This document shows positions 1 to 64,000 of a stretch of DNA of 64,000 nucleotides, one piece after another (positions within the stretch are counted from its first letter, which is position 1; the number at the start of each line of letters is the position of its first letter). The stretch is from the NCBI RefSeq assembly GCF_016903815.1, contig NZ_CP069973.1. The stretch is one strand, 5' to 3'. Source of the stretch: Escherichia coli (lineage in GTDB: Bacteria > Pseudomonadota > Gammaproteobacteria > Enterobacterales > Enterobacteriaceae). Made by a program: the position numbers and the translations under genes. The notes under the pieces were generated by a model that saw nothing but the letters and a program-made list of their open reading frames with translations, was not told the origin of the DNA and did no database searches.

Positions 1-1061
1 AATGGGCAGCGCTGCACGTCTCACGCTGGGGCAATGGACGCGGTCGCTTGCTGTTTACCTGGATTGTCCTGCTCGGTGCTGCCGTTGCAGCTCTGTTTGC
101 CAATGATGGCGCGGCGCTTATTTTGACACCGATTGTCATCGCCATGCTGCTGGCTTTAGGGTTCAGTAAAGGCACGACGCTTGCGTTCGTGATGGCGGCC
201 GGGTTCATTGCCGATACCGCCAGCCTGCCGCTTATTGTCTCCAACCTGGTGAATATCGTTTCCGCAGATTTCTTTGGCCTCGGCTTTCGCGAATATGCCT
301 CGGTGATGGTGCCGGTGGATATCGCCGCGATTGTTGCCACGCTGGTGATGTTGCATCTCTATTTCCGCAAAGATATTCCGCAGAACTACGACATGGCGCT
401 GCTGAAATCTCCCGCAGAAGCGATTAAAGATCCTGCTACGTTCAAAACTGGCTGGGTTGTTTTACTGCTTCTGCTGGTGGGATTTTTCGTTCTGGAACCG
501 CTCGGCATTCCGGTCAGCGCCATTGCGGCAGTGGGCGCGCTGATATTATTTGCCGTCGCTAAACGCGGTCATGCAATTAATACGGGTAAGGTGCTACGCG
601 GTGCGCCCTGGCAGATTGTCATCTTCTCGCTCGGCATGTATCTGGTGGTTTATGGCCTGCGCAATGCCGGACTAACGGAATATCTTTCTGGCGTACTCAA
701 CGTGCTGGCGGAAAACGGCCTGTGGGCCGCGACGCTCGGCACCGGATTCCTCACCGCCTTCCTCTCTTCTATTATGAACAATATGCCGACGGTACTGGTT
801 GGCGCGTTGTCCATTGATGGCAGCACGGCATCTGGCGTTATCAAAGAAGCGATGGTTTATGCCAACGTGATTGGCTGCGATTTGGGGCCGAAAATTACCC
901 CAATTGGTAGCCTGGCTACGCTACTCTGGCTGCACGTTCTTTCGCAGAAGAATATGACTATCAGCTGGGGATATTACTTCCGTACAGGGATTATCATGAC
1001 CCTGCCGGTGCTTTTTGTGACGCTGGCTGCGCTGGCGCTACGTCTCTCTTTCACTTTGTAA
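1..1061 (+). CDS. arsB: Arsenite efflux pump ArsB, C-terminal ~352 codons; 5' end lies upstream of the window
   Basis: Polytopic membrane protein translation in frame to stop at 1061; immediately followed by arsC as in the arsRBC operon. Confidence 0.9.
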
Positions 1062-1073
1062 TGAGATATTGAT

Positions 1074-1499
1074 ATGAGCAACATTACCATTTATCACAAC
1101 CCGGCCTGCGGTACGTCGCGTAATACGCTGGAGATGATCCGCAACAGCGGTACAGAACCGACCATCGTCTATTATCTGGAAACCCCACCGACGCGTGATG
1201 AACTGGTCAAACTCATTGCCGATATGGGGATTTCCGTACGCGCGCTGCTGCGTAAAAACGTCGAGCCGTATGAGGAACTGGGCCTTGCAGAAGATAAATT
1301 TACTGACGATCGGTTAATCGACTTTATGCTTCAGCACCCGATTCTGATTAATCGCCCGATTGTGGTGACGCCGCTGGGAACTCGCCTGTGTCGCCCTTCA
1401 GAAGTGGTGCTGGAAATTCTGCCAGATGCGCAACAAGGCGCGTTCACCAAGGAAGATGGCGAGAAAGTGGTTGATGAAGCGGGTAAACGCTTGAAATAA
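1074..1499 (+). CDS. arsC: Arsenate reductase ArsC (141 aa)
   Basis: 141-aa ORF starting MSNITIYHNPACGTSRNTLEMIR, the glutaredoxin-coupled ArsC family with catalytic Cys in the HNPACGTSR motif; 12 bp after arsB. Confidence 0.95.
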   Translation: MSNITIYHNPACGTSRNTLEMIRNSGTEPTIVYYLETPPTRDELVKLIADMGISVRALLRKNVEPYEELGLAEDKFTDDRLIDFMLQHPILINRPIVVTPLGTRLCRPSEVVLEILPDAQQGAFTKEDGEKVVDEAGKRLK

Positions 1500-1545
1500 A
1501 GCGGCGATATCCACTGCCCATAGTTGGTAAAGTGCGCTTTGTTTA

Positions 1546-1584
1546 TGTCGGATGCGACGCTAACGCGTCTTATCCGACCTACAA
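1546..1584. repeat. REP-like palindromic unit downstream of arsC
   Basis: tgtcggatgcgacgctaacgcgtcttatccgacctaca has the GCCGGATG...CTTATCCGGCCTAC-type REP architecture with imperfect dyad symmetry. Confidence 0.6.
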
Positions 1585-1621
1585 AACCGTGCATGGCATG
1601 AAATCTGTAGCGCGTAGCGCA

Positions 1622-1918
1622 TCAGGCAATTTTGCTATTTACGCAGCACTCCTCGCGTAAGAATTCAATTATCGCTTCCAGCATTGCGTATTGCGAAACA
1701 CACATCAGCGTTCGACTCTCACGGTTTTGTTTGACCAGCCCTACCGATACCAGTGCTGAAATATGGTGACTGAGTGTAGAGCCGGGTATCCCAAGCTGCT
1801 TTTGCAACTCACCGACCGGCAAACCTTGTTCCCCCGCTTTGACCAGGTGTTTGAATATGAACAAACGGGTCGGGTGACCTAGCTCTTTCAGCGCTTTAGC
1901 AACTTCTTCCAACTGCAT
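1622..1918 (-). CDS. ArsR/SmtB-family HTH transcriptional regulator (98 aa) with C-terminal cysteines
   Basis: LGHPTRLFIFKHL...STLSHHISALVSVGLV is the ArsR/SmtB winged-helix signature. No CVC motif in helix 3; cysteines are at LMCVSQ and the C-terminal EECC. Confidence 0.85.
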   Translation of the reverse strand: MQLEEVAKALKELGHPTRLFIFKHLVKAGEQGLPVGELQKQLGIPGSTLSHHISALVSVGLVKQNRESRTLMCVSQYAMLEAIIEFLREECCVNSKIA

Positions 1919-1943
1919 ATGACACCCCCTTTGTCTGGTTGAT

Positions 1944-2002
1944 ATTTCGATAATACCAGAAATATCTTGATCTGAATTTCATTTCGATTATTCTGGAAAT
2001 AT
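1944..2002. promoter_or_regulatory. Candidate operator: two copies of a ~22-bp motif in the divergent regulator/permease intergenic region
   Basis: atttcgataataccagaaatat (1944-1965) and atttcgattattctggaaatat (1981-2002), identical except the central CCAG/CTGG swap, between the two divergent start codons. Confidence 0.4.
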
Positions 2003-2013
2003 AGATTTATTCA

Positions 2014-3027
2014 ATGAGGTTACGTATGAGTAGTTGGCTTGCGATGCTGCAAGATGCCGCAGAGATGTTTGTGTTTCTCGCCGTTGAGCTTTCTTTGCTG
2101 TTTATAGTGATTAGTGCCGGTGTGAGCCTGATAAGACAAAAGGTGCCAGACCATAAAATCCAGCAGATGATGGGGGCCAGAAAAGGGAGAGGTTATCTCC
2201 TGGCTGCTCTGTTGGGAGCCGTTACCCCGTTCTGTAGTTGCTCGACAATACCCATGTTACGTGGATTGTTGTCAGCGAAAGCCGGGTTTGGTCCAACCCT
2301 TACTTTTTTATTTGTTTCACCGCTACTTAATCCCATTATCGTCGGACTAATGTGGGTGACCTTTGGCTGGAAAGTGACCTTGTTGTACGCGATTATCGCC
2401 GCCGGCGTCTCCGTACTTGCCAGTATTATCCTGGATTCTCTGGGATTTGAACGTCATATTATTGCCAGTAAAAGCTCATCAGCAAATTGTTGTGCTCCAG
2501 CCAAAACTTCGCCGGGGACGACATATACGCCAATAAAAGTGAGTTGCTGTAGTCCAGCGGCTAAAGCCATTGAGAAACCTGTAGTAAACTGTTGCAGTAC
2601 CAAAGCTGTGGTAAGTATTAATCCCATAAAACTAGCCACCAAAGATGCGTTGCAACAGTTTAAAGATGTACTGCCATATCTTTTGTTAGGGGTATTAATA
2701 GGCTCTTTTATTTATGGCTTTATTCCCTCAGAGTGGATTGCCGCTCATGCAGGGGCAGATAATCCCTTCGCCATCCCATTGAGCGCCGTTGTCGGTATTC
2801 CGCTATATATCCGGGCAGAGGCGGTTATCCCTCTGGCATCTGTTCTGATGACAAAAGGAATGGCTCTGGGAGCATTAATGGCATTAATCATCGGCAGTGC
2901 CGGCGCAAGCCTGACGGAAGTGATATTACTTAAATCAATGTTCAGAATACCGATGATAGTTGCATTCCTGACGGTTATATTAGGTATGGCTATCTTGATG
3001 GGCTATTTGACTCAAATGCTATTTTAA
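2014..3027 (+). CDS. Putative permease, DUF318/YraQ-ArsP-like, with TPFCSCS motif and a Cys-rich loop (337 aa)
   Basis: Multi-TM hydrophobic protein; AVTPFCSCSTIPMLRGLL matches the conserved ArsP-type motif as I recall it; central loop has three vicinal Cys pairs (NCCAP, SCCSP, NCCST). Confidence 0.8.
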   Translation: MRLRMSSWLAMLQDAAEMFVFLAVELSLLFIVISAGVSLIRQKVPDHKIQQMMGARKGRGYLLAALLGAVTPFCSCSTIPMLRGLLSAKAGFGPTLTFLFVSPLLNPIIVGLMWVTFGWKVTLLYAIIAAGVSVLASIILDSLGFERHIIASKSSSANCCAPAKTSPGTTYTPIKVSCCSPAAKAIEKPVVNCCSTKAVVSINPIKLATKDALQQFKDVLPYLLLGVLIGSFIYGFIPSEWIAAHAGADNPFAIPLSAVVGIPLYIRAEAVIPLASVLMTKGMALGALMALIIGSAGASLTEVILLKSMFRIPMIVAFLTVILGMAILMGYLTQMLF

Positions 3028-3607
3028 ATAGATGCCAGCAGTAAACTATAAGGAGCATTGTGAGTGCCTTATCCTTCTGAGTAGAAAATCATAGATAGGA
3101 TAATCTTTAAAAATCACAAATAACTTAACTAATGCTTTGAGAATGATGACGGATCCGTCAGTAAGTCATCAATCGACAATCACCACGCAATCATGCTTCT
3201 CTGACATTTTATCGGAGAAGCAATGTCTCTTTGTTTCAGTGCTATCCCCCCTTTTAAAGGGCAGATTTCAGTCGCCAATACAACACATTTTTAAATACAC
3301 TTTAACCTGGTTCATTATTACACATCTAAAACATCACAAAAATATCACTTCACACACTATCGGTGAACATCATAACTTTTTAAAATGAGCGCTTTTTGAT
3401 AGTTGTTAACGTTTTCCTTTACGATACTATCACTGCCCTTTTTTTATACACAAATATTACCGGGTGGAGATAAAAGGGAAATCAAAGGTAATTATATCAG
3501 GAAGAGATAACGCATTACATTTATTGTGTGTAGAAGAAAATCCATTCCTGTTCTAATTATCCAATTTAAACATCTTAGCATAAAACAAATGATGAATAAG
3601 GAATTTT

Positions 3608-4831
3608 ATGTCAATTGACTTTACCCCAGGTATAATAAATACATATCACGGCGATATTTATAACTGCACAACAAATACCGATAATGCTAAAACGCCAGAC
3701 ACACCGAAGTGGCCTTGCGATAATTTGGAAGAACAACAACCCATTAATTCCACATTCTCTGGAGAAGGATATACCTCTGATCAATATGATTTAGCGCAAC
3801 ACCAACTTCAACAAATTAATGCGTGCCACACGAACACTACATATACAAATGCAGAATACTCAAAAGTTGTGACTCAACTTGTAAGTCTTATTACTAACAT
3901 TGAAACGATAAGTTCGACACCACTTACGCAACAGACACAATCAATACTTAATCAGATTAATAACATTAGATACGAAAAAAACAAAAGTGCTGAATGTCGA
4001 ATCATTGTTGTCGCTAATCCTAAACCCGACAAGGCAATCATAACTAAAATTAGCGTAGAAGAGGGAATACCAGTAAGATTCAGTGTCCAAACCATGTTTT
4101 CAGATACTAATTTTATTGCTGAACAACGAGCTGACTTACCGACTAATATAAAAGATATTCAAAACCTGTATCAAAAAATGACGAAGTTATATATTGAGCA
4201 CAGTGAAAATAAAAACAGGATGAAAGTCTTTGCCGGAACCAACTTTATTGATTTCAATATGACAGGACAGAACCTGTCCGGGTTCGTTCTAACCTTGTCA
4301 AGGTTTTATTTCGAAGATCTACTTAATATAAATTTCACTGACGCAAATTTAGGTGACACTATTTTTTCACATAAAGAACACCCTGCCCCAAAATTATATA
4401 AAGACGAACAATATCTTGACAAACAAATCGAAGGTTTATTTTCAACATTATTAACCATTAATGACAACTTTTTACGAGCAAAAGCGGAAATTGCTTCGAC
4501 AATAATTAAATTCTTAGAGGCCAGGATAACCAATATTTCATACAATGACATATTAAAATATCAGCAAGAATTCAAAAAACAATGTTATAAGCAAGTTAAA
4601 GCCTTTACGACACTCTCCCGATACAATAAAATTCAAACATGGGCAGAAATGTCTGAATATCAATTCGAAGTATTTCAACGCGAGACGCTTAACCCAAAAA
4701 AAATGTCATGCGCACCTTATTTAAAGAGATCGCTACCTGATGAAAAAACTATAAATTATGGGGTGGAAATAGAAACACCAACTGGCAAAAGAATTCGCTT
4801 ATCAAATCATTACCAGAATATAATCCCATAA
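3608..4831 (+). CDS. Hypothetical AT-rich protein (407 aa) with a pentapeptide-repeat segment; possibly the intact counterpart of the K-12 yhiS pseudogene
   Basis: Long ORF in a markedly AT-rich stretch, no signal peptide. The segment [43 protein letters not shown] forms about nine consecutive pentapeptides with [DN][LFM] periodicity. Position between arsC and slp matches yhiS in K-12. Confidence 0.6.
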
Positions 4832-5075
4832 TATGAACATTAGCACTTTATAATCATTGAATAAAAATAGATTTTATGTACCTTTAAAAAAAGGCTATTT
4901 TATGGGGCGATGGATACTCATGTCACGCCCCAAAATTAACAGAATTAAACTAAACAGAAGGGATATAAACATCAGACAGGTTTACGTTACTATCAGGCAT
5001 ATCGCCTCAGAATCAGATGAAAACTATAAAGAAATATCTATTATGGTTTTAATATTTGTTGATAAGGATAGTAAC

Positions 5076-5642
5076 ATGAACATGACAAAAGGTGCACTCA
5101 TCCTCAGCCTTTCATTTTTGCTTGCCGCATGTAGTTCAATTCCGCAAAATATCAAAGGCAATAACCAACCTGATATTCAAAAAAGTTTTGTTGCTGTTCA
5201 TAACCAGCCGGGGTTATATGTTGGTCAACAAGCGCGCTTTGGTGGGAAGGTTATCAACGTTATCAATGGCAAAACGGATACGTTGTTAGAAATCGCTGTA
5301 TTACCGTTGGATAGCTATGCGAAGCCTGATATTGAAGCCAACTATCAGGGCCGACTGCTCGCCAGACAAAGCGGCTTCCTTGATCCAGTGAACTATCGTA
5401 ATCACTTTGTTACCATCCTCGGTACCATTCAGGGTGAACAACCTGGCTTTATCAATAAAGTCCCGTATAACTTCCTCGAAGTGAATATGCAGGGCATCCA
5501 GGTGTGGCATTTGAGAGAAGTGGTTAATACCACCTATAACCTGTGGGATTACGGCTATGGTGCATTCTGGCCGGAACCGGGCTGGGGTGCGCCTTACTAC
5601 ACCAACGCGGTGAGTCAGGTAACACCTGAGCTGGTCAAATAA
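5076..5642 (+). CDS. slp: Outer membrane lipoprotein Slp (188 aa)
   Basis: MNMTKGALILSLSFLLAACSS has a lipobox (LAAC); 188-aa length and synteny match Slp. The ORF-track start at 4857 is an upstream in-frame extension. Confidence 0.9.
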   Translation: MNMTKGALILSLSFLLAACSSIPQNIKGNNQPDIQKSFVAVHNQPGLYVGQQARFGGKVINVINGKTDTLLEIAVLPLDSYAKPDIEANYQGRLLARQSGFLDPVNYRNHFVTILGTIQGEQPGFINKVPYNFLEVNMQGIQVWHLREVVNTTYNLWDYGYGAFWPEPGWGAPYYTNAVSQVTPELVK

Positions 5643-5794
5643 CACCACCGAAAGATGCAGATGCTTTCTCAGCATCTGCATCATGCATTACATCAAATTA
5701 ATACACAGCCAGCTAACTATTATTATAAGCCCTGTCCTGTTAATTACCTTTGGCAAACTGATTATAAAGTTAATGTCCGCACCAGGAGTCGGTT

Positions 5795-6325
5795 ATGTTT
5801 CTTATAATTACCAGGGATACGATGTTCTTCACTGCGATGAAAAACATTCTGAGTAAAGGTAATGTCGTTCATATACAGAACGAAGAAGAGATCGACGTAA
5901 TGTTGCATCAGCATGCCTTCGTCATTATTGATACATTAATGAATAATGTATTTCATTCTAATTTGCTCACTCAGATTGAACGATTAAAACCTGTCCATGT
6001 GATTATTTTCTCTCCCTTTAATATTAAACGCTGCCTGGGGAAAGTACCGGTGACCTTTGTTCCGCGAACTATCACCATCATCGACTTTGTCGCACTCATC
6101 AATGGCAGTTACTGCTCTGTGCCTGAAGCGGATGTGTCCCTTTCGCGCAAGCAGCATCAGGTTCTGAGCTGCATTGCGAATCAAATGACAACGGAAGATA
6201 TTCTGGAGAAACTGAAAATATCGCTAAAAACGTTCTACTGCCATAAACACAATATCATGATGATCCTCAATCTTAAGCGGATCAATGAGTTGGTACGCCA
6301 TCAGCATATTGATTATCTGGTGTGA
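5795..6325 (+). CDS. dctR: LuxR-family regulator DctR/YhiF (176 aa)
   Basis: 176-aa ORF with C-terminal LuxR-type HTH, directly after slp as in the acid fitness island. Confidence 0.9.
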   Translation: MFLIITRDTMFFTAMKNILSKGNVVHIQNEEEIDVMLHQHAFVIIDTLMNNVFHSNLLTQIERLKPVHVIIFSPFNIKRCLGKVPVTFVPRTITIIDFVALINGSYCSVPEADVSLSRKQHQVLSCIANQMTTEDILEKLKISLKTFYCHKHNIMMILNLKRINELVRHQHIDYLV

Positions 6326-6385
6326 TCGATTGATTAATATAAAGAGGCCCAGCAATAAATAGCCAGACCTCCCTTTAATTATACG

Positions 6386-7414
6386 TTATGCAGTAACGCC
6401 TTCCGGTATCAGCGAAGCAATTTGCTTACGCCATTGCGCTTGCTCCTGTTCGCCTTCTGTACGTTGACCATAAAGTTGCGCTATCTGCGTACCATCATGG
6501 GCAAACAATTCCAGACTGGTCACATAACCGTCACTAGCAGGTTTACGGGTTACCCAGGTTTCAGCAATGCTCTCTTCTAATAGATGAAGAGTAAACGTCG
6601 GGTTAAAAATATTCAGCCAACCTTTCATTGGCACCACTTTTTCTACCACGCCAGTGAAAATCTGTACGCAGCCACGGTTGCCAACAAACACCATGATTTC
6701 ATTGCCATCCTGCTGTGCAGATTCAAGAATTTGCGCCAACGCACTGTTGGATACTTTGCAGGCCAAATCGTCTGCCACCAGATTGAACGCCTGTTGGCGC
6801 GTCAGGTTGTGGCGCTTGAGCAACGTAAAAAACTGATGAACGTCGGTCATCGCCCGCCACTCTTGCTCGACCACACTGGCATCGGCTCGCATTTGAACGA
6901 CTGGCGCATCAACGGCTTTTAACTCAAGCGGCGTATTCTCATCAGTGATAAACCGTGCCAGAAGCTCACTCCATGCCGCCATATCGGTATTGTCGGTGGC
7001 ATAAACTTTTAGTAATGCATCGCCCTGATGATCAAAGAACTGAATACTCTGGCGTTCGCCACGAGTCGTATTTTCTTTAATGTGAAAAACACTGGCCCAT
7101 TGATTGAGAAACAGACGCAAATCCAGCGCGCGTGGATTGAGGATCAATCCGGCATGTCCGTTCAAATGCTGGTTTGTGAACGCACCAACTTGCTCATGGA
7201 CTGCATATTCATTACGGCAAATACATTTGGTCTCGCCAACACTTTCGAGCGCCGCCAGAATTTCACGGATATCGCCGCGCATCCGCCACGCATCGTGCGT
7301 GACGCGTGCAAATGCCAGTTCTGCTTCGCTAATATTCATTAAACCTGCGATGTCACGCGCGTACTTTCCGGGATTTTGTTCTTTTAACTCAAGCCAGCGT
7401 GTGTAGTGGTTCAT
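6386..7414 (-). CDS. chuS: Haem-degrading/haem oxygenase protein ChuS (342 aa)
   Basis: 342-aa ORF recognised as the ChuS/HemS/ShuS family, immediately downstream of chuA on the same strand. Confidence 0.9.
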   Translation of the reverse strand: MNHYTRWLELKEQNPGKYARDIAGLMNISEAELAFARVTHDAWRMRGDIREILAALESVGETKCICRNEYAVHEQVGAFTNQHLNGHAGLILNPRALDLRLFLNQWASVFHIKENTTRGERQSIQFFDHQGDALLKVYATDNTDMAAWSELLARFITDENTPLELKAVDAPVVQMRADASVVEQEWRAMTDVHQFFTLLKRHNLTRQQAFNLVADDLACKVSNSALAQILESAQQDGNEIMVFVGNRGCVQIFTGVVEKVVPMKGWLNIFNPTFTLHLLEESIAETWVTRKPASDGYVTSLELFAHDGTQIAQLYGQRTEGEQEQAQWRKQIASLIPEGVTA

Positions 7415-7462
7415 TGTCTCTCTTCCTTCCAGATAAATGCCCCGAAATATCGGGGCAGATGA

Positions 7463-9445
7463 TTACCATTGATAACTCACGAAAATTTTTCCATTACGAC
7501 CATCCTGTGGGATGCCTTGTGGCGACCAGTACTCTTTGTCGAAAGCGTTACCCAACACCAAAGTAGTGGTCATACCTTTGAGCGCCTGTTGTCCTTGATA
7601 ACTGACGTAGAAATCATTCACGCCATAGCCTGGTTGTTTGCTGTAACTGCTGCTGATATGTGTTGAGCGATCGGCAAACGTACCAACCCACCCAACAGAG
7701 AAGCCACTGTGAGCGATCGGAATATTCAGGGTACTGGTAACGGTATCCGGGTTAATGCTGGAGATATATTCCCCAGTATCGGTGTCTTTGCCGCGGGTAC
7801 GGTTATAGGCCACATCAAGGCTAAACAGATCAGTGGTATATTTCGTCATTACATCCCAGCCCCAGATTTTGGCGTTCGGGACGTTATACGACATAGTTGT
7901 CGCCGCCGCGAAATCGACGGTCGTGGAGATGTAATCCTTCGCTTTGGTATCAAAGTAGCTGGCTTTAAATTCCAGGGTATCATTGGACAACATCAGGTCA
8001 TCAAAACGCAGCCCAAAACCGTACTCCTGAGTTTCGTTAGTTTCCGGACGTAAGTTCGGGTTTGGCACCCAATAGTTGGTATAGAAGCGACCAATCGAGA
8101 AGTGCTTAGAATCGTTATACATTTCGCCCATCGTCGGGGCGCGGAATGCCTGGGCATATGAGCCAAATAACATCAGCCAGTTAGTCGGATTGATAGTCAT
8201 CCCCGCACGAGATGACCATTTGTCGGCATCAACATCTTTGTAACCGTCACTGCTACCGCGATAACTGTCATAGCGGGTTCCGCCAAGCAGGGTAATCGGC
8301 AGATCGCGTAAGGTGATCTCATCCTGTAGCCAGCCGGAGCTAAAATCGATTTTTGCTTGCGGGAAGCCCGTCGTCGCGCCGCCCGGATGTTGTTCCTGAC
8401 GATAATACTCACCGCCATATGTCAGTAAGTGAGAAGCGAAACTGTCGGCAAAGAGAGTGGAACGGTTCTCCAGCCTGGCTCCTTTTGTTATCTGTTCACG
8501 ATACTCGCCGGAACTCCCCGTGTTTTGCGCATTAATACGGACTTCCGACCAGTAAATTTTTGCATCTGCATTTAACCAGTCGTTGCCCTGCGGGGCGAGT
8601 TTATAAGAAAGCTGCGCATCGCGTTGAATTGTTGAACGATCAACCATCGGGTTGCTGCTATCAGAAGCCTCAACAGTCTGCGGATTTTTTGGTTCACGCG
8701 CGTCGTTGTTGTAGTAACGCACTAAACCGCTCAGAGACTGGGCTGAATCAATTTGCCAGGTCCCTTTCGCCAGCATGTTATTAATGGACTCGTCATTCGG
8801 CGCGGTTTCACCATTGCTCTGGCGTAAATCACCCCGACCGCGACTGGACCAGGCCACAATACCATCCAGATTTTCAGTTCGCCCAAACGCGCTCGCGCCT
8901 AATCCCAGGCTATGGTCCCCCGTGCCGCCAGTACCAAAGACACGAAAACCACTGCTTTGTCCTTCCTGCAATAAATCTTTTGCATCGACCGTATCGTAGG
9001 AGATCACTCCACCCAGCGCACCACTGCCATACAGTAATGCTGAAGGTCCGCGAACAATCTCAACACGCTTGATCAGCGCCGGATCGAGAAAAGTGCCATT
9101 CAGGTGTCCGGTATCCGTTCCCTGGCGAACACCATCGACAAGAACCAGCACGCCGCGATGATCATAGCCACGCATATTTACATCCTGACCGTTGGTTCGT
9201 CCGGTACCATCAAGAGTAATTCCAGGAACATGACGCAGCAAATCAGTGGCTGAAGTAGCCGTTTGATTTTCAGGAGCGGAAGTGTCGATGACGCTGACCA
9301 TCATAGGCGCTTCGAAGGAACTACGGGCATTCCCCGTTGCCGTAACGGTCATGGTTTCAGTAGCAAAAGCAAACGTTGGCAAGGTGGCAGAAACAGCCAA
9401 AGCCAACAAACTCAAACGCAACGAGGTAAATTGCGGACGTGACAT
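7463..9445 (-). CDS. chuA: TonB-dependent outer membrane haem/haemoglobin receptor ChuA (660 aa)
   Basis: Signal peptide, TonB-box-like N-terminus (ETMTVTA), plug and beta-barrel, C-terminal aromatic residue (ends ...FVSYQW). Confidence 0.95.
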   Translation of the reverse strand: MSRPQFTSLRLSLLALAVSATLPTFAFATETMTVTATGNARSSFEAPMMVSVIDTSAPENQTATSATDLLRHVPGITLDGTGRTNGQDVNMRGYDHRGVLVLVDGVRQGTDTGHLNGTFLDPALIKRVEIVRGPSALLYGSGALGGVISYDTVDAKDLLQEGQSSGFRVFGTGGTGDHSLGLGASAFGRTENLDGIVAWSSRGRGDLRQSNGETAPNDESINNMLAKGTWQIDSAQSLSGLVRYYNNDAREPKNPQTVEASDSSNPMVDRSTIQRDAQLSYKLAPQGNDWLNADAKIYWSEVRINAQNTGSSGEYREQITKGARLENRSTLFADSFASHLLTYGGEYYRQEQHPGGATTGFPQAKIDFSSGWLQDEITLRDLPITLLGGTRYDSYRGSSDGYKDVDADKWSSRAGMTINPTNWLMLFGSYAQAFRAPTMGEMYNDSKHFSIGRFYTNYWVPNPNLRPETNETQEYGFGLRFDDLMLSNDTLEFKASYFDTKAKDYISTTVDFAAATTMSYNVPNAKIWGWDVMTKYTTDLFSLDVAYNRTRGKDTDTGEYISSINPDTVTSTLNIPIAHSGFSVGWVGTFADRSTHISSSYSKQPGYGVNDFYVSYQGQQALKGMTTTLVLGNAFDKEYWSPQGIPQDGRNGKIFVSYQW

Positions 9446-9734
9446 AGCGATTCTCCATGAGGAAAATAAAAAATGCTGGCTGCCTGGGTTAATACCGGGG
9501 TGGCTGGCGAAAAATAAATTTATTTAAAATTCAGAGCGATAATATTCGCCGGGTGAGTTTACAGGCGTTTATATCCCATGAAATTGCCTGGTATCTCGGC
9601 AAATACGCAAAAGCACGCCCTCTTTGTCAGGCAAAACGATATGCCCCATCAGGAGTGAAGAGCGCTGTGCGTTATCCCTTGCAAATGCTATGGTTTTGTT
9701 ATCCATATGGTCGTGTTTTGTTAAGCGCGAACGT

Positions 9735-9753
9735 GATAATGAGAATTATTATC
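9735..9753. promoter_or_regulatory. Candidate Fur box in the chuA upstream region
   Basis: gataatgagaattattatc matches the 19-bp Fur consensus GATAATGATAATCATTATC at 16 of 19 positions; about 290 bp upstream of the chuA start. Confidence 0.55.
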
Positions 9754-10086
9754 GATCAATTTTTTATGATCAAGCTTTTTTTTAACCGCCATTAACACAA
9801 TAAACAGGGGGTTATGAAACTTATCCTGCGCCCTGTAAACCACTTTGTTTTTATGGTTATTCCCCCATGACCTCATTACTAAACTTTGTCGTTAGCAGTG
9901 ATAATTTTCTCTTCGCTTTGCTCTGCAAGCCTCGATATCTGTGGGTTCTCAGCTTTTTCCCGCGCTGAAATTTAGTCGGTAACAAGAACGTTAGCTGACG
10001 AAGCATCTTGATAAAAATCAAAAATAAATACGCTTGTAACGCCTTGCGTATTGAATCGACGGTTGTATTTCATATATAACTCAAAT

Positions 10087-10105
10087 GATAATAATGATCA
10101 TTCTC
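10087..10105. promoter_or_regulatory. Candidate Fur box upstream of the chuT operon
   Basis: gataataatgatcattctc matches the Fur consensus at about 15 of 19 positions; lies in the chuA-chuT divergent region just 5' of the chuT ATG at 10129. Confidence 0.55.
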
Positions 10106-10128
10106 AATTTGATAAGAGTTCTCATATT

Positions 10129-11043
10129 ATGCCAAGGATCATCACCAGGCCGTTTCTTTTTTCCCCACTAACGTTATGTATTTCAGCCGTGGCCTCTGCC
10201 GCGAAGACCGCGGTAAAACGAAAAAAAATGTTTACGGCAGTACTGGCTCTTAGCTGGGCTTTTAGCGTAACGGCTGCCGAACGTATCGTGGTCGCAGGAG
10301 GATCGCTGACGGAGCTAATCTACGCGATGGGCGCTGGCGAACGCGTGGTTGGTGTCGATGAAACGACATCTTATCCACCAGAAACCGCCAAACTGCCGCA
10401 TATTGGCTACTGGAAACAACTCAACAGCGAAGGCATTTTGTCACTTCGCCCGGATAGCGTAATTACCTGGCAGGATGCCGGGCCACAAATTGTGCTCGAC
10501 CAACTACGAGCGCAGAAAGTCAACGTCGTTACCCTGCCGCGTGTGCCTGCCACCCTTGAGCAGATGTACGCCAACATTCGCCAACTGGCAAAAACGCTAC
10601 AGGTTCCTGAACAAGGCGAGGCGCTGGTGACACAGATCAACCAACGCCTGGAGCGAGTACAGCAAAACGTGGCGGCCAAAAAAGCCCCGGTTAAAGCCAT
10701 GTTTATTCTCTCCGCAGGCGGAAGTGCGCCACAGGTTGCCGGTAAAGGCAGCGTCGCGGACGCCATTCTTTCGCTTGCCGGAGCAGAAAACGTCGCAACC
10801 CACCAGCAGTACAAAAGCTACAGTGCAGAATCACTGATTGCGGCCAATCCAGAAGTGATTGTCGTAACCTCACAAATGGTCGATGGCGATATTAATCGGC
10901 TACGTTCTATTGCCGGAATTACCCACACTGCCGCATGGAAAAACCAGCGCATTATCACCGTTGATCAAAACCTGATTCTGGGAATGGGTCCGCGTATTGC
11001 TGATGTCGTTGAGTCTTTACACCAGCAGCTTTGGCCGCAATAA
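10129..11043 (+). CDS. chuT: Periplasmic haem-binding protein ChuT
   Basis: Class III periplasmic binding protein. The ORF track opens at 10051 with TTG; I chose the first ATG (MPRIITRP...). A later start at 10228 (MFTAVLALSW...) is also possible. Confidence 0.8.
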   Translation: MPRIITRPFLFSPLTLCISAVASAAKTAVKRKKMFTAVLALSWAFSVTAAERIVVAGGSLTELIYAMGAGERVVGVDETTSYPPETAKLPHIGYWKQLNSEGILSLRPDSVITWQDAGPQIVLDQLRAQKVNVVTLPRVPATLEQMYANIRQLAKTLQVPEQGEALVTQINQRLERVQQNVAAKKAPVKAMFILSAGGSAPQVAGKGSVADAILSLAGAENVATHQQYKSYSAESLIAANPEVIVVTSQMVDGDINRLRSIAGITHTAAWKNQRIITVDQNLILGMGPRIADVVESLHQQLWPQ

Positions 11044-11062
11044 ATGGATTTAAATCAGACGA

Positions 11063-12400
11063 ATGAACGCAAATAACACCCTGGATCTCACGCCACATTT
11101 TGCTTTAGACGGTGATCAGCCATTTAAAGACAGGCGCGCCATGATGCCGTTTCGTGGAGCCATTCCGGTTGCCAAAGAGCAACTGGCACAGACCTGGCAA
11201 GAGATGATCAATCAAACGGTATCACCACGTAAGCGACTGGTTTATCTACACATTCCTTTTTGTGCGACACACTGCACGTTTTGTGGTTTTTATCAGAACC
11301 GTTTTAATGAAGATGCGTGTGCTCATTATACCGACGCCCTGATTCGTGAAATAGAAATGGAAGCGGACAGCGTATTGCATCATTCTGCCCCCATCCACGC
11401 GGTCTATTTCGGTGGCGGTACGCCTTCCGCGCTTTCGGCACACGATTTGGCCAGAATCATCACCACATTACGAGAAAAGCTGCCACTGGCCCCTGATTGT
11501 GAAATCACTATCGAAGGCCGGGTACTGAATTTTGACGCTGAGCGAATCGATGCTTGCCTTGATGCAGGAGCAAACCGCTTCTCAATTGGTATTCAGTCGT
11601 TTAACAGCAAAATCCGTAAGAAAATGGCCCGCACCTCGGATGGCCCAACCGCCATTGCGTTTATGGAAAGCCTGGTCAAACGCGACCGTGCTGCGGTGGT
11701 CTGTGATCTGCTGTTTGGCCTGCCGGGTCAGGATGCGCAAACCTGGGGAGAAGATCTGGCTATTGCTCGCGATATCGGTCTCGACGGCGTCGATCTCTAT
11801 GCGCTCAATGTCCTGCCCAATACACCGCTGGGCAAAGCCGTGGAAAATGGGCGCACTACCGTGCCCTCTCCGGCAGAACGTCGCGATCTTTATCTGCAAG
11901 GGTGTGATTTTATGGACGATGACGGTTGGCGCTGCATCAGTAACAGCCACTGGGGCCGTACCACACGCGAACGCAATCTCTATAACCTGCTGATAAAACA
12001 AGGTGCCGATTGTCTGGCCTTTGGTTCCGGAGCCGGCGGTTCGATTAATGGTTACTCCTGGATGAACGAACGCAATCTTCAGACCTGGCATGAATCCGTC
12101 GCGGCAGGCAAAAAACCGCTGATGATGATCATGCGTAACGCCGAACGTGATGCGCAATGGCGTCATACCTTGCAGTCAGGTGTTGAAACAGCGCGTGTAC
12201 CGCTGGATGAACTTACGCCACATGCCGAAAAACTCGCGCCGTTACTGGCTCAATGGCACCAAAAAGGCTTAAGCCGCGATGCGTCAACTTGCCTGCGGCT
12301 GACTAATGAAGGTCGTTTCTGGGCAAGCAATATTTTGCAGTCTCTTAATGAACTAATTCAGGTACTTAATGCGCCAGCGATTGTGCGTGAAAAACCATAA
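11063..12400 (+). CDS. chuW: Radical SAM enzyme ChuW, HemN-like anaerobilin synthase (445 aa)
   Basis: CxxxCxxC radical-SAM motif (FCATHCTFCGFY) in a 445-aa HemN-like protein within the chu operon. Confidence 0.9.
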   Translation: MNANNTLDLTPHFALDGDQPFKDRRAMMPFRGAIPVAKEQLAQTWQEMINQTVSPRKRLVYLHIPFCATHCTFCGFYQNRFNEDACAHYTDALIREIEMEADSVLHHSAPIHAVYFGGGTPSALSAHDLARIITTLREKLPLAPDCEITIEGRVLNFDAERIDACLDAGANRFSIGIQSFNSKIRKKMARTSDGPTAIAFMESLVKRDRAAVVCDLLFGLPGQDAQTWGEDLAIARDIGLDGVDLYALNVLPNTPLGKAVENGRTTVPSPAERRDLYLQGCDFMDDDGWRCISNSHWGRTTRERNLYNLLIKQGADCLAFGSGAGGSINGYSWMNERNLQTWHESVAAGKKPLMMIMRNAERDAQWRHTLQSGVETARVPLDELTPHAEKLAPLLAQWHQKGLSRDASTCLRLTNEGRFWASNILQSLNELIQVLNAPAIVREKP

Positions 12401-12412
12401 CAGGAGTGATTT

Positions 12413-12907
12413 ATGAGCCATGTCTCGTTACAAGAATTTTTGAAAACGGAGCCGGACGGTACGCTGGAGGTGGTAGCCGAACAATACAACACCACACTGC
12501 TGGAAGTAGTGAAAAACCTGCCCTCCTCAACCATAGTGTCAGGCGATAAATTCGATACTGTCTGGGATACCGTCTGCGAATGGGGCAACGTCACCACGTT
12601 AGTACATACTGCCGATGTTATCCTCGAATTTAGCGGCGAACTGCCTTCGGGTTTCCACCGCCACGGCTATTTCAACCTACGCGGAAAGCACGGCATGTCC
12701 GGGCATATCAAAGCAGAAAACTGCACGCATATTGCCTTGATCGAACGTAAATTTATGGGCATGGACACCGCCTCTATTCTCTTTTTCAATAAGAAAGGCA
12801 GCGCCATGCTGAAAATCTTCCTCGGCAGGGATGACCATCGTCAGCTCCTGAGCGAACAAGTCAGCGCCTTCCATGCTCTGGCAGCATCGTTAAAGGAACA
12901 CGCCTGA
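12413..12907 (+). CDS. chuX: Haem utilisation protein ChuX (164 aa)
   Basis: 164-aa ORF in conserved chuWXY order, tightly packed with its neighbours. Confidence 0.85.
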   Translation: MSHVSLQEFLKTEPDGTLEVVAEQYNTTLLEVVKNLPSSTIVSGDKFDTVWDTVCEWGNVTTLVHTADVILEFSGELPSGFHRHGYFNLRGKHGMSGHIKAENCTHIALIERKFMGMDTASILFFNKKGSAMLKIFLGRDDHRQLLSEQVSAFHALAASLKEHA

Positions 12908-13530
12908 TGACACCGTGGCTACTCTTTGGCGCAGGCGGAAAAGGTGTGGGTGCCAGAACGCTTGAACTGGCGCTGGCAGAGCAACGTCCGGTCGTTGCTG
13001 TCGTTCGTCATGCCGATGCCGCCACGAAACTGGCGCAACAAGGCGTACAGTTTTTTACAGGCGACGCCTGTGATGCCAGCGTAGTCGCGGATGCTTGCCG
13101 CGCAGCTGGCCCGGATGCGCTTATCATCTCAACAATGGGCGGAGCTCAGGATTATCTGGCGCACAGAACAGTGATTGATGAGGCCGAAAAGGCCGGCATT
13201 AGTCGCATGATTCTGGTGACCTCTTTGGGATGCGGCGATAGCTGGCCGTTTTTATCGGAGCGAGCAAAGGCTGCGTTTGGTCAGGCGGTACGGGAAAAAA
13301 CGCTGGCGGAAAGCTGGTTGCAAACCAGCCAGCTTGATTACGCCATTCTCCGCCCTGGCGGTCTGCTTGATGGGGCGGCAACGGGCAAAGCACAACGGAT
13401 ACAAAATCAGGAGTGTCATGGTTTTGTTAACCGTGCCGATGTCGCCGCACATATCCATGAACTGGCAAATGCGCCAGCACTTAACCAGCAGGTCTACAGT
13501 CTGATTGAACCGGACCTGAAACCGGCGTGA
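12907..13530 (+). CDS. chuY: NAD(P)-binding reductase ChuY (207 aa)
   Basis: N-terminal Rossmann-like GxxGxxG (LLFGAGGKGVGA); start overlaps the chuX stop. Confidence 0.85.
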   Translation: MTPWLLFGAGGKGVGARTLELALAEQRPVVAVVRHADAATKLAQQGVQFFTGDACDASVVADACRAAGPDALIISTMGGAQDYLAHRTVIDEAEKAGISRMILVTSLGCGDSWPFLSERAKAAFGQAVREKTLAESWLQTSQLDYAILRPGGLLDGAATGKAQRIQNQECHGFVNRADVAAHIHELANAPALNQQVYSLIEPDLKPA

Positions 13531-13578
13531 TCCCCCGGCGCGGAATCTCCGCGCCGTAATGTCGTAACGGAGTTTTGC

Positions 13579-14571
13579 GTGCTCAAGGATTCACTCTCTT
13601 CCGCCAGGGTCTTTATGGGGCTATCACTATTATTGCTCGCTCTGGTGCTGTTCGGTGCCAGTCAGGGAGCGTTAAAGATCAGTTTTGATGCTCTTTTTGA
13701 TGAGGAATACCGCGATATCTGGCTCAATATTCGTCTACCACGGGTTTTGCTGGCGGTGCTGGTAGGTGCAGCGTTGGCAACCGCAGGGGTAATTATGCAG
13801 GGGCTTTTTCGCAACCCAATGGCTGACCCAGGATTACTTGGCGTCAGTAGCGGTTCTGCATTAATGGTTGGCGTTGCTATTGTGCTACCGTTCTCCTTCC
13901 CAGTGGTGCTGGTGCTCTATGAGCAAATGGTGTTTGCCATTGCCGGAAGTTTAGTGGTCTGCACCATCATTTTTCTCATCACGCAGCGCCATCGCGATGG
14001 CAGCATGATGCAATTATTACTCGCCGGTATCGCCATCAATGCCCTGTGCGGCGCAGCGATCGGCATCCTGAGCTATATCGGCGATGAGCAGCAGCTACGA
14101 CAACTCACATTGTGGATGATGGGCAATCTTGGACAGGCGCAATGGCCGACGTTATTGGTTGCCAGTTCATTCATCCTACCGGCCATTATCGCAACAACTT
14201 GTCTCGCCGGAACGCTGAATTTACTGCAGCTCGGTGATGAAGAAGCCCACTACCTCGGCGTGAACGTTAAGCGTAAACGCCAGCAATTACTGTTAGTGAG
14301 CTCACTGCTCGTTGGTGCCGCCGTATCGGTAAGCGGCATTATCGGCTTTATTGGCCTGGTGATCCCGCATCTGATTCGTATGACTACCGGGGCAAATCAC
14401 CGCTGGCTAATCCCTTGCTCCGCCCTCGCCGGAGCCTGTTTATTGCTGATGGCAGACACGCTTGCCCGCACGCTGGTACAGCCAGCAGAAATGCCCGTGG
14501 GATTATTAACCAGCCTGCTTGGTGGCCCTTATTTTATGTGGTTGATTCTGCGCAACCGGAGGATCACATGA
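13579..14571 (+). CDS. chuU: Haem ABC transporter permease ChuU (330 aa)
   Basis: FecCD-family polytopic permease; start codon appears non-ATG in the ORF track. Confidence 0.85.
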
Positions 14572-15338
14572 TCAGCGCCCAGAATCTGGTTTATAGCCTT
14601 CAGGGGCGGCGTCTGACTGATAATGTCTCGCTGACTTTTCCCGGTGGGGAAATCGTTGCCATTCTCGGCCCTAATGGTGCGGGAAAATCTACGCTGCTTC
14701 GCCAGTTAACCGGCTATCTTCAACCTGATAGCGGCGAATGTCGGTTGTTTAATAAGCCATTAAATGAATGGTCGATTACTGAACTGGCGAAACACCGGGC
14801 CGTGATGCGTCAAAATAGCCACATGGCGTTTCCATTCAGCGTACAAGAAGTTATCCAGATGGGGCGGCATCCGCATCGCACTGGTAATCAGGATAATGAA
14901 ACAGCACAAATAATGGCGTTATGTGACTGTCAGGCGTTAGCAAACCGCGACTATCGGCAATTATCCGGTGGTGAACAACAGCGCGTGCAATTAGCGCGCC
15001 TGCTGGTGCAACTCTGGGAACCTACTCCCTCACCGAAATGGTTATTTCTTGATGAACCAACTTCGGCGCTGGATATTCACCATCAGCAGCACTTGTTTCG
15101 TTTATTACGCCAGCTAGTTCACGAACGGCAGTTCAATGTTTGCTGCGTATTGCACGATCTAAATCTTGCCGCGCGTTATGCAGACCGTGTTGTATTAATG
15201 CAAAAAGGAAAGGTTATCGCAAATGGTAAACCACAGGACGTATTGACACAGCAGGCGCTGACCATGCTTTACGGCGCGGATATTACCGTACTTAAAGATC
15301 CTGCCAGCCATTCCCCCCTGATCGTCCTCGATCATTAA
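14568..15338 (+). CDS. chuV: Haem ABC transporter ATPase ChuV (256 aa)
   Basis: Walker [13 protein letters not shown] signature LSGGEQQR, Walker B LFLDEP. Start taken at [10 protein letters not shown] with ATGA overlap to chuU; the ORF-track start at 14415 is an in-frame extension inside chuU. Confidence 0.9.
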
Positions 15339-15344
15339 AACCAA

Positions 15345-15369
15345 CAGGAGTACCGCTCTGGTACTCCTG
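15345..15369. terminator. Hairpin between convergent chuV and yhiD
   Basis: caggagtacc-gctct-ggtactcctg, a perfect 10-bp stem with 5-nt loop, in the 51-bp gap between the two convergent stop codons. Confidence 0.55.
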
Positions 15370-15389
15370 TGAATAAATAACTATAAAGA

Positions 15390-16037
15390 TTAGCTAATTG
15401 AAACGCCTTTCACCCCTGCCATACCTTTTAATAATCGCAACAGGTCTTCTATCGACGTTGTGGCATGAAGCTGGATATCAATGGCGACCACTTCATGATC
15501 TTCATTTTCCTGCAACGAAACTAAATCAGTTTTTATTTTTTGCTGCTTAAACCAGTCGAGCATTGATACCGTATTACCGTTCACTAATGTCAGCTGTAAA
15601 TGGTAATTTTTGTTCATCAGGCGGAAGGTTAATTGATGGAAGACTTCCAGCACCAGCAAGGTCATCACTGAACCATAAATGCCCAGTTCGTACATACCAC
15701 TGCCAATAACCATACCTATAGCGGCGGTCACCCAGATATCCGCTGCCGTCGTCAGACCTACAATATTTTGGTTACGAACGAGAATGTTACCTGCGCCGAT
15801 AAACCCGACGCCCGTCACCACCTGAGCAGCAATACGGCTGGGGTCCAGTCCGACGTGATCTAAAGACAGCACGTCAGCAAAACCATATTTCGAAACAATC
15901 ATAAACAGGGCGCTTCCCATGCCAATTAATACATGTGTGCGTAACCCTGCTCCTTTGCCGCGCATTTGCCTTTCCATGCCAATAGCGCCACAGGCAATTG
16001 CTGCGAGTATAAGACGTATAATAAATTCTGCTGTCAT
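15390..16037 (-). CDS. yhiD: MgtC-family inner membrane protein YhiD (215 aa)
   Basis: MTAEFIIRLILAAIACGAIGMERQ MgtC/SapB-type N-terminus; synteny with hdeB. Confidence 0.9.
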   Translation of the reverse strand: MTAEFIIRLILAAIACGAIGMERQMRGKGAGLRTHVLIGMGSALFMIVSKYGFADVLSLDHVGLDPSRIAAQVVTGVGFIGAGNILVRNQNIVGLTTAADIWVTAAIGMVIGSGMYELGIYGSVMTLLVLEVFHQLTFRLMNKNYHLQLTLVNGNTVSMLDWFKQQKIKTDLVSLQENEDHEVVAIDIQLHATTSIEDLLRLLKGMAGVKGVSIS

Positions 16038-16100
16038 ATAAAAATGCAAAAAGGAGCAGCAAGATGGCTCAACTTGCTACTCCTTTTTACTTGTACCTCA

Positions 16101-16427
16101 TTAATTCGGCAAGTCATTAGATGCTTGATTTTTGAAGGTATACAAATTTTTCTGCGGGTTTTTCTTGCAGTATTCGATCACTTTAGGAATTTGAGTGAGA
16201 TCGGTTTCATTTAAAGTAACGGTATCGCCACCTTTATATACTGTCTCTTCATGCAGCATCCACCATGCAACCGGTGTCATTGCTTTTGGATTCAGATCAA
16301 TAAATTCCTGGCAGGTCATATCTTTAGCGGATTCATTGGCTGCCAGCGCAGATTGTGCGTTCACCAGTGACAAAGCCGCTACAGCGCCCATAAAAATAAA
16401 CGCTTTACGGAGAGATGAAATATTCAT
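16101..16427 (-). CDS. hdeB: Periplasmic acid-stress chaperone HdeB (108 aa)
   Basis: MNISSLRKAFIFMGAVAALSLVNAQSALA signal peptide; hdeAB operon arrangement. Confidence 0.9.
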   Translation of the reverse strand: MNISSLRKAFIFMGAVAALSLVNAQSALAANESAKDMTCQEFIDLNPKAMTPVAWWMLHEETVYKGGDTVTLNETDLTQIPKVIEYCKKNPQKNLYTFKNQASNDLPN

Positions 16428-16542
16428 TTTGTAACCCATTCAATATAGAGATTATATATGAACAGGAGGAATAGCTGCTTTTAAAGAAGATATTCCGGCC
16501 TGTTCAATATGCAAGGAAGTACGATGTAACGCATTCCCGGAA

Positions 16543-16875
16543 TTACATATCTTTCTTAATTTTGTCCCATTCGCCTTTAACTTTATCTTTAAAGTTGGCT
16601 TGTTTATCCTGAGTACAAGCCTGAACGATAGCTGGGGTTACGGTTGCAATACCCTGAACATCTAAAACCGCATCTTCTGGTTTATCTTTGTTGTTCAGCG
16701 CTTCAGCAAAACCAACTGCAGTTGGCTGGAAGGATTCGTCCACAGCCAGGAAATCTTCACAGGTCCAGGAGTTGACCGGTTTTTTGTTATCAGCTGCTTT
16801 TTGCGCATCCGCTGCATTGCTCACAACTGGCAGAAGAAGCAGACCACCAAGAATAACGCCTAATACTTTTTTCAT
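16543..16875 (-). CDS. hdeA: Periplasmic acid-stress chaperone HdeA (110 aa)
   Basis: MKKVLGVILGGLLLLPVVSNAADAQK..., 110 aa, upstream of hdeB on the same strand. Confidence 0.95.
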   Translation of the reverse strand: MKKVLGVILGGLLLLPVVSNAADAQKAADNKKPVNSWTCEDFLAVDESFQPTAVGFAEALNNKDKPEDAVLDVQGIATVTPAIVQACTQDKQANFKDKVKGEWDKIKKDM

Positions 16876-17129
16876 CGTAATATCCTCAACTATAAAGTGA
16901 AAGAGCCGTCACGAATCAATTTCGACACTGAGGTTATAACCTGGTTTTCTGTATATGTCATGTTGATGGAAAATATCAAAATCAGATATTTTTATTTCAA
17001 TACAATGAGTTACAGATGCATCAGATACTGTAATTAGGAAATTTTTATTAAATCGACTGCATTCTTAGACGCGTTTTTGGCATAGATTGATAGCAGGGGA
17101 TTTTCTTCTTAATTTTATAGGGTGGTTCT

Positions 17130-17702
17130 ATGTTATATATAGATAAGGCAACAATTTTGAAGTTTGATCTGGAGATGCTGAAAAAGCATCGCAGAGCAAT
17201 CCAGTTTATTGCCGTGTTGCTGTTTATCGTCGGGTTGCTGTGTATCAGTTTCCCGTTCGTCTCTGGCGATATTTTAAGCACGGTAGTGGGTGCATTATTA
17301 ATCTGCTCGGGCGTTGCGCTTATTGTCGGGTTATTCAGCAACCGCAGTCATAATTTCTGGCCGGTATTATCCGGTTTCCTCGTCGCAGTCGCCTATTTAT
17401 TGATCGGCTATTTCTTCATCCGCGCACCGGAGCTGGGCATTTTTGCCATTGCGGCATTTATTGCCGGTTTGTTCTGTGTTGCAGGGGTTATTCGCCTGAT
17501 GAGTTGGTATCGTCAGCGTTCAATGAAAGGCAGCTGGCTACAGCTCGTTATTGGTGTGCTGGATATCGTCATTGCATGGATATTCCTTGGTGCAACGCCG
17601 ATGGTGTCTGTAACTTTGGTTTCCACACTGGTGGGTATTGAACTGATATTTAGCGCCGCCAGCCTGTTCAGCTTCGCCAGTTTGTTCGTTAAGCAGCAAT
17701 AA
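17130..17702 (+). CDS. hdeD: Acid-resistance membrane protein HdeD (190 aa)
   Basis: 190-aa multi-TM protein divergent from hdeAB. Confidence 0.9.
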   Translation: MLYIDKATILKFDLEMLKKHRRAIQFIAVLLFIVGLLCISFPFVSGDILSTVVGALLICSGVALIVGLFSNRSHNFWPVLSGFLVAVAYLLIGYFFIRAPELGIFAIAAFIAGLFCVAGVIRLMSWYRQRSMKGSWLQLVIGVLDIVIAWIFLGATPMVSVTLVSTLVGIELIFSAASLFSFASLFVKQQ

Positions 17703-17720
17703 TTATTCTTGTTGTCACCC

Positions 17721-17751
17721 GGATCATAGTCACTTGATGTGACTATGATCC
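17721..17751. terminator. 31-bp near-perfect palindrome just after the hdeD stop
   Basis: ggatcatagtcac-ttga-tgtgactatgatcc, a 13-14 bp stem, 19 bp after the hdeD stop; no obvious T-tract. Confidence 0.4.
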
Positions 17752-18500
17752 GATTAATACTCTCTCCGCTACACAGCGTTGTAGATCAATTGCGCACTAT
17801 CATTGAAATAATTACCTGCTGATGATTATTTCAACCTACTGAATTTCATCTAATTTTTTTCATTCCATGGCAAATTAGCCATTTCAAACATTATCATGGC
17901 TGATATTTTCCGTAGTCAGGTTTAATGTTTTAAAAGTGCTGTGGGAAAGTGAACAAAGAGTTCCGTAAGCGTTGATGCTATGGGCGGTTAAATAAGTAAT
18001 CCGGGTTCATTTTTTTGCAACAGGCGTTGATTACATTGCATAAATATCCGTGTCTCCAGACGCTATATAAAAACCTGAAGACATGAATGCGTTATTTACT
18101 CAGGTAATTTCAATGCGTTAAAAGAAAGCTGGCAATCCAATTGCCAGCTTAAGTCGAAACAAGGAGACTCGATATTTAAATCGGATTACATTTTAACTTT
18201 AGTAATATTCTTCAGAGATCACAAACTGGTTATTGATAACTTATTCTTGGGCAGTAATCCGCAAACGTTAACTTTTTGTTTACCATTTACAAATTGATAA
18301 CAACCAGGAATCTTACTTAGGATCAATATATGGAGTGCGTGATGGATAAATCTGAAGTATTGATTAGTGTTAATAGACGTATTAGTTCACGAAGGGCAAA
18401 GTTCTTATAGGCGTTTACTATATTGAACAACGATTCGGACAAGGATGTAAATAATGAAAAGGATGACATGTTCGAAACGATAACGGCTAAGGAGCAAGTT

Positions 18501-19028
18501 ATGATTTTTCTCATGACGAAAGATTCTTTTCTTTTACAGGGCTTTTGGCAGTTGAAAGATAATCACGAAATGATAAAAATCAATTCCCTGTCAGAGATCA
18601 AAAAAGTAGGCAATAAACCCTTCAAGGTTATCATTGATACCTATCACAATCATATCCTTGATGAAGAAGCGATTAAATTTCTGGAGAAATTAGATGCCGA
18701 GAGAATTATTGTTTTGGCACCTTATCACATCAGTAAACTAAAAGCTAAAGCGCCTATTTATTTTGTTAGTCGCAAAGAAAGTATCAAAAATCTTCTTGAG
18801 ATTACTTATGGTAAACACTTGCCCCATAAGAATTCACAATTATGTTTTTCACATAATCAGTTCAAAATTATGCAACTGATTCTGAAAAATAAAAATGAAA
18901 GCAATATCACGTCGACGCTCAATATTTCGCAACAAACATTAAAGATTCAGAAATTCAACATTATGTACAAGCTGAAACTAAGACGTATGAGCGACATCGT
19001 CACCCTGGGTATCACATCTTATTTTTAG
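18501..19028 (+). CDS. gadE: LuxR-family acid-resistance activator GadE (175 aa)
   Basis: MIFLMTKDSFLLQGFWQLK... 175 aa, preceded by a ~800-bp AT-rich regulatory region after hdeD. The ORF-track start at 18423 is an upstream extension. Confidence 0.9.
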   Translation: MIFLMTKDSFLLQGFWQLKDNHEMIKINSLSEIKKVGNKPFKVIIDTYHNHILDEEAIKFLEKLDAERIIVLAPYHISKLKAKAPIYFVSRKESIKNLLEITYGKHLPHKNSQLCFSHNQFKIMQLILKNKNESNITSTLNISQQTLKIQKFNIMYKLKLRRMSDIVTLGITSYF

Positions 19029-19366
19029 TCAGGACATAAGCAACTGAAATTGATGGCTGGCATGACGAGGGATGCAGATGCTGATTTCATTACCCCCGGT
19101 GATTACTAAAGGAGAGGCGAAAACGACTTTATTCCCCTGGTATATGTATCCACCAGTAGAACCCTTCGTTGCCCGAATGCTGGCAGGAACTGTTGGCAGA
19201 ACGGCAACATTTTTTTTGTCGTTGACCTCACCATGTCGATCACTATGCCTGTATCCCACCTTACTGGCTGACAACCCCACTATGCCGCTGGTCTGTAAAT
19301 CCCTCATATCTCTCCTCGCGCGCAATTTAAAGAACCGTTATTTCTCAAGAATTTTCAGGGACTAAA

Positions 19367-20524
19367 ATGAACAGAAGAAGAAAGCTGTTAATACCGTTGT
19401 TATTCTGCGGCGCGATGCTCACCGCCTGCGATGACAAATCGGCGGAAAACGCCGCCGCCATGACGCCTGAGGTCGGTGTCGTCACGCTCTCCCCCGGTTC
19501 GGTCAATGTGTTGAGCGAATTACCCGGTAGAACCGTTCCTTATGAAGTTGCCGAGATACGTCCCCAGGTGGGCGGTATTATCATTAAACGCAACTTTATC
19601 GAAGGCGATAAAGTGAACCAGGGCGATTCGCTGTATCAGATTGATCCTGCACCTTTACAGGCCGAGCTGAACTCCGCCAAAGGCACGCTGGCGAAAGCGC
19701 TCTCTACCGCCAGCAATGCCCGCATCACCTTTAACCGCCAGGCATCGTTGCTGAAGACCAACTACGTTAGCCGTCAGGATTACGACACCGCGCGCACCCA
19801 GTTGAATGAAGCAGAAGCCAATGTCACCGTCGCCAAAGCGGCTGTTGAACAGGCGACTATCAACCTGCAATACGCGAATGTCACCTCGCCGATTACGGGC
19901 GTCAGCGGGAAATCGTCGGTGACCGTCGGCGCACTCGTTACCGCTAATCAGGCAGATTCGCTGGTTACCGTACAACGTCTGGACCCGATTTATGTCGATC
20001 TCACGCAGTCGGTGCAGGATTTCTTGCGCATGAAAGAAGAGGTCGCCAGTGGGCAAATCAAACAGGTTCAGGGCAGTACGCCAGTACAGCTCAATCTGGA
20101 AAATGGTAAACGTTACAGCCAGACCGGCACGCTGAAATTCTCCGACCCGACGGTGGATGAAACCACGGACTCCGTGACGTTACGGGCGATTTTCCCCAAC
20201 CCAAATGGTGACTTGCTGCCTGGCATGTATGTCACGGCATTAGTGGATGAAGGTAGCCGCCAGAATGTATTACTGGTGCCGCAGGAAGGCGTCACCCACA
20301 ACGCCCAGGGTAAAGCAGCGGCGCTCATTCTGGATAAAGACGATGTCGTGCAGCTACGCGAAATTGAAGCCAGCAAAGCCATCGGCGACCAGTGGGTTGT
20401 CACCTCTGGCTTGCAGGCTGGCGATCGGGTGATCGTTTCCGGTTTGCAACGCATTCGTCCGGGTATCAAAGCACGAGCAATTTCCTCCAGCCAGGAAAAC
20501 GTCAGCACCGAATCGAAACAATAA
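19367..20524 (+). CDS. mdtE: RND efflux membrane fusion protein MdtE (385 aa)
   Basis: Lipoprotein signal (LLFCGAMLTAC), AcrA-like periplasmic adaptor, 385 aa. Confidence 0.95.
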   Translation: MNRRRKLLIPLLFCGAMLTACDDKSAENAAAMTPEVGVVTLSPGSVNVLSELPGRTVPYEVAEIRPQVGGIIIKRNFIEGDKVNQGDSLYQIDPAPLQAELNSAKGTLAKALSTASNARITFNRQASLLKTNYVSRQDYDTARTQLNEAEANVTVAKAAVEQATINLQYANVTSPITGVSGKSSVTVGALVTANQADSLVTVQRLDPIYVDLTQSVQDFLRMKEEVASGQIKQVQGSTPVQLNLENGKRYSQTGTLKFSDPTVDETTDSVTLRAIFPNPNGDLLPGMYVTALVDEGSRQNVLLVPQEGVTHNAQGKAAALILDKDDVVQLREIEASKAIGDQWVVTSGLQAGDRVIVSGLQRIRPGIKARAISSSQENVSTESKQ

Positions 20525-20548
20525 CGTTGCAGGCTTAAGGGGGCTTTC

Positions 20549-23500
20549 ATGGCTAACTATTTTATTGATCGCCCGGTTTTTGCCTGGGTACTTGCCATTA
20601 TTATGATGCTTGCAGGCGGTCTGGCGATCATGAACTTACCGGTTGCGCAGTATCCGCAGATTGCGCCACCGACCATTACCGTCAGCGCTACCTATCCAGG
20701 TGCCGATGCGCAAACGGTAGAAGACTCGGTCACTCAGGTGATTGAGCAAAATATGAATGGGCTTGATGGCCTGATGTACATGTCTTCAACCAGTGATGCG
20801 GCGGGTAATGCCTCTATTACTCTGACCTTCGAGACTGGGACATCTCCTGATATCGCACAGGTTCAGGTGCAAAATAAACTGCAACTCGCTATGCCTTCAT
20901 TACCTGAAGCGGTGCAGCAGCAGGGGATTAGCGTCGATAAGTCGAGCAGTAATATCCTGATGGTAGCGGCGTTTATTTCTGATAACGGCAGCCTCAACCA
21001 GTACGATATCGCGGACTATGTAGCGTCTAATATCAAAGACCCGCTAAGCCGTACCGCGGGCGTTGGTAGCGTACAGCTCTTTGGTTCCGAGTACGCCATG
21101 CGTATCTGGCTGGACCCGCAAAAACTCAATAAATACAATCTGGTACCTTCCGATGTTATTTCCCAGATTAAGGTGCAGAACAACCAGATTTCTGGTGGTC
21201 AACTGGGTGGCATGCCACAGGCGGCAGACCAGCAACTAAACGCCTCGATCATTGTGCAGACGCGTCTGCAAACGCCGGAAGAATTTGGCAAAATCCTGTT
21301 GAAAGTTCAGCAAGATGGTTCGCAAGTGCTGCTGCGTGATGTCGCCCGCGTCGAACTTGGAGCGGAAGATTATTCCACCGTGGCGCGCTATAACGGCAAA
21401 CCTGCTGCCGGGATCGCCATCAAACTGGCTACCGGAGCAAACGCCCTGGATACCTCGCGGGCAGTCAAAGAGGAGCTGAACCGCTTATCAGCCTATTTCC
21501 CCGCAAGTCTGAAGACGGTTTATCCTTACGACACCACGCCGTTTATCGAAATTTCTATTCAGGAAGTTTTTAAAACACTGGTTGAGGCTATCATCCTCGT
21601 CTTCCTGGTCATGTATCTGTTTTTGCAGAATTTCCGTGCCACAATCATCCCGACGATTGCCGTACCGGTGGTTATTCTCGGGACGTTTGCGATCTTGTCG
21701 GCGGTCGGTTTCACCATCAACACGTTAACTATGTTCGGGATGGTGCTGGCGATAGGGTTACTGGTGGATGACGCCATCGTGGTGGTGGAGAACGTCGAGC
21801 GTGTCATTGCGGAAGATAAGCTACCGCCGAAGGAAGCGACGCATAAATCGATGGGGCAGATCCAACGTGCGCTGGTCGGGATTGCCGTTGTTCTTTCCGC
21901 AGTGTTTATGCCGATGGCCTTTATGAGCGGTGCAACCGGGGAGATCTACCGCCAGTTCTCCATCACGCTGATCTCCTCCATGCTGCTTTCAGTATTTGTG
22001 GCAATGAGCCTGACCCCTGCCCTGTGCGCCACCATTCTGAAAGCCGCGCCGGAAGGCGGTCACAAACCTAACGCCCTGTTCGCACGCTTCAACACGCTGT
22101 TTGAAAAATCAACTCAGCACTATACCGACAGTACCCGCTCGCTGTTGCGTTGTACCGGTCGCTACATGGTGGTCTACCTGCTGATTTGCGCCGGGATGGC
22201 GGTGCTGTTCCTGCGCACGCCGACCTCTTTCTTACCAGAAGAGGATCAGGGGGTATTTATGACCACCGCGCAGTTACCTTCCGGTGCCACCATGGTTAAC
22301 ACCACGAAAGTGCTGCAACAGGTGACGGATTATTATCTGACTAAAGAGAAAGATAATGTTCAGTCGGTGTTTACCGTTGGCGGCTTTGGCTTCAGCGGCC
22401 AGGGGCAAAACAACGGTCTGGCGTTTATCAGCCTCAAACCGTGGTCTGAACGTGTCGGCGAGGAAAACTCGGTTACCGCGATCATTCAGCGGGCAATGAT
22501 TGCGTTAAGCAGTATCAATAAAGCCGTCGTCTTCCCGTTCAACTTACCCGCGGTGGCTGAACTGGGTACCGCGTCAGGTTTTGATATGGAACTGCTGGAC
22601 AACGGCAACCTGGGGCACGAAAAACTGACCCAGGCGCGAAACGAGCTATTATCACTGGCAGCGCAATCACCGAACCAAGTCACCGGGGTACGTCCGAACG
22701 GACTGGAAGATACGCCGATGTTCAAAGTGAACGTCAACGCCGCGAAAGCTGAGGCAATGGGTGTGGCGCTGTCTGATATCAACCAGACAATTTCCACCGC
22801 CTTCGGCAGCAGCTACGTGAACGACTTCCTCAACCAGGGGCGGGTGAAAAAAGTGTATGTCCAGGCAGGCACGCCGTTCCGTATGTTGCCGGATAACATC
22901 AACCAATGGTATGTACGCAACGCCTCTGGCACGATGGCACCGCTTTCTGCCTATTCGTCTACCGAATGGACCTATGGTTCACCGCGACTGGAACGCTACA
23001 ACGGCATCCCGTCAATGGAGATTTTAGGTGAAGCGGCGGCCGGGAAAAGTACCGGTGACGCCATGAAATTTATGGCAGACCTGGTCGCTAAACTTCCGGC
23101 AGGCGTCGGCTACTCATGGACCGGACTGTCGTATCAGGAAGCGTTATCCTCAAATCAGGCTCCCGCGCTGTATGCCATTTCACTGGTCGTGGTGTTCCTC
23201 GCCCTCGCCGCACTTTATGAGAGCTGGTCAATTCCGTTCTCGGTGATGTTGGTTGTACCGTTAGGCGTCGTTGGCGCATTACTGGCCACCGATCTACGCG
23301 GCTTAAGTAATGACGTCTACTTCCAGGTTGGTTTGCTGACCACCATCGGGCTTTCCGCCAAGAACGCCATCCTGATTGTCGAATTTGCCGTTGAGATGAT
23401 GCAGAAAGAAGGGAAAACGCCGATAGAGGCAATCATCGAAGCGGCGCGGATGCGTTTACGCCCAATCCTGATGACCTCTCTGGCCTTTATTCTCGGCGTG

Positions 23501-23662
23501 CTGCCGCTGGTTATCAGTCATGGTGCCGGTTCTGGCGCGCAAAACGCGGTAGGTACCGGCGTGATGGGCGGGATGTTTGCCGCAACAGTGCTGGCAATTT
23601 ACTTCGTTCCGGTCTTTTTCGTTGTAGTGGAACATCTCTTTGCCCGCTTTAAAAAAGCGTAA
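20549..23662 (+). CDS. mdtF: RND efflux inner membrane transporter MdtF (1037 aa)
   Basis: AcrB-like 1037-aa protein starting [24 protein letters not shown]. Confidence 0.95.
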
Positions 23663-23673
23663 CGTGTAAATGA

Positions 23674-23711
23674 GAGTAAGGTTGAACGTGAGGGTTCAGC
23701 CTTACTCTTTC
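23674..23711 (+). terminator. Hairpin terminator after mdtF
   Basis: gagtaaggttgaac-gtgagg-gttcagccttactc followed by tttcc, 12 bp after the mdtF stop. Confidence 0.55.
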
Positions 23712-24024
23712 CTGCCAACCATTCACCACTCAACAACCAGCTAACCGTCAGGAATACCAGGCTTAGTACACAGCACTGAAAGTAGAAACCACTCCAGCCA
23801 TTCGTCATCAATTTGAATAACACAATACTGACCCACATTCCCGTAATCGTATGAATTGTCAGCTTAATAATCCCAAACATGCCGAGTCTTTTCCTCCTGA
23901 AAATACCTATACCGCCTGGCAAACTGCGAAAGAGAACTAGCCGGTAGCCCGGCAGAAATCATCAGGGAAGAGTTTCACATGAAGCAGGTGTGAGATCCTG
24001 ACCAATATTCAAATGCAAAATATG

Positions 24025-24753
24025 TCAGGAAAAGGTACCTGGCGAATGTTGCGCAAACTGATGTGGCGTTACACCATAATATTGTCGAAATGTGTTTATA
24101 AAGTACGACGTACTGCTATAGCCACATTTTTCCGCAATAGTATGCAGAGGAATTTGACGTAACTCGAGTAATCGTCTGGCCATCGACATCCTGGAGGCGA
24201 GTAATATTTTACTGAAACAGGTATTTTCATCCTGCAACTTTTTTTTGATGAGACTCTCGCTGGTATACATTCTTTCCGCAATATCGCGCAGATACCAACG
24301 TTTGGCGATATCAAAGCTAATAAGGCGTTCAACTTTTCCTGAAACAGTACTGATACTATTGAAAAGTAAGGGGATCAGTTCTTTCTTATGAGAAAACATC
24401 GATAAACAGGAAAGATAGAGCATTTTGCTCAGTATCGGTGAATTTACCCCTGATTCATTGAAACTATCAAAAATCGCCGTCACCAGCGGCATGGGGGGTG
24501 ACTGGTTAATTAACAGACGGTCTTTGCTATGTAACCCTAAATTGCGTGGTATCTGACGAATATTTTGTAAGTAATGGCAAACTGTCAGCTCATCGATATC
24601 CAGTCGTCGCGTATCCGGTGAACAAAACGCAAAATCGTCTGCCAAATTTTTATCCAGTAACAGGATACTCTCGTTGTGCAACGATATTTTTTGCTGTTCA
24701 TGATAAATATCGAATGAACGACGAACGAGGATCACCGAGCAGACATGAGTCAT
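24025..24753 (-). CDS. gadW: AraC-family regulator GadW (242 aa)
   Basis: 242-aa AraC/XylS family protein with C-terminal HTH; synteny. Confidence 0.9.
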   Translation of the reverse strand: MTHVCSVILVRRSFDIYHEQQKISLHNESILLLDKNLADDFAFCSPDTRRLDIDELTVCHYLQNIRQIPRNLGLHSKDRLLINQSPPMPLVTAIFDSFNESGVNSPILSKMLYLSCLSMFSHKKELIPLLFNSISTVSGKVERLISFDIAKRWYLRDIAERMYTSESLIKKKLQDENTCFSKILLASRMSMARRLLELRQIPLHTIAEKCGYSSTSYFINTFRQYYGVTPHQFAQHSPGTFS

Positions 24754-24999
24754 GACTATCCCTTATATTTCATTACTGCGATTATTTCAATTTCAGTATA
24801 CTAATGAAATGATGCCAGACTGTTTCTTAGCGCAAAAACTGCCAGATTTGGTAGGACCAAAATTTATCCACAAAGTAGTTTTGCATAACAGTTAATTGAT
24901 AATAAGTAAATGCAGCACGAATATATTTTCGCACAGCGTATAGCTTATGTTTATAAAAAAATGGCTGATCTTATTTCCAGTAAAAGTTATATTTAACTT

Positions 25000-25104
25000 A
25001 CTGAGAGCACAAAGTTTCCCGTGCCAACAGGGAGTGTTATAACGGTTTATTAGTCTGGAGACGGCAGACTATCCTCTTCCCGGTCCCCTATGCCGGGTTT
25101 TTTT
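25000..25104 (+). ncRNA. gadY: Small RNA GadY, antisense to the gadX 3' end
   Basis: 105-nt stretch beginning actgagagcacaaagtttccc and ending in the hairpin cccgg...ccggg plus T-run, matching the GadY sequence as I recall it; lies on the opposite strand just 3' of gadX. Confidence 0.7.
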
Positions 25105-25121
25105 TATGTCTGAGTAAAACT

Positions 25122-25946
25122 CTATAATCTTATTCCTTCCGCAGAACGGTCAGTGCCGTAAAAATTCCCTTGTGCAACAATACTTGCCGCCGGGTCACGG
25201 TTCGGCAATCCCTGCGCCGATCGCTCCTGATACTCTGTGGGCGTCATCCCATAATAATTTCGAAAAACGTAAATAAAATACGACACGCTGTGATATCCAC
25301 AGGATACTGCAACTCGCTTAATTGAAACACCATATATAACAATAAGTTGTAAAGCACGCTGCATCCTACACTCAGTAAGCAACTGTGAATATGACGTACC
25401 TTCTTCGCGCAATTTTTTCTTTAACAGGCTTGGACTCATCAACAGCTCGCTGGCGATTCGGGCTAATGTCCACTCATGGGCGATATTATTATTGATGACC
25501 GTACAAACTCGTGTTCGCATATTCGGTTGCAACACGTTCAGTAGTAACGGTATAAACTGCATATCCTCAAGAAAAACAGATAACAACGCAAAGATTAATG
25601 CCCTTTTACGTAGCATTTCTGCATAGCGAAGATTCTTATTCTGCGATAGTTGCGCAACTTCCTGAAAAACAGGAATATCTCTGGTACAGTGATGAACGAG
25701 TAATGCAGGAACTTTTTTATGTGCATGAAGTTTTAATGCCTCCTCCTTGAGCATCGGGAGAAATAATGAAAGCGTGTCTCTTGAAACTAATACGAAATTC
25801 TCAACACACTTATCCACTTGAATTTGGCTTGCATCCGCAAAAACCAGATCACCGCCATTAAAATAGCGATATTCACCATTAACCATGGTGAGAATATATT
25901 TATGTCTTGCGTACGCAATTAGACAATTACCATGTAGTGGTTGCAT
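25122..25946 (-). CDS. gadX: AraC-family regulator GadX (274 aa)
   Basis: 274-aa AraC/XylS protein upstream of gadW and downstream of gadA. Confidence 0.9.
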   Translation of the reverse strand: MQPLHGNCLIAYARHKYILTMVNGEYRYFNGGDLVFADASQIQVDKCVENFVLVSRDTLSLFLPMLKEEALKLHAHKKVPALLVHHCTRDIPVFQEVAQLSQNKNLRYAEMLRKRALIFALLSVFLEDMQFIPLLLNVLQPNMRTRVCTVINNNIAHEWTLARIASELLMSPSLLKKKLREEGTSYSQLLTECRMQRALQLIVIYGVSIKRVAVSCGYHSVSYFIYVFRNYYGMTPTEYQERSAQGLPNRDPAASIVAQGNFYGTDRSAEGIRL

Positions 25947-26305
25947 AGTTGACTTAATATTACATAAACATATTACTGTTTATTAATGTAGCACGCCGCC
26001 CTCTTAAGTCAAATTGATTGATAAATAAATTTAAACGAAGCGGGAAAACAGGATGATAATCTACGGGCAGGATGACTGGATTTATAATACAAAAGGCGTG
26101 CTTAAGAACGCAGTGAAATTAATAGTAAGCAAATAATCCCTTGTAGTGACATTAAAAACACCCGTTACATTGAATAAACATTCATATAACATATATCTTA
26201 TCAACACGATGAATAGACAGCCAATATATTATTGCGATTAATAAGCAACCGAATGCCCAACTGTTTTTTAAAGGTTGGGCATTCGGTTTTTACAACGTTA
26301 TGTTA

Positions 26306-27706
26306 TCAGGTGTGTTTAAAGCTGTTCTGCTGGGCAATACCCTGCAGTTTCGGGTGATCGCTGAGATATTTCAGGGAGGCTTTGTAGTCTTCCAGCAACA
26401 GTTCAGCAAAGTCCATTTCGAAGCCGCGACGACACATAATGCGCATCACCACGATGTCGGTGGCTTCACCGCCGAGAGTGAAGGCCGGAACCTGCCAGCC
26501 GCGCAGACGCAGACGTTCAGAGAGGTCGTACAGGGTGTATCCCGGATCTTCACCCTCTTTCAGTTTGAAGCAAACCGCCGGGATGCCTTCGTCCGGGCGA
26601 CCGGTACAGATGAACTCATACGGCCCCAGTTTGGCGATTTCATCCGCCAGATAAGCGGCAACCTGGTAAGAGGCGTTCTGTACTTTGGTATAGCCTTCAC
26701 GACCGAGGCGCAGGAATTCATAGTACTGTGCAATTACCTGACCCGCCGGGCGGGAGAAGTTGATGGCGAAAGTCCCAATCTGACCACCGAGGTAGTCAAC
26801 GTTGAACACCAGTTCCTGCGGCAGCGCTTCTTCATCACGCCAGATAACCCAGCCGCAGCCCAGCGGAGCCAGACCGAATTTATGGCCTGAAGCACTGATC
26901 GATTTCACACGCGGCAGGCGGAAGTCCCAGACGATATCCGGGGCAACGAACGGTGCCAGGAAGCCACCGCTGGCGGCGTCGATGTGCATGTCGATGTCGA
27001 TACCGGTGTCGGCCTGGAATTTATCCAGCGCATCGTGCAGCGGTTGCGGGAACTCATAGTTACCGGTGTAGGTCACGCCGAAAGTCGGCACCACGCCGAT
27101 GGTGTTTTCGTCGCAGGCTTCAATCATGCGTTTCGGGTCCATAAACAACTGACCGGGGCGCATAGGGATCTCACGCAGCTCCACATCCCAGTAGCGGGCA
27201 AATTTATGCCAGCAGATTTGTACCGGACCGCACACCAGGTTTGGTTTGTTGGTCGGCTTACCTGCGGCTTCCATACGCTTGCGCCAACGCCATTTCATCG
27301 CCATCCCGCCGAGCATACAGGCCTCGGAAGAACCAATGGTGTTGGTGCCAACGGCCTGACCATTTTTCGGCGCAGGCGCATGCCACAGATCGGCAACCAT
27401 GTTTACGCAACGCAGGTCGATGGCTGCAGATTGCGGATATTCTTCTTTGTCGATCCAGTTTTTATTGATCGACAAATCCATCAATTTATGGACGTTTTCG
27501 TCGTCCCAGGTCTGGCAAAAAGTGGCCAGGTTCTGACGAGCGTTGCCATCAAGATATAATTCGTCATTGATAATCTGGAATGCGACATCATCGCGCATTT
27601 CGTGCAGCGGAAATCGTTTTGACTCCGCGATAGTAGAAATGGCCTTTGCGCCAAAACGTGAATCGAGTAGTTCTGAGCGGAAATCCGTTAACAGCTTCTG
27701 GTCCAT
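26306..27706 (-). CDS. gadA: Glutamate decarboxylase alpha GadA (466 aa)
   Basis: [21 protein letters not shown]... with PLP-lysine region [19 protein letters not shown]. The ORF-track start at 27769 is an upstream extension. Confidence 0.95.
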
Positions 27707-27785
27707 TTCGAACTCCTTAAATTTATTTGAAGGCAATAAAAAAGTAGGATTTATCCGCAATGGAAGCAAGGCATTACAGGCTTAA

Positions 27786-27805
27786 TTTAAATAACAAAAT
27801 CCTAA
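27786..27805 (-). promoter_or_regulatory. GAD box (GadE/GadX-GadW site) upstream of gadA
   Basis: Reverse complement reads TTAGGATTTTGTTATTTAAA, the 20-bp gad box consensus, about 80 bp upstream of the gadA ATG. Confidence 0.7.
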
Positions 27806-27916
27806 GCAGAAAAACGACTTTTTATAATATAAACATTTAACATGATAATATTAAAAACAGACTTTATTATCGCAATAAAAATCACCCGAACATTCCTGTT
27901 CGGGCGATTAAATTAA

Positions 27917-29314
27917 TTATTGTTTATCCTGCATATACGGCGTATAAACCCCGTTCAGACTGTGCAGGAAAGCTACGATATCATCCACATCCTCCTGCGG
28001 CAGCTCTTTGCCTACCTGATAGCGCAACATCAGTTTCACCGCCCCGTCCAGCGTCGGCACATCACCGCGATGGAAGTACGGTGCCGTTAGTGCAACGTTA
28101 CGTAAACCGGGTACTTTCTGACGCAATTTATCGCGCTCTTCTTTAGTCACATTCATACGACCAATATCCGCCGCCGTAATTTCACCAAAGTTAAAGTCTT
28201 TTTTCAGCCCCAACGGTTCGAAGGAACGTCCGCCGAGAATAATACCACCATGACAAGTTGCACATTTATTATCTTTAAATAATTGATAGCCTTTTTTCTG
28301 TTGTGCCGTCAGCGCATTCTCATCTCCACGCAACCATTTATCAAATGGGGAATCTGGCGTAATTAATGTTTTCTCAAATTCAGCAATGGCATCAGTAATA
28401 TTTTCGCCACTGAAACCTTGCGGATAGACTTCGAGGAACTGCGCTTTAAGCTGCGGATCTTTTTCCAGCTTAGCAATAATTTCGTCCCAGGATTTCGACG
28501 CCATTTCAATCGGATTCAACGGCGGTCCACCAGCCTGATCCTGCAATGTTGCCGCACGACCATCCCAGAACTGCTCAACGTTAAATACTGAGTTAAATAC
28601 CGTCGGCGCGTTAATCGGCCCCACTGCGCCACCAACACCAATCGATGTTTTTCTGCCATCGACGCCCCCCGCATTCAACGCATGGCAATGAGCGCATGAA
28701 ATGGTGCTATCCGCCGATAAACGGGGATCGTGATACAGCGCAAAACCCAACGCCACTTTTTGCGCATCGGTAGGCAGTTTTTGCGGGATGGGCTGCACCG
28801 GTTCATTGCGATGCTCCGGAGCAATGTCATTGCTGGCGTAATATTCCGCGCGCTGTTTTGCAATCCAGGCGAGTATTTCCGCCCGCTCTTCATCACTCAC
28901 CTTACCCGCCCAGTGTAGCGCGGTATAACGTGTTGGTGGCATGGTTTCATACTGCATCACCCATTCAATCTTATTCAGATCGCTTTGCGAAACGGGTTTA
29001 TCAGCCAGCAGAGCCGCACGCACGGCCTCGAGGTTAAAAGATTTATATCCAAGCTTAATGTCGTAATCCATCAACTGTTTCGCGCCAGGAATATAATAAT
29101 AGGCGGGTAATTCTGCCGAAGGCGTGTGGCAATAGTCGCATCCTTTTTCGCGGAGAAAGCCTAAAACCTTATTATTTTCACTGACAGCAGATGCCTGAAC
29201 ATCGGCCTGTTTACTGCGTTTATTATCGTGGTACCACACATAACCAGATAACCCTAAATAGCAAATCGCGACGCCAGCCAGGCCGATCGCGGTAATACGT
29301 GAGACCATTTTCAT
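27917..29314 (-). CDS. yhjA: Dihaem cytochrome c peroxidase YhjA/Ccp (465 aa)
   Basis: N-terminal membrane anchor and three CxxCH haem-binding motifs (CDYCH, CAHCH, CATCH). Confidence 0.9.
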   Translation of the reverse strand: MKMVSRITAIGLAGVAICYLGLSGYVWYHDNKRSKQADVQASAVSENNKVLGFLREKGCDYCHTPSAELPAYYYIPGAKQLMDYDIKLGYKSFNLEAVRAALLADKPVSQSDLNKIEWVMQYETMPPTRYTALHWAGKVSDEERAEILAWIAKQRAEYYASNDIAPEHRNEPVQPIPQKLPTDAQKVALGFALYHDPRLSADSTISCAHCHALNAGGVDGRKTSIGVGGAVGPINAPTVFNSVFNVEQFWDGRAATLQDQAGGPPLNPIEMASKSWDEIIAKLEKDPQLKAQFLEVYPQGFSGENITDAIAEFEKTLITPDSPFDKWLRGDENALTAQQKKGYQLFKDNKCATCHGGIILGGRSFEPLGLKKDFNFGEITAADIGRMNVTKEERDKLRQKVPGLRNVALTAPYFHRGDVPTLDGAVKLMLRYQVGKELPQEDVDDIVAFLHSLNGVYTPYMQDKQ

Positions 29315-29421
29315 TATTCTTCCCTCACGGTGGTGAGTTATTGTGACCCAGAAAATTTTCCAGAATGCTGCAAACGTCTCTGCGAGACAAAGCCATCATA
29401 AAAAACAGGGAGATACGCTTT

Positions 29422-29435
29422 TTGATAGGAATCAA
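29422..29435. promoter_or_regulatory. Candidate FNR box upstream of yhjA
   Basis: TTGAT-agga-ATCAA, a perfect match to the FNR half-sites, about 110 bp upstream of the yhjA start. Confidence 0.55.
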
Positions 29436-29688
29436 TCAATTACATGAATATAAACTATCAATAAGATAGCCTGTGCCTATTATCCAGATCAGGAATGGCA
29501 TATCATGATTGCGGCGAGAGCAGGATTGAATGTTCTGAAAATGAAAAACAACACGAAATCTGTATTTTTATAAATTCCATGGATATTAGTGCGTTATATT
29601 TTTTGACAGGTTAATAAACGTGATCCACCGCACGCTTTGTCGCCCACCAGGCGGAGCGAATGACTACCCTTAAAGAAAAGCCCGATAA

Positions 29689-31368
<1,680 letters not shown>

Positions 31369-31418
31369 TATTTTTACAGCCAGCCGCTAACTTCCTGCTG
31401 GCTGTAAAATTATCCTCT

Positions 31419-32021
31419 TCAGGAGGAGATATTTAACATCATTGCCGCCTGGGTGCGATTTTTCACTTCCAGACGGCGATACAGGGATTCCAGATGCGCT
31501 TTTACCGTTCCGGTACTGATATTCAGCGCCCTGCCGATCTCCTTATTTGATTCGCCCGCCGCTAACATGGTTAAAATCTCCCGCTGGCGGGCGCTTAACG
31601 ATTTGAGATCTTTAATGTCCTTTTCCGGCGTCGTCCGCCAGTCTCCAGGCAGAAACATCATCCCCATCGCCGCACTATTTACCGCCAACGCAAATGTCTC
31701 GACGGTTGAATCACGAGGCACAATGGCCAGCACATTAAAATGGATAACTTCCTGTAACCACCGTTTATTGCAATCCGTCGCCGTAATTAACACCTTAACC
31801 TCAGGAAATTGCACCACGGTTTTTTGCAGCAACCAGTAACAAAACTCACCATCCTGATCGCCATCGAGCATCACTAAGGCTTCAGGGTAACTTTCCAGCT
31901 TCTGCCATAACTCGTCTGCCTGACCGGCCCCCTGAATACTCACTCCTGGAATACGCTGCTGTAAACTGATTTTCATTCCATGAATAAATATTGACTGCCT
32001 GTCAAACATGACTATTTGCAT
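31419..32021 (-). CDS. yhjB: LuxR-family response-regulator-like protein YhjB (200 aa)
   Basis: Receiver-like N-terminus with C-terminal LuxR HTH (REILTMLAAGESNKEIGRALNISTGTVKAHL). Confidence 0.9.
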   Translation of the reverse strand: MQIVMFDRQSIFIHGMKISLQQRIPGVSIQGAGQADELWQKLESYPEALVMLDGDQDGEFCYWLLQKTVVQFPEVKVLITATDCNKRWLQEVIHFNVLAIVPRDSTVETFALAVNSAAMGMMFLPGDWRTTPEKDIKDLKSLSARQREILTMLAAGESNKEIGRALNISTGTVKAHLESLYRRLEVKNRTQAAMMLNISS

Positions 32022-32541
32022 AACTGAATCTCCACCTGAATACGTTAAAAAGACTTAAGTAGTGGAAGGGTATTACCCGCGAGAAAAAATAAGAATTCGC
32101 CATTTGGCGGTGGCCATTCTACAGAGATGACGCGTAGAAAATAGTTGCCGATATAAATCGTTACAGCTAAACGCCTGAAATTACATGTCGAGGGCACTAT
32201 TTAAAACAATTTTGAGGATTTCCTTATATTGATGGTTAGTACGCATGCAATTAAAAATGAAACTCCGCGACCACAAGCAAAAATAACAAATGGCAATGAG
32301 ACAAAAATAAGCACAAATAGCCAACACGTCCTCTGTTCACTTTAAAGGGAATCGCTGAAAAAAAACGCTCTGTTTAGGGAAATTCACCTTTCTCATAAAG
32401 CTATTCCGCCCTTTTCCTGCTGAGAAATCGCCACATTCGTCATGACAACATTGTGAAACCCGGCATTAGATGTTAGAAAAAACAATAAACAATGCGATAT
32501 GCGCGTTACTGTTTCGCTGTGAACAACAATCGGTCAAAGAA

Positions 32542-33441
32542 ATGGATAAAATTCACGCAATGCAGTTGTTCATCAAAGTCGCGGAGCTGGAAAGTTTTTC
32601 CCGCGCGGCGGATTTCTTTGCTTTGCCAAAGGGAAGTGTTTCGCGCCAGATACAGGCACTGGAACATCAACTTGGCACCCAGCTTCTCCAGCGCACTACG
32701 CGACGGGTCAAACTCACGCCAGAAGGCATGACCTATTATCAACGGGCAAAAGATGTGTTGAGTAATCTCAGCGAACTGGACGGTCTGTTTCAACAGGATG
32801 CCACCAGTATCAGCGGTAAATTACGCATCGACATCCCGCCAGGAATCGCGAAAAGCCTGTTACTGCCGCGCCTGTCGGAATTTATCTATCTGCATCCGGG
32901 AATTGAGCTGGAGCTGAGTAGCCATGACCGTCCGGTAGATATTCTTCACGATGGTTTTGATTGCGTGATACGCACTGGCGCGTTACCGGAAAATGGCGTT
33001 ATCGCCCGTCCCCTCGGCAAACTGACCATGGTCAACTGTGCCAGTCCGCACTATCTGACGCGCTTTGGTTATCCTCAAAGCCCCGACGATCTGACTTCGC
33101 ACGCAATAGTGCGCTACACACCGCACCTGGGTGTACATCCGTTAGGTTTTGAGGTTGCCAGCGTTAATGGCGTCCAGTGGTTTAAGTCTGGCGGCATGTT
33201 GACGGTAAACAGTCGCGAAAACTATCTCGCCGCCGGTCTTGCCGGTCTGGGGATTATTCAGATCCCGCGCATTGCCGTGCGCGAAGCCCTGCGTGCCGGG
33301 AGGCTTATTGAAGTATTACCTGGCTACCGTGCCGAGCCGCTCTCCCTTTCGCTGGTTTATCCGCAGCGTCGGGAGCTTTCCCGGCGTGTAAACCTGTTTA
33401 TGCAGTGGCTGGCTGGCGTAATGAAAGAGCACCTGGACTGA
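32542..33441 (+). CDS. yhjC: LysR-family transcriptional regulator YhjC (299 aa)
   Basis: MDKIHAMQLFIKVAELESFSRAADFF LysR N-terminal HTH. The ORF-track start at 32470 is an upstream extension. Confidence 0.85.
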   Translation: MDKIHAMQLFIKVAELESFSRAADFFALPKGSVSRQIQALEHQLGTQLLQRTTRRVKLTPEGMTYYQRAKDVLSNLSELDGLFQQDATSISGKLRIDIPPGIAKSLLLPRLSEFIYLHPGIELELSSHDRPVDILHDGFDCVIRTGALPENGVIARPLGKLTMVNCASPHYLTRFGYPQSPDDLTSHAIVRYTPHLGVHPLGFEVASVNGVQWFKSGGMLTVNSRENYLAAGLAGLGIIQIPRIAVREALRAGRLIEVLPGYRAEPLSLSLVYPQRRELSRRVNLFMQWLAGVMKEHLD

Positions 33442-33489
33442 CCGACTATACTTTTTAAGAATGACCACGACAGAAGGACAAAAGAGCGG

Positions 33490-34503
33490 ATGACGCAGGA
33501 AAACGAGATCAAACGTCCCACCCAGGATCTGGAGCACGAGCCGATTAAGCAGTTGGATAATAGCGAGAAAGGCGGCAAAGTTAGCCAGGCGCTGGAAACC
33601 GTCACCACCACTGCCGAAAAAGTCCAACGCCAACCGGTTATTGCGCACCTGATTCGCGCAACAGAGCGCTTTAACGATCGGCTGGGTAACCAGTTTGGTG
33701 CGGCTATCACCTATTTCTCATTTTTGTCGATGATCCCGATTTTGATGGTGTCGTTTGCCGCAGGGGGCTTTGTGCTGGCCTCCCATCCGATGTTGCTACA
33801 GGATATCTTCGACAAAATTCTGCAAAACATCAGCGATCCGACGCTAGCCGCCACGTTGAAAAACACCATCAACACCGCCGTTCAGCAGCGTACTACCGTA
33901 GGGCTTGTCGGCCTGGCGGTGGCGCTTTATTCCGGCATCAACTGGATGGGTAACCTGCGTGAAGCGATTCGCGCCCAGTCACGCGATGTCTGGGAACGCT
34001 CGCCGCAAGATCAGGAGAAGTTCTGGGTAAAATATCTGCGTGATTTTATTTCACTGATTGGTTTGTTGATTGCACTGATTGTGACGCTTTCGATCACCTC
34101 GGTTGCCGGTTCGGCGCAGCAAATGATTATTAGCGCCCTGCACCTGAACAGCATTGAGTGGCTGAAACCGACGTGGCGGTTGATTGGCCTGGCGATTTCC
34201 ATCTTCGCCAACTATCTGCTTTTCTTCTGGATCTTCTGGCGCTTGCCGCGCCACCGTCCGCGCAAAAAAGCCCTGATTCGCGGAACATTTCTGGCTGCGA
34301 TTGGTTTTGAAGTGATTAAAATCGTGATGACCTACACCCTGCCATCGCTGATGAAATCCCCCTCTGGCGCAGCATTTGGTTCCGTGCTGGGACTGATGGC
34401 ATTTTTCTACTTCTTCGCCCGTTTGACGCTGTTTTGCGCGGCGTGGATTGCCACCGCCGAATATAAAGACGACCCGCGAATGCCGGGGAAAACGCAGCGG
34501 TAA
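33490..34503 (+). CDS. yhjD: Inner membrane protein YhjD (337 aa)
   Basis: 337-aa ORF with hydrophilic N-terminus and multiple TM helices; synteny. Confidence 0.9.
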   Translation: MTQENEIKRPTQDLEHEPIKQLDNSEKGGKVSQALETVTTTAEKVQRQPVIAHLIRATERFNDRLGNQFGAAITYFSFLSMIPILMVSFAAGGFVLASHPMLLQDIFDKILQNISDPTLAATLKNTINTAVQQRTTVGLVGLAVALYSGINWMGNLREAIRAQSRDVWERSPQDQEKFWVKYLRDFISLIGLLIALIVTLSITSVAGSAQQMIISALHLNSIEWLKPTWRLIGLAISIFANYLLFFWIFWRLPRHRPRKKALIRGTFLAAIGFEVIKIVMTYTLPSLMKSPSGAAFGSVLGLMAFFYFFARLTLFCAAWIATAEYKDDPRMPGKTQR

Positions 34504-34550
34504 TTCATTGGTTTATAATGCCTGATAAACGCACGGTCGATCCCCTCGCC

Positions 34551-34588
34551 CCTTCGGGGAGAGGGTTAGGGTGAGGGGGTACAAGCCA
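34551..34588. repeat. GC-rich short interspersed repeat, copy 1 (upstream of yhjE)
   Basis: cccctcgccccttcggggagagggttagggtgaggggg; a near-identical copy occurs at 36308-36344. Confidence 0.6.
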
Positions 34589-34894
34589 GCCAGAGACCAG
34601 GCAATGACATGCACATAACCACCTGAAACTACATCTCTTCAGGAGCAAACAATTTCATTCCAACTCACAACCCCAGCATATAAATCCAGTTGGTAACTTT
34701 TATTTAACCTGAAACCAGTTTTATCCACTATTTATAAAATTATGTGAAGCATTTCATAGAAGAAAAATCACTGGCTTAAACATTATCCCCTTTTTGCCTG
34801 GCTTTTGACCATTTCCGCGATTTGTTACACATTGAAATATCACTTTTGCTGTGCGTAATATGGCTATTCGTTAGCCAAAAAATAAGAAAAGATT

Positions 34895-36217
34895 ATGCAA
34901 GCAACAGCCACAACACTCGACCACGAGCAAGAATACACGCCGATCAACTCGCGTAATAAAGTCCTTGTCGCCTCTCTCATTGGCACGGCCATTGAGTTTT
35001 TCGACTTTTACATTTACGCCACTGCGGCCGTTATTGTGTTTCCGCATATCTTCTTCCCGCAGGGCGATCCTACGGCAGCAACGCTCCAGTCGCTCGCCAC
35101 CTTCGCCATCGCCTTCGTCGCGCGCCCTATTGGCTCTGCCGTCTTTGGTCATTTTGGCGATCGCGTTGGGCGTAAAGCGACGCTGGTCGCCTCGTTGCTA
35201 ACGATGGGGATTTCGACCGTGGTGATTGGTCTGCTGCCGGGCTATGCCACGATTGGTATTTTCGCCCCGCTGCTGCTGGCGCTGGCTCGATTTGGTCAGG
35301 GTCTGGGCTTAGGCGGTGAATGGGGCGGCGCGGCGCTGCTGGCGACTGAAAACGCCCCACCGCGCAAACGTGCACTGTATGGCTCCTTCCCACAGCTGGG
35401 CGCACCGATTGGCTTCTTCTTTGCCAACGGCACTTTCTTGCTGCTTTCCTGGCTACTGACCGACGAGCAGTTTATGAGCTGGGGCTGGCGGGTGCCATTT
35501 ATCTTCTCGGCGGTACTGGTCATTATCGGCCTGTATGTTCGCGTGTCGCTGCATGAGTCGCCGGTGTTTGAGAAAGTCGCTAAAGCGAAAAAACAGGTGA
35601 AGATCCCGCTGGGTACGCTGCTGACCAAACATGTTCGCGTAACCGTACTGGGTACGTTCATTATGCTGGCAACCTATACGCTGTTTTACATCATGACGGT
35701 CTACTCTATGACCTTCAGTACCGCCGCCGCGCCAGTTGGGCTTGGCCTGCCGCGTAACGAAGTGTTGTGGATGCTGATGATGGCAGTTATTGGTTTTGGC
35801 GTGATGGTACCTGTCGCCGGATTACTGGCTGATGCCTTTGGTCGCCGTAAAAGCATGGTAATCATCACCACGCTGATCATCCTGTTCGCGCTGTTCGCCT
35901 TTAACCCGCTACTCGGTTCTGGCAACCCGATTCTGGTTTTTGCCTTCCTGCTGCTGGGGTTAAGTCTGATGGGACTGACCTTCGGGCCGATGGGCGCGCT
36001 GTTACCAGAGCTGTTCCCGACAGAAGTGCGTTACACCGGAGCATCGTTCTCTTACAACGTAGCGTCGATTCTCGGGGCTTCCGTTGCGCCGTATATCGCA
36101 GCCTGGTTGCAGACTAACTACGGGTTAGGTGCGGTGGGGTTATATCTGGCGGCGATGGCTGGCTTGACGTTAATCGCCCTGCTGCTGACCCATGAGACAC
36201 GACATCAGTCGTTGTAA
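34895..36217 (+). CDS. yhjE: MFS transporter YhjE (440 aa)
   Basis: 12-TM MFS-type protein (metabolite:H+ symporter-like), 440 aa. Confidence 0.9.
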   Translation: MQATATTLDHEQEYTPINSRNKVLVASLIGTAIEFFDFYIYATAAVIVFPHIFFPQGDPTAATLQSLATFAIAFVARPIGSAVFGHFGDRVGRKATLVASLLTMGISTVVIGLLPGYATIGIFAPLLLALARFGQGLGLGGEWGGAALLATENAPPRKRALYGSFPQLGAPIGFFFANGTFLLLSWLLTDEQFMSWGWRVPFIFSAVLVIIGLYVRVSLHESPVFEKVAKAKKQVKIPLGTLLTKHVRVTVLGTFIMLATYTLFYIMTVYSMTFSTAAAPVGLGLPRNEVLWMLMMAVIGFGVMVPVAGLLADAFGRRKSMVIITTLIILFALFAFNPLLGSGNPILVFAFLLLGLSLMGLTFGPMGALLPELFPTEVRYTGASFSYNVASILGASVAPYIAAWLQTNYGLGAVGLYLAAMAGLTLIALLLTHETRHQSL

Positions 36218-36307
36218 GTATCGTGCGGGCTGCCACCCTCACCCCGGCCCTCCCCCCAGAAAGTGAACGGAAAAGCGGTACTCGTTGTTTCAACACGCAC
36301 AAAACAG

Positions 36308-36344
36308 TCCCCTCGCCCCTTTGGGGAGAGGGTTAGGGTGAGGG
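36308..36344. repeat. GC-rich short interspersed repeat, copy 2 (downstream of yhjE)
   Basis: cccctcgcccctttggggagagggttagggtgagggg, same orientation as copy 1; a partial inverted copy (ccctcaccccggccctcccccc) lies about 50 bp upstream at roughly 36235-36260. Confidence 0.6.
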
Positions 36345-36389
36345 GAACACGCTGCTCCCGAACTCACCAGCAAACACAATCCAACCTCA

Positions 36390-38450
36390 TCACTTCTTCA
36401 TCTGCGACAAAATCGTCCGGCACTGATTAGCCTCCCCTTCGGAAGGTGAGATCAGCGCCAGTAACGCCGCCGCTGGCGTAACCAGCGTTGCCAGTGCCGC
36501 CGCAACGGCTCCTCGGGCAATCAACGGCCCGGCTTTCACCCCAGCCTGCGGATTTTTAAATGTCCCACGCACATACAGCGGCGAACGCAGCGTGATAATC
36601 CGAATTCCTTTACTCTCCGGATCAATAGTCAAATCCAGCTGTTCCGAAGCAAAACTTGCCGTGCCGGTAACGTTAATCAACGCGTTCTCAGTATCGAAAG
36701 CAAAAATCTGCGGGCGCGCCACGCCGTTGGCAATATCCAGATTCGCCGCCGCACAGTTCACCCGCACCTCATCGTCACCAAATATCGCACCGACAATGTA
36801 GTTACCGACATTCAGCCCGACAATCTCCATCAGGTTGCGGCTCACCAGCCCGTCATTCATCAACAGTTTCAGGTTGCCGTTACTGTTGCCTAAAAGCGCC
36901 GCCACCGAGTTACCGCTACCGCGTAGTTCCGCGTCACCGTTCATTTCCCCCAGCGTCTTCTGCATCAGTTCCACATCGGGCATCAGTTCTTTCAGTTTCA
37001 GCCGACGAGCCTGAATATCTGCCCGCCCTTGCATCGGTTTTTTATCACCTTCCAGATGAATATTCGCCGCAATGCTGCCGCCTGCCATGCCAAATTTCAG
37101 CGGTTGCAGGCGCAGGTCAGCATTTTTGAGGATGATATGAGTAGAAAGATCGCTAATCGGCAGGCTACTGCCATGCTCAATGCGCCGCCCTTTGAAGCGA
37201 ACATCGGCATCCATGACGTCCCATTTATCGGTTTCGAAGCGGTCATAAGGCAGCACTTTACCCGCAGGCTGAACGCTTTTTTCGCCCTTCTTCTGTTCAG
37301 ACCGTTTCGACTTTTCAGCTCCTTTCCCGGAATCAACGCCAATCAACGGTCCCAAGTCCGCCAGCCGCAATTGCCGCGACTCGACATCACCTTCCAGTTT
37401 TGGCCGTGGCTTGCCGGTGGTATAGACCAGAGAACCGTGGATATCGCTATCGCCAATGCGCCCATTAAAGCCGCGATAATCAAAGACCGACGATTTTTCA
37501 GTGTCGATTTTCGCTACCAGCCGACCATCCGTTTCAAACGGCGGGGTATCGGGCAGCAGAACGCCCGTCAGTTCATAGAGATCACCCAGCGAATCGCCAG
37601 AAAATTTAAGCCGTAAATCGACACCACCCATCTTCATTGGGTCATTCACAACGCCATCAAAAGCAACACGGGTGTTACCAGAGCGGAAATCAGCCTGTAC
37701 CGGAAACGGCGTCCCTTCGCCACGCAGCGCCAGCATACCGCCTATTTTTCCCGTACCAGTGAGCGGTTCACCGTTATAACGTCCCTGCGCCTTCAGGCCA
37801 AAAACGTAATCGCCCACCTTTTCTTTATCCGCTTTACCTTTCGATCCAGTAACTTCGCTGAACGGCAGCGGCTTGCCTAACGGATCGACAAAAATTTCCA
37901 GATCCGCTTTGCTTACTTTGTCATCAATGGCGATCCGCCCTTGATCGAAAAGAATATTATCCAGCCGAAACGACCATGCCGACGGCTTTGCATTCGCGTC
38001 TTTGTTGTCATCGCTGGCGAGATTAAATGTCCAGTTGTTGTTCTTTTCTGAGAGGCGAATCAGGCGTGCGTCGGGCTTTTCCAGTTTGATCCACGGTAGC
38101 CAGACCGTTTTGGTCAGCAGCGCCAACGGTGCCAGCGTTGCCTCTACGCGTGGCAAATGCACCATTGTGACTTCGGGAATATCCGGTGGATTGCCGAGAA
38201 TGATGTCTTCTGCATGCACATGAGGCCACGGCACCCAGCTGCGCCAGCCAGTTTCTTGCTTTTGCCGCTCCCACACCACGCCCAGATCGCCACGGATAGC
38301 GAACGGACGATTCAACTCCGCAGAGACTTTCTGGTTGATGGTCGGTTTGAGTCGATTCCAGTCAAAAGTTGCAATCAAAATGATCGCCACGACAATCAAC
38401 AACAAGAAAGCCCCTGAAATCGCAGCGGTTATTTTGCCTGCCTTGCTCAT
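36390..38450 (-). CDS. yhjG: AsmA-family protein YhjG (about 686 aa)
   Basis: N-terminal membrane anchor followed by a large periplasmic AsmA-like domain. The ORF-track start at 38465 is 5 codons further upstream. Confidence 0.85.
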   Translation of the reverse strand: MSKAGKITAAISGAFLLLIVVAIILIATFDWNRLKPTINQKVSAELNRPFAIRGDLGVVWERQKQETGWRSWVPWPHVHAEDIILGNPPDIPEVTMVHLPRVEATLAPLALLTKTVWLPWIKLEKPDARLIRLSEKNNNWTFNLASDDNKDANAKPSAWSFRLDNILFDQGRIAIDDKVSKADLEIFVDPLGKPLPFSEVTGSKGKADKEKVGDYVFGLKAQGRYNGEPLTGTGKIGGMLALRGEGTPFPVQADFRSGNTRVAFDGVVNDPMKMGGVDLRLKFSGDSLGDLYELTGVLLPDTPPFETDGRLVAKIDTEKSSVFDYRGFNGRIGDSDIHGSLVYTTGKPRPKLEGDVESRQLRLADLGPLIGVDSGKGAEKSKRSEQKKGEKSVQPAGKVLPYDRFETDKWDVMDADVRFKGRRIEHGSSLPISDLSTHIILKNADLRLQPLKFGMAGGSIAANIHLEGDKKPMQGRADIQARRLKLKELMPDVELMQKTLGEMNGDAELRGSGNSVAALLGNSNGNLKLLMNDGLVSRNLMEIVGLNVGNYIVGAIFGDDEVRVNCAAANLDIANGVARPQIFAFDTENALINVTGTASFASEQLDLTIDPESKGIRIITLRSPLYVRGTFKNPQAGVKAGPLIARGAVAAALATLVTPAAALLALISPSEGEANQCRTILSQMKK

Positions 38451-38519
38451 CGTTCGCTTCCTCATATTCTTCCTGTGCCAGTCCTAAAGATAGTCCAGCC
38501 AGGCGGAAAATGAGGCAGC

Positions 38520-39287
38520 TTATAGCGCCAAAACCGCCGTATTCAGCGTTTCTATCGGTGCCGGGCGTGAAAGAAACCAGCCTTGTGCGGCGAATGCGGG
38601 CGAGCTCTGAACATCACGCCACTCTTCCGGCGTTTCTACGCCCTCGACGATCACCCCGCGACAATAGCGATTCATGAGATGTAAAAGCTGAGAAAAGAGT
38701 GTGCGTCCTTCCGGCGACTGACGCAGCATCACAAACAGCTCTCGCGCGATTTTGATGTAGTCATAACGCACTTCACTTAGCGCAGAGAAATTTGCCATCC
38801 CGGTGCCAAAATCATCCAGCCACAGCGGGCCAAATTCACACATCGAGGCAAAGGTTGAATCTTTCGGCAGACGGATGTGTTCCACCAGTTCGAAACGCAG
38901 CCAGGGAAGACGCTCAATCTGGCGCAGGATTTTTGGTTGCTGACGCAGGGCGATGAGCGTAGGGCCATCAATATTGACCGATGCCAGCAGGTCATGCTCT
39001 ATAAAGAAGTCGGCTTTTTGCGCCAGTAAATCAATCTGCTCTTTCACAACCTCCATCCGATGGCTGACGGTGATTTCAGTAAAATAGCGATCCGGCGGCA
39101 GGCGTTGCGAAGGGTTCAAGGGATGCGTGACCACCGTTAATAGCTCCACGGCCATTAACCGCCCGCATGTTTGATAGATCGGCTGCCAGGTGTAAGCACG
39201 CTCACACTGCAACCAAAAACGCCGTTCCTGCAAGCTCTCGATGCTTGCTTCAGGGTTGCTTATTCGCTGGATAACCTGCCTTATCAT
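38520..39287 (-). CDS. pdeH: c-di-GMP phosphodiesterase PdeH/YhjH, EAL domain (255 aa)
   Basis: MIRQVIQRISNPEA...; EAL-domain protein (ELLTVV variant of the EAL motif). The ORF-track start at 39332 is an upstream extension. Confidence 0.9.
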   Translation of the reverse strand: MIRQVIQRISNPEASIESLQERRFWLQCERAYTWQPIYQTCGRLMAVELLTVVTHPLNPSQRLPPDRYFTEITVSHRMEVVKEQIDLLAQKADFFIEHDLLASVNIDGPTLIALRQQPKILRQIERLPWLRFELVEHIRLPKDSTFASMCEFGPLWLDDFGTGMANFSALSEVRYDYIKIARELFVMLRQSPEGRTLFSQLLHLMNRYCRGVIVEGVETPEEWRDVQSSPAFAAQGWFLSRPAPIETLNTAVLAL

Positions 39288-39430
39288 CAAAGATGTCCTG
39301 TGTTTAAAAGTGATGCTGCCCGGACTCGACAAAGATTATCGGCGCGCAAGGGCATAACTTTACCGCCTGGCCGGGTTAAATTTTCCCACTCCACAACGGA
39401 ATCTTTCAGGAATACGTTCTGGCTCAAAAA

Positions 39431-39453
39431 AATAATGGAACACTGTTTTAATA
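39431..39453. promoter_or_regulatory. Candidate KdgR operator upstream of kdgK
   Basis: aataatggaacactgttttaata resembles the palindromic KdgR consensus AAATGAAACAnTGTTTCATTT; about 65 bp upstream of the kdgK ATG. Confidence 0.45.
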
Positions 39454-39518
39454 TGGTTGACCAGCAAACCACCACAGCGCAAACTAACGCTAATTTTTTA
39501 CAGATCAGGTTCACGACT

Positions 39519-40448
39519 ATGTCCAAAAAGATTGCCGTGATTGGCGAATGCATGATTGAGCTTTCCGAGAAAGGCGCGGACGTTAAGCGCGGTTTCGGCG
39601 GCGATACCCTGAACACTTCCGTCTATATCGCCCGTCAGGTCGATCCTGCGGCATTAACCGTTCATTACGTAACGGCGCTGGGAACGGACAGTTTTAGCCA
39701 GCAAATGCTGGACGCCTGGCACGGCGAGAACGTTGATACTTCCCTGACCCAACGGATGGAAAACCGTCTGCCGGGCCTTTACTACATTGAAACCGACAGC
39801 ACCGGCGAACGTACGTTCTACTACTGGCGTAACGAAGCCGCCGCCAAATTCTGGCTGGAGAGCGAGCAGTCTGCGGCGATTTGCGAAGAGCTGGCGAATT
39901 TCGATTATCTCTACCTGAGCGGGATTAGCCTGGCGATCTTAAGCCCGACCAGCCGCGAGAAACTGCTTTCTTTGTTGCGCGAATGCCGCGCCAACGGCGG
40001 AAAAGTAATTTTCGACAATAACTATCGTCCGCGCCTGTGGGCCAGCAAAGAAGAGACACAGCAGGTGTACCAGCAAATGCTGGAATGCACGGATATCGCC
40101 TTCCTGACGCTGGACGACGAAGACGCGCTGTGGGGTCAACAGCCGGTGGAAGACGTCATTGCGCGCACCCATAACGCGGGCGTGAAAGAAGTGGTGGTGA
40201 AACGCGGGGCGGATTCTTGCCTGGTGTCCATTGCTGGCGAAGGGTTAGTGGATGTTCCGGCGGTGAAACTGCCGAAAGAAAAAGTGATCGATACCACCGC
40301 AGCTGGCGACTCTTTCAGTGCCGGTTATCTGGCGGTACGTTTGACGGGCGGCAGTGCGGAAAACGCGGCGAAACGCGGGCACCTGACCGCAAGTACCGTT
40401 ATTCAGTATCGCGGCGCGATTATCCCGCGTGAGGCGATGCCGGCGTAA
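39519..40448 (+). CDS. kdgK: 2-dehydro-3-deoxygluconokinase KdgK (309 aa)
   Basis: MSKKIAVIGECMIELSEKG..., PfkB sugar-kinase family. The ORF-track start at 39171 is a TTG-initiated extension overlapping pdeH. Confidence 0.9.
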   Translation: MSKKIAVIGECMIELSEKGADVKRGFGGDTLNTSVYIARQVDPAALTVHYVTALGTDSFSQQMLDAWHGENVDTSLTQRMENRLPGLYYIETDSTGERTFYYWRNEAAAKFWLESEQSAAICEELANFDYLYLSGISLAILSPTSREKLLSLLRECRANGGKVIFDNNYRPRLWASKEETQQVYQQMLECTDIAFLTLDDEDALWGQQPVEDVIARTHNAGVKEVVVKRGADSCLVSIAGEGLVDVPAVKLPKEKVIDTTAAGDSFSAGYLAVRLTGGSAENAAKRGHLTASTVIQYRGAIIPREAMPA

Positions 40449-40543
40449 AAGCAGCATATGCAAAAGGCTGGATAAAGTGTTACCCCTCTATCCAGCTCAT
40501 CCATAAATACCTGATGGTTGTGCTAACTCATCACCATCAGGCA

Positions 40544-42040
40544 TTACTGTGCAGGTGGAATATCCGTCACTTCAGGATGAACGTCATCCGTGGCGACAGA
40601 GGTGGTCGCAGCGGCAGTAGATGGGGTCATGATTTGATCCCAGGCCGCCTGCAACGCTTTCATGTTAAATTCCAGCTCGCCTTTCGGCTGCAGCAGTATT
40701 AACGCCATATCGTTCGACAACTGCTGACGCAGATCCTGATTTAACATCTCCACCGTCAGGCTGTTAAGGAAGTCCTGGCGCAGTTTCTGATATTGCTCCG
40801 GCGCGATATCGACAACCTGATTTTGCAACGAACGCATCCGCTGCCCCATCAGAATATCGGTATCAGCTCGCGCATAGGCGGCAAACAGTTTCTGCAGCTC
40901 CAGTTTCTTTTGCGCCACTAACGCATTGAACTCCTCTTCCGGCAGACCTTTATCGCGAACCTTCGCCAGCTCACGCGCCACCAGATTAAGGTTGCTGTTC
41001 AGCTTGTCGTTTGGTGATTCGATGTTGATGGCACACTGCGCACGCAGATACAGCACACGGCAGTCAAATCCAAGACCGATGTCTTTGCTGTTATTGGCGC
41101 TTAACGCTTGCTGAACATGCCAGAACAGCGCCTCACGGGCCAGGTCCGCACGCCAGTAGCGCAGCAGTGCGGCTGATTCACGAATCGGCTGCCACGGCGT
41201 ATCCCACATGATGGATAACCGGTCCTGACGCACCGCGTCAGTCATAATACTCACCGCTTCCGCACGCAGCGGAGAAAGCGTCGGCACCGGAGCCGGTGTT
41301 TCACGTTTGCCTTTCAGTTCGCCAAACGTTTTATTGATTTGGTCGACGACCGAGCGCGCATCCACGTTTCCCACCACCAGCAGCGTCATTGCATCCGGGG
41401 TGTACCATTTCTGATAGAAATCTTTAATCTTTTCCGCTTCAACGGGTTGTTTCAGCGGATCGGCAGGATCGTGACCTAACAAGGTTGATCCTTTCAGACG
41501 ATAGCGCCACCAGCCCTCTTTAGTATCGGCAGGCCAGGTTGCCACCATGTCCTGACTTTGCAGCGCGTGGTTGATGGTTTCTGGCGTGATAGTCAGTTTG
41601 CCAGTGGCATTTGCCAGATAAGAGAGCGCTTCTTTCAGCAAGTCGTTACGGTTATTGGGCAAACTCAGATTAAACAGCGTGGTGTCATAAGAGACAATTA
41701 CCGGCGGCATCGGGCGTTTAGGGTCGATCCCCTGCTGCCACAATGAACGCGCCTGTGCTGCTTCAAGGCCACCGCTTTGCGTTAACGCAATACGAGGGAT
41801 GGCGTGGCTGTAACCGCTCTGTTGTGTACTTTCGGCGAGCGAACCGGTATTAACCAGCAGGCGAATTTCAACACGATCGCTGGGACGCTGGGGCGTGGTC
41901 AGCACTTGCCACTGTAAACCGTTGGAAAGCGTCCCCTGTTGCCATGCTGGATCAGGCTGGAGCGCATCTGCCTGCACATAGCCAGCAGTGGCCATCATCA
42001 GCAAACCGCCCGCTAAAAGTCGAATTTTTGTGCCCTGCAT
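40544..42040 (-). CDS. yhjJ: Putative periplasmic M16-family zinc peptidase YhjJ (498 aa)
   Basis: Signal peptide (MQGTKIRLLAGGLLMMATAGYVQA) and 498-aa length; synteny. Confidence 0.85.
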   Translation of the reverse strand: MQGTKIRLLAGGLLMMATAGYVQADALQPDPAWQQGTLSNGLQWQVLTTPQRPSDRVEIRLLVNTGSLAESTQQSGYSHAIPRIALTQSGGLEAAQARSLWQQGIDPKRPMPPVIVSYDTTLFNLSLPNNRNDLLKEALSYLANATGKLTITPETINHALQSQDMVATWPADTKEGWWRYRLKGSTLLGHDPADPLKQPVEAEKIKDFYQKWYTPDAMTLLVVGNVDARSVVDQINKTFGELKGKRETPAPVPTLSPLRAEAVSIMTDAVRQDRLSIMWDTPWQPIRESAALLRYWRADLAREALFWHVQQALSANNSKDIGLGFDCRVLYLRAQCAINIESPNDKLNSNLNLVARELAKVRDKGLPEEEFNALVAQKKLELQKLFAAYARADTDILMGQRMRSLQNQVVDIAPEQYQKLRQDFLNSLTVEMLNQDLRQQLSNDMALILLQPKGELEFNMKALQAAWDQIMTPSTAAATTSVATDDVHPEVTDIPPAQ

Positions 42041-42259
42041 GTGAACCCCTGATCAACTATCCTGGTAATAAAAAACTGCCCGTTGTCGGTCAGTCTAAAT
42101 GACGTTAAAAACACTTCGTGTTAGACCGCAAGAACATGAAAATGTCACGGAAGAAGTGAAATAAACCTGAACTCACCCAGGTGGTAAGTTCAGGCACAGG
42201 GGTCAATTATGCGCAAACACCCGCACTCGGGGAAGGGAGTGCGGGCATAAGTGGTGAGA

Positions 42260-43582
<1,323 letters not shown>

Positions 43583-43728
43583 TTATGGGGTACCTGCGGC
43601 CTTAAAATAACACCCAGACAACATCACAGAAATGTACCTGGATCATAATTGAAACAAAAAGGTTAAAAAGTTTGAGCTGGCTCGCACAAACCAGCACTTT
43701 TTAAAGTTTTGTAATCAGTTTGGGGTAG

Positions 43729-45717
43729 CTACTTTTCTTCCAGGTAACTCTCTTCGAAGATTTCAATAGGGAGTGGGCGAGCAAAAAGGAAGCCCTGGGC
43801 AATACCAACGCCCGCTTTTGCCAGCCAGTCGCGTTGTGCTTCAGTCTCCACGCCTTCGGCAATCATTTGTAAGTTCAGGCTTTGCGCCAACATGATAATT
43901 GCAGCAATCATGCTGCTATCTTCCGGCAAGCCTTCAACAAACATTTTGTCGATTTTCAGTACGTCGATTGGCAACGATTTCATATGCTGCAGCTGACGCA
44001 GCCCCGCATAGCCCATGCCGAAATCATCCAGCGCCACCCGAACTCCGGCATTGCGCAGCGGACGGAGGATTGCCACCGCAGCATGAGGGTCGTCAATACG
44101 TCGGCTTTCTGTCACTTCCAGAATCAGTGTTCCCGGCTGAATGCGATAGCGGGTTAACAGTTCCAGCATATCCGCCACCATATTCGGGTGCATCAGTTGC
44201 AGCGCTGAGAGGTTTACCGACAAGGGCAGCATAATGCCGCGCTCTTGCCAGGCAGCAAGCAGTCGACAGGACTCTTCCAGCACCCAGTGACCAACGGTAA
44301 CCATCAGCCCACAGCATTCAATGCGATCGATTAAGCCATCCGGCAGATCCCAACTGCCATCCGGTTGCTGGATACGCAGTAACACTTCCGCACTGACCAG
44401 TTTACCGCTGGTCATCTCGACCTGTGGCTGTAACCAAATCGCAAACTGATGATTTTCCAGTGCATTAAGGATATCGCTCTCTTCCGTCAACCGCTGTTGG
44501 GCGGCTTCCATCTGCTGCGGATCAAAGAACTGAATCTGATTCTTGCCTTTATGGCGAGCGGTAAATGCCGCAGAAATAGCACGACTGTAAAGCTGTTCGG
44601 CGGTGAGATCGCCGTAGAACATCGCCACGCCAATGCTACAGTGCGGACGGAGTTGAATACGTTCAATCGGCAGGCGCTCGCTCATGATAGTGAGCACTTG
44701 CTGACCTAAAGTGATTGCGTGCCACGGTTCCTGTACACCATTGGCAATGACAGCAAAGTCATAACCACTAATCTGCGCGAGGATCATACGTGGCGACAGT
44801 ACCGATTTGAGTTTTTCCACCAGCGTCAGCAGCAGAATTTCTCGTTGCGCCTCTTTCAGCACGCCCGCAGTATCACGCAGGGTTTCACAGGTGATGATCA
44901 TCAGCGCGGTGGTTTGTTTACGCGCGACAACCTGCTCCAGCATCTCCATCAGCAAGGCTTTGTTCGGCAAATCCGACACCGGGAAGCGCATCGCGTTTTC
45001 GTTCTGTTCTTCATAATGGCGCTGCAGCAATTGCTGGTTGAGGTTGTAACTGCGCACCAGCATACCGATTTCATCGTCCTGATGCAGACGTGGTAATGCC
45101 AGTTGGTGACCAACAAGCTCCTGGGCAGGGATGGCGTTAAGTTCGCGAGCAATATTGCGTAACGGATGCAAAATCAGGCGGTTAATGCACCAGCTAATCG
45201 CCACCGTCAATATTAACGACAAAAGTAAGTAAATGGTCACTAACGTTGAGAGGGTGCTCATCACGAACTTATACATGCGGAAGGAATCCGCCTGTAGCAC
45301 CAGATAGGCAATTGGCTGCGGATTTGCCGGACGTTCGAGCGAGTAGACACCCAGCGAGATTTGAACCGGTAGCTCAAACAGGCGAGTAACCATTACCGGC
45401 ACTGGCCGCTCTGGAATAAAACTTTTACGCAGCGCCTGGAACTGGTTAGGCAGCACTACATCGGCACGGCTGACCACGCCTGCCGGTTTAATGCTGGCAA
45501 GAATAGCTTCCGCTTCGGGAATATCGCCTTTCAAAATAGCTGAAGATAAGGGTTCGCGGACAGAGCGAGCAATGCTTTCCAGTTGCGTAGCCGTGTTATA
45601 GCGATTCTGCTGGACCAGATGGAACAGCAAAACGGTGCAAAAAATAAAAACGAACACCAGGACAACGGCTGCCACCATTGCCATCTGCTTGATTGTTAAC
45701 GAGCGACTTACGCGCAA
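43729..45717 (-). CDS. pdeK: c-di-GMP phosphodiesterase PdeK/YhjK (membrane, HAMP, degenerate GGDEF, EAL)
   Basis: N-terminal TM and sensor region with C-terminal EAL domain (motifs [16 protein letters not shown]). An alternative ATG 13 codons downstream is possible. Confidence 0.85.
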
Positions 45718-45798
45718 ATTGTCTCCCCCCGGAAATCCCAGATTGCCGCCCGAGTATACCCGATCGCAGCGGCATTAAGAGAGGCGCTATCTGAAAAC

Positions 45799-64000: not shown

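Follow-up and report, generated by a model that had tools for sequence, protein, structure and literature searches.

A divergent regulator–permease gene pair lies directly behind the arsRBC arsenic-resistance operon in the Escherichia coli DNA analysed here, a stretch of 64,000 nucleotides from contig NZ_CP069973.1 (the window). It probably forms a self-contained, arsenical-inducible sensor and efflux unit, corresponding in E. coli to the arsR(SpArsR)–arsP system of Shewanella, a reading that we place at roughly two chances in three (about 0.68). Sequence comparison supports the assignment of this arsR–arsP-type pair as an uncharacterised E. coli representative of an already known kind of system. 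As far as the literature could be searched, no characterisation of the E. coli regulator or permease gene was found, and genome annotation names the two products "transcription factor" and "permease". A preliminary description of this DNA had proposed a second, possibly organoarsenical-specific, module at this place. SpArsR-like cysteines, the divergent layout, near-identical operator sequences and the linkage of homologous pairs to arsH, all read from sequence, speak in favour of that proposal.

Organization of the locus

The window begins within arsB, whose 3' part (positions 1-1061) provides the context of arsC (1074..1499, plus strand; NCBIfam NF007456, 305.5 bits), which closes the canonical arsRBC operon. 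The annotation of arsC is the same in the 100%-identical strain 7/2. The divergent pair reported to follow arsC is indeed present, with open reading frames at 1622..1918 on the minus strand (98 aa; the coordinates include the stop codon) and at 2014..3027 on the plus strand (337 aa). The open reading frame list and family profiles identify the first as an ArsR/SmtB repressor gene of the SpArsR type, and the second encodes a permease of the ArsP family (PF03773).

For the permease, the reading frame to 3027 held up but its listed start at 2014 did not. The ATG at 2026 is the likely start because GAGG stands 6 nt upstream of it, PGAP chooses it and homologues begin there; the in-frame ATG at 2014 is less likely. 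The gene therefore probably spans 2026..3027 on the plus strand and codes for 333 aa from this likely start. Between the two genes lies a divergent promoter/operator region of 107 bp (1919..2025). Rfam families were not found within positions 1-6000 of the window.

The regulator and its cysteines

Profile searches bore out the families named for both proteins. The regulator matches the NCBIfam model of ArsR/SmtB metalloregulators (NF033788) with 61.9 bits, above the family cutoff of 55, and also matches the Pfam domains HTH_20 (2.4e-14) and HTH_5 (1.3e-6). AF2 models it as a linker-joined dimer with a pTM of 0.71. A defence role was considered with PADLOC and rejected, as only generic wHTH (Csa3-like) matches at the level of domain similarity were returned.

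The regulator shares 23% overall identity with the neighbouring canonical ArsR. As the preliminary description had noted, it lacks the CVC site, with LPVGELQ where the canonical protein has LCVCDLC. The Type 1 motif ELCVCDL (Cys32/34/37) of the R773 and E. coli chromosomal repressors is therefore absent, the aligned segments being GLPVGELQ and ELCVCDLC. The C-terminal cysteines described for the regulator were also found and form a vicinal pair near the end of the protein (...EECCVNSKIA). Cys73, Cys91 and Cys92 are the only cysteines among its 98 residues, and all three are invariant in 119/119 regulator homologues. No cysteine follows the Cys-Cys pair in 94 of these homologues, while a further one occurs there in the other 25/119.

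A vicinal cysteine pair without a third C-terminal cysteine is the arrangement that marks SpArsR-type regulators. SpArsR is reported to use Cys101 and Cys102 as its sole ligands and to respond to MAs(III) and not to As(III) (PMC13236881; PMC11868830). The E. coli regulator is ~56% identical to SpArsR, whose sequence was taken from the PDF text of the supplement of PMC12124457 with dropped bases and one bridged frame shift, a gap that a near-identical S. profunda open reading frame spans. Identity to the S. profunda orthologue of SpArsR is 58%. Cys83, Cys101 and Cys102 of SpArsR correspond to Cys73, Cys91 and Cys92 of the E. coli protein with an offset of +10, an alignment that reproduces the published SpArsR numbering, and neither protein has any further cysteine. 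The full conservation of Cys73, to which the favoured reading assigns no role, counts against that reading.

Predicted operators in the intergenic region

The intergenic region (1919..2025) contains two 37-nt direct repeat units and two predicted operators. O1 (ATTTCGATAATACCAGAAAT, 1944..1963) is an ATTTC-N10-GAAAT palindrome found by pattern scan. O2 (ATTTCGATTATTCTGGAAAT, 1981..2000) emerged from direct repeats, conservation and the pattern scan, and is located 45 nt upstream of the ATG at 2026. These are the only two matches to ATTTC-N10-GAAAT in the 64-kb window, against an expectation of 0.17, and 2 of 100 shuffled sequences also reach two. When seven loci are aligned, the palindromes stand out as conserved between divergent flanks.

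Of the 34 loci examined, 25 have the same pattern next to the promoter of the regulator or of the permease, among them a Klebsiella arsR2-arsH operon and relatives from metagenomes with a permease of 39% identity. O1, compared with two sites of the S. putrefaciens arsP promoter, which SpArsR controls, agrees at 19/20 and 18/20 bases, and the promoter fragment used for this comparison is one employed in a working biosensor. Promoter-like hexamers overlap the palindromes on the plus strand (1939-1968, TTGATA-18-TATCTT) and on the minus strand (2014-1987, TTGAAT-16-AATAAT). A hexamer scan finds no more sites here than in shuffled sequence, so these hexamers are to be read as consensus matches only. 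Layout and site sequences together support the view that the regulator would control the adjacent permease promoter through the palindromic operators.

The permease

The permease is a full-length member of its family, matching Pfam ArsP_1/DUF318 (PF03773) at 2.8e-52 over residues 13-334 of 337. Solved structures that match it by sequence were searched for and none was found. It had been introduced as a DUF318-type permease with a TPFCSCS motif, and both features are present, but the motif is a weaker identifier than this pairing implied. The TPFCSCS codons occupy 2224..2244 on the plus strand (residues 71-77 in the 337-aa numbering), and the motif is invariant among closer homologues. CSC occurs in 62 of 93 diverse full-length PF03773 representatives. 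It is shared throughout the superfamily, also by the SO_0444 Cu/Zn exporters and SaoE, so CSC alone is not diagnostic of ArsP. C(S/T)C is universal in the ArsPs of ars operons, and a "tPF" prefix marks cluster 2 (PMC4435449). The E. coli permease has C(S/T)C with this cluster 2 prefix, a motif that is not confined to carriers of arsenicals. Its Cys-Ser-Cys presumably serves as the substrate thiol pair. In the AF2 model, TPFCSCS covers a short turn that is not helical and the beginning of the helix after it, within a helical hairpin whose helices span residues 52-66 and 71-83 (333-aa numbering).

A central Cys-rich loop (2449..2625, plus strand) holds three Cys-Cys pairs (NCCA, SCCS, NCCS). Between species it is hypervariable in length and sequence, but its Cys-Cys pairs persist in Escherichia, Salmonella, Aeromonas and Shewanella as well as on plasmids. 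No DNA tandem repeat was found beneath it. AF2 models the loop as disordered (residues about 155-199), and helix order together with the positive-inside rule makes a cytoplasmic location probable. The permease also does not resemble YraQ-type transporters, the outcome that would have spoken against the preliminary description: identity to K-12 YraQ is 31% over 114 aa only, and YraQ has CTCC at the position of CSC.

Distribution and evolution in E. coli

The pair is present in 2223 of 5426 complete E. coli genomes (about 41%). It had been described as an accessory module. This is correct in that many genomes lack it, but at this frequency it is no rare island. The supposition that it is missing from K-12 was confirmed, as only 628 bp separate arsC from yhiS there. 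One and the same deletion scar is present in K-12, C, O157 Sakai and ST131. The "empty" allele holds internal remnants of both genes and therefore reflects deletion, not an empty target site. Insertion by a mobile element was rejected, since no IS, integrase or flanking repeats were seen at the junctions and the empty allele contains these remnants.

Both genes evolve under purifying selection, with dN/dS of 0-0.17 across the pair and 0-0.05 in the regulator. Their dS equals that of arsC; the pair is thus as diverged as arsC and looks ancestral. The regulator protein is identical (WP_001175589.1) between strains whose regulator genes differ with a dS of 0.20.

Gene neighbourhoods of homologous pairs

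The arsH gene encodes an organoarsenical oxidase, and homologous pairs are joined to it repeatedly in different gene orders. It lies directly downstream of the regulator on a Salmonella chromosome, on pESI and on a Citrobacter IncFII plasmid. An IncHI2A ars island has permease, arsR and arsH in a row. The order arsA-arsD-sigma-arsH-regulator / permease is found on 120 plasmids, with no arsB in the two examples examined. The pair accompanies arsRBC in E. coli and E. fergusonii, arsRDABC in a Citrobacter prophage, and arsRDABC-arsH in Salmonella. Aeromonas has the arrangement permease / regulator-arsR2-arsD-arsA-acr3-arsC, and in Staphylococcus pSSAP1 an arsR-permease pair stands beside arsDA..RB.

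About half of the sampled pairs had no ars gene in the DNA examined, among them those of A. veronii, Vibrio, Enterovibrio and a 5.8-Mb genome. These ars-free pairs count against an arsenical function. The frequent linkage to arsD and arsA, whose products handle As(III), would fit an inorganic substrate also.

Proposed mechanism and alternative explanations

In the favoured model, the 98-aa ArsR-family protein would bind both palindromes as a dimer and repress its own gene and the permease gene. A trivalent organoarsenical, for which two thiol ligands suffice, would bind Cys91-Cys92 and release the repressor. Candidate inducers are methylarsenite, reduced roxarsone and related aromatic arsenicals. 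The permease, modelled as six transmembrane helices and two re-entrant helical hairpins, would then export the organoarsenical by proton-motive force. The substrate is likely to bind at Cys-Ser-Cys, near the tip of the first hairpin, and the cytoplasmic poly-Cys-Cys loop is a probable capture site. The module would thereby complement ArsB, the handler of inorganic As(III). The analysis itself shows what the genes are and to which families they belong, how the cysteines are arranged, that the operators are conserved, which genes adjoin homologous pairs, how widely the pair occurs in E. coli and that selection preserves it; inducer, substrate, energy coupling and topology of the unit are what we infer here.

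The substrate could instead be inorganic, with the permease exporting As(III)/Sb(III) as a back-up or alternative to ArsB or, on plasmids, as the membrane partner of ArsD/ArsA, and with the regulator sensing As(III) through Cys73 of the partner subunit as a third ligand. We consider this possible but unlikely. The arsD-arsA linkage in Aeromonas, in Acidobacteria MAGs and on the 120 plasmids (arsB being absent from both examples) points this way, as do the complete conservation of Cys73 among the 119 homologues and the extra cysteine past the Cys-Cys pair in 25 of them, as in the three-cysteine AfArsR site. A proposal of ArsP-ArsA coupling is also cited in the review PMC6205960. However, SpArsR and NdArsR have an equivalent of Cys73 and are nevertheless reported to be MAs(III)-selective, ArsB is already next door in E. 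coli, and in Aeromonas arsA is followed by its own acr3. C. jejuni ArsP, moreover, is reported not to transport As(III) (PMC6205960). A bolder and distinctly doubtful idea keeps the organoarsenical substrate. The permease would belong to the ArsB/DASS fold class as a minimal transporter of the elevator type, with the poly-Cys-Cys loop as a built-in metallochaperone. On pESI-like plasmids it would be the membrane partner of ArsA in an undescribed ATP-driven organoarsenical pump. In the pESI region examined, arsH-arsD-arsA stands beside the permease, with no ArsB or Acr3.

It is improbable that the pair is a sensor and exporter of soft metals (Cu, Zn, Cd, Hg, Ag) like SO_0444, with its ars adjacency an accident of island assembly. 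SO_0444 is the best NCBIfam match of the permease, followed by SaoE; binding of Hg, Cd and Cu(I) is likewise known for Cys-Cys pairs and CSC motifs (Haft preprint); many of the homologous pairs have no ars genes around them; and a mer operon is 4 kb away on one plasmid. Yet the scores of 109.2 bits against SO_0444 and 87.6 bits against SaoE fall far under the respective cutoffs of 300 and 325, and SO_0444 is predicted to be under a ZntR-type regulator, not an ArsR. The regulator, moreover, agrees with the MAs(III) sensor SpArsR in cysteines and operator, and regulators of its subfamily stand first in arsH operons on very many Klebsiella plasmids. This agreement and the links to arsH, arsD and arsA would be left unexplained if the regulator were a sensor of the BigR/YgaV type, using thiols to detect redox state or reactive sulfur and governing the export of sulfur compounds, which we regard as very improbable. 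Among solved structures, YgaV and BigR rank second and third as matches of the regulator, a distant homologue of the permease is flanked by a thioredoxin-like and a sulfite-reductase-like gene, and TauE/SafE genes occur nearby on some elements. The BigR model, however, scores 38.5 bits against a cutoff of 155, and lysine replaces the redox cysteine of BigR helix 2 (LMLVCTLV in BigR, LFIFKHLV here). Least credible of all is that the genes are a decaying relic that no longer functions in E. coli. Loss from 59% of complete genomes, truncated Shigella entries and the often broken yhiS-like gene next to the pair would suit such decay, but reading frames and operators are intact, dN/dS remains low in both genes, and the regulator protein is unchanged despite the synonymous divergence of its gene.

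Implications

Work on methylarsenite toxicity and arsenic biosensors is often carried out in K-12-derived hosts (MG1655 ΔarsRBC in one biosensor paper), where this locus is only a scar. If the favoured reading is true, about 41% of sequenced E. coli would be able to sense and pump out trivalent organoarsenicals by a native system that is missing from the laboratory strain. Many plasmids and chromosomes of Salmonella, Klebsiella, Citrobacter and Aeromonas would be equipped likewise. Methylarsenite biosensors could then draw on the E. coli regulator and its operators as a ready-made part native to the host. On poultry-associated pESI plasmids, where only arsH, arsD and arsA have been noticed so far, close relatives of the pair adjoin blaCTX-M-65. 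This is relevant to the question of whether arsenical feed additives, roxarsone for example, co-select for drug resistance. The pair leaves the established categories of arsenic resistance as they are.

Comparison with known systems

The permease shares features with several transporters of other function. YraQ, a PF03773 paralogue in E. coli K-12, has the same two-repeat architecture but neither an ArsR partner nor ars neighbours. The Cu/Zn efflux protein SO_0444 of Shewanella oneidensis and SaoE belong to the same superfamily and carry the CSC motif, whereas their regulators and gene neighbourhoods are unlike those of the E. coli pair; SAO ABC-transporter genes were not found near the permease. 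ArsB and DASS/Pho90, elevator-type members of the ion-transporter superfamily, are only 8-14% identical to the permease, which is much smaller (333 aa against 430-540 aa), and the likeness is one of predicted structure only.

Among arsenical permeases, C. jejuni ArsP is a methylarsenite and roxarsone(III) efflux permease and the founding member of TCDB 2.A.119 and Pfam ArsP_1. To our knowledge, it is the sole ArsP characterised biochemically. Like the E. coli permease, it belongs to this Pfam family, carries C(S/T)C in a membrane segment and has ars genes as neighbours. Homologues from Campylobacter, Helicobacter and Arcobacter (AFDB50), standing in for C. jejuni ArsP, are only about 28-34% identical to the E. 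coli permease with a TM-score of about 0.8, a distant relationship.

For the regulator, the best solved-structure match is AfArsR of Acidithiobacillus ferrooxidans (PDB 6J05, 4.7e-10). Its type 2 As(III) site consists of Cys95, Cys96 and Cys102, and the EECC segment of the E. coli regulator, which closes the C-terminal helix, aligns without gaps on ENCC (Cys95/96). The third ligand, Cys102, has no E. coli equivalent because the E. coli protein ends six residues past the Cys-Cys pair. AfArsR also has Tyr at the position of the invariant Cys73.

The closest known system is SpArsR-ArsP of S. putrefaciens 200 (Sput200_1227 / Sput200_1226). SpArsR has a 10-aa N-terminal extension that the E. coli regulator lacks, and the intergenic region is ~220 bp in Shewanella against ~107 bp in E. 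coli. The neighbours are Grx-type arsRBC genes in E. coli, and LMW-PTP-type arsC genes with a CVC-type arsR in Shewanella. The divergent regulator/permease layout is common to both, as are operator half-sites ATTTC and GAAAT set 10 nt apart. Between the E. coli permease and the ArsP of the orthologous S. profunda locus, identity is 51%, and both proteins contain TPFCSCS and a Cys-rich central loop.

Locus organization

The window begins inside arsB, which is followed by arsC (1074-1499, +; NCBIfam NF007456, 305 bits). A 122-bp spacer separates arsC from two divergent genes, a regulator ORF of 98 aa (1622-1918, -) and a permease ORF of 337 aa (2014-3027, +). The permease also has an in-frame start at 2026, the likelier one because GAGG lies 6 nt upstream of this ATG and homologues start at the same point. 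In E. coli strain 7/2, which is 100% identical to the window, PGAP calls the regulator gene an 'ArsR/SmtB family transcription factor' and its partner a 'permease', the latter beginning at the ATG that corresponds to 2026. Downstream follow a 407-aa yhiS-like ORF, slp, dctR, chuS and chuA. The G+C content of the pair is about 45%, against 51-56% for arsBC and 33% for the AT-rich yhiS region.

Several neighboring features deserve mention. A REP-like palindromic element lies at 1540-1600, between arsC and the regulator stop codon, and a 38-bp piece of it (about 1546-1583) has 100% matches elsewhere in E. coli genomes. The yhiS-like ORF (3608-4831, +) is intact in its 33% G+C stretch, and searches of the NCBIfam and PADLOC families gave no match for it; in other strains the gene is broken: IS5 interrupts it in K-12, A31 and GF60 carry frameshifted copies, and the ST131 copy is truncated. 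The chu heme-uptake locus (chuS, chuA and further genes, from 6386-9445 onward) lies between dctR and yhiD and is absent from K-12 and A31.

The regulator resembles a methylarsenite sensor

Family profiles place the regulator among the ArsR/SmtB metalloregulators (61.9 bits to NCBIfam NF033788, cutoff 55; Pfam HTH_20, 2.4e-14). It lacks the CVC site, as the preliminary description had stated: the canonical ArsR encoded two genes upstream, with which it shares just 23% identity, reads LCVCDLC where the regulator reads LPVGELQ. Among solved structures it matches AfArsR (6J05) best; its C-terminal EECC falls exactly on AfArsR ENCC, which holds the As-binding Cys95/96. The third AfArsR ligand, Cys102, has no counterpart, since only six residues follow the cysteine pair in the E. 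coli protein.

The closest functional comparison is SpArsR of Shewanella putrefaciens, a repressor reported to be selective for methylarsenite, MAs(III). A working biosensor combines SpArsR (Sput200_1227) with the promoter of its neighbor arsP (Sput200_1226), and the construct is printed in the supplement (PMC12124457). The SpArsR sequence was translated from that text, in which a few bases are missing; it shares about 56% identity with the E. coli regulator at an offset of +10. This offset gives back the published SpArsR numbering, so that E. coli C91/C92 correspond to C101/C102. The alignment is confirmed by an intact Shewanella profunda ORF, which has two residues different from the printed SpArsR and is 58% identical to the E. 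coli regulator.

All 119 homologues compared retain an upstream cysteine, Cys73, which had looked like a possible third ligand for As(III). SpArsR, however, has the same residue (C83) and ends three residues past its cysteine pair, and NdArsR, a second ArsR described as MAs(III)-specific (PMC12124457), shows the same C...CC pattern. In SpArsR this upstream cysteine evidently confers no As(III) response. These alignments identify the regulator as the E. coli equivalent of the methylarsenite sensor SpArsR.

The permease belongs to the ArsP family

The permease matches PF03773 (ArsP_1, formerly DUF318) over its full length (2.8e-52) and carries TPFCSCS at residues 71-77 of the 337-aa ORF, in agreement with its earlier assignment as a DUF318-type protein. 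The CSC motif is weaker evidence for ArsP than had been assumed, since it is common to the whole superfamily. The permease falls well under the curated cutoffs of both named NCBIfam subfamilies of its fold, the Cu/Zn efflux protein SO_0444 (109 bits, cutoff 300) and SaoE (88 bits, cutoff 325). The K-12 paralogue YraQ is distant (31% identity over 114 aa) and has CTCC where the permease has CSC. S. profunda ArsP, from the SpArsR locus, is 51% identical over 346 aa and shares both TPFCSCS and a Cys-rich central loop. AFDB50 neighbors are almost all named 'permease'; those from Campylobacter, Helicobacter and Arcobacter show 28-34% identity, a stand-in estimate for the distance to the characterized C. 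jejuni ArsP.

An AlphaFold2 model built from 99 sequences (pLDDT 88.5, pTM 0.84; residues about 155-199 not confident) contains two repeats, in each of which a long helix is followed by a helical hairpin, then by a broken helix and one more helix. In the first hairpin, TPFCSCS covers the turn and the beginning of the second helix. From this helix order and the positive-inside rule, we infer that the Arg/Lys-rich loop after helix 1 is cytoplasmic, in which case the first hairpin would enter from the cytoplasm and the Cys-rich loop would also be cytoplasmic. Shigella entries 97% identical to the permease are truncated (A0AB36PK37, Shigella flexneri 2a 301, 257 aa; A0A0I0R8U0, Shigella sonnei, 223 aa), which suggests that they are pseudogenes.

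Predicted operators

The 107-bp intergenic region contains two 37-nt repeat units, each with one ATTTC-N10-GAAAT palindrome, forming the predicted operators O1 (1944-1963) and O2 (1981-2000). The pattern has no other match in the 64-kb window, where chance alone predicts 0.17. Promoter-like hexamers for both genes overlap the palindromes but are consensus matches only, their scan count being not above that of shuffled sequence. Across a seven-locus alignment the palindromes stand out as conserved blocks between diverged flanks. The pattern lies beside the regulator or permease promoter in 25 of the 34 loci compared for it, including a Klebsiella arsR2-arsH operon, an IncHI2A island, a Vibrio plasmid and metagenomic relatives (permease 39% identical).

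The S. putrefaciens arsP promoter fragment holds AATTCGATAATACCAGAAAT and ATTTCCATAATTCCAGAAAT, respectively 19/20 and 18/20 identical to E. coli O1. This fragment starts with CAT, the complement of a start codon, and the S. profunda orthologue is divergent, which together indicate a divergent arsR/arsP arrangement in S. putrefaciens too. In Acidobacteria MAGs (L037, L067), an exact copy of the 18-mer operator core adjoins a regulator gene whose product is just 38-39% identical to the E. coli protein and which is followed by arsD-arsA; the predicted operator is thus conserved far outside Gammaproteobacteria.

Gene neighborhoods

The regulator-permease pairing is constant across the sampled neighborhoods, and its linkage to ars genes recurs in several independent arrangements. 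The pair follows arsRBC in E. coli, E. fergusonii, E. whittamii and Citrobacter gillenii, and arsRDABC inside a Citrobacter prophage. A Salmonella chromosome carries arsRDABC-arsH-regulator divergent from the permease, with arsH confirmed at 405 bits (cutoff 292). On pESI and a Citrobacter IncFII plasmid the order is arsA-arsD-ECF sigma-arsH-regulator, again divergent from the permease, and this whole block occurs on 120 plasmids. The related arsH-sigma-arsD-arsA block has 2224 matching records, 1310 of them from Klebsiella, with very many Klebsiella plasmids among them. On one such plasmid the first gene of the arsH operon encodes a regulator (63% identical) that has the same cysteines. Further arrangements are arsCDABCC-PTP-permease-arsR-arsH on an IncHI2A plasmid, where every gene has the same orientation (permease 47% identical); arsR-permease beside arsDA..RB on Staphylococcus pSSAP1; and, in Aeromonas, a permease divergent from regulator-arsR2-arsD-arsA-acr3-arsC.

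About half of the sampled pairs have no ars gene in the fetched DNA, so the unit is self-sufficient and its arsenic link strong but not universal. ArsH is described as an organoarsenical oxidase (PMC6205960), and among the contextual evidence the repeated arsH-regulator fusion speaks most strongly for an organoarsenical ligand over an inorganic one.

Other details of these islands were also recorded. The ECF-type sigma gene within the plasmid operon regulator-arsH-sigma-arsD-arsA (L017:5217-5762 on pESI; L022; L034:7082-7627 on the Klebsiella plasmid) is SigZ-like, at 139.7 bits under a cutoff of 168.65. On the S. Infantis pESI-like plasmid CP052812 (L017:6582-8047), the pair directly adjoins arsH-arsD-arsA, about 7 kb from blaCTX-M-65; a 2025 pESI study gives arsH, arsD and arsA as REP-strain-associated, and the word 'permease' is absent from its text (PMC12504007). 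On K. pneumoniae plasmid pCMC387P_P2 (L034:8346-9501), the 63%-identical regulator is divergent from a GNAT N-acetyltransferase gene in the permease's place, with the same operator motif at L034:8699-8718 and a second GNAT gene and an aquaporin gene in the same island. In several Aeromonas species (L045, L050, L052, L055) the SpArsR-type regulator is the first gene of an operon that also contains arsD and arsA and runs divergently from the permease. In Aeromonas piscicola (L045:6195-11979) a second arsR, arsD, arsA, acr3 and arsC follow, and the cluster would be under two different ArsR types.

Distribution and history in E. coli

The pair occurs in 2223 of 5426 complete E. coli genomes, in chu-positive and chu-negative backgrounds with an identical regulator protein. 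K-12 lacks it, in line with the preliminary description, as do E. coli C, O157:H7 Sakai and ST131. These four empty genomes have one scar in common (616-628 bp). It keeps about 70 bp of the regulator 3' end and about 20-65 bp of mid-permease, both diverged, and rejoins at 3290-3299; window segments 1500-1691, 2651-2673 and 3290-3607 match L010:4664-5291 (K-12), L026 (ST131) and two other deleted-allele genomes (L002, L025). This common pattern points to one old deletion allele, not to losses on several occasions or a recent insertion, and the locus seems to persist as an intact and a deleted allele, both old, whose distribution crosses phylogroup lines. In the ST131 chromosome NZ_CP063774, arsR and arsB are lost too, leaving arsC alone between dinQ and the scar.

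At synonymous sites the window's pair has diverged about as much as its arsC, both from A31 (dS 0.13-0.20 and 0.14) and from E. fergusonii (0.29-0.30 and 0.34), and dN/dS is low (regulator 0-0.05; permease 0.05-0.17). The pair therefore looks ancestral at the locus and maintained by selection where it survives.

Comparison with known systems

The preliminary description of an accessory ArsR-type regulator and ArsP-like permease beside the ars operon was right about the pair itself. Its further suggestion of an organoarsenical sensor/efflux module gains support from several independent lines of sequence comparison. We put the probability that the pair is an arsenical-responsive efflux unit at roughly 0.85; selectivity for trivalent organoarsenicals is probable, though held with less confidence. 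The module is best described as a putative methylarsenite sensor/efflux system of the SpArsR-ArsP type, so far uncharacterized in E. coli.

Follow-up and report, generated by a model that had tools for sequence, protein, structure and literature searches.

The window analysed here, a 64 kb stretch of Escherichia coli DNA, contains two divergently transcribed genes, one encoding a small regulator of the ArsR/SmtB family and the other an ArsP-family permease, which together stand beside a canonical arsRBC operon (Table 1). The CVC-type arsR belonging to that operon lies upstream, just beyond the edge of the window, according to the RefSeq annotation of an identical strain. The GC content of the repressor-permease module is about 45% and that of arsBC about 52%. 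Between the convergent arsC and repressor genes is a short REP-like repeat (1546-1583), which has 100% matches at many unrelated places in E. coli chromosomes. The stretch from 3000 to 5200 has a GC content of about 33% and includes a 407-aa ORF (3608-4831) that is annotated as a hypothetical protein and matches no NCBIfam family; its counterpart carries a frameshift in a strain without the arsR2-arsP module. Elsewhere in the window, matches at the Rfam gathering score were found for the shuA/chuA 5'UTR thermoregulator (9443-9474, minus strand), the ES205 sRNA (19146-19217, plus strand), GadY (24997-25110, plus strand) and three tandem rdlD antitoxin RNAs (59844-60876, plus strand).

Table 1. 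Features of the repressor-permease locus and the adjoining ars genes, with positions in the 64 kb window.
Feature	Position	Strand	Evidence and remarks
arsB, 3' part	48-1061	+	canonical arsRBC operon, convergent with the repressor gene; RefSeq
arsC	1074-1499	+	NCBIfam arsC, 305 bits; RefSeq of an identical strain
SpArsR-type ArsR/SmtB repressor gene	1622-1918	-	ORF, Pfam, NCBIfam, SpArsR alignment, AF2 and Foldseek, RefSeq CDS
Codon of C92	1643-1645	-	second cysteine of the CC pair
Codon of C91	1646-1648	-	directly past helix 5 (77-90) in the model
Codon of C73 (LMCVSQ)	1700-1702	-	strand b2 in the model
Candidate sigma-70 promoter, permease	1939-1968	+	TTGATA, 18 nt spacer, TATCTT; O1 fills the spacer; consensus scan, 9/12, weak
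Predicted operator O1	1944-1963	.	nearer arsR; imperfect palindrome ATTTCGATAATACCAGAAAT; pattern scan, conservation
Predicted operator O2	1981-2000	.	nearer the permease; ATTTCGATTATTCTGGAAAT; starts 37 bp after O1; pattern scan, conservation
Candidate sigma-70 promoter, repressor	1987-2014	-	TTGAAT, 16 nt spacer, AATAAT; -10 inside O2; consensus scan, 9/12, weak
ArsP_1 (PF03773) permease gene, 333 aa	2026-3027	+	divergent from the repressor gene; Pfam, identity to Shewanella arsP, RefSeq start

The regulator gene is an intact ORF whose 98 codons specify a protein of 98 aa, MQLEEVAKALKELGHPTRLFIFKHLVKAGEQGLPVGELQKQLGIPGSTLSHHISALVSVGLVKQNRESRTLMCVSQYAMLEAIIEFLREECCVNSKIA. In E. coli strain 7/2, which is 100% identical, this CDS is listed by RefSeq as an ArsR/SmtB family transcription factor (WP_001175589.1); on related plasmids the name arsR2 is used for its counterpart. 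The protein matches the Pfam families HTH_20 (2.4e-14) and HTH_5 (1.3e-6), and its score with the NCBIfam model HTH_metalloreg, which describes ArsR/SmtB metalloregulators, passes the cutoff (61.9 bits; cutoff 55). The AlphaFold (AF2) model has a mean pLDDT of 92.5 and a secondary structure order of H-H-H-H-E-E-H, made up of a1 (residues 3-13), a2 (16-31), a3 (35-42), aR (46-58), b1 (62-67), b2 (70-75) and a5 (77-90). Every Foldseek match of this model is an ArsR/SmtB protein. The product is, as predicted from its sequence and its model, an ArsR/SmtB winged-helix repressor with the a1-a2-a3-aR-b1-b2-a5 fold.

The repressor contains three cysteines, C73, C91 and C92, and none before residue 73. 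The initial annotation had located cysteines in the motifs LMCVSQ and EECC and had described helix 3 as devoid of them, and both statements hold: these are all the cysteines present, and residues 29-42, GEQGLPVGELQKQL, which align with the ELCVCDLC segment of the canonical E. coli ArsR, include none. Its description of EECC as terminal is slightly loose, because six residues, VNSKIA, none of them cysteine, follow the CC pair before the stop codon. The absence of the CVC site of R773-type ArsR, which the same annotation had also proposed, is borne out by the helix-3 alignment. R773 ArsR and the chromosomal E. coli ArsR, the latter the product of a gene a few kb distant in this strain, are of type 1 and share the family and fold of the window protein; the chromosomal protein is, however, only 20% identical to it and has the sensing site ELCVCDLC where the window protein has GLPVGELQ. 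The type 1 signature (Cys32-Val-Cys34 plus Cys37, in helix 3) accordingly aligns with the segment LPVGELQK, which is free of cysteine. Assignment to type 3, represented by CgArsR with Cys15/Cys16 and Cys55, was rejected as well, the window protein having no cysteine before residue 73.

Conservation of the three cysteines was followed at two depths, in an alignment of the window protein with 120 close homologues (64-100% identity, 121 aligned sequences) and in a set of 137 diverse representatives whose mutual identities are all below 50%. Among the close homologues C73 is retained in all 121 sequences, C91 in 118 and C92 in 117. Among the diverse representatives a cysteine occupies the C73 position in 119 of 137, the CC pair is present in 122 and both occur together in 108. 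Because the pattern is conserved in close homologues and diverse representatives alike, it cannot be attributed to chance, and the attention that had been drawn to C73 at the outset was well placed. A distal cysteine beyond the CC pair is found in 37 of the 108 representatives with C73 and the pair and in 7 of the 14 that have the pair without C73; this is a weak trend only, and a test of mutual exclusivity between C73 and the distal cysteine across the 137 representatives gave no clear sign of a ligand swap.

The closest solved structure is that of AfArsR from Acidithiobacillus ferrooxidans (PDB 6J05), a type 2 As(III) sensor whose binding site is formed by Cys95, Cys96 and Cys102 (PMC11868830). 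It is the best PDB match by sequence (E 4.7e-10) and the top Foldseek match of the model (TM 0.89). The structure prediction and the alignment with ArsR proteins that use C-terminal cysteines, both of which had been proposed as checks, place C91 and C92 on the vicinal Cys95 and Cys96 at the C-terminal end of helix 5. The suggested resemblance to such proteins is therefore upheld as regards sequence, fold and the CC pair; it fails at the third ligand, because the chain of the window protein ends six residues after the pair and has no equivalent of Cys102, which in AfArsR lies about 6 residues past it. The two proteins differ further in that they are only 33% identical and that AfArsR, which responds to As(III), has a tyrosine at the position of C73, as do AfArsR-type proteins generally in the alignment.

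The PDB sequence matches that rank next after AfArsR, BigR and YgaV (about 2e-7), raise a different explanation, namely that the protein is a thiol redox or persulfide sensor like BigR, SqrR and YgaV in which C73 and the C91/C92 pair form a disulfide or polysulfide bridge. A vicinal pair together with a conserved third cysteine could support a redox switch, the NCBIfam BigR model gives 38.5 bits, and homologues in Vibrio are accompanied by a SigZ sigma factor whose tail is Cys-rich. Yet the BigR score falls far below its cutoff of 155, and the helix-2 cysteine that partners the C-terminal cysteine in BigR and SqrR is absent from the window protein, whose helix 2 (FIFKHLVKAG) contains no cysteine; membership of the BigR/SqrR/YgaV type was rejected on the placement of the cysteines. 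Sulfide-oxidation genes are also missing from the recurrent neighbours, the genomic context being one of arsenic genes, and a redox or persulfide sensor is thus extremely improbable.

The highest identity among the known ArsR types compared is to SpArsR (Sput200_1227) of Shewanella putrefaciens 200, a methylarsenite-selective ArsR attributed to Chen, Nadar & Rosen 2017 in the passages of PMC11868830 and PMC13236881 that cite it. The SpArsR sequence was rebuilt from a gBlock used for the biosensor and printed in the PMC12124457 supplement, two bases being restored by hand, and the rebuilt 105-aa protein is present verbatim in Shewanella genomes. It aligns with the repressor without gaps, 53 of 92 residues being identical (58%); NdArsR of Noviherbaspirillum denitrificans HC18 follows at 42%, ahead of AfArsR and the chromosomal ArsR. 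With a constant offset of 10, C83, C101 and C102 of SpArsR correspond to C73, C91 and C92, so that both proteins have the CC pair and neither has a distal third cysteine. The window protein is shorter than SpArsR because it lacks a 10-residue N-terminal extension. An ArsP-family permease gene is divergent from the repressor gene in both organisms; the surroundings differ in that the Shewanella arsR is followed by arsC, arsR2, arsP2, trx, gapdh and arsJ, whereas the E. coli module stands alone beside arsRBC. Judged by these sequence comparisons, the repressor is the E. coli orthologue of SpArsR, and this E. coli protein was previously uncharacterised; a literature search found no study of this E. 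coli locus.

The properties reported for SpArsR bear directly on the possible inducer. In a biosensor built on it, 1 uM MMAs(III) gave 73% of the derepressed signal and 50 uM As(III) gave 9% (PMC12124457). Together with that work, the passages on SpArsR in PMC11868830 and PMC13236881 describe a methylarsenite-selective protein that reportedly uses the CC pair only and is nearly blind to As(III); the same passages credit it with just two conserved cysteines and "no third cysteine", and attribute the weak As(III) response to this missing third ligand. NdArsR, which like the window protein has a beta-wing cysteine 18 residues before its CC pair, also prefers MMAs(III), and it answers DMAs(III) and in part As(III), of which 12.5 uM brought the signal to 47% of the derepressed level (PMC12124457). 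It differs in its target, in that it controls arsM in an MAs(III)-inducible arsRM operon and no permease.

The 107-bp intergenic region between the repressor and permease genes holds two 20-bp palindromes of the form ATTTC-N10-GAAAT (O1 and O2), and the pattern has no further match in the whole 64 kb, in which 0.17 matches would be expected. Of 79 related loci taken from different species, 70 carry this motif ahead of the regulator gene, with one copy at a fixed 41-45 nt from the arsR start and usually a second or third copy further upstream; the Shewanella region has three such sites and that of E. coli two. At this fixed distance from the start codon, E. coli and Shewanella share an identical 22-bp core, TTCGATAATACCAGAAATATCT, which is also invariant in the plasmid copy of the module and in Aeromonas, while the flanking sequences have diverged. 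In Shewanella this core falls inside the 222-bp arsP promoter that served as the SpArsR-controlled reporter promoter in PMC12124457. The conservation of the motif points to O1 and O2 as the probable sites of repressor binding.

The permease is a full-length member of the Pfam family ArsP_1 (2.8e-52, residues 13-334). A mechanical ORF call begins at 2014, but RefSeq and a GAGG ribosome-binding site favour a start at 2026. Its sequence includes the motif TPFCSCS, and its central loop contains three CC pairs; the motif is kept in 52 of 52 permease orthologues, and the number of CC pairs in the loop varies from 0 to 6. Over its full length it is 53% identical to the Shewanella arsP product encoded divergently from SpArsR, which has both the motif and a CC-rich loop, compared with a mere 30% for the second ArsP of the same Shewanella locus. 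The initial annotation had treated this permease as the likely regulated target, a proposal that the shared operator, the corresponding SpArsR/arsP arrangement and the similarity of the two permeases all support. The cysteine pair of TPFCSCS is presumably the pair that is essential in the ArsP of Campylobacter jejuni (CjArsP). That transporter exports MAs(III) and roxarsone(III) and does not export As(III) (PMC6205960); the window permease is likened to it by family membership in ArsP_1 and by motif. A literature search on Cys65/Cys67 of ArsP returned nothing relevant, and arsP genes have been reported to form two distinct clusters with possibly different functions. By analogy with these relatives, the substrate of the window permease would be a trivalent organoarsenical.

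The permease also gives rise to a second alternative, that the repressor is a sensor of a soft metal (Cu, Zn or Cd) controlling a PF03773 metal exporter whose Cys-rich loop binds the metal. The loop does contain CC repeats, and the best NCBIfam models for the permease are those of the SO_0444 Cu/Zn efflux protein (NF033936, 109 bits) and SaoE; many Vibrio loci, moreover, lack ars genes and have small His-rich ORFs 1.6-2.7 kb away. These model scores, however, are far below the respective cutoffs of 300 and 325, and the Shewanella arsP product gives the same sub-threshold matches; membership of the permease in the SO_0444 Cu/Zn exporter family was rejected because 109 bits is well short of 300. 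The alignment does not reveal the His, Asp and Glu ligands in alpha5 that are typical of Zn sensors, the closest neighbours in the clade nearest the window protein are arsH, arsD, arsA, arsC, arsB and arsJ, and the measured inducer of the orthologue SpArsR is methylarsenite (PMC12124457). A soft-metal sensor is accordingly very unlikely.

The module is widespread in E. coli and beyond. Of 5426 complete E. coli genomes, 2225 (about 41%) carry it at full length; in E. coli without it, arsC is followed directly by a yhiS-like gene and slp. About 800 plasmids of E. coli, Salmonella and Klebsiella, most of them conjugative, have a version with about 84% identity. The ArsR2 of IncI, IncN and IncC plasmids such as R64 and pUO-STmRV1 is 94% identical to the window protein and has the same three cysteines, divergent permease and operators; it differs in its greater length (107 aa, with a longer tail) and in being co-transcribed with arsH and a truncated sigZ, whereas the chromosomal copy is without arsH. 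The plasmid permease is likewise larger, with a longer Cys-rich loop, measuring 377 aa in RefSeq (7395-8528 of the pUO-STmRV1 locus, L085), as against 333 aa in the window, or 383 aa when the mechanical ORF with its TTG start is taken (7377-8528). The plasmid layout is thus arsP divergent from arsR-arsH, the product of the last gene being an organoarsenical oxidase identified by an NCBIfam equivalog match of 404 bits; an arsR-arsH arrangement is found in Serratia as well. A Salmonella strain with pUO-STmRV1 showed a 16-fold higher MIC of phenylarsine oxide and unchanged MICs of As(III) and As(V), in a comparison that was not isogenic (PMC8169936).

In Aeromonas (locus L010) two arsR genes are arranged in tandem (6001-6297 and 6370-6753), one SpArsR-like, with the CC pair only, and the other AfArsR-like, with the pattern CC-x6-C in which the last cysteine lies seven residues past the second of the pair. 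These are followed by arsD-arsA-acr3-arsC and are divergent from an ArsP-type permease gene. A separate ArsR of As(III) type accompanies this kind of regulator in each of the ars loci examined (Shewanella, E. coli, Serratia and Aeromonas), and in E. coli and Shewanella that companion is of the CVC type. Such pairing agrees with a split of tasks in which one sensor serves inorganic arsenicals and the other organic ones.

The association with arsenic genes is uneven across the wider family. Among 80 species loci, the permease gene is present in 54, and other dedicated ars genes occur within 6 kb in 14, mostly those of the closest relatives of the window protein. About 50 loci of Vibrionaceae have no other ars gene within 6 kb of the module, and several Photobacterium loci have the regulator without any permease. 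Because the Vibrionaceae modules lack other ars genes and are associated with SigZ, the wider family may not be devoted to arsenic. The SigZ in question, recognised by an NCBIfam equivalog match of 250 bits (for example 6251-6841 of locus L074), is of the ECF type and has a C-terminal tail rich in cysteine, and in 25 mostly Vibrio loci of the 80 (L001-L080) its gene is directly downstream of the arsR homologue and slightly overlaps it. On pUO-STmRV1 a truncated sigZ (5756-6166) follows arsH and is cut by an ORF for a Tn3-family transposase. The arrangement suggests an ancestral module of arsP divergent from arsR-(arsH)-sigZ. A gene for a eukaryote-type glutathione synthase (PF03917/PF03199) adjoins arsP in Shewanella-like loci (3176-4603 in L082-L084), and on a K. 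pneumoniae plasmid one of the same type is separated from arsH by 3.4 kb (3310-4746 in L087); this neighbour may point to a common origin of the module or to a functional link to the supply of thiols.

The initial annotation had gone further and had proposed that the three cysteines together form an As(III) site whose geometry differs from that of R773-type ArsR, and this explanation deserves separate consideration. In its strongest form C73, C91 and C92 would jointly supply three thiolates to bind inorganic As(III) or Sb(III), perhaps from different subunits, and the protein would be an arsenite sensor whose site has a novel geometry. Consistent with such a site, C73 is as highly conserved as the CC pair, and AfArsR-type proteins, in which the position is tyrosine, have a distal cysteine instead. 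From the alignment to CzrA, the triad would fall approximately where CzrA/SmtB have their inter-subunit alpha5 metal site; the Aeromonas gene opens a cluster of the order arsR-arsR-arsD-arsA-acr3-arsC; and NdArsR, which has the same triad, responds in part to As(III). The behaviour of SpArsR speaks against the proposal, however, since a protein with the identical triad is only marginally derepressed by As(III), and an As(III) site built from these three cysteines is therefore unsupported. The attribution of that weak response to a missing ligand, the presence of a separate As(III)-type ArsR in ars loci with this regulator and the lack of any gain in As(III) resistance in the plasmid-carrying strain argue in the same direction. 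A dedicated three-thiolate arsenite sensor is accordingly judged improbable.

The conservation of C73 nevertheless calls for an explanation. C73, the equivalent of SpArsR C83, is nearly invariant in a very large clade and likely has some role, to judge from this conservation; a pure two-cysteine model does not account for that near-invariance. It is conceivable, though doubtful, that C73 is a working part of the sensor, either in an inter-subunit three-thiolate site with C91' and C92', placed where the classical alpha5 metal site lies, or in a thiol-disulfide switch with them. Were this so, the published two-cysteine picture of the whole clade, SpArsR included, would be incomplete, and the responses of the E. 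coli protein could extend beyond methylarsenite, for instance to redox state, to aromatic arsenicals or, given higher doses, to As(III) or Sb(III). The invariant C73 thus poses a concrete and cheap question for ArsR biochemists.

The reading preferred here, to which we assign a probability of roughly two in three, is that the locus comprises an SpArsR-type repressor and an ArsP-family permease that sense and export trivalent organoarsenicals, separately from the adjacent canonical arsRBC operon. This reading is drawn from the methylarsenite data on SpArsR and from the phenylarsine oxide resistance of the plasmid-bearing strain. In the absence of inducer, the homodimeric repressor would bind the two 20-bp operators of the intergenic region; because these overlap the two proposed divergent promoters, it would shut off both its own gene and that of the permease. 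A trivalent organoarsenical of the methylarsenite or phenylarsenite type, which needs two thiolates, would bind the vicinal C91 and C92 at the end of helix 5, at the dimer interface, whereupon the repressor would leave the DNA and the permease would be made and would export the organoarsenical. Inorganic arsenite, which needs three thiolates, would be a poor inducer and would be sensed instead by the CVC-type ArsR of arsRBC. A preference of the E. coli repressor for MAs(III) over As(III) is thus to be expected by analogy with SpArsR. An identity of 58% does not guarantee the same selectivity, and because NdArsR, with the same cysteine pattern, answers As(III) in part, selectivity may be graded.

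Anaerobic microbes of gut and soil produce methylarsenite, for which a role as a natural antibiotic has been proposed, and feed additives of the roxarsone type yield related compounds. Given these sources, the module could be a fitness or co-selection factor in animal guts. If the preferred reading is correct, approximately four in ten sequenced E. coli would carry a dedicated sensor and pump for trivalent organoarsenicals that is distinct from arsRBC, and the same sensor and pump would occur on conjugative plasmids from E. coli, Salmonella and Klebsiella that number in the hundreds. The module would, in that case, also provide a native E. coli part for methylarsenite biosensors.

Follow-up and report, generated by a model that had tools for sequence, protein, structure and literature searches.

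We conclude that two 24-bp imperfect palindromes, O1 and O2, are very probably operators of the regulator encoded beside them, a homodimeric SpArsR-like protein that would repress both its own gene and a divergent permease gene until released by an inducer of the methylarsenite, MAs(III), type. Both sites lie inside the 107-bp intergenic region between the two genes, in a 64-kb stretch of Escherichia coli DNA that we analyzed as a whole and call the window. The preliminary description of this DNA had compared the duplicated motif to repressor operators overlapping divergent promoters, and four lines of evidence now support that reading. Phylogenetic footprinting confines conservation to the O1 and O2 sites and a few adjacent columns; the motif strictly co-occurs with the regulator/permease pair across gene orders; the position of the sites relative to the -35 element is conserved; and a homologous arsP promoter of Shewanella, repressed by SpArsR, carries the same motif. 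The features of the locus are as follows, in window coordinates.

1622-1918, minus strand: predicted gene for an SpArsR-type ArsR/SmtB repressor, 98 aa, WP_001175589.1
1942-1965, no strand assigned: predicted operator O1, ATATTTCGATAATACCAGAAATAT, a 24-bp imperfect palindrome that includes the first of the two copies originally described
1950-1958, minus strand: inferred extended -10 of the regulator promoter, TGGTATTAT, at the centre of O1
1967-1972, plus strand: inferred -35 of the permease (arsP-like) promoter, TTGATC, one base 3' of O1, with TTG conserved
1979-2002, no strand assigned: predicted operator O2, TCATTTCGATTATTCTGGAAATAT, a 24-bp imperfect palindrome that includes the second copy originally described
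1987-2014, minus strand: rival regulator promoter, with -35 TTGAAT (2014-2009), a 16-nt spacer and -10 AATAAT (1992-1987), overlapping O2
1989-1994, plus strand: inferred -10 of the permease promoter, TATTCT, at the centre of O2, with a 16-nt spacer to the -35
2026-3027, plus strand: gene for an ArsP-family permease of 333 aa, counted from the start codon annotated at 2026 (ATG, as in RefSeq), with a Shine-Dalgarno sequence GAGG at 2016-2019

The gene order across the locus is arsR-arsB-arsC, the regulator gene on the minus strand, the 107-bp intergenic region, the permease gene on the plus strand, a yhiS-like open reading frame, slp, dctR and chuS/chuA. The link of the pair to arsenic is reinforced by this gene neighbourhood. 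Between arsC and the regulator stop codon (1500-1620) lies a REP-like palindromic element, which has a sub-threshold Rfam match to naRNA4 (1541-1579) and partial megablast matches at many places in thousands of E. coli genomes. On the other side of the pair, the 407-aa open reading frame at 3608-4831, which has no Pfam match, is an intact yhiS; the K-12 yhiS is a pseudogene disrupted by IS5.

The two 22-bp copies of the motif were found where they had been placed, at 1944-1965 (ATTTCGATAATACCAGAAATAT) and 1981-2002 (ATTTCGATTATTCTGGAAATAT), 37 bp apart from start to start and separated by a gap of 15 nt. Both copies are imperfect palindromes in their own right, and the true unit is 24 bp long, ATATTTC-N10-GAAATAT. 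The arms of O1, GATATTTC and GAAATATC, are complementary at 8 of 8 positions. Read toward the gene that each faces, O1 and O2 both take the form ATTTC-NNN-TATTNT-N-GAAAT. The copies had also been said to differ only by a central CCAG/CTGG inversion. The differences are indeed confined to the central 10 bp, but they fall at four positions (9, 12, 14 and 15), of which CCAG/CTGG covers two and the two W positions of the degenerate pattern cover the others. These are four substitutions in the spacer and not an inversion of DNA, and the presence of different -10-like hexamers in the two operator centres would explain the CCAG/CTGG difference better.

The motif pair is non-random, far beyond chance. 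The degenerate 22-bp pattern had no further match in the 64-kb window, even when three mismatches were allowed, and no match in 100 dinucleotide shuffles. When the 107-bp intergenic region was shuffled 3000 times, a non-overlapping pair agreeing at 18 of 22 positions appeared once. We also built a position weight matrix (PWM) from 30 distinct O1/O2-type sites of divergent loci, which gave 36.3 bits for O1 and 35.4 bits for O2, against 8.2 bits for the best unrelated position elsewhere in the window. Among the 127,954 positions scored in the window, O1 and O2 alone exceeded 20 bits, and across all fetched loci PWM matches of at least 17 bits fell exclusively in regulator/permease control regions.

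The regulator belongs to the ArsR/SmtB family, with Pfam matches to HTH_20 (1.5e-14) and HTH_5 (5.3e-07) and a score of 61.9 bits against the NCBIfam HTH_metalloreg model, above its 55-bit cut-off. Its best relative in the PDB is AfArsR (6J05, E 4.7e-10), and YgaV, BigR and NolR are also related. By its sequence, the regulator is an orthologue-level relative of SpArsR from Shewanella putrefaciens 200, which is described in PMC11868830 and PMC13236881, citing Chen, Nadar & Rosen 2017, as a repressor that resembles AfArsR but has no third Cys, binds MAs(III) via Cys101-Cys102 and shows no response to As(III). The SpArsR protein used for comparison was reconstructed from the PMC12124457 supplement, and public Shewanella genomes encode an identical protein. 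The two proteins are 58% identical over 92 residues (E 3e-41) and share the recognition helix PGSTLSHHIS. Cys91-Cys92 of the regulator correspond to Cys101-Cys102 of SpArsR, and an extra cysteine, Cys73, corresponds to SpArsR Cys83. Cys73, Cys91, Cys92 and the recognition helix PGSTLSHH were invariant in 31 of 31 homologues, and the regulator protein is identical in four E. coli strains. Unlike SpArsR, the E. coli regulator has no 10-residue N-terminal extension.

The cysteines also set the regulator apart from the As(III)-sensing members of the superfamily. In AfArsR of Acidithiobacillus ferrooxidans, Cys95-Cys96 align exactly with Cys91-Cys92 of the regulator at the end of the C-terminal helix, and together with Cys102 they form a type 2 As(III) site. 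The E. coli regulator terminates in CCVNSKIA, six residues past its Cys pair, and has no Cys at the position of the third ligand, Cys102, so a three-coordinate As(III) site of the AfArsR type is lacking. The regulator is 33-36% identical to the AfArsR-type ArsR2 of Aeromonas. The R773 and E. coli chromosomal ArsR proteins share with it the superfamily and the logic of an autoregulated repressor but differ in predicted inducer. R773-type ArsR binds through a type 1 site, Cys32-Cys34-Cys37, whereas the regulator has no CXCXXC motif in its DNA-binding domain and no Cys in its N-terminal 72 residues; no similarity to E. coli ArsR was found at E<=1e-6. We considered a three-thiolate As(III) site between subunits, formed by Cys73' and Cys91-Cys92, and this candidate is weakened by SpArsR, which has the same three cysteines and reportedly no As(III) response. 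In the distant homologues L026, L028 and L030, further C-terminal cysteines are present.

The permease matches Pfam ArsP_1 (PF03773) with an E value of 2.3e-52, residues 13-334 aligning to profile positions 3-293 of 294. Compared along the full length, its identity to the ArsP encoded divergently from SpArsR is 53%, whereas a second ArsP_1 paralogue of the Shewanella island is only 30% identical. Residues 69-73 (FCSCS) contain the CSC motif, which Chen et al. in 2015 reportedly found to be functionally important in ArsP. The ArsP of Campylobacter jejuni (TC 2.A.119), a permease for efflux of methylarsenite and roxarsone(III) (PMC6205960), belongs to the same Pfam family, PF03773, and the likeness is drawn at the level of the family. 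Membership in the SO_0444 Cu/Zn efflux group (NCBIfam NF033936) was rejected, as the permease scored 109.2 bits against a cut-off of 300, though this was its best specific NCBIfam model. The central loop (2480-2640, residues about 150-205) carries three CC pairs, NCCAP, SCCSP and NCCST, as does that of the Shewanella ArsP. This loop varies in length, with homologues of 333-377 aa, and also among E. coli alleles, with four WP accessions in four strains. A large protein database gives only generic names, and no literature match was found for the exact operator sequences or the four WP accessions.

The Shewanella system provides the closest functional comparison for the E. coli pair. The SpArsR gene and a 222-bp arsP promoter, both given in the PMC12124457 supplement, were used in a biosensor in which SpArsR represses the 222-bp fragment, 0.1-1 uM MMAs(III) induces expression and 50 uM As(III) gives only 9% of the maximum signal (PMC12124457). 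We found three PWM matches in the Shewanella arsR-arsP intergenic region, scoring 29.8, 26.3 and 24.7 bits, and these were the sole ones in 8.3 kb. The distance to arsR is 24 nt for one of them, another adjoins the arsP -35, and the remaining one lies over the arsP -10/+1. The E. coli and Shewanella (Sput200_1227/1226) loci are alike in their divergent genes, Cys pair, extra Cys, recognition helix and CC-rich loop, and also in the ATTTC-N10-GAAAT motif, with one site by the putative arsP -35 and another across the putative -10/+1, and in an identical TGGTATTAT upstream of the regulator gene. They differ in architecture. The E. coli region is compact, at 107 bp with two sites 37 bp apart, and O1 apparently serves both promoters, whereas the Shewanella region extends over 222 bp with three sites. 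In contrast to the large ars island of Shewanella, the E. coli genes form a two-gene module beside arsRBC, known here from sequence.

A scan of a single genome per species for relatives of the regulator gave 30 loci with 57-99% identity. The divergent regulator/permease arrangement was present at 21 loci, counting the window and one plasmid copy, from Escherichia, Citrobacter, Aeromonas, Buttiauxella, Limnobaculum, SAR92, Neptuniibacter and Amphritea. Independence among these loci is limited, because many are closely related, with regulators at 83-99% identity, and were probably disseminated by transfer. O2 was found in 21 of 21 divergent loci; its distance from O1 is 37 bp for 14 of them and 39 bp for another 4, and the 3 marine loci have 53 bp. 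The regulator ATG is 20-23 nt from O1 throughout. When 16 intergenic regions (Escherichia, Citrobacter, Aeromonas, Buttiauxella, Limnobaculum and one plasmid) were aligned, mean column conservation was 0.98 for O1 and 0.86 for O2. It was 0.69 for the 13 bp between them, driven by C1966 and the TTG at 1967-1969, and 0.52-0.62 for the flanks. The only strongly conserved columns outside O1 and O2 were 1966-1969 (C plus the TTG of the -35), an isolated invariant C1972, and A2003-G2004 directly 3' of O2.

This pattern bears on whether the repeats could be no more than the relic of a 37-bp tandem duplication, or mere AT-rich promoter elements that no specific protein binds. A repeat search identified a 37-nt direct repeat with 70% identity (1929-1965 versus 1966-2002), and a 37-bp tandem duplication may be the origin of the repeats; in addition, the site centres hold -10-like hexamers. 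However, conservation is limited to the 24-bp palindromes while the rest of each 37-bp unit varies, and the palindromic arms are kept in distant taxa despite other spacing and gene order. Promoter hexamers alone would not conserve both arms. We regard it as very unlikely that the repeats serve no protein, and the footprint argues for O1 and O2 as operators.

Loci outside the PWM training set follow the same pattern. The orphan regulators of Salinisphaera/Endozoicomonas (L022 and L024) each have one site just upstream, at 24 bits. In a Desulfobacterales MAG (L030), where the regulator and permease genes form an operon in that order, sites precede the regulator and the permease, and one of them, a near-perfect palindrome at 2826-2849 (ATATTTCTATAATTCTAGAAATAT, 33.8 bits), has the consensus TATAAT at its centre. 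Parendozoicomonas (L032) has the reverse operon, permease then regulator, with two sites before the permease, and L026 also has two sites. Because the sites recur in differing gene orders, the motif follows the regulator/permease family and not genomic position. Exceptions to this linkage are the orphan regulators of Photobacterium (L019 and L020) and of an Oceanospirillales MAG (L027), for which no convincing upstream site was found. These regulators are 65-73% identical to that of the window and keep all three cysteines, with no permease within 2.5 kb. In Amphritea (L029), a third site (2320-2343) lies near the permease start in an intergenic region of 219 bp. Conserved helical phasing or cooperativity of the operators was considered and rejected: the spacing is 37, 39, 53 or 108 bp with no constant phase, and therefore cooperative binding should not be assumed.

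The linkage of motif and regulator also allows us to weigh whether another protein binds these sites, either the canonical As(III)-sensing ArsR of arsRBC or a global regulator. The locus lies directly downstream of arsRBC, and ArsR-family proteins in general recognize AT-rich imperfect palindromes. Nevertheless, the motif accompanies the regulator where no arsRBC is present in the fetched flanks (orphan regulators and Desulfobacterales MAGs), and the canonical arsR promoter region of the same E. coli strain has no motif match. Furthermore, SpArsR alone represses its promoter in an E. coli arsRBC deletion host (PMC12124457). We give little credence to binding by another protein, and the adjacent SpArsR-like regulator is the predicted ligand of O1 and O2.

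The positions of the sites relative to promoter elements, assigned at the level of consensus sequences, point in the same direction. Simple sigma-70 scoring placed a -35-like hexamer 1-3 nt past O1 in 21 of 21 divergent loci, and TAT(T/A)(C/T)T at the same O2 register in 17 of the 18 loci with 37- or 39-bp spacing; the remaining locus, L011, has TAATTT one base upstream. In the 53-bp-spaced loci the -10 lies just upstream of O2. A strong -35 was also found 1-6 nt from a site in the distant loci, with the following promoters.

L032: TTGACA-16-TAGAAT
L026: TTGACA-17-TATTGT
L030: TTGACA-17-TATATT
Shewanella: TTGAAA-17-TATTAT

The permease promoter hexamers of the window match the consensus at 8 of 12 positions, which is under the threshold of the promoter scan, and the scan gave two other candidates, TTGATA-18-TATCTT (plus strand) and TTGAAT-16-AATAAT (minus strand). 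The -35 elements of both are not positionally conserved beyond some enterobacterial/Aeromonas loci, and of the two we retain only the second, as a rival regulator promoter. Two alternative -10 elements for the permease were likewise rejected, TATAGA (2000-2005) for its 27-nt spacer to the conserved -35 and GATTAT (1986-1991) for its 13-nt spacer. The most consistent candidate for the regulator promoter is the extended -10 TGGTATTAT, which is one of the three best candidates at the same register in 18 of 21 loci. Good scores for TTGAAT-16-AATAAT are limited to the Escherichia/Citrobacter/plasmid clade and L012; most Aeromonas lack it at this register, and its -35 is polymorphic (TTGGAT in other E. 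coli). In the enterobacterial clade it may be a second promoter for the regulator.

On these assignments, O2 would span about -22 to +2 of the permease promoter, and O1 about -59 to -36 together with the core of the regulator promoter. Without inducer, a dimer on O2 would cover the -10/+1 of the permease promoter, while a dimer on O1 would abut the permease -35 and cover the extended -10 of the leftward regulator promoter. Both genes would be repressed in this manner from a 61-bp control region, 1942-2002.

The same geometry could be read as that of an activator or dual regulator. The inferred permease start puts the centre of O1 at about -48, where activators typically bind, and O1 lies just upstream of a -35 in a window core promoter that is weak (8/12). 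Against activation, O2 would overlap the -10/+1, and repression from just upstream of a -35 has a precedent in R773 ArsR, whose operator lies just upstream of the arsR -35. In the Shewanella biosensor, the strain without the repressor gene gives the maximal signal (PMC12124457). It is highly improbable that the regulator activates from O1, and we favor repression from both operators.

A further alternative, that the palindromes act as RNA hairpins in 5' leaders, seems scarcely credible. An 8-bp hairpin is possible for O1, at -7.1 to -7.2 kcal/mol (z -1.8 on the plus strand and -2.7 on the minus strand), whereas O2 folds no better than shuffled sequences (-1.9 and -0.7 kcal/mol, z about +0.5). 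Conservation of the arms lies in their sequence and not in compensatory change, neither site would be fully transcribed under the inferred promoters, and no Rfam match was found in the region. Thus O1 and O2 are better read as operators in DNA.

Based on homology to SpArsR at 58% identity, the inducer is likely to be methylarsenite, MAs(III), rather than inorganic arsenite. We propose that a trivalent organoarsenical, most likely MAs(III), would bind Cys91-Cys92 and release the repressor, and that the efflux permease and the regulator would then be switched on. We also considered a broader or different range of ligands, including roxarsone-derived aromatic trivalent arsenicals, Sb(III) or soft metals, with the two-operator region acting as a shared switch co-selected with antibiotic resistance. 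Such a range is conceivable because of the invariant Cys73, the variable CC-rich loop of the permease and the spread of the module on plasmids, and we consider it possible but unlikely.

The arrangement recalls that of Tn10, in which tandem operators O1 and O2 lie between divergent tetR and tetA and the repressor TetR controls its own gene and an efflux pump. The analogy is one of mechanism, with two similar palindromic operators in a short intergenic region between back-to-back divergent promoters; the protein family, operator sequence and inducer of the Tn10 system are unrelated to those described here. For the other MAs(III)-responsive ArsR, that of Noviherbaspirillum denitrificans, the arsRM promoter contains TTGACATTTCCAGTATTTTGAAATAT (PMC12124457 supplement, Nd-ars-gBlock). 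This sequence has ATTTC/GAAAT arms and a 9-nt spacer as printed, where PDF extraction errors are possible, and overlaps a -35. It hints that the half-site may be common more widely to ArsR proteins with a C-terminal CC pair.

The two-gene module is widespread. Among 5426 complete E. coli genomes, 2225 (41%) carry it, counted at a coverage of at least 80%, with the insertion lying between arsRBC and yhiS. In K-12 MG1655 a deletion of ~1.6 kb (window 1692-3298; K-12 locus L036 2877-2981) removes the module, yet the last 70 bp of the regulator gene, its C-terminal codons, are kept after arsC. From this remnant we conclude that the K-12 state is a derived loss, which may explain why the module went unstudied. 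The module adjoins ars operons in three junction types, and it occurs in both orientations beside arsRBC in Escherichia, Citrobacter gillenii and Buttiauxella. In Buttiauxella gaviniae (L031 2068-2710), matches to the regulator (residues 25-94 only) and the permease (174-333 only) abut or overlap, which suggests that a deletion took both 5' ends and the whole operator region and left a dead remnant beside arsRBC. In seven Aeromonas species (L010 2844-3683 and six other loci), the SpArsR-type regulator is directly followed by an AfArsR-type ArsR (CC-X5-C) and then arsD, an order that would put a sensor of the As(III) type next to a putative one of the MAs(III) type.

The module is also carried on plasmids. 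In PLSDB at least 616 plasmids contain it at a coverage of at least 80%; most are conjugative plasmids of Escherichia, Salmonella and Klebsiella, and several come from poultry, swine and turkey. On plasmid p3_M25631H from chicken meat (L002 5966-7528), the module and both operators lie between IS1 and IS26, adjacent to blaTEM-1. Half of the query aligned to this copy, at 84.5% DNA identity; its regulator is 96% identical, and its O2 has a degenerate right arm, GAAACGT. The presence of the module on hundreds of IS26-associated resistance plasmids of livestock and clinical Enterobacteriaceae leaves room for the broader ligand range discussed above.

An SpArsR-type repressor with a divergent arsP was already known, and this one is notable mainly for a compact two-operator layout and for its prevalence in E. 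coli and on plasmids. The switch is an ordinary genetic one and reveals no new regulatory principle. The results give a specific identity to an unnamed pair, an "ArsR/SmtB family transcription factor" and a "permease", as a proposed methylarsenite-type sensor and efflux pump, and a proposed operator consensus, ATATTTC-N10-GAAATAT, to a pair found in about 41% of complete E. coli genomes and absent from K-12. The components offer native E. coli parts for MAs(III) biosensors. Together, the results could explain differences among strains in tolerance to organoarsenicals and suggest that exposure to organoarsenicals may be linked, through co-selection, to antibiotic-resistance plasmids.

Follow-up and report, generated by a model that had tools for sequence, protein, structure and literature searches.

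ArsP-family permeases consist of two homologous membrane halves with a hydrophilic loop of variable size between them (PMC7176098). Their conserved motif is C(S/T)C, and in cluster 2 of the family it is preceded by 'tPF' (PMC4435449). Chen 2015, as summarised in PMC6205960, reported efflux of MAs(III) and trivalent roxarsone by C. jejuni ArsP, the only member of the family that this summary presents as tested for organoarsenical efflux. The SO_0444 and SaoE permeases belong to the same overall fold family and carry a CSC motif, which is USC in some selenoprotein members (bioRxiv 10.1101/2022.07.06.499078). The ArsE protein is mentioned in bioRxiv 10.1101/2022.10.17.512643. Among the arsenic-responsive regulators, AfArsR binds As(III) through Cys95, Cys96 and Cys102, whereas SpArsR uses the vicinal pair only and is selective for MAs(III) (PMC11868830, PMC13236881).

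Our literature searches returned no mention of cysteines in the loop of these permeases, and nothing specific on an arsP-like module in E. coli or on plasmids. Here we describe such a module in a 64,000-nt stretch of E. coli DNA (hereafter the window; contig NZ_CP069973.1 of assembly GCF_016903815.1), in which the loop of an ArsP-family permease carries three Cys-Cys dyads. We suggest, tentatively, that this loop is an accessory, disordered, cytoplasmic thiolate tether which captures thiophilic metalloids for an ArsP-type secondary exporter.

Results

The permease gene occupies positions 2026–3027 on the plus strand and encodes 333 aa (RefSeq 'permease', WP_001521528.1). The mechanical ORF covers 2014–3027 (337 aa), and a GAGG is found 6 nt upstream of the RefSeq start at 2026. 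A previous reading of the sequence alone had labelled the product a permease, and rightly so: Pfam ArsP_1 (PF03773) matches it with E = 2.8e-52 over residues 13–334 and model positions 3–293 of 294, a full-length profile match which places it in the ArsP family (TC 2.A.119). Further to that, C. jejuni ArsP aligns with it over its full length at 32% identity (E = 5e-54). Residues 71–77 of the 337-aa form (2224–2244, plus strand) read TPFCSCS, that is, C(S/T)C within a membrane segment together with the preceding 'tPF'. Its C74 and C76, the only cysteines of the protein outside the loop, are presumed from the alignments and from a helix break at residues 67–70 of the AlphaFold model to be the transport-site dithiol (Cys-Ser-Cys). 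TPFCSCS is invariant in one of our alignments (A1), nearly invariant in a second (A2) and present at 78 of 80 homologue loci, the other two having TPFCACS and SPFCSCS, a count to be read with PFCSCS itself having been the search pattern for loci.

The NCBIfam models closest to the permease were those of the SO_0444 Cu/Zn efflux family (NF033936) and SaoE (NF040736), and both identities were rejected. The first scored 109.2 bits against an equivalog cutoff of 300, which none of 10 diverse relatives of the permease reached either, and the second 87.6 bits against a curated cutoff of 325, with no SAO genes near the locus. These two models were all that the NCBIfam scan of the whole permease returned, and the ArsD profile was not matched. 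Judged by its sequence relationships, the protein is an exporter, as yet uncharacterised in E. coli, and a relative of ArsP, which pumps methylarsenite.

An AlphaFold model of the permease built with 91 diverse sequences (pLDDT 88.4, pTM 0.85) contains two equivalent sets of helices, 2–144 and 200–332, joined by a disordered loop with no secondary structure and a pLDDT of about 50. Each repeat is made of a long TM, a pair of helices of 12 and 13 residues, a broken helix and another long TM. The two halves and the hydrophilic loop of the ArsP family are both there, with the halves resembling hairpin-containing repeats over plain 4-TM bundles and the fold matching that of hairpin transporters. 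TPFCSCS lies in the model at the break between two short helices, presumably the tip of re-entrant hairpin 1. Family-wide, Lys and Arg together number 8.0 in the central loop, 4.5 behind TM1 and 2.0 ahead of the last TM, with counts of 0.1–1.1 at either terminus and behind TM5. Under the hairpin topology these counts place the loop and the entry of hairpin 1 in the cytoplasm. The cytoplasmic position of the loop, which the sequence-only reading had assumed, is therefore supported through the fold and the positive-inside rule; the loop probably lies on the same side as the entry of the hairpin bearing Cys-Ser-Cys. A plain 8-TM topology was rejected, as a strongly positive loop would then lie outside.

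The central loop between the two structural repeats (2458–2622, plus strand; residues 149–203 of the 337-aa form and 145–199 of the 333-aa form) is disordered and abounds in Cys, Ser, Thr, Ala, Pro and Lys, and both its length and its sequence are hypervariable. Three vicinal cysteine pairs had been noticed here from the sequence, and we confirm all of them, with plus-strand codons at 2488–2493 (dyad 1), 2545–2550 (dyad 2) and 2590–2595 (dyad 3), corresponding to residues 159/160, 178/179 and 193/194 of the 337-aa form and 155/156, 174/175 and 189/190 of the 333-aa form. The stretch then marked, 2464–2600, translates in frame as ASKSSSANCCAPAKTSPGTTYTPIKVSCCSPAAKAIEKPVVNCCS, but the peptide quoted for it runs 6 bases further, to 2606. 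The chance of at least 6 Cys in 55 aa at 1.16% Cys is P = 4e-5, and that of three dyads given 6 Cys in 55 positions is P = 0.007. Anywhere in the 64-kb window and in any frame, at least 3 overlapping CC counts per 45 aa recur in just one other stretch, a single CCCC run. Metallothionein-like segments have roughly 15–30% Cys in CxC, CC and CxxC clusters and few aromatics; in the E. coli loop, 6 of 55 residues (11%) are Cys, arranged as CC only, and one is Tyr. The loops of homologues P0253, P0259, L021 and L068 come nearer to metallothionein composition than that of E. coli. No tandem repeat was found in the E. coli loop at the DNA level, repeat-like CC units being visible only at the level of protein.

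Conservation across homologues, the check that had been proposed along with the pairs, came out in their favour: all 92 distinct close-homologue loops keep at least four cysteines and at least one CC. This is at an identity of 0.29 in the loop against 0.87 in the membrane core, and with loop lengths of 52–99 aa. The close set contains 239 CC dyads compared to 54.5±6.7 when the loops are shuffled (2000 shuffles, the highest count being 80), a 4.4-fold excess, and representatives at 50% identity contain 59 compared to 13.9±3.4 (4.2-fold). Cysteine makes up 5.2% of loop residues and 1.2% of the rest of the protein, and the most frequent Cys-Cys spacing is 1 (59 cases), followed by 2 (24 cases). 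By these comparative statistics, the cysteine dyads of the loop are under selection. Their number varies from 1 to 4 per loop in close relatives and reaches 7 in one homologue (P0122); SCCxSKPAPK occurs three times in tandem in the loop of another (L022) and a 20-aa unit likewise three times in that of a third (L039), and in-frame loop indels are seen within E. coli, all of which points to loops growing as units duplicate.

Across 80 species, 44 homologues have cysteines in the loop, and the first of these stands at loop position 10–18 in 39 of the 44, with the first dithiol taking the form CC in 20 loops and CxxxC in 15. E. coli, C. jejuni ArsP and haloarchaea all keep this position. Dyad 1 of E. 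coli, 11 residues into the loop and aligned with the CC of C. jejuni ArsP, is on this comparison an old 'anchor' dithiol, 10–18 residues after TM4 and common to C. jejuni ArsP, while the sequence and the close-homologue alignment mark dyads 2 and 3 as lineage-specific additions. What is widely conserved in position is thus the first dyad, the full triple being a detail of the E. coli lineage. The remaining 36 of the 80 homologues, including Firmicutes permeases encoded in ars operons, have no loop cysteine at all, and the loop is therefore an accessory outside the core transport mechanism; by this distribution, basic transport does not need it.

The genes next to the permease differ with the cysteine content of the loop. 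An ArsE-like thioredoxin gene adjoins the permease at 10 of 38 loci with fewer than two loop cysteines and at 2 of 42 with at least two (p = 0.01, phylogeny ignored), and any thiol-redox neighbour is found at 14/38 and 4/42 loci, respectively (p = 0.006, shared ancestry ignored). P1B-ATPase neighbours occur at 5 of the 38 loci with Cys-poor loops and at none of the other 42.

Divergent from the permease, on the minus strand at 1622–1918, is a gene for a 98-aa regulator with a conserved Cys73 and a C-terminal Cys91-Cys92 (…FLREECCVNSKIA). It scores 61.9 bits with the NCBIfam HTH_metalloreg model (cutoff 55), which places it in the ArsR/SmtB family. Its best solved relative is AfArsR (6J05, E = 4.7e-10), whose 'LTENCC' aligns with 'LREECC' of the regulator, putting Cys91-Cys92 opposite the As(III)-binding Cys95-Cys96, and the motif 'L[FY]C…FLQ[DE]ECC' is kept in regulators paired with this permease clade in many genera. 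An equivalent of Cys102, the third AfArsR ligand, is absent, as the regulator ends in CCVNSKIA and longer plasmid alleles also lack it. The vicinal pair without a Cys102 equivalent is what characterises SpArsR, but here the conserved Cys73 could complete a three-coordinate site. Because Cys73 lies at the junction of the wing and alpha-5 and is not found in AfArsR, the sensing site may be an undescribed arrangement; the three conserved cysteines could just as well form an S3 site for Cd, Pb, Hg or Cu(I).

Between the two genes lies a putative divergent promoter/operator region (1929–2002) in which a repeat search found two tandem 37-nt repeats, each with an inverted repeat, including a perfect one, GATATTTC-N10-GAAATATC, at 1941–1966. 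Promoter-like hexamers are present on both strands of the region in a consensus scan, and the tandem repeats are the probable binding site of the regulator. A terminator-like hairpin (3194–3222, plus strand), found by consensus scan only, lies downstream of the permease and within the 1.66-kb module. Genome comparison shows this two-gene module, at approximately 1630–3290, to be a presence/absence polymorphism between arsC and a yhiS-like gene. With window positions 1500–3600 as the query, E. coli genomes lacking the module match only query positions about 1–130 and about 1790–2101, and in O157:H7 TW14588 arsC is followed directly by a hypothetical gene. A neighbouring 407-aa gene, which has no Pfam or NCBIfam match, stays where the module is absent and therefore lies outside it.

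In E. coli the module directly follows arsC of arsRBC, and its relatives in Citrobacter follow arsRDABC. The order in Endozoicomonas is arsD (108.5 bits, cutoff 90), arsA (740.6 bits, cutoff 650), a CC-loop permease and an ECC regulator, with neither ArsB nor Acr3 called within about 2.5 kb. The module nevertheless forms a divergent unit of its own and stands alone on plasmids and in Aeromonas. Only 5 of 26 permeases with a Cys-rich loop have ars-type neighbours, compared to 25 of 54 others, and the assignment to arsenic therefore rests on a minority of contexts. We found the module in 2223 of 5426 complete E. coli genomes (about 41%) and on about 850–1000 plasmids, mostly conjugative, of Escherichia, Salmonella, Citrobacter and Klebsiella, where it often adjoins IS elements and antibiotic-resistance genes. 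Its annotation is limited to 'permease' and 'ArsR/SmtB family transcription factor'.

Discussion

In the reading that we tentatively favour, the exporter would be a two-repeat, hairpin-containing membrane protein whose first hairpin dips in from the cytoplasmic side and holds the transport site, Cys-Ser-Cys, at its tip. On the cytoplasmic face the loop would join the two repeats. Dyad 1 would be its ancient anchor dithiol, and the other two CC dyads would have arisen as a short S-C-C-x-(S/A/P)-K/P-rich unit expanded. Every such pair would offer two thiolates, the trivalent-arsenical ligand set of ArsD, of AfArsR/SpArsR and of the module's own regulator. In the cytosol the dyads would bind a thiophilic metalloid, be it As(III)/Sb(III) or a two-coordinate organoarsenical (methylarsenite, a reduced aromatic arsenical), raising the local concentration of substrate at the mouth of the inward-facing carrier, from where thiol ligand exchange could move it on to the Cys-Ser-Cys site for export. 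The same metalloid species would free the AfArsR-like repressor from the two operator repeats and so turn the permease on.

This keeps part of the sequence-only reading, in which the loop was a substrate-capture or metallochaperone-like domain fused to the transporter. A thiol-rich, disordered segment under selection and an arsenical context agree with that proposal, and the neighbouring ArsE-like genes (10/38 loci with fewer than two loop cysteines, 2/42 with two or more) lend some comparative support to a fused, chaperone-like function, but the loop itself is unfolded and shares no homology with ArsD or any other metallochaperone. As for the ligands, trivalent arsenicals are favoured by the likeness to ArsP, the AfArsR-like CC and the ars neighbours, with other soft metals remaining candidates.

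It is possible, although we consider it doubtful, that the loop is a cis-fused, disordered multi-dithiol relay replacing a separately encoded ArsE-type dithiol partner, that extra CC units, coming and going through tandem duplication, tune how much it can capture, and that the module is a self-contained mobile cassette for organoarsenical/antimonial resistance with an 'ECC' sensor. The anchor dithiol, about 10–18 residues from TM4, would then swing into the inward-facing cavity and pass R-As(III) or As(III)/Sb(III) on to Cys-Ser-Cys at the tip of the hairpin. In that case a resistance determinant present in about 41% of the complete E. coli genomes, and on hundreds of conjugative plasmids from Enterobacteriaceae of poultry and clinical origin, has so far gone unrecognised. 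Should the module export organoarsenicals or other thiophilic toxicants, it would be an overlooked determinant of co-selection, for instance by arsenical feed additives. A tethered dithiol in the loop would also offer a clean case, amenable to mutation, of a secondary transporter with a disordered ligand relay built in, and its apparent complementarity with ArsE suggests a role for that poorly understood thioredoxin-like protein.

The same architecture could instead serve a soft metal cation, Cu(I), Cd(II), Zn(II), Hg(II) or Ag(I), with the loop binding or buffering the metal in the manner of metallothionein as part of an exporter for thiophilic metals in general, like the SO_0444 Cu/Zn branch of this Pfam family. 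We consider this unlikely, even though several observations are in line with it. The best NCBIfam match of the permease is the SO_0444 Cu/Zn efflux family, and Cd and Cu induce one of its members in Nitratiruptor (PMC10092412); the loops of some homologues are metallothionein-like (CxC/GCGC runs in P0253 and P0259) or His-rich (P0257 and P0161); and one CC-loop homologue lies among CDF and Metal_resist genes. Most permeases with Cys-rich loops lack ars neighbours, and a sensor site of three cysteines would also suit Cd, Pb or Hg. However, the SO_0444 score of the permease stays far below its cutoff (109 against 300), which ten diverse relatives likewise fail to reach, the nearest solved relative of the regulator is an As(III) sensor with its vicinal pair aligned, relatives are linked to arsD-arsA and arsRDABC, and P1B-ATPase neighbours accompany only Cys-poor loops (5/38 against 0/42).

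We regard as improbable that the loop is a regulatory or redox switch, in which metal binding or a disulfide between dyads gates or auto-inhibits the carrier, as has been proposed for the His-rich loops of CDF and ZIP transporters. A disordered cytoplasmic loop does link repeats which must move against each other in an elevator-type carrier, and its variable length and dyad copy number would suit a tuning element. Nothing in our data favours a switch over substrate capture, however, and a dithiol kept near TM4, together with the complementarity with ArsE, is better suited to ligand handling.

Handling of reactive sulfur (persulfide, polysulfide or sulfite), with sulfane sulfur carried on the loop cysteines and a regulator that senses it by Cys-Cys bridging like BigR and SqrR, strikes us as very unlikely. 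The regulator matches the BigR model and E. coli YgaV (3CUO), but with a score of 38.5 bits against a cutoff of 155 for BigR, and AfArsR matches it better, with the CC aligned. Thiol-redox genes are common neighbours across the permease family, and TauE and FmdE genes lie near one homologue; yet the characterised members of the permease family all handle a metal or metalloid.

A periplasmic loop with structural disulfides would follow from the plain 8-TM reading with the N-terminus outside, TCDB describing the family as 4+4 TMS (PMC7176098). We hold this to be highly improbable, since that reading puts either the loop after TM1 (4.5 Lys and Arg) or the central loop (8.0) outside, the paired 12–13-residue helices of the model are too short to cross the membrane, the fold matches hairpin transporters, and structural disulfides are hardly to be expected of a segment that is disordered and hypervariable. 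Least credible of all is a neutral low-complexity linker with functionless cysteines, for although the loop is hypervariable and many homologues lack cysteines, the comparative statistics argue strongly against it, with cysteine content and adjacency kept far above shuffled values in 92 divergent loops and the position of the first dithiol conserved.

Comparison with known systems

The loop resembles ArsD in its three vicinal cysteine pairs, which in ArsD are reportedly Cys12-13, Cys112-113 and Cys119-120 (work of the Rosen laboratory); through vicinal pairs ArsD binds As(III)/Sb(III) before handing the metalloid on to part of a transport system. ArsD is, however, soluble and folded like thioredoxin, and the ArsA ATPase is its recipient, whereas the permease loop is disordered and a covalent part of the carrier. 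There is no sequence relationship between the two, and the loop has neither the thioredoxin-like fold with Cys12-Cys13-Cys18 nor the profile match of ArsD. By analogy the loop may work like ArsD, yet it is no ArsD. Nor is it simply a replacement, as Endozoicomonas has both, the gene for an ArsD equivalog lying close to that for a CC-loop permease. MTH895/ArsE is similar in being a small CxxC dithiol partner genetically tied to ArsP-family permeases, but consists of separate folded proteins, found mostly where the permease loop lacks thiols.

Flexible, ligand-rich segments are known from metal transport, among them the His-rich loops of CDF/ZnT and ZIP transporters, the vicinal cysteine pairs of MerT and MerF and the C-terminal Cys-Cys of MerA. 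Like the proposed loop, they capture soft metals on the side of substrate entry and relay them by ligand exchange. Their folds are unrelated, Mer moves Hg(II) inward and the His-rich loops bind Zn(II); to our knowledge, none of these segments is built from repeated CC units.

On the side of the regulator, the vicinal pair at the end of the C-terminal helix is shared with AfArsR (type 2) and the lack of a Cys102 equivalent with SpArsR, while the third conserved cysteine, Cys73, has no counterpart in AfArsR. SO_0444 and SaoE share CSC and the fold family with the permease and differ by their scores (109 and 88 bits against cutoffs of 300 and 325).

Closest to the E. coli permease is C. jejuni ArsP, with which it shares the Pfam family, TPFCSCS, the two-repeat layout and an adjacent ArsR-family regulator. 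Cys65 and Cys67, reportedly the essential pair of the C. jejuni protein, agree with numbering from an M16 start. The C. jejuni gene shares an ars operon with the genes for Acr3 and ArsC and has a CxC-type ArsR as its regulator, whereas the E. coli gene belongs to a divergent two-gene module with an AfArsR-like 'ECC' regulator. The current picture of ArsP comprises the membrane-embedded Cys-x-Cys only, and a tethered dithiol on the entry side, if true, would add a step to it. C. jejuni ArsP has a CC at the loop position equivalent to dyad 1 and one single cysteine besides, where the E. coli permease has three CC dyads.

Cysteine dyads in the permease loop

The permease gene at 2026-3027 (plus strand) carries, between its two membrane halves, a central loop (2458-2622) that includes ASKSSSANCCAPAKTSPGTTYTPIKVSCCSPAAKAIEKPVVNCCS, the translation of 2464-2600. 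The three Cys-Cys dyads that the sequence-only reading had picked out here, at 2488-2493, 2545-2550 and 2590-2595, are confirmed by in-frame translation. With Cys as frequent as in E. coli, a loop of 55 residues would hold six by chance with a probability of ~4e-5, and six Cys would fall into three adjacent pairs with a probability of ~0.007. The only two other cysteines of the protein both lie in a TPFCSCS motif. No mention of central-loop cysteines was found in the papers searched.

The protein belongs to ArsP_1 by Pfam (PF03773, E = 2.8e-52). Membership of the SO_0444 Cu/Zn efflux family (109 bits vs 300) and of SaoE (88 bits vs 325) was rejected, both similarities being sub-threshold, and the NCBIfam search returned nothing further. 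A protein of C. jejuni, from which the characterised ArsP comes, is 32% identical over the full length (E = 5e-54), with both TPFCSCS and the first dyad aligned. The C(S/T)C motif is a conserved hallmark of ArsP and is preceded by 'tPF' in cluster 2 (PMC4435449), as it is in the E. coli permease. Substrates of C. jejuni ArsP are methylarsenite and trivalent roxarsone; arsenite is not exported (PMC6205960). The E. coli gene adds a new, so far uncharacterised member to the ArsP family.

Partner regulator and proposed role of the loop

The divergent gene (1622-1918, minus strand) encodes a 98-aa ArsR/SmtB-family regulator (61.9 bits vs a cutoff of 55), whose best solved relative is ArsR of Acidithiobacillus ferrooxidans (6J05, E = 4.7e-10). 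Its 'LREECC' aligns with 'LTENCC' of 6J05, which places the pair on Cys95-Cys96 of the type-2 As(III) site (defined in PMC11868830), and sensor and loop therefore share vicinal-dithiol chemistry. Like SpArsR, which is selective for methylarsenite, the regulator lacks an equivalent of Cys102 (PMC11868830, PMC13236881), and Cys73 is the third conserved cysteine; 'REGRTL[FY]C…FLQ[DE]ECC' is shared by regulators adjoining this permease clade in many genera. Two tandem 37-nt repeats in the intergenic region (1929-2002) overlap promoter-like hexamers and are probably a double operator for the regulator; an inverted repeat lies in each (perfect at 1941-1966, with 8-nt arms GATATTTC-N10-GAAATATC).

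The best-supported reading, which we hold tentatively and at somewhat less than an even chance, is that the loop is an accessory cytoplasmic dithiol tether serving an ArsP-type exporter that an AfArsR-like sensor controls. The dyads would capture a thiophilic metalloid, which would then be relayed to the Cys-Ser-Cys transport site. We are more confident of the loop as a soft-ligand element, and less so of the identity of the substrate and of relay rather than regulation.

Genomic context of the module

The main rival, possible though distinctly less probable, is that the same device serves soft metal cations. The strongest single link of the regulator-permease module to trivalent arsenic or antimony is the gene order in Endozoicomonas (L022, 1173-4730; L023, 2448-6388), where arsD (108.5 bits, cutoff 90) is followed by arsA (740.6 bits, cutoff 650), a CC-loop permease and an ECC regulator in turn. 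Neither ArsB nor Acr3 was called within ~2.5 kb of the permease, and this arrangement therefore suggests that the ArsA ATPase may have an ArsP-type permease as its partner in the membrane.

The window is E. coli chromosome, identical (100% over 2.1 kb) to strain 7/2. Here the module follows arsB (48-1061) and arsC (1074-1499) as a 1.66-kb presence/absence unit (~1630-3290) lying between arsC and the gene after it; 2223 of 5426 complete E. coli genomes have it, and O157:H7 TW14588 is one example of a genome without it. On the 3' side of the permease, ahead of slp, dctR, chuS and chuA, lies a 407-aa hypothetical gene (3608-4831) with no match in Pfam or NCBIfam, located in a stretch of 32-35% G+C and kept beside arsC in genomes without the module.

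The permease matched 1001 plasmid records, with at least 80% of its length covered in 856; the plasmids carrying it are mainly conjugative, from Escherichia, Salmonella, Citrobacter and Klebsiella, and their copies are annotated merely as 'permease'. In three plasmids inspected (pVM01 among them) the same module, with its ArsR-like regulator, stands alone; its flanks are IS1/Tn3 on one plasmid and IS26 on another, and the third has antibiotic-resistance genes nearby. It also stands alone in Aeromonas. In Citrobacter (L013-L015, 1230-7092) it follows arsC of arsRDABC, the whole lying between lambda-P/DnaT-like replication genes and genes for DinI, RusA, holin and lysozyme, and appears to be lambdoid prophage cargo. 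The module is very widespread and mobile in Enterobacteriaceae.

Neighbors across 80 loci

A regulatory or redox switch in the loop is improbable in our estimate. In 80 species-level loci drawn from a genome scan, ArsE-type neighbors (separate thioredoxin-like dithiol proteins, identity checked) adjoin 10/38 permeases with <2 loop Cys vs 2/42 with ≥2 (p = 0.01), and any thiol-redox neighbor 14/38 vs 4/42 (p = 0.006); both tests ignore shared ancestry. With this limit, the pattern suggests that loop thiols and a separate dithiol protein are alternatives. The proposal that the loop is a substrate-capture element or fused chaperone is retained in part: chemistry and context fit, and complementarity with ArsE favors a fused partner, but the loop itself is not a chaperone domain.

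More doubtful still is that the module handles sulfur species. The commonest permease neighbor is an ArsR-family gene (47/80 loci). Genes of ars type are commoner beside Cys-poor loops (25/54 vs 5/26). MarR-family regulators with Cys-Cys dyads of their own (…NKNCCQVGG… and C-terminal …STVCCKPL; L076 4480-4935 and 12 other loci) adjoin Cys-free-loop permeases (12/38 vs 1/42 loci); these 13 loci are mostly from Bacillaceae, with a 16-aa permease loop lacking Cys. At another locus (L021), ORFs 1932-2237 and 4227-4490 encode, in one order or the other, an ArsR-like regulator ending in …DCCEGGCGC and an ArsE-like thioredoxin ending in …GCSCGCCQ, Cys-rich tails being found on several proteins of the cluster.

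Topology of the permease

A periplasmic loop with disulfides is very unlikely. A confident structure model built on 91 diverse homologs (pLDDT 88.4, pTM 0.85) leaves residues ~145-199 (333-aa numbering) without secondary structure at pLDDT ~50. Each half runs from a long helix through a short one, a pair of 12-13-residue helices and a broken helix to a second long helix; TPFCSCS lies where the two helices of the first half's pair meet. We read the short pairs as re-entrant hairpins, which would give three membrane crossings per half and inverted halves. Across the family, the central loop has a mean of 8.0 K+R, the segment after TM1 has 4.5 and that before the last helix 2.0, and few K or R occur at either terminus or after TM5. 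Under the hairpin reading the positive segments would share one side with the entry of hairpin 1, and for this reason the loop most probably faces the cytoplasm, the side of substrate entry, judging by the predicted structure and a statistical charge rule. The plain 4+4, eight-helix topology of TCDB (PMC7176098) would place one strongly positive loop outside.

Selection and growth of the loop thiols

That the loop is a neutral linker is scarcely credible. Among 117 close homologs (Escherichia, Salmonella, Citrobacter, Proteus, Enterobacter, Aeromonas) mean identity to the query is 0.87 in the membrane core vs 0.29 in the loop; all 92 distinct loops, 52-99 residues long, hold at least four Cys and at least one CC. 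Dyads number 239, vs 54.5 ± 6.7 in composition-preserving shuffles, and 59 vs 13.9 ± 3.4 in 95 representatives of 50% identity clusters. In the latter, Cys accounts for 5.2% of residues in the loop vs 1.2% elsewhere, and successive loop Cys most often stand at spacing 1, then 2. In some relatives (P0122) the dyads number as many as seven.

Across the 80 species-level loci the loop thiols are not universal in the family: 36 loops are without Cys, those of Firmicutes are 16 residues long, and loop thiols therefore lie outside the minimal transport machinery. In 39 of the 44 Cys-bearing loops (among them those of C. jejuni, Helicobacter, Vibrio, Shewanella, Aquificaceae, Chloroflexi and haloarchaea) the first Cys falls 10-18 residues into the loop, the first dithiol being CC in 20 and CxxxC in 15. 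By this comparison dyad 1 of E. coli is the old 'anchor' dithiol, and dyads 2 and 3 are later additions. Perfect or near-perfect tandem units holding dyads, SCCxSKPAPK three times in Endozoicomonas (L022) and a 20-residue unit three times in a Lentisphaeria MAG (L039), show that loops grow via unit duplication; in-frame indels distinguish E. coli permease alleles. The conserved tethered dithiol and its expandable CC units form a new, seemingly undescribed, variant of the ligand-rich loops of transporters.

Follow-up and report, generated by a model that had tools for sequence, protein, structure and literature searches.

An intact chu haem-uptake locus at its usual dctR-yhiD site in the acid fitness island of a chuA-positive Escherichia coli strain

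The stretch of DNA considered here (64,000 nucleotides, hereafter the window) almost certainly carries the intact chu locus of a chuA-positive E. coli at its usual site, between dctR (yhiF) and yhiD in the acid fitness island. The block spans positions 6326-15386 (9061 bp), with a minus-strand chuS-chuA operon and a divergent plus-strand chuT-W-X-Y-U-V operon. Comparison with known proteins and loci confirms it as the complete eight-gene chu/shu locus for haem uptake and breakdown, or O-island 140, within the acid fitness island, and there is no evidence contrary to this identification. The evolutionary part of our explanation is weaker. The presence of a haem locus inside the acid fitness island has been published (Wyckoff 1998; xenoGI 2018), and O-island 140 has been described as lying between yhiF and yhiD. 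With the locus itself, the biochemistry, the regulation and the island position all on record, the chu block described here is ordinary and already known. Our small addition is the observation that occupied and empty alleles of this site are both found across Escherichia, and that the empty spacers are mutually homologous.

Table 1. Features of the chu block, its control region and its flanks (window positions).
Feature	Coordinates	Strand	Basis
dctR (yhiF), left flank, acid fitness island gene	5795-6325	+	RefSeq annotation of identical genome; 98% amino-acid identity to K-12 DctR
Left junction spacer, 60 bp, dctR stop to chuS stop	6326-6385		GC-rich palindromic core GAGGCCC...GACCTCC
chuS, cytoplasmic haem-degrading/haem oxygenase protein	6386-7414	-	PDB 4cdp/1u9t, E=1e-227 over 1-342
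chuA, TonB-dependent outer-membrane haem/haemoglobin receptor	7463-9445	-	TIGR01785, 588.8 bits (cut-off 316.85)
FourU RNA thermometer, predicted to mask the chuA Shine-Dalgarno sequence	9443-9474	-	Rfam RF02597 shuA_thermo, 60.1 bits (gathering score 58)
Long chuA 5' UTR, about 291 nt (putative)	9446-9736	-	-35/-10 match at 9773-9745, minus strand
Fur box 1 (predicted), overlaps chuA -10 element and transcription start	9735-9753		17/19 matches to GATAATGATAATCATTATC
Fur box 2 (predicted), at start of 42-nt chuT/shuT 5' UTR	10087-10105		16/19 matches to consensus GATAATGATAATCATTATC
chuT/shuT, periplasmic haem-binding protein	10129-11043	+	PDB ShuT 2r7a, E=4e-162, residues 49-304; RefSeq name ShuT
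chuW/hutW, radical SAM methyltransferase, opens haem anaerobically	11063-12400	+	TIGR04107, 568.9 bits (cut-off 400)
chuX/hutX, cytoplasmic haem carrier	12413-12907	+	TIGR04108, 208.6 bits (cut-off 110); PDB ChuX 2ovi, E=4.5e-107
chuY, anaerobilin reductase	12907-13530	+	PDB ChuY 5guy, E=4.7e-133; RefSeq name 'anaerobilin reductase'
chuU/shuU, haem ABC transporter permease	13579-14571	+	FecCD/BtuC-type permease matches
chuV, haem ABC transporter ATPase	14568-15338	+	NF010068, 396.8 bits (cut-off 261)
Right junction spacer, 51 bp	15339-15389		perfect 11-bp-stem hairpin, 15344-15370
yhiD, right flank, acid fitness island, MgtC family	15390-16037	-	NF007431, 401.7 bits (cut-off 214)

Gene names were taken from the RefSeq annotation of an identical genome, that of E. 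coli strain 7/2 (0 mismatches over 64,000 positions, with every chu gene named by PGAP), and from the ORFs of the window. All eight chu ORFs are full length and lack internal stops, their products all match curated families or solved Chu/Shu structures, and each gene is as long as its counterpart in CFT073 and O157:H7. Both divergent operons are complete by the ORF list as well as by the annotation of the identical genome, which bears out the claim, made earlier from the letters of the sequence, of a complete chu block between dctR and yhiD. Neither of the observations that this sequence-only reading had named as contradicting it was made, since the eight ORFs align to Chu/Shu proteins and the K-12 site is without the block.

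Individual assignments carry some further detail. ChuS consists of two HemS/ChuX-like halves, seen in the profile match as two HutX-like stretches, and its RefSeq name is 'hematinate-forming heme oxygenase ChuS'. Residues 29-660 of ChuA match PDB 9dhe and ShuA 3fhh (E=0 for both). ChuW has the CxxxCxxC motif at residues 67-74, while ChuV has a Walker A motif (GPNGAGKS, 34-41) and LSGGEQ at 132. ChuY matched none of the NCBIfam HMMs. ChuU does not reach the cut-offs of the BtuC/Fec equivalog models but is 100% identical to WP_000910402.1, annotated 'heme ABC transporter permease ShuU/ChuU', and CFT073 has this very protein. The start of chuV overlaps the stop of chuU by 4 bp.

The two operons diverge from a control region of 683 bp between chuA and chuT. 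In the predicted fold of the chuA thermometer, AUUUUCC pairs with GGAGAAU (-8.2 kcal/mol, z=-1.9), and the element is 100% conserved among four Escherichia species; the function of the shuA/chuA FourU thermometer has been demonstrated (PMC3660397). The chuA transcription start is probably at about 9736, a position set by homology to O157:H7 Sakai, in which the chuA 5' UTR is 291 nt long (PMC9002310). Only two Fur boxes occur in the 64 kb, against 0.01 expected. Fur box 1 is invariant in the four species and the region of Fur box 2 is conserved. For shuT, the published transcription start precedes the start codon by 42 nt and is closely followed by a Fur site (PMC5458455), and the second box fits this geometry (10129-42=10087). 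A thermometer hairpin in the chuT 5' UTR is weak (-5.8 kcal/mol, z=-0.3). Across the four species these regulatory blocks are invariant and the remaining intergenic region drifts. As read from sequence matches, the regulatory anatomy is the published one, comprising two Fur boxes and a FourU thermometer at positions that fit the published starts.

Established knowledge of the chu system provides a scheme for how this copy would operate. When iron is scarce, Fur would leave its two operators in the control region, and chuAS would then be transcribed leftwards and chuTWXYUV rightwards. At 37 C the FourU thermometer would free the chuA ribosome-binding site and so further gate translation, and sRNA and Rho inputs would also act on the long chuA 5' UTR. 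The TonB-powered ChuA would import haem across the outer membrane, ChuT would deliver it to the ChuUV ABC importer, and ChuX would hold it in the cytoplasm. In the presence of oxygen, haem would be degraded by ChuS; under anaerobiosis, the radical SAM enzyme ChuW would open the ring to release iron, and ChuY would reduce the resulting anaerobilin.

Whether the locus still works is a fair question, because the window also contains degraded operons (codon 120 of bcsQ is a stop, and bcsC falls 390 bp short of its K-12 length) and because some other genomes (H37, H1/H2) have disrupted chu genes or insertions. A present but non-functional locus in a decaying island is nevertheless very improbable for this strain, given eight full-length ORFs free of internal stops, catalytic and ATP-binding motifs in place, and intact regulatory elements. 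We therefore regard the chu system of this strain as a complete and apparently functional means of acquiring haem iron.

Alignment with K-12 (blastn of the window) breaks at 6325 and resumes at 15387, setting 9061 bp in the window against 38 unalignable bp in K-12, which upholds the claim of a block of about 9 kb that K-12 lacks. The K-12 order is dctR, a 41-bp spacer and yhiD, and the YhiD proteins are 100% identical in amino acids. Junctions of 60 bp on the left and 51 bp on the right had also been reported, and these lengths are exact. The left spacer shows no similarity to the K-12 spacer, whose likeness to the occupied allele is confined to the final 3-5 bases ahead of the yhiD stop. Relative to K-12, the change is a replacement and not a clean insertion. 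With K-12 as the reference the earlier term 'inserted' is acceptable, but the event is old. Beside the site, identity to the K-12 flanks is 96.6% on the left and 99.0-99.4% on the right, compared with a background of about 98%; the flanks are not unusually diverged, and therefore no recombination tract is visible.

The same junctions recur well beyond this strain. The left spacer is kept in CFT073 (56 bp), in O157:H7 (60 bp) and in Escherichia loci L003, L004 and L006, and its core is also present in E. albertii. The right spacer, whose hairpin resembles a terminator on the minus strand downstream of yhiD, is kept in CFT073, O157:H7, L003 and L006. Junction sequences are thus common to phylogroups B2, D and E and to other Escherichia species. 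Furthermore, chu genes have diverged between species as much as their flanks, with nucleotide identities between the window and E. albertii of 87-92% for the chu genes and 84-93% for the flanks.

The framing of the block as an 'island' missing from K-12, together with its uneven occurrence in E. coli (2234 of 5426 complete genomes have it), might suggest a recent horizontal gain in this lineage by way of a now-decayed mobile element. The old common junctions and the matched divergence of chu genes and flanks effectively refute such a gain, as does the lack of mobility features, leaving it a negligible chance. ARAGORN found 0 tRNA genes in the 64 kb, searches for direct or inverted repeats bracketing 6326 and 15386 gave only chance-level short matches, and no integrase or transposase is annotated across the identical 64-kb stretch of strain 7/2. 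The earlier statement that flanking repeats, tRNA and integrase are absent agrees with all three results. The block contains no ORFs besides the chu genes, and there are no plasmid copies of it, the two 'plasmid' matches being mislabelled chromosomes of 4.9 Mb. Assignment as an integrase-mediated mobile or pathogenicity island was also considered and rejected: a tRNA/tmRNA site, a mobility gene and flanking repeats are all missing.

We sampled seven non-coli or divergent Escherichia loci, among which both occupied and empty dctR-yhiD alleles occur. The 41-bp K-12 spacer agrees with its counterparts in E. whittamii and in Escherichia sp. E1V33 at 26/41 positions (P=1e-5), compared with 16/41 for the occupied junctions (P=0.14), so that the empty spacers are homologous among themselves and not to the island junctions. 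In E. fergusonii the island is non-syntenic and DctR is only 63% identical, yet dctR lies next to yhiD with no chu genes; the spacer there is too diverged to align, and this case therefore supports gene adjacency only, not spacer homology. Taken together, the homologous empty spacers and the E. fergusonii adjacency favour a single ancient insertion that was later lost through allele replacement and not through fresh deletion.

The opposite polarity, in which chu and the acid fitness island arrived as one block and the empty sites of K-12, E. whittamii, E1V33 and E. fergusonii are deletions, appears unlikely to us. In its favour, a single joint arrival was raised as a possibility in the xenoGI paper; the site is occupied in E. 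albertii, which is an outgroup to E. coli; and island deletions do occur (chuTWXYUV has been lost from Escherichia sp. MOD1-EC7003, and yhiD from E. albertii). However, independent deletions would not leave empty spacers that share homology among themselves and none with either occupied junction, and dctR adjoins yhiD even in the very divergent E. fergusonii island. A sharp GC step at both junctions also speaks against joint arrival, with 0.503 in the block and 0.37-0.40 in the adjacent island DNA, although the block is near the E. coli average of 50% and the contrast could reflect a foreign, low-GC acid fitness island rather than chu.

Returning to the old insertion, we envisage a single entry of chu into a pre-existing acid fitness island before the split of E. 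coli and E. albertii. This entry would have replaced a spacer of about 40 bp, after which occupied and empty alleles would have coexisted in the genus; the block now has no mobility genes. Chu-less lineages such as K-12 would then carry the old empty allele and not a fresh deletion scar. Because junctions are common across groups and species and chu has diverged like its flanks, the absence of chu from K-12-like E. coli is likelier to be secondary, through loss or allele replacement, than primitive. We tentatively propose, at a little less than even confidence, that the dctR-yhiD site has two old alleles, the spacer of about 40 bp and the 9-kb chu block, each present in E. coli and in other Escherichia, and that the chu-negative groups A, B1 and C kept the original empty allele or regained it by homologous recombination. 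If true, this would answer the question of a 'puzzling distribution' or 'clean deletion' posed by Wyckoff 1998 and the xenoGI paper.

The chuA gene, the marker of chuA-positive Clermont phylogroups, is present and intact in the window. Of the sampled genomes, CFT073, O157:H7 and an ST405/phylogroup D strain have the block and K-12 and O104:H4 do not, and for these the claim that it marks a chu-positive lineage holds. We take CFT073 to be B2, O157:H7 to be E and K-12 to be A. Besides B2, D, E and F, groups G and cryptic clade I are chuA-positive, and chuA is a routine phylotyping marker. Phylogroup is not typable from the window alone because arpA, yjaA and TspE4.C2 lie outside it. By megablast, an 11-kb region is 100.0% identical to WCHEC96200, published as ST405 and phylogroup D, and to many other genomes; judged by this allele identity, the strain most likely belongs to ST405/phylogroup D.

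The chu block places the strain among chuA-positive lineages that are often extraintestinal or enteropathogenic. In population-genetic terms, the sharing of occupied and empty alleles of one site among Escherichia species points to an old two-allele polymorphism over repeated gain or deletion.

Comparison with known systems gives the same picture. The chu loci of O157:H7 (O-island 140) and CFT073 have the same eight genes, order, lengths, dctR/yhiF-yhiD site and junction spacers (60 or 56 bp left, 51 bp right). Over 11 kb, identity is 97.8% to O157:H7 and 96.8% to CFT073; the differences are allelic only, the present copy being the phylogroup D/ST405-type allele. The shu locus of Shigella dysenteriae (shuS-shuA and shuTWXYUV; Wyckoff et al. 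1998) is orthologous as far as structures and families allow comparison. The likeness extends over ShuA 3fhh, ShuT 2r7a, the shuA FourU family and the shuT start/Fur geometry; PGAP calls several window genes shuT/shuU, and the difference lies in the host lineage. The Yersinia hem/hmu system (hemRSTUV; HemS 2j0r, E=9e-151; HmuT 3md9, E=1e-43) and the Vibrio hut system (hutWXZ, through the HutW and HutX families TIGR04107 and TIGR04108) have homologous parts. Their gene content, order and chromosomal context are different, for example in having no chuY, or hutZ instead of chuS, and they are relatives of chu rather than the same locus. Pathogenicity islands associated with tRNA genes, such as LEE at selC, are likewise strain-variable, carry virulence-associated functions and differ in composition from their immediate flanks. 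Unlike them, the chu block lacks a tRNA target, an integrase, direct repeats and mobility genes, measures only 9 kb and equals the average of the genome in GC content; it is an old, fixed indel polymorphism and not a mobile island.

The haem-uptake block between dctR and yhiD holds the eight genes that the sequence-only reading had described; the open reading frame (ORF) listing and the gene annotation that RefSeq gives for an identical chromosome agree on this content, as well as on the ends of dctR (6325) and of yhiD (minus strand, 15390). None of the eight chu ORFs contains an internal stop, and all have the same lengths as their counterparts in CFT073 and O157:H7. Judged by its reading frames, the chu island is complete here.

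Features of the chu block, its control region and other parts of the window
Feature	Position	Strand	Evidence or context
chuS	6386-7414	-	ORF and RefSeq; 1u9t/4cdp match, E about 1e-227
chuA	7463-9445	-	TIGR01785, 588.8 bits (cut-off 316.85); ChuA/ShuA structures, E=0
chuA thermoregulator	9443-9474	-	shuA/chuA family RF02597, 60.1 bits
Fur box 1	9735-9753		chuA-chuT spacer
Fur box 2	10087-10105		chuA-chuT spacer
chuT/shuT	10129-11043	+	ShuT 2r7a match
chuW/hutW	11063-12400	+	TIGR04107, 568.9 bits (cut-off 400); CxxxCxxC radical-SAM motif at residues 67-74
chuX/hutX	12413-12907	+	TIGR04108 and 2ovi matches
chuY	12907-13530	+	5guy match
chuU	13579-14571	+	FecCD-type permease; 100% identity to RefSeq 'ShuU/ChuU'
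chuV	14568-15338	+	NF010068, 396.8 bits (cut-off 261); Walker A and signature motifs
Second indel relative to K-12	1692-3298		between arsC and yhiS-like gene
ArsR/SmtB-family regulator	1622-1918	-	second indel
Permease	2026-3027		second indel, between arsC and yhiS-like gene
407-aa hypothetical gene	3608-4831		intact; within a stretch of 32-35% GC
ES205 sRNA	19146-19217	+	105 bits; antisense to 279-bp hypothetical ORF between gadE and mdtE
GadY sRNA	24997-25110	+	150 bits; between gadW and gadX
bcsC	45799-48882	-	3084 bp, against 3474 bp in K-12
bcsQ	54942-55694	-	stop at codon 120
Three tandem Ldr-family genes	59688-60876	-	type I toxins, between bcsG and yhjV

The longest chuT ORF begins at a TTG (10051), and a Fur box would then fall inside the gene; the RefSeq start at ATG 10129 was kept because the published shuT transcription start fits it (PMC5458455). 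The first 33 codons of chuT (10129-10230) are fast-evolving between Escherichia species. Nine additional bases in the chuT of other species create a second in-frame ATG (MKKLFTAV...) just ahead of the signal-peptide core. E. coli alleles lack this second start, which leaves them with a leader of 48 residues if translation begins at ATG 10129, or with an uncharged start if it begins at M34.

The 64-kb window has just two matches to the Fur box, where 0.01 would be expected, and both lie in the 683-bp spacer between chuA and chuT. Box 1 overlaps a -35/-10 match on the minus strand, and the 291-nt 5' UTR of chuA mapped in O157:H7 Sakai (PMC9002310) implies a position of about 9736, within this box. 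The distance from the first base of box 2 to ATG 10129 is precisely 42 nt, in agreement with the geometry published for shuT, whose transcription begins 42 nt ahead of the start codon and whose functional Fur site follows closely downstream of the transcription start (PMC5458455). The thermoregulator match exceeds the Rfam gathering score of 58, and in its predicted fold the ribosome-binding site of chuA, GGAGAAU, is base-paired with AUUUUCC. When aligned with three other Escherichia species, both Fur boxes and the thermometer are invariant and the remaining spacer drifts. An 18-codon ORF at 9814-9870 with a G-rich motif upstream was rejected as a gene, its start codon being lost in three other species, and Rfam hits to mir-761, ceN63 and Hammerhead_HH9 fall below the gathering score (E between 0.4 and 0.7) and were set aside as chance.

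By extension from established work, transcription of the chu genes would be under Fur and iron control, and expression of chuA after transcription start would depend on temperature, with sRNAs and Rho (PMC3660397, PMC9002310). Haem would be imported via ChuA, ChuT and ChuUV, with ChuX as the probable haem carrier, and would be broken down by ChuS aerobically and processed by ChuW and ChuY anaerobically.

The window is identical to a stretch of strain 7/2 (NZ_CP023820.1:3936964-4000963; 0 mismatches in 64000), and an 11-kb interval comprising the chu block and its flanks is 100.0% identical by megablast to many genomes, including WCHEC96200, an ST405 strain of phylogroup D (PMC5762679). This last match points, indirectly, to phylogroup D/ST405 as the exact source lineage. 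The broader proposal of a chu-positive lineage stands, and 2234 of 5426 complete E. coli genomes carry 80% or more of the 11-kb query. Nearly all of the others, K-12 and O104:H4 among them, have the flanks only, and within the sampled ranking of genomes intermediate forms of the locus are apparently rare. Decay of the chu genes does occur occasionally, as illustrated by three E. coli genomes (H1, H2 and H37) in which the island has 711-777 bp extra (two pieces, probably IS) or a disrupted permease gene.

The junction spacers are 60 bp on the dctR side and 51 bp on the yhiD side, as the gene ends confirm for the lengths claimed earlier. In K-12 MG1655 the gap between dctR and yhiD is 41 bp. When the window is compared by blastn with 50 kb of K-12, the alignment stops at 6325 and restarts at 15387, such that 9061 bp stand opposite 38 unalignable bp, and the bases common to both alleles are only the last 3-5 before the yhiD stop. 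The block is therefore absent from the K-12 site, as had been proposed, and the two alleles are related by replacement of a short spacer rather than by a clean insertion. The possibility that the K-12 spacer is a remnant of the island or its junctions was rejected, as it yields just chance 8-11-mers across island and window and matches an occupied junction at 16/41 positions (P=0.14). K-12 flank identities of 96.6% and 99.0-99.4%, against a background of about 98%, are unremarkable and reveal no recombination tract around the empty site, and thus a recent import is unsupported.

Searches for signatures of mobility bear out the earlier statement that flanking repeats, tRNA genes and integrases are lacking. 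No tRNA or tmRNA was found in the 64-kb window, no repeat pair brackets the chu block, and the annotation of the identical stretch of strain 7/2 lists neither an integrase nor a transposase. Plasmid carriage was considered and dismissed, since the only two matches are records of 4.9 Mb, evidently chromosomes labelled as plasmids. To judge from its sequence, the block shows none of the features that define a mobile island of the integrase type. The GC fraction is 0.503 in the chu block and 0.37 and 0.40 in the adjoining island DNA, a contrast that is due to the low-GC flanks as much as to the block.

A contig scan with DctR yielded only six loci from Escherichia, which were mapped by tblastn; this species sampling is thin, since no named record of E. 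marmotae, of E. ruysiae or of the representative of E. coli itself was among them. Two divergent species representatives labelled 'E. coli' have the full island between dctR and yhiD. E. albertii NBRC 107761 has the full island without yhiD, the chuV stop being followed directly (19560-19630) by the hairpin that precedes hdeB; the E. coli counterpart of this hairpin lies between yhiD and hdeB (window 16048-16088). Escherichia sp. MOD1-EC7003 retains chuS-chuA only, a palindromic element replacing chuTWXYUV. Its partial island has two such inverted elements (13640-14310), one within the chuA 5' UTR and the other exactly at the deletion junction beside the yhiD stop, and both are ERIC-like by comparison with the ERIC1R/ERIC2 primer sequences. 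Escherichia sp. E1V33 and E. whittamii have empty sites. Two metagenome contigs (L015, 8001-8531; L016, 2596-3126) have a DctR homologue of 52% identity that adjoins a urease operon (ureDABCEFG) with urea and ammonium transporters and no acid-fitness-island genes, placing a LuxR-type regulator next to another acid-resistance system.

The occupied alleles of phylogroups B2, D and E and of the other occupied Escherichia species share conserved junction sequences, and the chu genes are 87-92% identical in nucleotides to those of E. albertii, as compared with 84-93% for the flanking slp, dctR, hdeB and hdeA. Junctions so conserved, together with a divergence equal to that of the flanks, indicate that the block has been at this site since before the species split, and these alignments exclude its recent transfer. 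The empty spacers of K-12, E1V33 and E. whittamii agree at 26/41 positions (right-anchored, ungapped, P=1e-5) and are unlike either occupied junction (again 16/41, P=0.14), blastn-short giving chance words only. In E. fergusonii, whose acid fitness island is non-syntenic and far more divergent (DctR 63% identical), dctR is followed after 73 bp by yhiD and chu is absent, in agreement with the xenoGI description (PMC5799925); this spacer is unalignable to the others and supports gene adjacency only. Taken together, the homology of the empty spacers, the E. fergusonii adjacency and the GC step favour, from few loci, one old insertion into a pre-existing acid fitness island and survival of the empty allele beside the occupied one. 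The chu genes and the acid fitness island may instead have arrived jointly, with one ancient deletion thereafter. On the favoured reading of one old insertion, the site in chu-negative E. coli would be this old empty allele and not the scar of a fresh deletion. The most novel of the possible readings is that the dctR-yhiD site may have an old two-allele polymorphism, though its weight would be modest even if it were correct.

Other differences from K-12 occur elsewhere in the window. K-12 has about 105 bp at the site of the second indel, whose block is found in 2224/5426 complete E. coli genomes, almost equal to the chu count. Identity to K-12 is unusually low in the adjoining arsBC stretch (93.9% for 1-1691, 92.3% in 1001-1691). 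In K-12 the 407-aa gene is present as the pseudogene yhiS, which IS5 has interrupted; identity to K-12 is about 98% in the left half and 93% in the right. The cellulose operon appears degraded, with a stop inside bcsQ, a gene annotated as an intact CDS in K-12, and with a bcsC that differs from that of K-12 by 390 bp in frame. Each Ldr gene is accompanied by an rdlD antitoxin RNA (Rfam RF01813, 82-87 bits).

All substantive features of the chu locus are already published. Wyckoff et al. reportedly described both the shu/chu locus and how oddly it is distributed. In O157:H7 and E. albertii the haem locus is co-localised with the acid fitness island, and it has been remarked explicitly that either an insertion and then a clean deletion, or else transfer with gene conversion, would be required (PMC5799925). 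The initial observation of a complete chu island within the acid fitness island is confirmed and its interpretation supported, as a finding that was already known, and the locus in this window has all the features that define the chu/shu family at the level of sequence.

Follow-up and report, generated by a model that had tools for sequence, protein, structure and literature searches.

The region between chuA and chuT poses two questions: whether the two Fur-box-like sequences within it are the operators of divergent iron-repressed promoters, and at which codon translation of ChuT begins. Both arise from a first-pass annotation of the E. coli DNA analysed here, a stretch of 64,000 nucleotides that we refer to as the window. 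The window contains the chu (shu) haem-uptake locus of pathogenic E. coli, as identified by the RefSeq features chuS, chuA, shuT/chuT, hutW/chuW, hutX and chuY and by the 100% identity of positions 9300–10400 to E. coli strain 7/2 and others. Of 5426 complete E. coli genomes, 2236 carry this region. In what follows, the transcription start sites, the binding of Fur to box 2 and the thermoregulation are taken from the literature; the sequence identities and the mapping onto the window come from the present analysis. Features and their coordinates are collected in Table 1.

Table 1. Features of the chuA–chuT region, with positions numbered from the first nucleotide of the window.
Feature	Position	Strand	Basis
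chuA	7463–9445	−	RefSeq
shuA/chuA FourU RNA thermometer over the chuA Shine-Dalgarno sequence and start codon	9443–9474	−	Rfam RF02597; hairpin
chuA 5′ leader, 291 nt, start 9736 (±1)	9446–9736	−	Sakai dRNA-seq via gap-free alignment
Fur box 1, putative operator of the chuAS promoter, −17 to +2 of the chuA start	9735–9753	.	17/19; Sakai start mapped
Candidate chuA sigma-70 promoter: −35 TTGATC 9773–9768, 17-bp spacer, −10 AATAAT 9750–9745	9745–9773	−	Consensus scan
Perfect FNR consensus TTGAT-N4-ATCAA, TTGATAAAAATCAA, candidate class I activator site	10008–10021	.	Consensus match, conservation
chuT promoter: −35 TTGAAT 10051–10056, 18-bp spacer, −10 TATAAC 10075–10080	10051–10080	+	Sequence reading; published fragment
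Fur box 2, operator of chuTWXY, +1 to +19 of the transcript	10087–10105	.	16/19; published 5′-RACE, EMSA
chuT 5′ leader, 42 nt, shuT RNA thermometer; Shine-Dalgarno AAGAG 10114–10118	10087–10128	+	Oligonucleotide match; hairpin; published probing
chuT (shuT), 304 aa	10129–11043	+	RefSeq; PDB ShuT 2r7a matches residues 49–304
Codons 1–27, probable relic signal peptide of a deleted TonB-dependent receptor gene, in-frame fusion	10129–10209	+	blastn
Putative own signal peptide of ChuT, KKMFTAVLALSWAFSVTA-A	10219–10275	+	Orthologue MKKL starts; crystallised protein from codon 49 (10273)
ATG at codon 34, lineage-specific allele	10228–10230	+	Allele comparison; 60-mer count

The near-consensus Fur boxes that the first-pass annotation had placed at 9735–9753 and 10087–10105 were recovered as the only sites in the 64-kb window with three or fewer mismatches to the 19-bp consensus GATAATGATAATCATTATC. 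Box 1, GATAATGAGAATTATTATC, matches at 17 of 19 positions (two mismatches) and box 2, GATAATAATGATCATTCTC, at 16 of 19 (three mismatches). The next-best Fur-like 19-mer, at 10081–10099, has five mismatches and overlaps box 2 at a 6-bp shift; beyond these three, every remaining 19-mer in the 64-kb scan has at least six mismatches to the Fur consensus. The overlapping site is consistent with an extended operator that may bind more than one Fur dimer. In Sakai-type alleles, where position 10093 is C, the same 19-mer has four mismatches. In a comparison of 12 Escherichia sequences, conserved islands stand out from a variable spacer at the promoters and Fur boxes. No base of box 1 differs between E. 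coli, E. albertii and two divergent lineages; in box 2, three of the 19 columns vary across the 12 sequences.

Both 19-mers might be chance AT-rich matches with no regulatory role, given that the intergenic region is AT-rich and that a consensus match is by itself no proof of function. Against this, two sites were observed where 0.01 was expected (mean over 100 dinucleotide-preserving shuffles, counting sites with three or fewer mismatches to the 19-bp consensus), and both lie in conserved islands of the variable spacer. There are also published EMSA, reporter and ChIP data, and a homologous Fur box occupies the same place upstream of a receptor gene in other genera (see below). The chance reading is effectively refuted and its probability is negligible.

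Box 2 can be placed exactly by reference to S. dysenteriae, where Wei, Kouse and Murphy (2017) located the shuT start site 42 nt upstream of the start codon by RT-PCR and 5′-RACE, with a −35 element beginning 36 nt upstream of +1 (PMC5458455). A 62-nt promoter fragment, running from 26 nt upstream of the promoter to −1, was active in a lacZ fusion, and a 19-nt Fur site with three mismatches was found at +1 to +19. The 42-nt leader was sufficient for iron- and fur-dependent repression and was bound specifically by purified Fur in EMSA competition; removal of its first 5 nt abolished regulation. The authors called a Fur site lying wholly downstream of +1 unusual (PMC5458455). The published leader oligonucleotide, GATAATCATGATCATTCTCAATTTGATAAGAGTTCTCATATTATG, matches window positions 10087–10131 at 44 of 45 nt, the sole difference being an A in the window in place of the published C at 10093 (leader position 7, within box 2). 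This fixes the chuT +1 at 10087 and identifies box 2 with the published shuT operator. The two systems represent the same locus in sister lineages, with the same Fur site geometry and with leader and ATG identical at 44 of 45 positions; the 2017 study is silent on the origin of the leader, the N-terminal extension and the FNR box, which are considered below.

The same leader has been reported to be an RNA thermometer, on the basis of reporter and probing data (PMC5458455). In the minimum free energy hairpin that we predict for it, positions 14–18 pair with 29–33, setting U15 and U16 against the Shine-Dalgarno sequence AAGAG, which agrees with the published U15A/U16C mutant that destabilises the thermometer (PMC5458455). 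The predicted hairpin is no more stable than those of shuffled controls (z = −0.02), and structure alone is insufficient to identify the shuT thermometer. When the leaders of Escherichia and Citrobacter/Klebsiella were folded to a consensus, no pairs were predicted, so a thermometer outside Escherichia is without covariation support.

For chuA, Sy and Tree (2022) mapped the start by dRNA-seq in O157:H7 Sakai to 4,391,862, giving a 291-nt leader (PMC9002310). The window aligns with Sakai without gaps from the chuA ATG to this start, which places the chuA +1 at 9736 on the − strand and, as a result, box 1 at −17 to +2. The leader has about 10 substitutions relative to Sakai, is of the same length and contains no indels. 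The candidate −10 hexamer lies inside box 1, and the promoter region falls within a conserved island. Relative to the mapped start, this hexamer is at −14 to −9, two bases further upstream than usual.

If transcription of chuA instead started near 9773, box 1 would lie downstream of the promoter, at about +21 to +39, and Fur would act as a roadblock as at chuT. An earlier sequence-based prediction of a 328-nt shuA leader and an RT-PCR bracket of 278–342 nt (PMC3660397) would accommodate this arrangement, as would the conservation that also extends upstream of 9773, to about 9808. However, the dRNA-seq included terminator exonuclease enrichment and gave the 291-nt leader in Sakai (PMC9002310), transferred here by a gap-free alignment, and the best promoter-like hexamers (9773–9745) agree with that start. 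A downstream box at chuA is thus very unlikely. Taking box 1 to overlap the core promoter, we infer from its sequence, its position and a ChIP-based regulon list that it is the Fur operator of chuA. In that list, obtained by Fur ChIP and RNA-seq in the uropathogenic strain CFT073, the direct Fur targets include chuAS and chuTWXYU. Dependence of expression on iron and fur has been published for chuA/shuA as well as for shuT. The earlier reading of the two boxes as operators of divergent iron-repressed promoters is thus supported at box 2 by EMSA, at box 1 by its position over the −10 element and start, and by the CFT073 regulon.

Further conservation was seen on the upstream side of the chuA promoter. 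The block 9754–9808, which extends about 35–40 bp past the chuA −35, contains an UP-element-like A-tract next to the −35 and two direct GATCAA repeats. On the + strand, 9804–9871 carries a strong Shine-Dalgarno-like AGGGGG, followed at a distance of 5 nt by the ATG (9815) of an 18-codon ORF, MKLILRPVNHFVFMVIPP. The stretch AGGGGGTTATGAAAC is conserved, but in other Escherichia the body of the ORF is divergent and differs by a 1-nt indel. A gene is less likely here than an element that binds protein or lies upstream of the promoter (−68 to −82 of chuA).

The chuA leader ends in the shuA/chuA FourU thermometer, the function of which was described by Kouse (2013; PMC3660397). The Rfam shuA_thermo model RF02597 matched at 60.1 bits (E = 1.2e-8), above its gathering score of 58, and the hairpin has a predicted energy of −8.2 kcal/mol (z = −1.9). 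The window thus resembles the published chuA/shuA system (PMC3660397, PMC9002310) in having its start within box 1, a leader of the Sakai length and a FourU element above threshold; further inputs to chuA in that system are the sRNAs CyaR, ChiX, RyhB and Esr41, and Rho. One other Rfam match, Hammerhead_HH9 at 10182–10257, scored 19.7 bits against a gathering threshold of 52 (E = 0.064) and was dismissed as chance.

The 683-bp chuA–chuT intergenic region therefore contains two separate back-to-back sigma-70 promoters, each with one Fur operator, with the transcription start sites 351 bp apart. The spacer comprises two independent operators and not a single shared bidirectional operator. The fepA–fes and fepD–ybdA/entS pairs are likewise back-to-back iron-repressed units with near-consensus 19-bp Fur boxes at their core promoters, and their divergent promoters are close or overlapping, so that Fur sites can be shared. 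In contrast, the 351 bp between the chu start sites leaves each promoter with its own box, and box 2 is wholly downstream of +1.

We then turn to the start of chuT. A mechanical ORF list begins the gene at TTG 10051, with in-frame ATGs at 10129 and 10228, the first of which is the RefSeq start. Box 2 does lie inside this extended ORF (10051–11043), as had been pointed out, and just 5′ of the first ATG, ending 23 nt before 10129–10131. The suspicion that this cast on the extended call was justified: the transcript starts at 10087 and the TTG forms the first three bases of the −35 hexamer, so the TTG-started ORF is an artefact that begins outside the chuT transcript. The first-pass annotation had also used box 2 to argue for ATG 10228 as the true start. 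Since the box is upstream of ATG 10129, it raises no objection to that codon, and ATG 10228 is unsupported as a general start: roughly 4% of chu-positive genomes have an ATG there, and the other alleles sampled have TTG or CTG. The exact 60-mer around ATG 10228 was present in 94 of the 2236 chu-positive complete genomes. Codon 34 reads TTG in every other E. coli allele sampled, including Sakai, phylogroup B2, O145 and O169:H41, and CTG in E. albertii and two divergent lineages, which keep an ancestral ATG (see below); all 11 other Escherichia alleles examined thus have TTG or CTG.

The published pXG10 fusions, in which the shuT ATG initiates in vivo, used a gfp without its own start codon, from which it follows that ATG 10129 is able to initiate. 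Whether native ChuT derives from 10129 is a separate matter. Each of the 12 Escherichia sequences retains a start codon at this position, in frame and followed by an open frame; there is no frameshifting indel among them, with too few events expected for this to be significant. With a start at ATG 10129, the presequence is 48–49 residues long and contains two hydrophobic segments, an unusual arrangement in a periplasmic binding protein. Shine-Dalgarno pairing is weak at both candidate starts (−2.4 kcal/mol at ATG 10129 and −3.0 kcal/mol at ATG 10228) and accessibility is similar, so this test does not separate them. NCBIfam returned only sub-threshold BtuF-type hits on ChuT, which were uninformative on the start.

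The origin of the long presequence became apparent from comparison with other genera. In Citrobacter, Klebsiella, Kluyvera and Raoultella, the chuT orthologue hemT is preceded on the same strand by an ORF for a TonB-dependent receptor of ~710 aa, with hemT starting 3 nt past the receptor stop codon. We found no Fur box directly upstream of hemT in these other genera; the Fur box is instead upstream of the receptor. By blastn, window positions 10073–10209 align with the 5′ ends of the Klebsiella and Citrobacter receptor genes at 74% identity, with E values of 8e-20 (the best, Klebsiella locus L015) to 1e-18. The aligned stretch covers the receptor promoter, leader and first 27 codons, and ChuT residues 1–25, MPRIITRPFLFSPLTLCISAVASAA, align with the receptor signal peptide, MLPRINNRPFFLSALTLCVSGAVSAA. 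In loci L007–L031 this homology lies at about 230–460. The possibility that the receptor is ChuA itself was rejected, the two sharing only about 29% identity in the plug.

Because the homology runs from the promoter to codon 27, we propose that in Escherichia the body of the receptor gene was deleted and its 5′ end fused in frame to chuT. In all likelihood codons 1–27 of chuT are thus a relic of this receptor gene, an origin first described here. Compared with the receptor-hemT-hutW-hutX-chuY operons of loci L007–L031, the Escherichia locus has a homologous FNR-like box, promoter, Fur box, leader, start and signal-peptide codons, shares an FNR-to-Fur spacing of 79–80 bp and has the same downstream T-W-X-Y genes. 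The difference is that the leader in those operons drives the ~710-aa receptor, whereas Escherichia keeps only its first 27 codons. ChuT/ShuT would therefore be an evolutionary chimera, in which the FNR site, promoter, Fur operator, leader, start and signal peptide of the receptor are fused to chuT; this comparison supports such a history well.

The relic start has itself shifted. Positions 10126–10131 read ATG-TTG(Leu) in Citrobacter, ATG-ATG in divergent Escherichia and ATT-ATG in E. coli; the start has moved by one codon, with some start codon retained in every lineage. Within codons 2–30, pN/pS is 0.45–0.66, against 0.05–0.07 in the body of chuT. The amino-acid sequence of codons 2–30 is unconstrained and almost neutral, which fits an untranslated stretch and a cleaved presequence alike.

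What followed the fusion at the original start of chuT can also be traced. Orthologues in other genera are without E. coli residues 1–30, and E. albertii and two divergent lineages retain chuT's own ATG (…CCCATGAAAAAACTG). A 9-bp deletion removes this ancestral ATG, with which the MKKL start begins, in 10 of 10 E. coli-type sequences (nine complete genomes and locus L003). The lost ATG would fall between 10218 and 10219, and it is retained in loci L004, L005 and L006 at about 2597–2605. New ATGs are present at codon 28 in B2 strains and at codon 34 in the window strain. Since codons 1–27 are homologous to the receptor 5′ end, the 304-aa ChuT is predicted to carry two tandem signal peptides, that of the receptor and its own. 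The chuT of locus L003 is 99% identical and comes from a contig labelled Collinsella sp.

The sequence MFTAVLALSW at ATG 10228 had been described as signal-peptide-like, and this was correct to the extent that it is part of ChuT's own signal peptide, following KRKK; it does not extend to a start at its ATG. A signal peptide begun at M34, MFTAVLALSWAFSVTA-AER, would have a hydrophobic core and, where small residues are expected at −3 and −1, V-T-A, with no Lys or Arg after the initiator. When the M34 start was assessed as a Sec signal peptide, the positively charged n-region was absent, and the KRKK n-region of the orthologues lies upstream of ATG 10228.

These observations bear on whether functional ChuT might nevertheless come from an internal start, at codon 34 (or codon 28 in B2), which would give it a conventional signal peptide of short length, with 10129–10227 being an untranslated or non-exported leader. 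The orthologues of Citrobacter, Klebsiella, Kluyvera and Raoultella, of 274–279 aa, have their MKKL start at codons 31–34, and crystallised ShuT begins at residue 49, directly past the second hydrophobic segment. An internal start would also suit the relic nature of codons 1–27 with their raised pN/pS, and the appearance of new ATGs at codons 28 (B2) and 34 (window lineage) after the 9-bp deletion. In addition, 160 database entries are annotated from codon 34, one of them from S. dysenteriae 1617, an entry that is a protein annotation in which the codon is not visible. However, the ATG at 10228 has the restricted distribution given above; in the majority of strains, O157:H7 Sakai among them, codon 34 is TTG and codon 1 is the only ATG ahead of the mature protein. 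Codon 34 is moreover not preceded by a Shine-Dalgarno sequence, and the M34 signal peptide is without a charged n-region. ATG 10129 initiates in reporters and is followed by the open chuT frame in each of the 12 sequences, so that ribosomes starting there would read through codon 34. We consider the internal start rather unlikely, and the product begun at ATG 10129 is probably the precursor of exported ChuT. The evidence is compatible with E. coli lineages relying on different initiation codons, 10129 everywhere together with codon 28 (B2) or codon 34 (window strain).

Public models of the ShuT/ChuT N-terminus disagree, giving proteins of 304, 271 and 330 aa. The 330-aa ShuT model (P0130, GenBank) starts at TTG 10051 and is attributed to a Bacteroides heparinolyticus MAG; it probably combines an over-extended ORF call with E. 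coli contamination of the MAG, and the Collinsella-labelled locus is a similar case. The metagenome-derived ChuT variants P0002–P0012 come from error-ridden assemblies and were left out. In the structure literature the haem ligand of ShuT is Tyr67, which corresponds to residue 94 of the 304-aa ORF. The offset of 27 could reflect a model from codon 28 or a numbering that includes a 21-residue tag, and we draw no inference from it.

Class I FNR sites are centred near −61.5, −71.5 or −82.5. The perfect FNR consensus upstream of chuT is centred at −72.5 from the chuT start, one base away from the canonical −71.5. The 64 kb contain just one further perfect match, and the chuT box is invariant in the 12 Escherichia sequences. 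In the other genera, 22 of 25 loci have an FNR box with no or one mismatch 74–80 bp upstream of the receptor Fur box, and the spacing from 10008 to 10087 in the window equals the FNR-to-Fur spacing found there. The box thus suggests anaerobic co-activation of an operon that includes ChuW and ChuY for anaerobic haem degradation. A literature search, within the library that could be searched, found no report of FNR control of chu. The other perfect match, TTGATAGGAATCAA at 29422–29435, lies between ccp and treF, some 108 bp 5′ of the ccp (yhjA) start codon at 29314 (− strand); ccp is FNR-activated, which makes this site an informal positive control.

It is possible, if doubtful, that internal initiation matters for exported ChuT or that FNR control is real and unreported. 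Exported ChuT would then come mainly from internal initiation or from a precursor with tandem signal peptides, and the chu operon would be co-activated by FNR under anoxia.

Two Fur-controlled back-to-back promoters, with chuT translated from ATG 10129, very likely account for the region as a whole. For the mode of repression at box 1, we infer that under iron-replete conditions Fe2+-Fur would cover the chuAS −10 element and start (9736) and block open-complex formation. Fur on box 2, at +1 to +19 of chuTWXY (start 10087), would block initiation or promoter escape. When transcribed, box 2 would provide the 5′ arm of the hairpin that hides the Shine-Dalgarno sequence AAGAG at low temperature, and chuA would be controlled by its own FourU thermometer at 9443–9474. 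With two thermometers and two Fur operators, the chuA and chuT units would need both low iron and about 37 degrees C, with translation of chuT then proceeding from ATG 10129.

Both operators, both start sites and both thermometers have already been published for shu/chu. For annotation, the lesson is that chuT, as called from six-frame ORFs, runs too far upstream, into its own promoter. The relic, the N-terminus and the FNR box are side results of possibly modest importance. Inheritance from a receptor gene would explain why a Fur site lies so unusually downstream of +1 within a thermometer leader, and the relic together with the lost ATG would explain the disagreement between databases on the ChuT N-terminus. 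The FNR box, in turn, predicts oxygen control of an operon with anaerobic haem-degradation genes.

Follow-up and report, generated by a model that had tools for sequence, protein, structure and literature searches.

A K-12-identical copy of the antisense small RNA gene gadY in the acid fitness island of an Escherichia coli genome, and its conservation across the species

Within a 64,000-nucleotide stretch of Escherichia coli DNA, hereafter the window, the segment 25000..25105 on the plus strand is almost certainly gadY, a cis-encoded antisense small RNA that belongs to the acid fitness island of E. coli. Its identity, position, strand and terminator, its complementarity to the RNA beyond the gadX stop codon, and its exceptional conservation were all established directly for this DNA. 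The feature is already known and its copy here is identical to the reference, so that the identification, while correct, is an ordinary one.

Identity and position of gadY

The whole window is 100% identical to positions 3936964..4000963 of the chromosome of E. coli strain 7/2 (NZ_CP023820.1), and we used the RefSeq annotation of that strain for the flanking genes. Sequence comparison placed the gadY gene of K-12 MG1655 (b4452, 106 nt) at 25000..25105 on the plus strand with 106 of 106 positions identical, and the b4452 sequence occurs as a single copy within the 64,000 nt. An initial annotation of this DNA had named the segment gadY and proposed alignment with the K-12 gene as a check; that alignment bears the name out. 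A scan against 4227 Rfam families, repeated over the whole window, returned a full-length match to GadY (RF00122) at 24997..25110 on the plus strand, covering model positions 1-114 of 114 with a score of 150 bits (E = 2.6e-32), where membership of the family is defined by a covariance model score at or above the gathering score of 45 bits. The plus strand reads ACTGAGAGCACAAAG... from 25000, and the RNA, 105 or 106 nt long, has its 3′ end at 25104/25105.

The surroundings of the gene are likewise those of K-12. In the MG1655 reference annotation, gadY (ncRNA, b4452) lies at NC_000913.3 3664864..3664969 between gadW (b3515) and gadX (b3516), and the order mdtF, gadW, gadY, gadX, gadA, ccp is common to K-12 and the window. 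The gadW–gadX intergenic regions of the two are 99.5% identical, separated by one substitution and one single-base indel that both fall within 20 nt of the gadW start. K-12 GadY (also called IS183) is thus matched in its 106-nt sequence, its core promoter and terminator, its strand and flanking genes, and its 16-nt distance from the gadX stop; there is no difference inside the RNA or its promoter, whereas the neighbouring gadX and gadW alleles do differ. The gadX gene (25122..25946, minus strand; an 825-nt open reading frame) encodes an AraC-family acid-resistance activator of 274 aa that departs from its K-12 counterpart at 15 of 274 residues. Downstream on the same strand, gadW (24025..24753, minus strand; a 729-nt annotated open reading frame) encodes an AraC-family regulator of 242 aa with 4 of 242 residues changed.

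These coordinates fix the relationship between the small RNA and its target. The gadX stop codon, TAG, occupies 25122..25124, and a 16-nt spacer (25106..25121) separates it from the region of the duplex. The gadX 3′ UTR, which is also the gadX–gadW intercistronic RNA (25000..25121, minus strand), therefore contains a perfectly complementary target for GadY, and the initial proposal that GadY pairs with the gadX 3′ UTR follows from the positions themselves. The same proposal had drawn the feature as 25000..25122 (123 nt) and described it as overlapping the gadX 3′ end. Its start is right, but its end overshoots the 3′ end of the RNA by 17 nt, which comprise the 16-nt spacer and the first base of the gadX stop codon; and the overlap holds for the 3′ UTR and intercistronic RNA but not for the gadX coding sequence, as the RNA ends 16 nt away from it.

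A small-protein reading of 25000..25124 was rejected, as stops occur in all three plus-strand frames and the sole ATG-initiated reading frame has seven codons. We found no evidence that contradicts the gadY identification. The RefSeq (PGAP) annotation of strain 7/2, like those of the other PGAP-annotated genomes we examined, carries no gadY feature.

Several other features of the window deserve mention in their own right. Between arsC and slp, the RefSeq annotation lists an ArsR/SmtB-family regulator, a permease and a 407-aa hypothetical protein (3608..4831) within 1622..4831. Between dctR and yhiD, the acid fitness island carries an inserted chu/shu heme-uptake cluster (6386..15338), with chuS, chuA, shuT, hutW, hutX, chuY, shuU and an ATPase gene; a match to the shuA/chuA 5′ UTR thermoregulator lies at 9443..9474 on the minus strand, scoring 60 bits where the gathering threshold is 58. 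K-12 is not known to have this insertion. A full-length Rfam match (105 bits) marks the ES205 small RNA at 19146..19217 on the plus strand, in the gadE–mdtE spacer just downstream of gadE (18501..19028), a position that corresponds to that of GadF, a small RNA derived from the gadE 3′ UTR (PMC5145812). The RefSeq hypothetical protein that spans ES205 on the opposite strand (19029..19307) is probably spurious. For mdtE (19367..20524, plus strand), the ATG at 19367 is intact and encodes a lipoprotein-type signal, MNRRRKLLIPLLFCGAMLTAC; RefSeq starts the gene at 19415, 48 nt further downstream, which looks like an annotation discrepancy and not a mutation. Farther along, bcsQ (54942..55694, minus strand), which opens the bcsQABZC cellulose synthase operon, is a pseudogene according to RefSeq; codon 120 is an internal stop (...GRYQ*ILIDLP), and on this sequence the strain may be cellulose-deficient. 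The site of this stop differs from that of the early stop in K-12 bcsQ. Between bcsG and yhjV, three tandem copies of a type I toxin–antitoxin unit (59688..60876, with a period of about 484 nt) each combine an Ldr toxin reading frame of 35 aa on the minus strand with an rdlD-family antitoxin RNA on the plus strand; in K-12 this locus holds only one ldrD/rdlD pair, and the triple array lies elsewhere.

Promoter, terminator and predicted fold

The putative gadY core promoter, read from the sequence and identical to that of K-12, occupies 24961..24999 on the plus strand. It contains a weak −35-like hexamer, CTGATC (24965..24970), which matches the consensus at 3 of 6 positions, and a −10-like TATATT (24988..24993), with the start at 25000 lying 6 nt further on; we infer that these hexamers are the −35 and −10 elements of gadY. 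With only those three matches in its −35, the promoter went uncalled in a generic sigma-70 scan. So weak a −35 would fit a promoter that depends on an activator or on RpoS, although it proves nothing, and the GadY transcript was reportedly found by Opdyke in 2004 to be RpoS-dependent.

Regulatory sites described for this promoter can be placed on the same DNA. At 24961..24968, ATGGCTGA conforms to ATGSCWGM, the AppY motif that overlaps the gadY −35 in a study that places the promoter under AppY control (PMC10057817). The gadY promoter also responds to SdiA, which affects the gadY and gadW promoters alike (PMC7286202). PMC7286202 cites Tramonti 2008 for the divergent arrangement of these promoters and for 42-bp GadX/GadW sites at them; placed from the literature, the putative gadW promoters here would diverge from gadY within 24754..24999.

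At the opposite end of the gene, a terminator scan called a rho-independent terminator at 25079..25105 on the plus strand, made up of a G+C-rich hairpin, CCCGGTCCCCTATGCCGGG (25079..25097; six pairs, five of them G–C), and a run of eight T (25098..25105). The same scan found no other terminator-like site on either strand of 24600..25300. The initial description of a 105-nt segment that ends in a rho-independent terminator, opposite gadX and just past its stop codon, is accurate in these respects. The U tail is likely to serve as the Hfq-binding 3′ end as well.

The location of this hairpin raises a different reading, in which the segment would be no RNA gene but merely the stretch in which the gadX transcription unit ends, that is, a bidirectional terminator or a conserved gadX/gadW regulatory element. 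The position of the hairpin, 16-43 nt beyond the gadX stop, is indeed one expected of a gadX terminator, and the DNA of the segment also lies upstream of gadW. On the minus strand, however, the hairpin is followed by AAGAGGAUAG (AAGAGG) and not by a U tract, as against U8 on the plus strand, and for this reason we rejected it as an intrinsic terminator of gadX; the lack of a gadX terminator at this point fits the published gadX–gadW co-transcript. Moreover, the sequence is that of an experimentally established and annotated RNA gene that matches its Rfam model end to end, and PMC4574537, citing Opdyke 2004, gives three GadY species of 105, 90 and 59 nt on northern blots. We regard the reading without an RNA gene as close to untenable, and take the segment as gadY in what follows.

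The minimum-free-energy fold of the 105-nt GadY has three stem-loops and matches the Rfam consensus. Predicted stem-loops 1 (25000..25046) and 2 (25051..25071) are joined by a predicted AU-rich linker (25047..25050), and the third is the terminator stem-loop (25079..25097) with its U tail, all on the plus strand. The fold energy of −28.6 kcal/mol compares with a mean of −26.5 for shuffled sequences (z = −0.64), and 50 of 200 shuffles folded at least as well; because GadY is no more stable than its shuffles, the energy lends the structure no independent support. Covariation support for the three stem-loops is impossible because the RNA is invariant, with no substitutions inside GadY among nine E. 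coli alleles and representatives of three other Escherichia species.

Conservation of gadY between variable neighbours

gadY is a sharp island of conservation between variable neighbours. The gadW–gadX intergenic locus was found in 5412-5413 of 5426 complete E. coli genomes, and against this whole collection we compared queries of equal length (145 nt) at a threshold of at least 99% identity. The query that spans gadY and its core promoter passed this threshold in 5380 of 5412 genomes (99.4%), the neighbouring intergenic DNA in 2745 of 5396, and the 3′-terminal 145 nt of gadX in only 107 of 5412, the gadX allele of the window being a rare one. Column by column, among nine diverse E. coli alleles picked across the range of identities, none of the 39 promoter positions varied and only 1 of the 106 RNA positions did, as a change in length from T8 to T7. 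In the same alleles 7.1% of the gadW columns varied, as did 7.7% of those in the remaining intergenic DNA on the left and 9.2% of those in gadX.

Outside E. coli, an exact 20-mer search in which each prokaryotic species was represented by one genome recovered gadY in three Escherichia representatives, with GadY model scores of 143-150 bits; a search of this kind is no evidence for the absence of gadY from E. albertii, E. fergusonii or other genera. But for one extra A in an unpaired run, the transcribed sequence is the same in these three, and their promoter and downstream spacer are variable. Two 20-mer matches in Bacteroidales metagenome-assembled genomes were dismissed as chance, as neither region matches the GadY model.

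The locus has been subject to rearrangement in some strains. Strain KFu015 (NZ_CP147130.1) is one exception to the near-universal presence of the region, with an IS1 (IS1A) copy in place of gadY, gadX, gadA and part of ccp. The match in strain EH08-18-36 is in two pieces that span gadW and gadX, with an IS1 transposase gene between them; IS1 is thus active at the gadY locus in these other strains. The flanks of the window also differ in their relatedness within the nine-allele comparison. The gadW side is closest to MLI109 (99.3%) and S1-SRB-02-B (98.9%), and the gadX side is closest to E2348/69 (98.1%) and GN02050 (97.8%), whose gadW genes are only 95.5% identical to that of the window. This switch in relatedness across gadY suggests recombination within the intergenic region.

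The antisense role of GadY does not explain why 106 transcribed nucleotides and 39 promoter nucleotides should be all but frozen in E. coli and neighbouring Escherichia lineages when 7-9% of the flanks varies, because complementarity to the opposite strand survives any mutation. One conceivable source of the conservation is a set of protein-binding sites in the DNA, for GadX/GadW, AppY and SdiA at the divergent gadY–gadW promoters, in place of constraint on the RNA. The AppY motif at the −35 (PMC10057817), the effect of SdiA on both promoters (PMC7286202) and the reported 42-bp GadX/GadW sites (Tramonti 2008, as cited in PMC7286202) are all in keeping with such an origin. Sites upstream of the transcription start, however, could account for the invariant 39-nt promoter but not for the 106 transcribed nucleotides, and the intergenic DNA nearer the gadW promoters varies as coding regions do. 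Binding sites in DNA are therefore a very improbable explanation for the conservation of gadY.

Predicted mechanism and biological meaning

Given the identity of the sequence, the mechanism published for K-12 GadY should apply unchanged here; for transcription, size forms, Hfq binding, the role of RNase III and the positive effect on gadX, we draw on the literature on that identical sequence. Transcription of gadY would start at its own promoter (about 24961..24999) and end at its own hairpin-plus-U8 terminator, with expression expected, from published K-12 work, in stationary phase and in mild acid. The RNA would pair with the segment of the gadX–gadW transcript that starts 16 nt past the gadX stop, and the resulting long duplex would be cut by RNase III and by at least one other nuclease. 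Cleavage would separate gadX from gadW and lead to more gadX mRNA and GadX protein, and GadX would in turn activate gadA and gadBC, both directly and via gadE, which together constitute glutamate-dependent acid resistance. GadY would additionally bind Hfq and have targets in trans.

Most of these steps have been described for K-12. According to PMC3919570, RNase III takes part in the GadY-dependent cleavage of gadX–gadW mRNA, and cleavage persists in its absence, which implies a second nuclease. PMC4574537 and PMC7286202 report that GadY increases the level of gadX mRNA and so induces the glutamate decarboxylase system. PMC11300174 places GadY between gadX and gadW, on the strand opposite to both, and reports that it binds Hfq.

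RIL-seq identified GadY as an Hfq-dependent, trans-acting small RNA with acid-response partners, which were enriched for acid-stress genes and in some cases confirmed with GFP fusions (PMC5145812), and sdiA has been reported as a further target (PMC11300174). According to PMC4574537, constitutive GadY activated the glutamate decarboxylase system even without expression of gadE, gadX and gadW. It is thus possible, if somewhat less than probable, that GadY acts mainly in trans, in an Hfq-dependent manner and on distant mRNAs such as those of acid-response genes and sdiA, and that its antisense overlap with gadX matters less. The RNA is invariant over all 106 nt, which is more than antisense pairing calls for, and among the alternatives considered a main role in trans is the only one that helps to explain the frozen RNA. 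A trans role is nonetheless compatible with the cis mechanism, for which the gadX–gadW cleavage described in PMC3919570 is direct published support, and we retain the cis-encoded antisense reading.

As to what holds the sequence constant, we offer a tentative and rather unlikely suggestion. GadY might be constrained mainly by several trans targets or Hfq contacts distributed along its whole length, or by precise structural needs of duplex processing; in addition, the frozen block could be a preferred crossover point for recombination in the acid fitness island, since the change in relatedness between the two flanks coincides with it.

Two other RNAs place GadY in context. The OOP RNA of phage lambda, which is named alongside GadY in PMC3919570, is likewise a short cis-encoded antisense RNA to the 3′ region of an mRNA, with a duplex that is cut by RNase III. 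OOP, however, is antisense to part of the cII coding sequence and reduces cII expression, whereas GadY pairs past the stop codon, with an increase in gadX mRNA, and their sequences are probably unrelated. GadF, at the position of ES205, resembles GadY as an Hfq-associated small RNA of the acid fitness island that is abundant in stationary phase and has acid-response targets (PMC5145812); it is processed from the sense gadE transcript, whereas GadY has its own antisense promoter, and the sequences of GadF and GadY are unrelated.

gadY has been characterised since 2004 and has its own Rfam family and an entry in the K-12 reference annotation, so that its presence here carries little weight as a discovery. 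The practical value of the result is for annotation, as gadY is easily missed where PGAP records lack the feature, as they do here. A mildly useful new datum is the scale of its conservation, even though the regulatory genes on either side of gadY are among the more variable ones in the island. Judged from these comparisons of sequence, that conservation argues for a constraint on gadY beyond simple antisense complementarity.

Follow-up and report, generated by a model that had tools for sequence, protein, structure and literature searches.

The ccp (yhjA) gene of an Escherichia coli strain was found to be preceded by a perfect FNR box, TTGATAGGAATCAA (TTGATTCCTATCAA in the ccp orientation), and this 14-mer is very probably the FNR operator of the ccp promoter (probability roughly 0.9). 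FNR looks to be one of two required activators of ccp—necessary, that is, and not sufficient—with an OxyR tetrad lying immediately upstream of the FNR box. The ccp operator is already known, having been described in K-12 since 2007, and the finding is to that extent correct but ordinary. What is added here is the phylogenetic footprint of a fixed-spacing FNR–OxyR pair, an ancient feature of ccp across Enterobacterales, which supports the published model without changing it.

Architecture of the ccp promoter

The DNA analysed is a 64-kb stretch (64,000 nucleotides), referred to hereafter as the window. It is of E. coli origin, the 2-kb stretch around the site being 100% identical to that of strain 7/2. 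This ccp/treF stretch was detected in 5422 of 5426 complete E. coli genomes, in which the two genes are annotated as ccp (cytochrome c peroxidase) and treF, and the ccp product of the window matched the MauG/di-haem peroxidase family. The two genes diverge from an intergenic region of 404 bp, within which the centre of the FNR box (29428.5) lies upstream of both start codons, at 114.5 bp from the ATG of ccp and 290.5 bp from that of treF. The features of the locus are as follows.

27917–29314, minus strand: ccp (yhjA), a 465-aa open reading frame annotated in RefSeq E. coli as cytochrome c peroxidase; a tri-haem quinol/cytochrome c peroxidase
29315–29387, minus strand: predicted 5′ untranslated region (UTR) of ccp, about 74 nt, with the Shine–Dalgarno-like GAGGGAAG just before the ATG
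29388, minus strand: predicted transcription start (G), placed from the geometry 7 nt after the −10 hexamer
29395–29400, minus strand: predicted −10 hexamer TATGAT, read from the sequence, 21 bp downstream of the FNR box
29422–29435, minus strand: FNR box, with 10 of the 10 specified bases of TTGAT-N4-ATCAA and a predicted centre at −40.5
29430–29442, plus strand: match to the IHF core consensus, AATCAATCAATTA (WATCAANNNNTTR), overlapping the promoter-distal FNR half-site; a possible competitor site, regarded as a lead only
29444–29480, minus strand: OxyR tetrad ATGAATATAAACTAT-CAATAAG-ATAGCCTGTGCCTAT, with 14 of the 16 core positions of ATAG-N7-CTAT-N7-ATAG-N7-CTAT
29719–31368, plus strand: treF (cytoplasmic trehalase), the divergent neighbour, 549 aa; NCBIfam TreF, 1215 bits

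Read in the ccp direction, the order of the elements is ATAGGCACAGGCTAT-CTTATTG-ATAGTTTATATTCAT-GTAATTGA-TTGATTCCTATCAA-(21 nt)-TATGAT-GGCTTT-G. A preliminary description of this DNA had placed a TTGAT-N4-ATCAA motif at 29422–29435 upstream of yhjA, and the pattern scan returned exactly these coordinates, with both half-sites perfect. Perfect matches to this consensus occur twice in the 64-kb window (29422–29435 and 10008–10021), as against 0.12 expected from dinucleotide-preserving shuffles, with a count of two reached in 1 of 100 shuffles; sites with at most one mismatch number 10, as against 3.2 expected. The OxyR tetrad, which the preliminary description had overlooked, lies nine base pairs upstream of the FNR box, with its centre at 29462 (predicted to be at about −74, within a span of −56 to −92). 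No other match with three or fewer mismatches occurs in the 64-kb window, where 0.06 would be expected.

The ccp promoter has no recognisable −35 element, and the FNR box takes that position. A sigma-70 scan requiring a −35 element did not call the ccp promoter, and its two hits in the scan were no more than shuffled sequences give; this miss is expected of a class II activator-dependent promoter that lacks a −35 element. With TATGAT located 21 bp downstream of the box, the FNR centre would fall at −40.5 (−40.5/−41.5) if transcription starts 7 nt past the hexamer, and the same spacing is seen in the orthologues. The 2007 work of Partridge reportedly placed the FNR site at about −40.5; a mapped ccp start site, or mapped site positions, were not found in the open literature, and the values of −40.5 and −74 used here are geometric inferences. 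Among the directly FNR-activated K-12 promoters with known starts, 19 of 23 have their site at −41.5 ± 4 (PMC3688515).

In its layout, ccp is like the class II FNR promoters narG, nirB, dmsA, and yfiD, whose FNR sites are centred between −40.5 and −42.5: a consensus box is situated about 41 bp upstream of the predicted start and replaces the −35 element, and a reasonable −10 hexamer is present. Promoters of this class need only FNR, or FNR together with nitrate regulators, for their activity and show strong ChIP-seq peaks, whereas ccp shows no peak in unstressed cells and, according to the literature, also needs OxyR. In the classical OxyR-activated promoters—katG, ahpC, dps, and oxyS—the OxyR footprint abuts the −35 region. 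The ccp promoter shares with these the four-element ATAG/CTAT tetrad, with its 7-bp intervals, upstream of the core promoter, but differs from them in that the FNR dimer, lying in between, displaces the OxyR site to about −56 to −92, resulting in a two-activator arrangement.

Conservation within E. coli and across Enterobacterales

In an alignment with K-12 MG1655, positions 29315–29482, which comprise the 5′ UTR, −10 hexamer, FNR box, and OxyR tetrad, were 100% identical base for base, with the first mismatch at 29483, immediately beyond the OxyR site. The same 14-mer is listed in K-12 at coordinate 3667319, under "yhjA/treF" and with a PatSer score of 14.16 (PMC3688515, Table S6). The conservation relative to K-12 asserted in the preliminary description is thus borne out. 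Compared with the K-12 yhjA (ccp) promoter (Partridge, Poole and Green 2007; Khademian and Imlay 2017), the locus is the same, the regulatory region is without differences, and the gene neighbours—gadA, ccp, and treF—are alike; the strain analysed here differs in having the chu island, which is absent in K-12. Since this strain carries the K-12 ccp promoter unchanged, findings on the K-12 promoter carry over to the window without qualification.

Within the species, the 30-mer around the box (29418–29447) was recovered exactly in 5393 of the 5422 complete genomes, whereas a 40-mer that adds nine spacer bases toward the −10 hexamer showed a mismatch in 1618 genomes. The variants of the 40-mer that were sampled fall in the spacer (ATACGC changed to ATATGC or ATACAC), and not in the box.

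Individual genomes depart from this pattern. A rare box variant, TTGATAGGAGTCAA, is carried by E. coli 0H15 (NZ_CP081677.1), and another, TTGATTCCTGTCAA (in the ccp orientation), by E. albertii; both are changes of the ATCAA-to-GTCAA type, which is tolerated by FNR sites. E. coli AR_0118 (NZ_CP020048.1) carries an IS1A insertion that separates the FNR box from the ccp −10 hexamer, at a position corresponding to about 29415; judged from the sequence, this insertion should uncouple ccp from FNR and OxyR. Only the last 30% of the 2-kb query (29203–29800) found a match in E. coli O18ac:H14 strain 873.10 (NZ_CP061754.1). The matched part takes in the 5′ end of ccp, the promoter, and the beginning of treF, and it coincides with a feature annotated as "hypothetical protein"; most of ccp appears to have been deleted or replaced there, with the promoter kept.

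Beyond E. coli, a scan for the Ccp protein with one genome per species gave 40 loci, of which 36 are Enterobacterales loci with upstream sequence. All specified bases of the FNR box are kept in 26 of these 36 loci; the number rises to 32 when one mismatch is allowed and to 34 when two are allowed in the same register. Over 20 orthologous promoters, the information content of the FNR half-sites was calculated to be 1.81 bits per column, whereas the N4 spacer had a value of 0.69 and the flanks had one of about 0.36; in the same 20 promoters, the core positions of the OxyR site reached 1.61 bits, against 0.74 for its other positions. Sequence divergence was unrestricted in the N4 spacer, in the flanks, and in the 21 bp that separate the box from the −10 hexamer. 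The −10 hexamer reads TATGAT, TATCAT, CATTAT, or CATCAT in the orthologues and keeps the same distance from the box within 1 bp. A functional promoter at this site had been proposed from the sequence in the preliminary description; the class II geometry of the box relative to TATGAT and its strong conservation in E. coli and Enterobacterales uphold that proposal.

The spacing of the two activator sites is equally rigid: in all but one of the 36 Enterobacterales loci, 33.5 bp separate the FNR centre from the OxyR centre upstream of it, and the genera with this fixed pair include Escherichia, Citrobacter, Providencia, Hafnia, Trabulsiella, Enterobacillus, and Yersinia. The one exception, Providencia burhodogranariea, has an OxyR–FNR distance of 44.5 bp, an increase of 11 bp, which is one helical turn. 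This 11-bp shift hints that both proteins may have to sit on the same face of the DNA.

Regulation of ccp and alternative readings of the FNR box

Regulation of yhjA by both FNR and OxyR in K-12 was reported by Partridge, Poole and Green (2007, Microbiology 153:1499), as cited in PMC10301912, PMC4207228, and PMC2690998. This dual control confines expression to conditions of low oxygen plus peroxide (PMC10301912, PMC4207228), so that anaerobiosis alone gives little ccp expression. Induction of ccp by H2O2 proceeds via OxyR (PMC10301912, PMC8115020, PMC12051229), OxyR induces Ccp under hypoxia (PMC8115020, PMC12051229; both reviews from the Imlay laboratory), and Ccp lets the respiratory chain use H2O2 as a terminal oxidant (PMC8115020, PMC12051229). 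FNR was found to bind in vivo at both yhjA and treF by ChIP-qPCR (PMC2690998). In addition, yhjA mRNA is about 2-fold higher anaerobically in K-12 (PMC3688515, Table S12), with the direction of the tabulated ratio taken to be aerobic over anaerobic, as judged from cyo, sdh, dms, and nar.

In the proposed mechanism, dimeric [4Fe-4S]-FNR would bind TTGAT-N4-ATCAA in anoxia, about 40.5 bp upstream of the start, where it would overlap the missing −35 element and recruit and activate RNA polymerase by class II contacts. Oxidised OxyR, which would also be needed, would bind the tetrad immediately upstream, at about −56 to −92. The ccp promoter would accordingly act as an AND gate, turned on only without oxygen and with hydrogen peroxide, and its output would be a periplasm-facing peroxidase through which the respiratory chain could use H2O2 as an electron acceptor. 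In this scheme, the sites, their geometry to the −10 hexamer, the K-12 identity, and the conservation come from the present analysis; the dependence on FNR and OxyR and the in vivo binding of FNR are taken from the literature; and the exact transcription start and the protein–RNA polymerase contacts are what we infer. The promoter so understood explains how a peroxide-respiring enzyme is confined to an oxygen-free niche that contains H2O2, such as the oxic–anoxic interface of the gut, a logic that has already been published.

With respect to the activation itself, the preliminary description had claimed FNR-dependent anaerobic activation of yhjA. The FNR part of this claim stands, given the published K-12 regulation, the ChIP-qPCR result, the identical promoter, the geometry, and the conservation, but the co-requirement for OxyR had been missed.

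Occupancy of the site by FNR has been surveyed in K-12 by Myers et al. (2013; PMC3688515). The ccp site was predicted there but gave no ChIP-seq peak for FNR in wild-type cells grown anaerobically in glucose minimal medium (Table S6), and it lies inside an extended H-NS region (3661953–3667384) and an IHF ChIP-chip peak (3667035–3667586; Tables S3, S4, and S6). The FNR peaks of the hns stpA mutant (Table S7) include no entry with K-12 coordinates starting with 3666, 3667, or 3668, and yhjA is in none of the FNR-dependent expression tables of that study. The simplest reading of the missing peak is that OxyR is inactive without peroxide and the ccp promoter is nearly off.

A refinement of FNR control, rather than an alternative to it, is that IHF and/or H-NS occlude the box in unstressed anaerobic cells and that oxidised OxyR opens the site or recruits FNR cooperatively, as an anti-silencer and not as a parallel activator; this is conceivable, if on balance rather unlikely. 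The absence of a ChIP-seq peak, despite a score above those of many occupied sites, and the overlapping H-NS and IHF signals are consistent with such occlusion, as are the overlap of the IHF core consensus with one FNR half-site and the composition of the ccp–treF intergenic region, which is 39–40% G+C and adjoins the H-NS-covered gad island. However, FNR was found at yhjA by ChIP-qPCR (PMC2690998), and the hns stpA peak table (PMC3688515, Table S7) has no entry near the site. The IHF core matches, which were searched for after the fact, are not enriched in the window (4 versus 2.8 expected), and the match at 29430–29442 is conserved only in Escherichia and Citrobacter. The rigid OxyR–FNR spacing across genera, with its sole exception being longer by a whole helical turn, would fit cooperative recruitment, but fixed spacing is equally expected if both proteins contact one RNA polymerase. 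If occlusion does operate, the AND gate would be built at the level of operator access, and not from two independent contacts with RNA polymerase.

Assignment of the box to the ccp promoter may be weighed against a role for it in the expression of treF, alone or besides ccp. Among predicted FNR targets, treF ranks as one of high confidence, and ChIP-qPCR detected FNR on the DNA upstream of it (PMC2690998), but the treF amplicon probably lies within the same 404-bp intergenic region and may not be independent evidence. Transcription of treF varied with O2 in the hns stpA mutant alone (PMC3688515, Table S11). From the box to the treF ATG is a distance of 290.5 bp, and to the sole promoter-like match oriented toward treF about 267 bp; both are beyond the range of class I or class II activation. 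Furthermore, a divergent treF next to ccp is confined to Escherichia and Citrobacter. No treF was found within 1.5 kb upstream of ccp in Providencia, Hafnia, Trabulsiella, Pluralibacter, Enterobacillus, Buttiauxella, and Yersinia, yet the FNR/OxyR module is located there at a similar distance from ccp. Its persistence at ccp without an adjacent treF assigns the module to ccp, not treF. A share for treF in this box is thus quite improbable, and treF was rejected as its target on account of distance and the loss of synteny.

Less probable again is that the box is a silent consensus match with no effect on regulation, there by accident or as a historical remnant and kept permanently covered by nucleoid proteins. 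The ccp site does belong to the 124 "silent" predicted sites of Myers et al. (2013), only 5 of which had prior evidence of FNR regulation, with yhjA not named among those (PMC3688515). Like the other members of this class of sites masked by nucleoid-associated proteins, it is listed as predicted, is peakless, and overlaps H-NS and IHF; it nevertheless has independent published evidence of function and deep conservation. FNR dependence and ChIP-qPCR binding are on record in PMC10301912, PMC4207228, and PMC2690998. A perfect consensus also occurs inside genes without function, but here the conservation is specific to the half-sites in at least seven genera in which spacer and flanks have diverged, the geometry to the −10 hexamer and to the OxyR site is fixed, and the box is near-invariant in E. 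coli (5393 of 5422 genomes) next to a polymorphic spacer.

The T/G position (TTGAT versus GTGA) discriminates FNR from CRP. That another regulator of the CRP/FNR family, such as CRP itself, binds the palindrome in place of FNR is hardly credible: CRP sites share inner half-site bases and symmetry with FNR sites (TGTGA-N6-TCACA versus TTGAT-N4-ATCAA), but both half-sites here are TTGAT and not GTGA, the orthologues keep TTGAT/ATCAA or the FNR-tolerated GTCAA, and the literature (PMC10301912, PMC4207228, and PMC3688515) assigns the site to FNR.

The ccp leader and other FNR-like sites in the window

Downstream of the promoter, the predicted fold of the ccp 5′ UTR was no more stable than that of shuffled sequence (z = −0.74), and an Rfam scan of the intergenic region returned sub-threshold noise only, with no known RNA element. 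An inverted repeat, GTCTC-GCA-GAGAC, is present at 29376–29388 on the minus strand, corresponding to the predicted +1 to +13 of ccp, and inverted repeats of other sequence occupy the same place elsewhere: GTCT-N5-AGAC or GTCC-N5-GGAC in Citrobacter, GGCCAA-TT-TTGGCC in Hafnia, and ATTGC-ACAC-GCAAT in Providencia burhodogranariea. A stem-loop at the 5′ end of the ccp mRNA was considered on these grounds and rejected: the per-species z-scores were modest, the repeat is missing in most Providencia and Yersinia, and the hairpin does not appear in the minimum-energy fold of the full 5′ UTR. A further inverted repeat, CTCAC-GGTG-GTGAG at 29324–29337, was called as a terminator-like element of the plus strand. 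Within the ccp mRNA, the 3′ arm of this repeat coincides in part with the Shine–Dalgarno-like GAGGGAAG, and the repeat could influence ccp translation initiation. In the predicted UTR fold, the bases of this repeat pair with the first ccp codons instead.

The second perfect FNR consensus of the window, TTGATAAAAATCAA, is located at 10008–10021 in the chu haem-uptake island, in the intergenic region between chuA and chuT. The chuT ATG (10129) lies 114.5 bp downstream of it, and the Fur-box-like AAATGATAATAATGATCATTCTC (10085–10107) follows it at a distance of about 70 bp. The chuTWXY genes encode the anaerobic haem-degradation enzymes ChuW and ChuY (PMC9002310), so that regulation by FNR would be physiologically reasonable. 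No account of an FNR effect at chuT was found in a literature search, and this FNR-like site is more novel than the ccp site. Of the 2236 chu-positive E. coli genomes, 2226 have the 40-mer around the site unchanged, and in about 1229 the identity over the entire chuA–chuT intergenic region is only 88%; the whole of the last 170 bp before chuT is equally conserved, however, so that the conservation of the 40-mer is not specific to the box.

Two FNR-like sites with one mismatch each, ATGATAAAAATCAA (18570–18583) and TTGATACCTATCAC (18634–18647), were also observed. By its sequence and its offset from the ccp site, ATGATAAAAATCAA matches the site upstream of gadE at K-12 coordinate 3656458, at which an FNR ChIP-seq peak was recorded (PMC3688515, Table S6).
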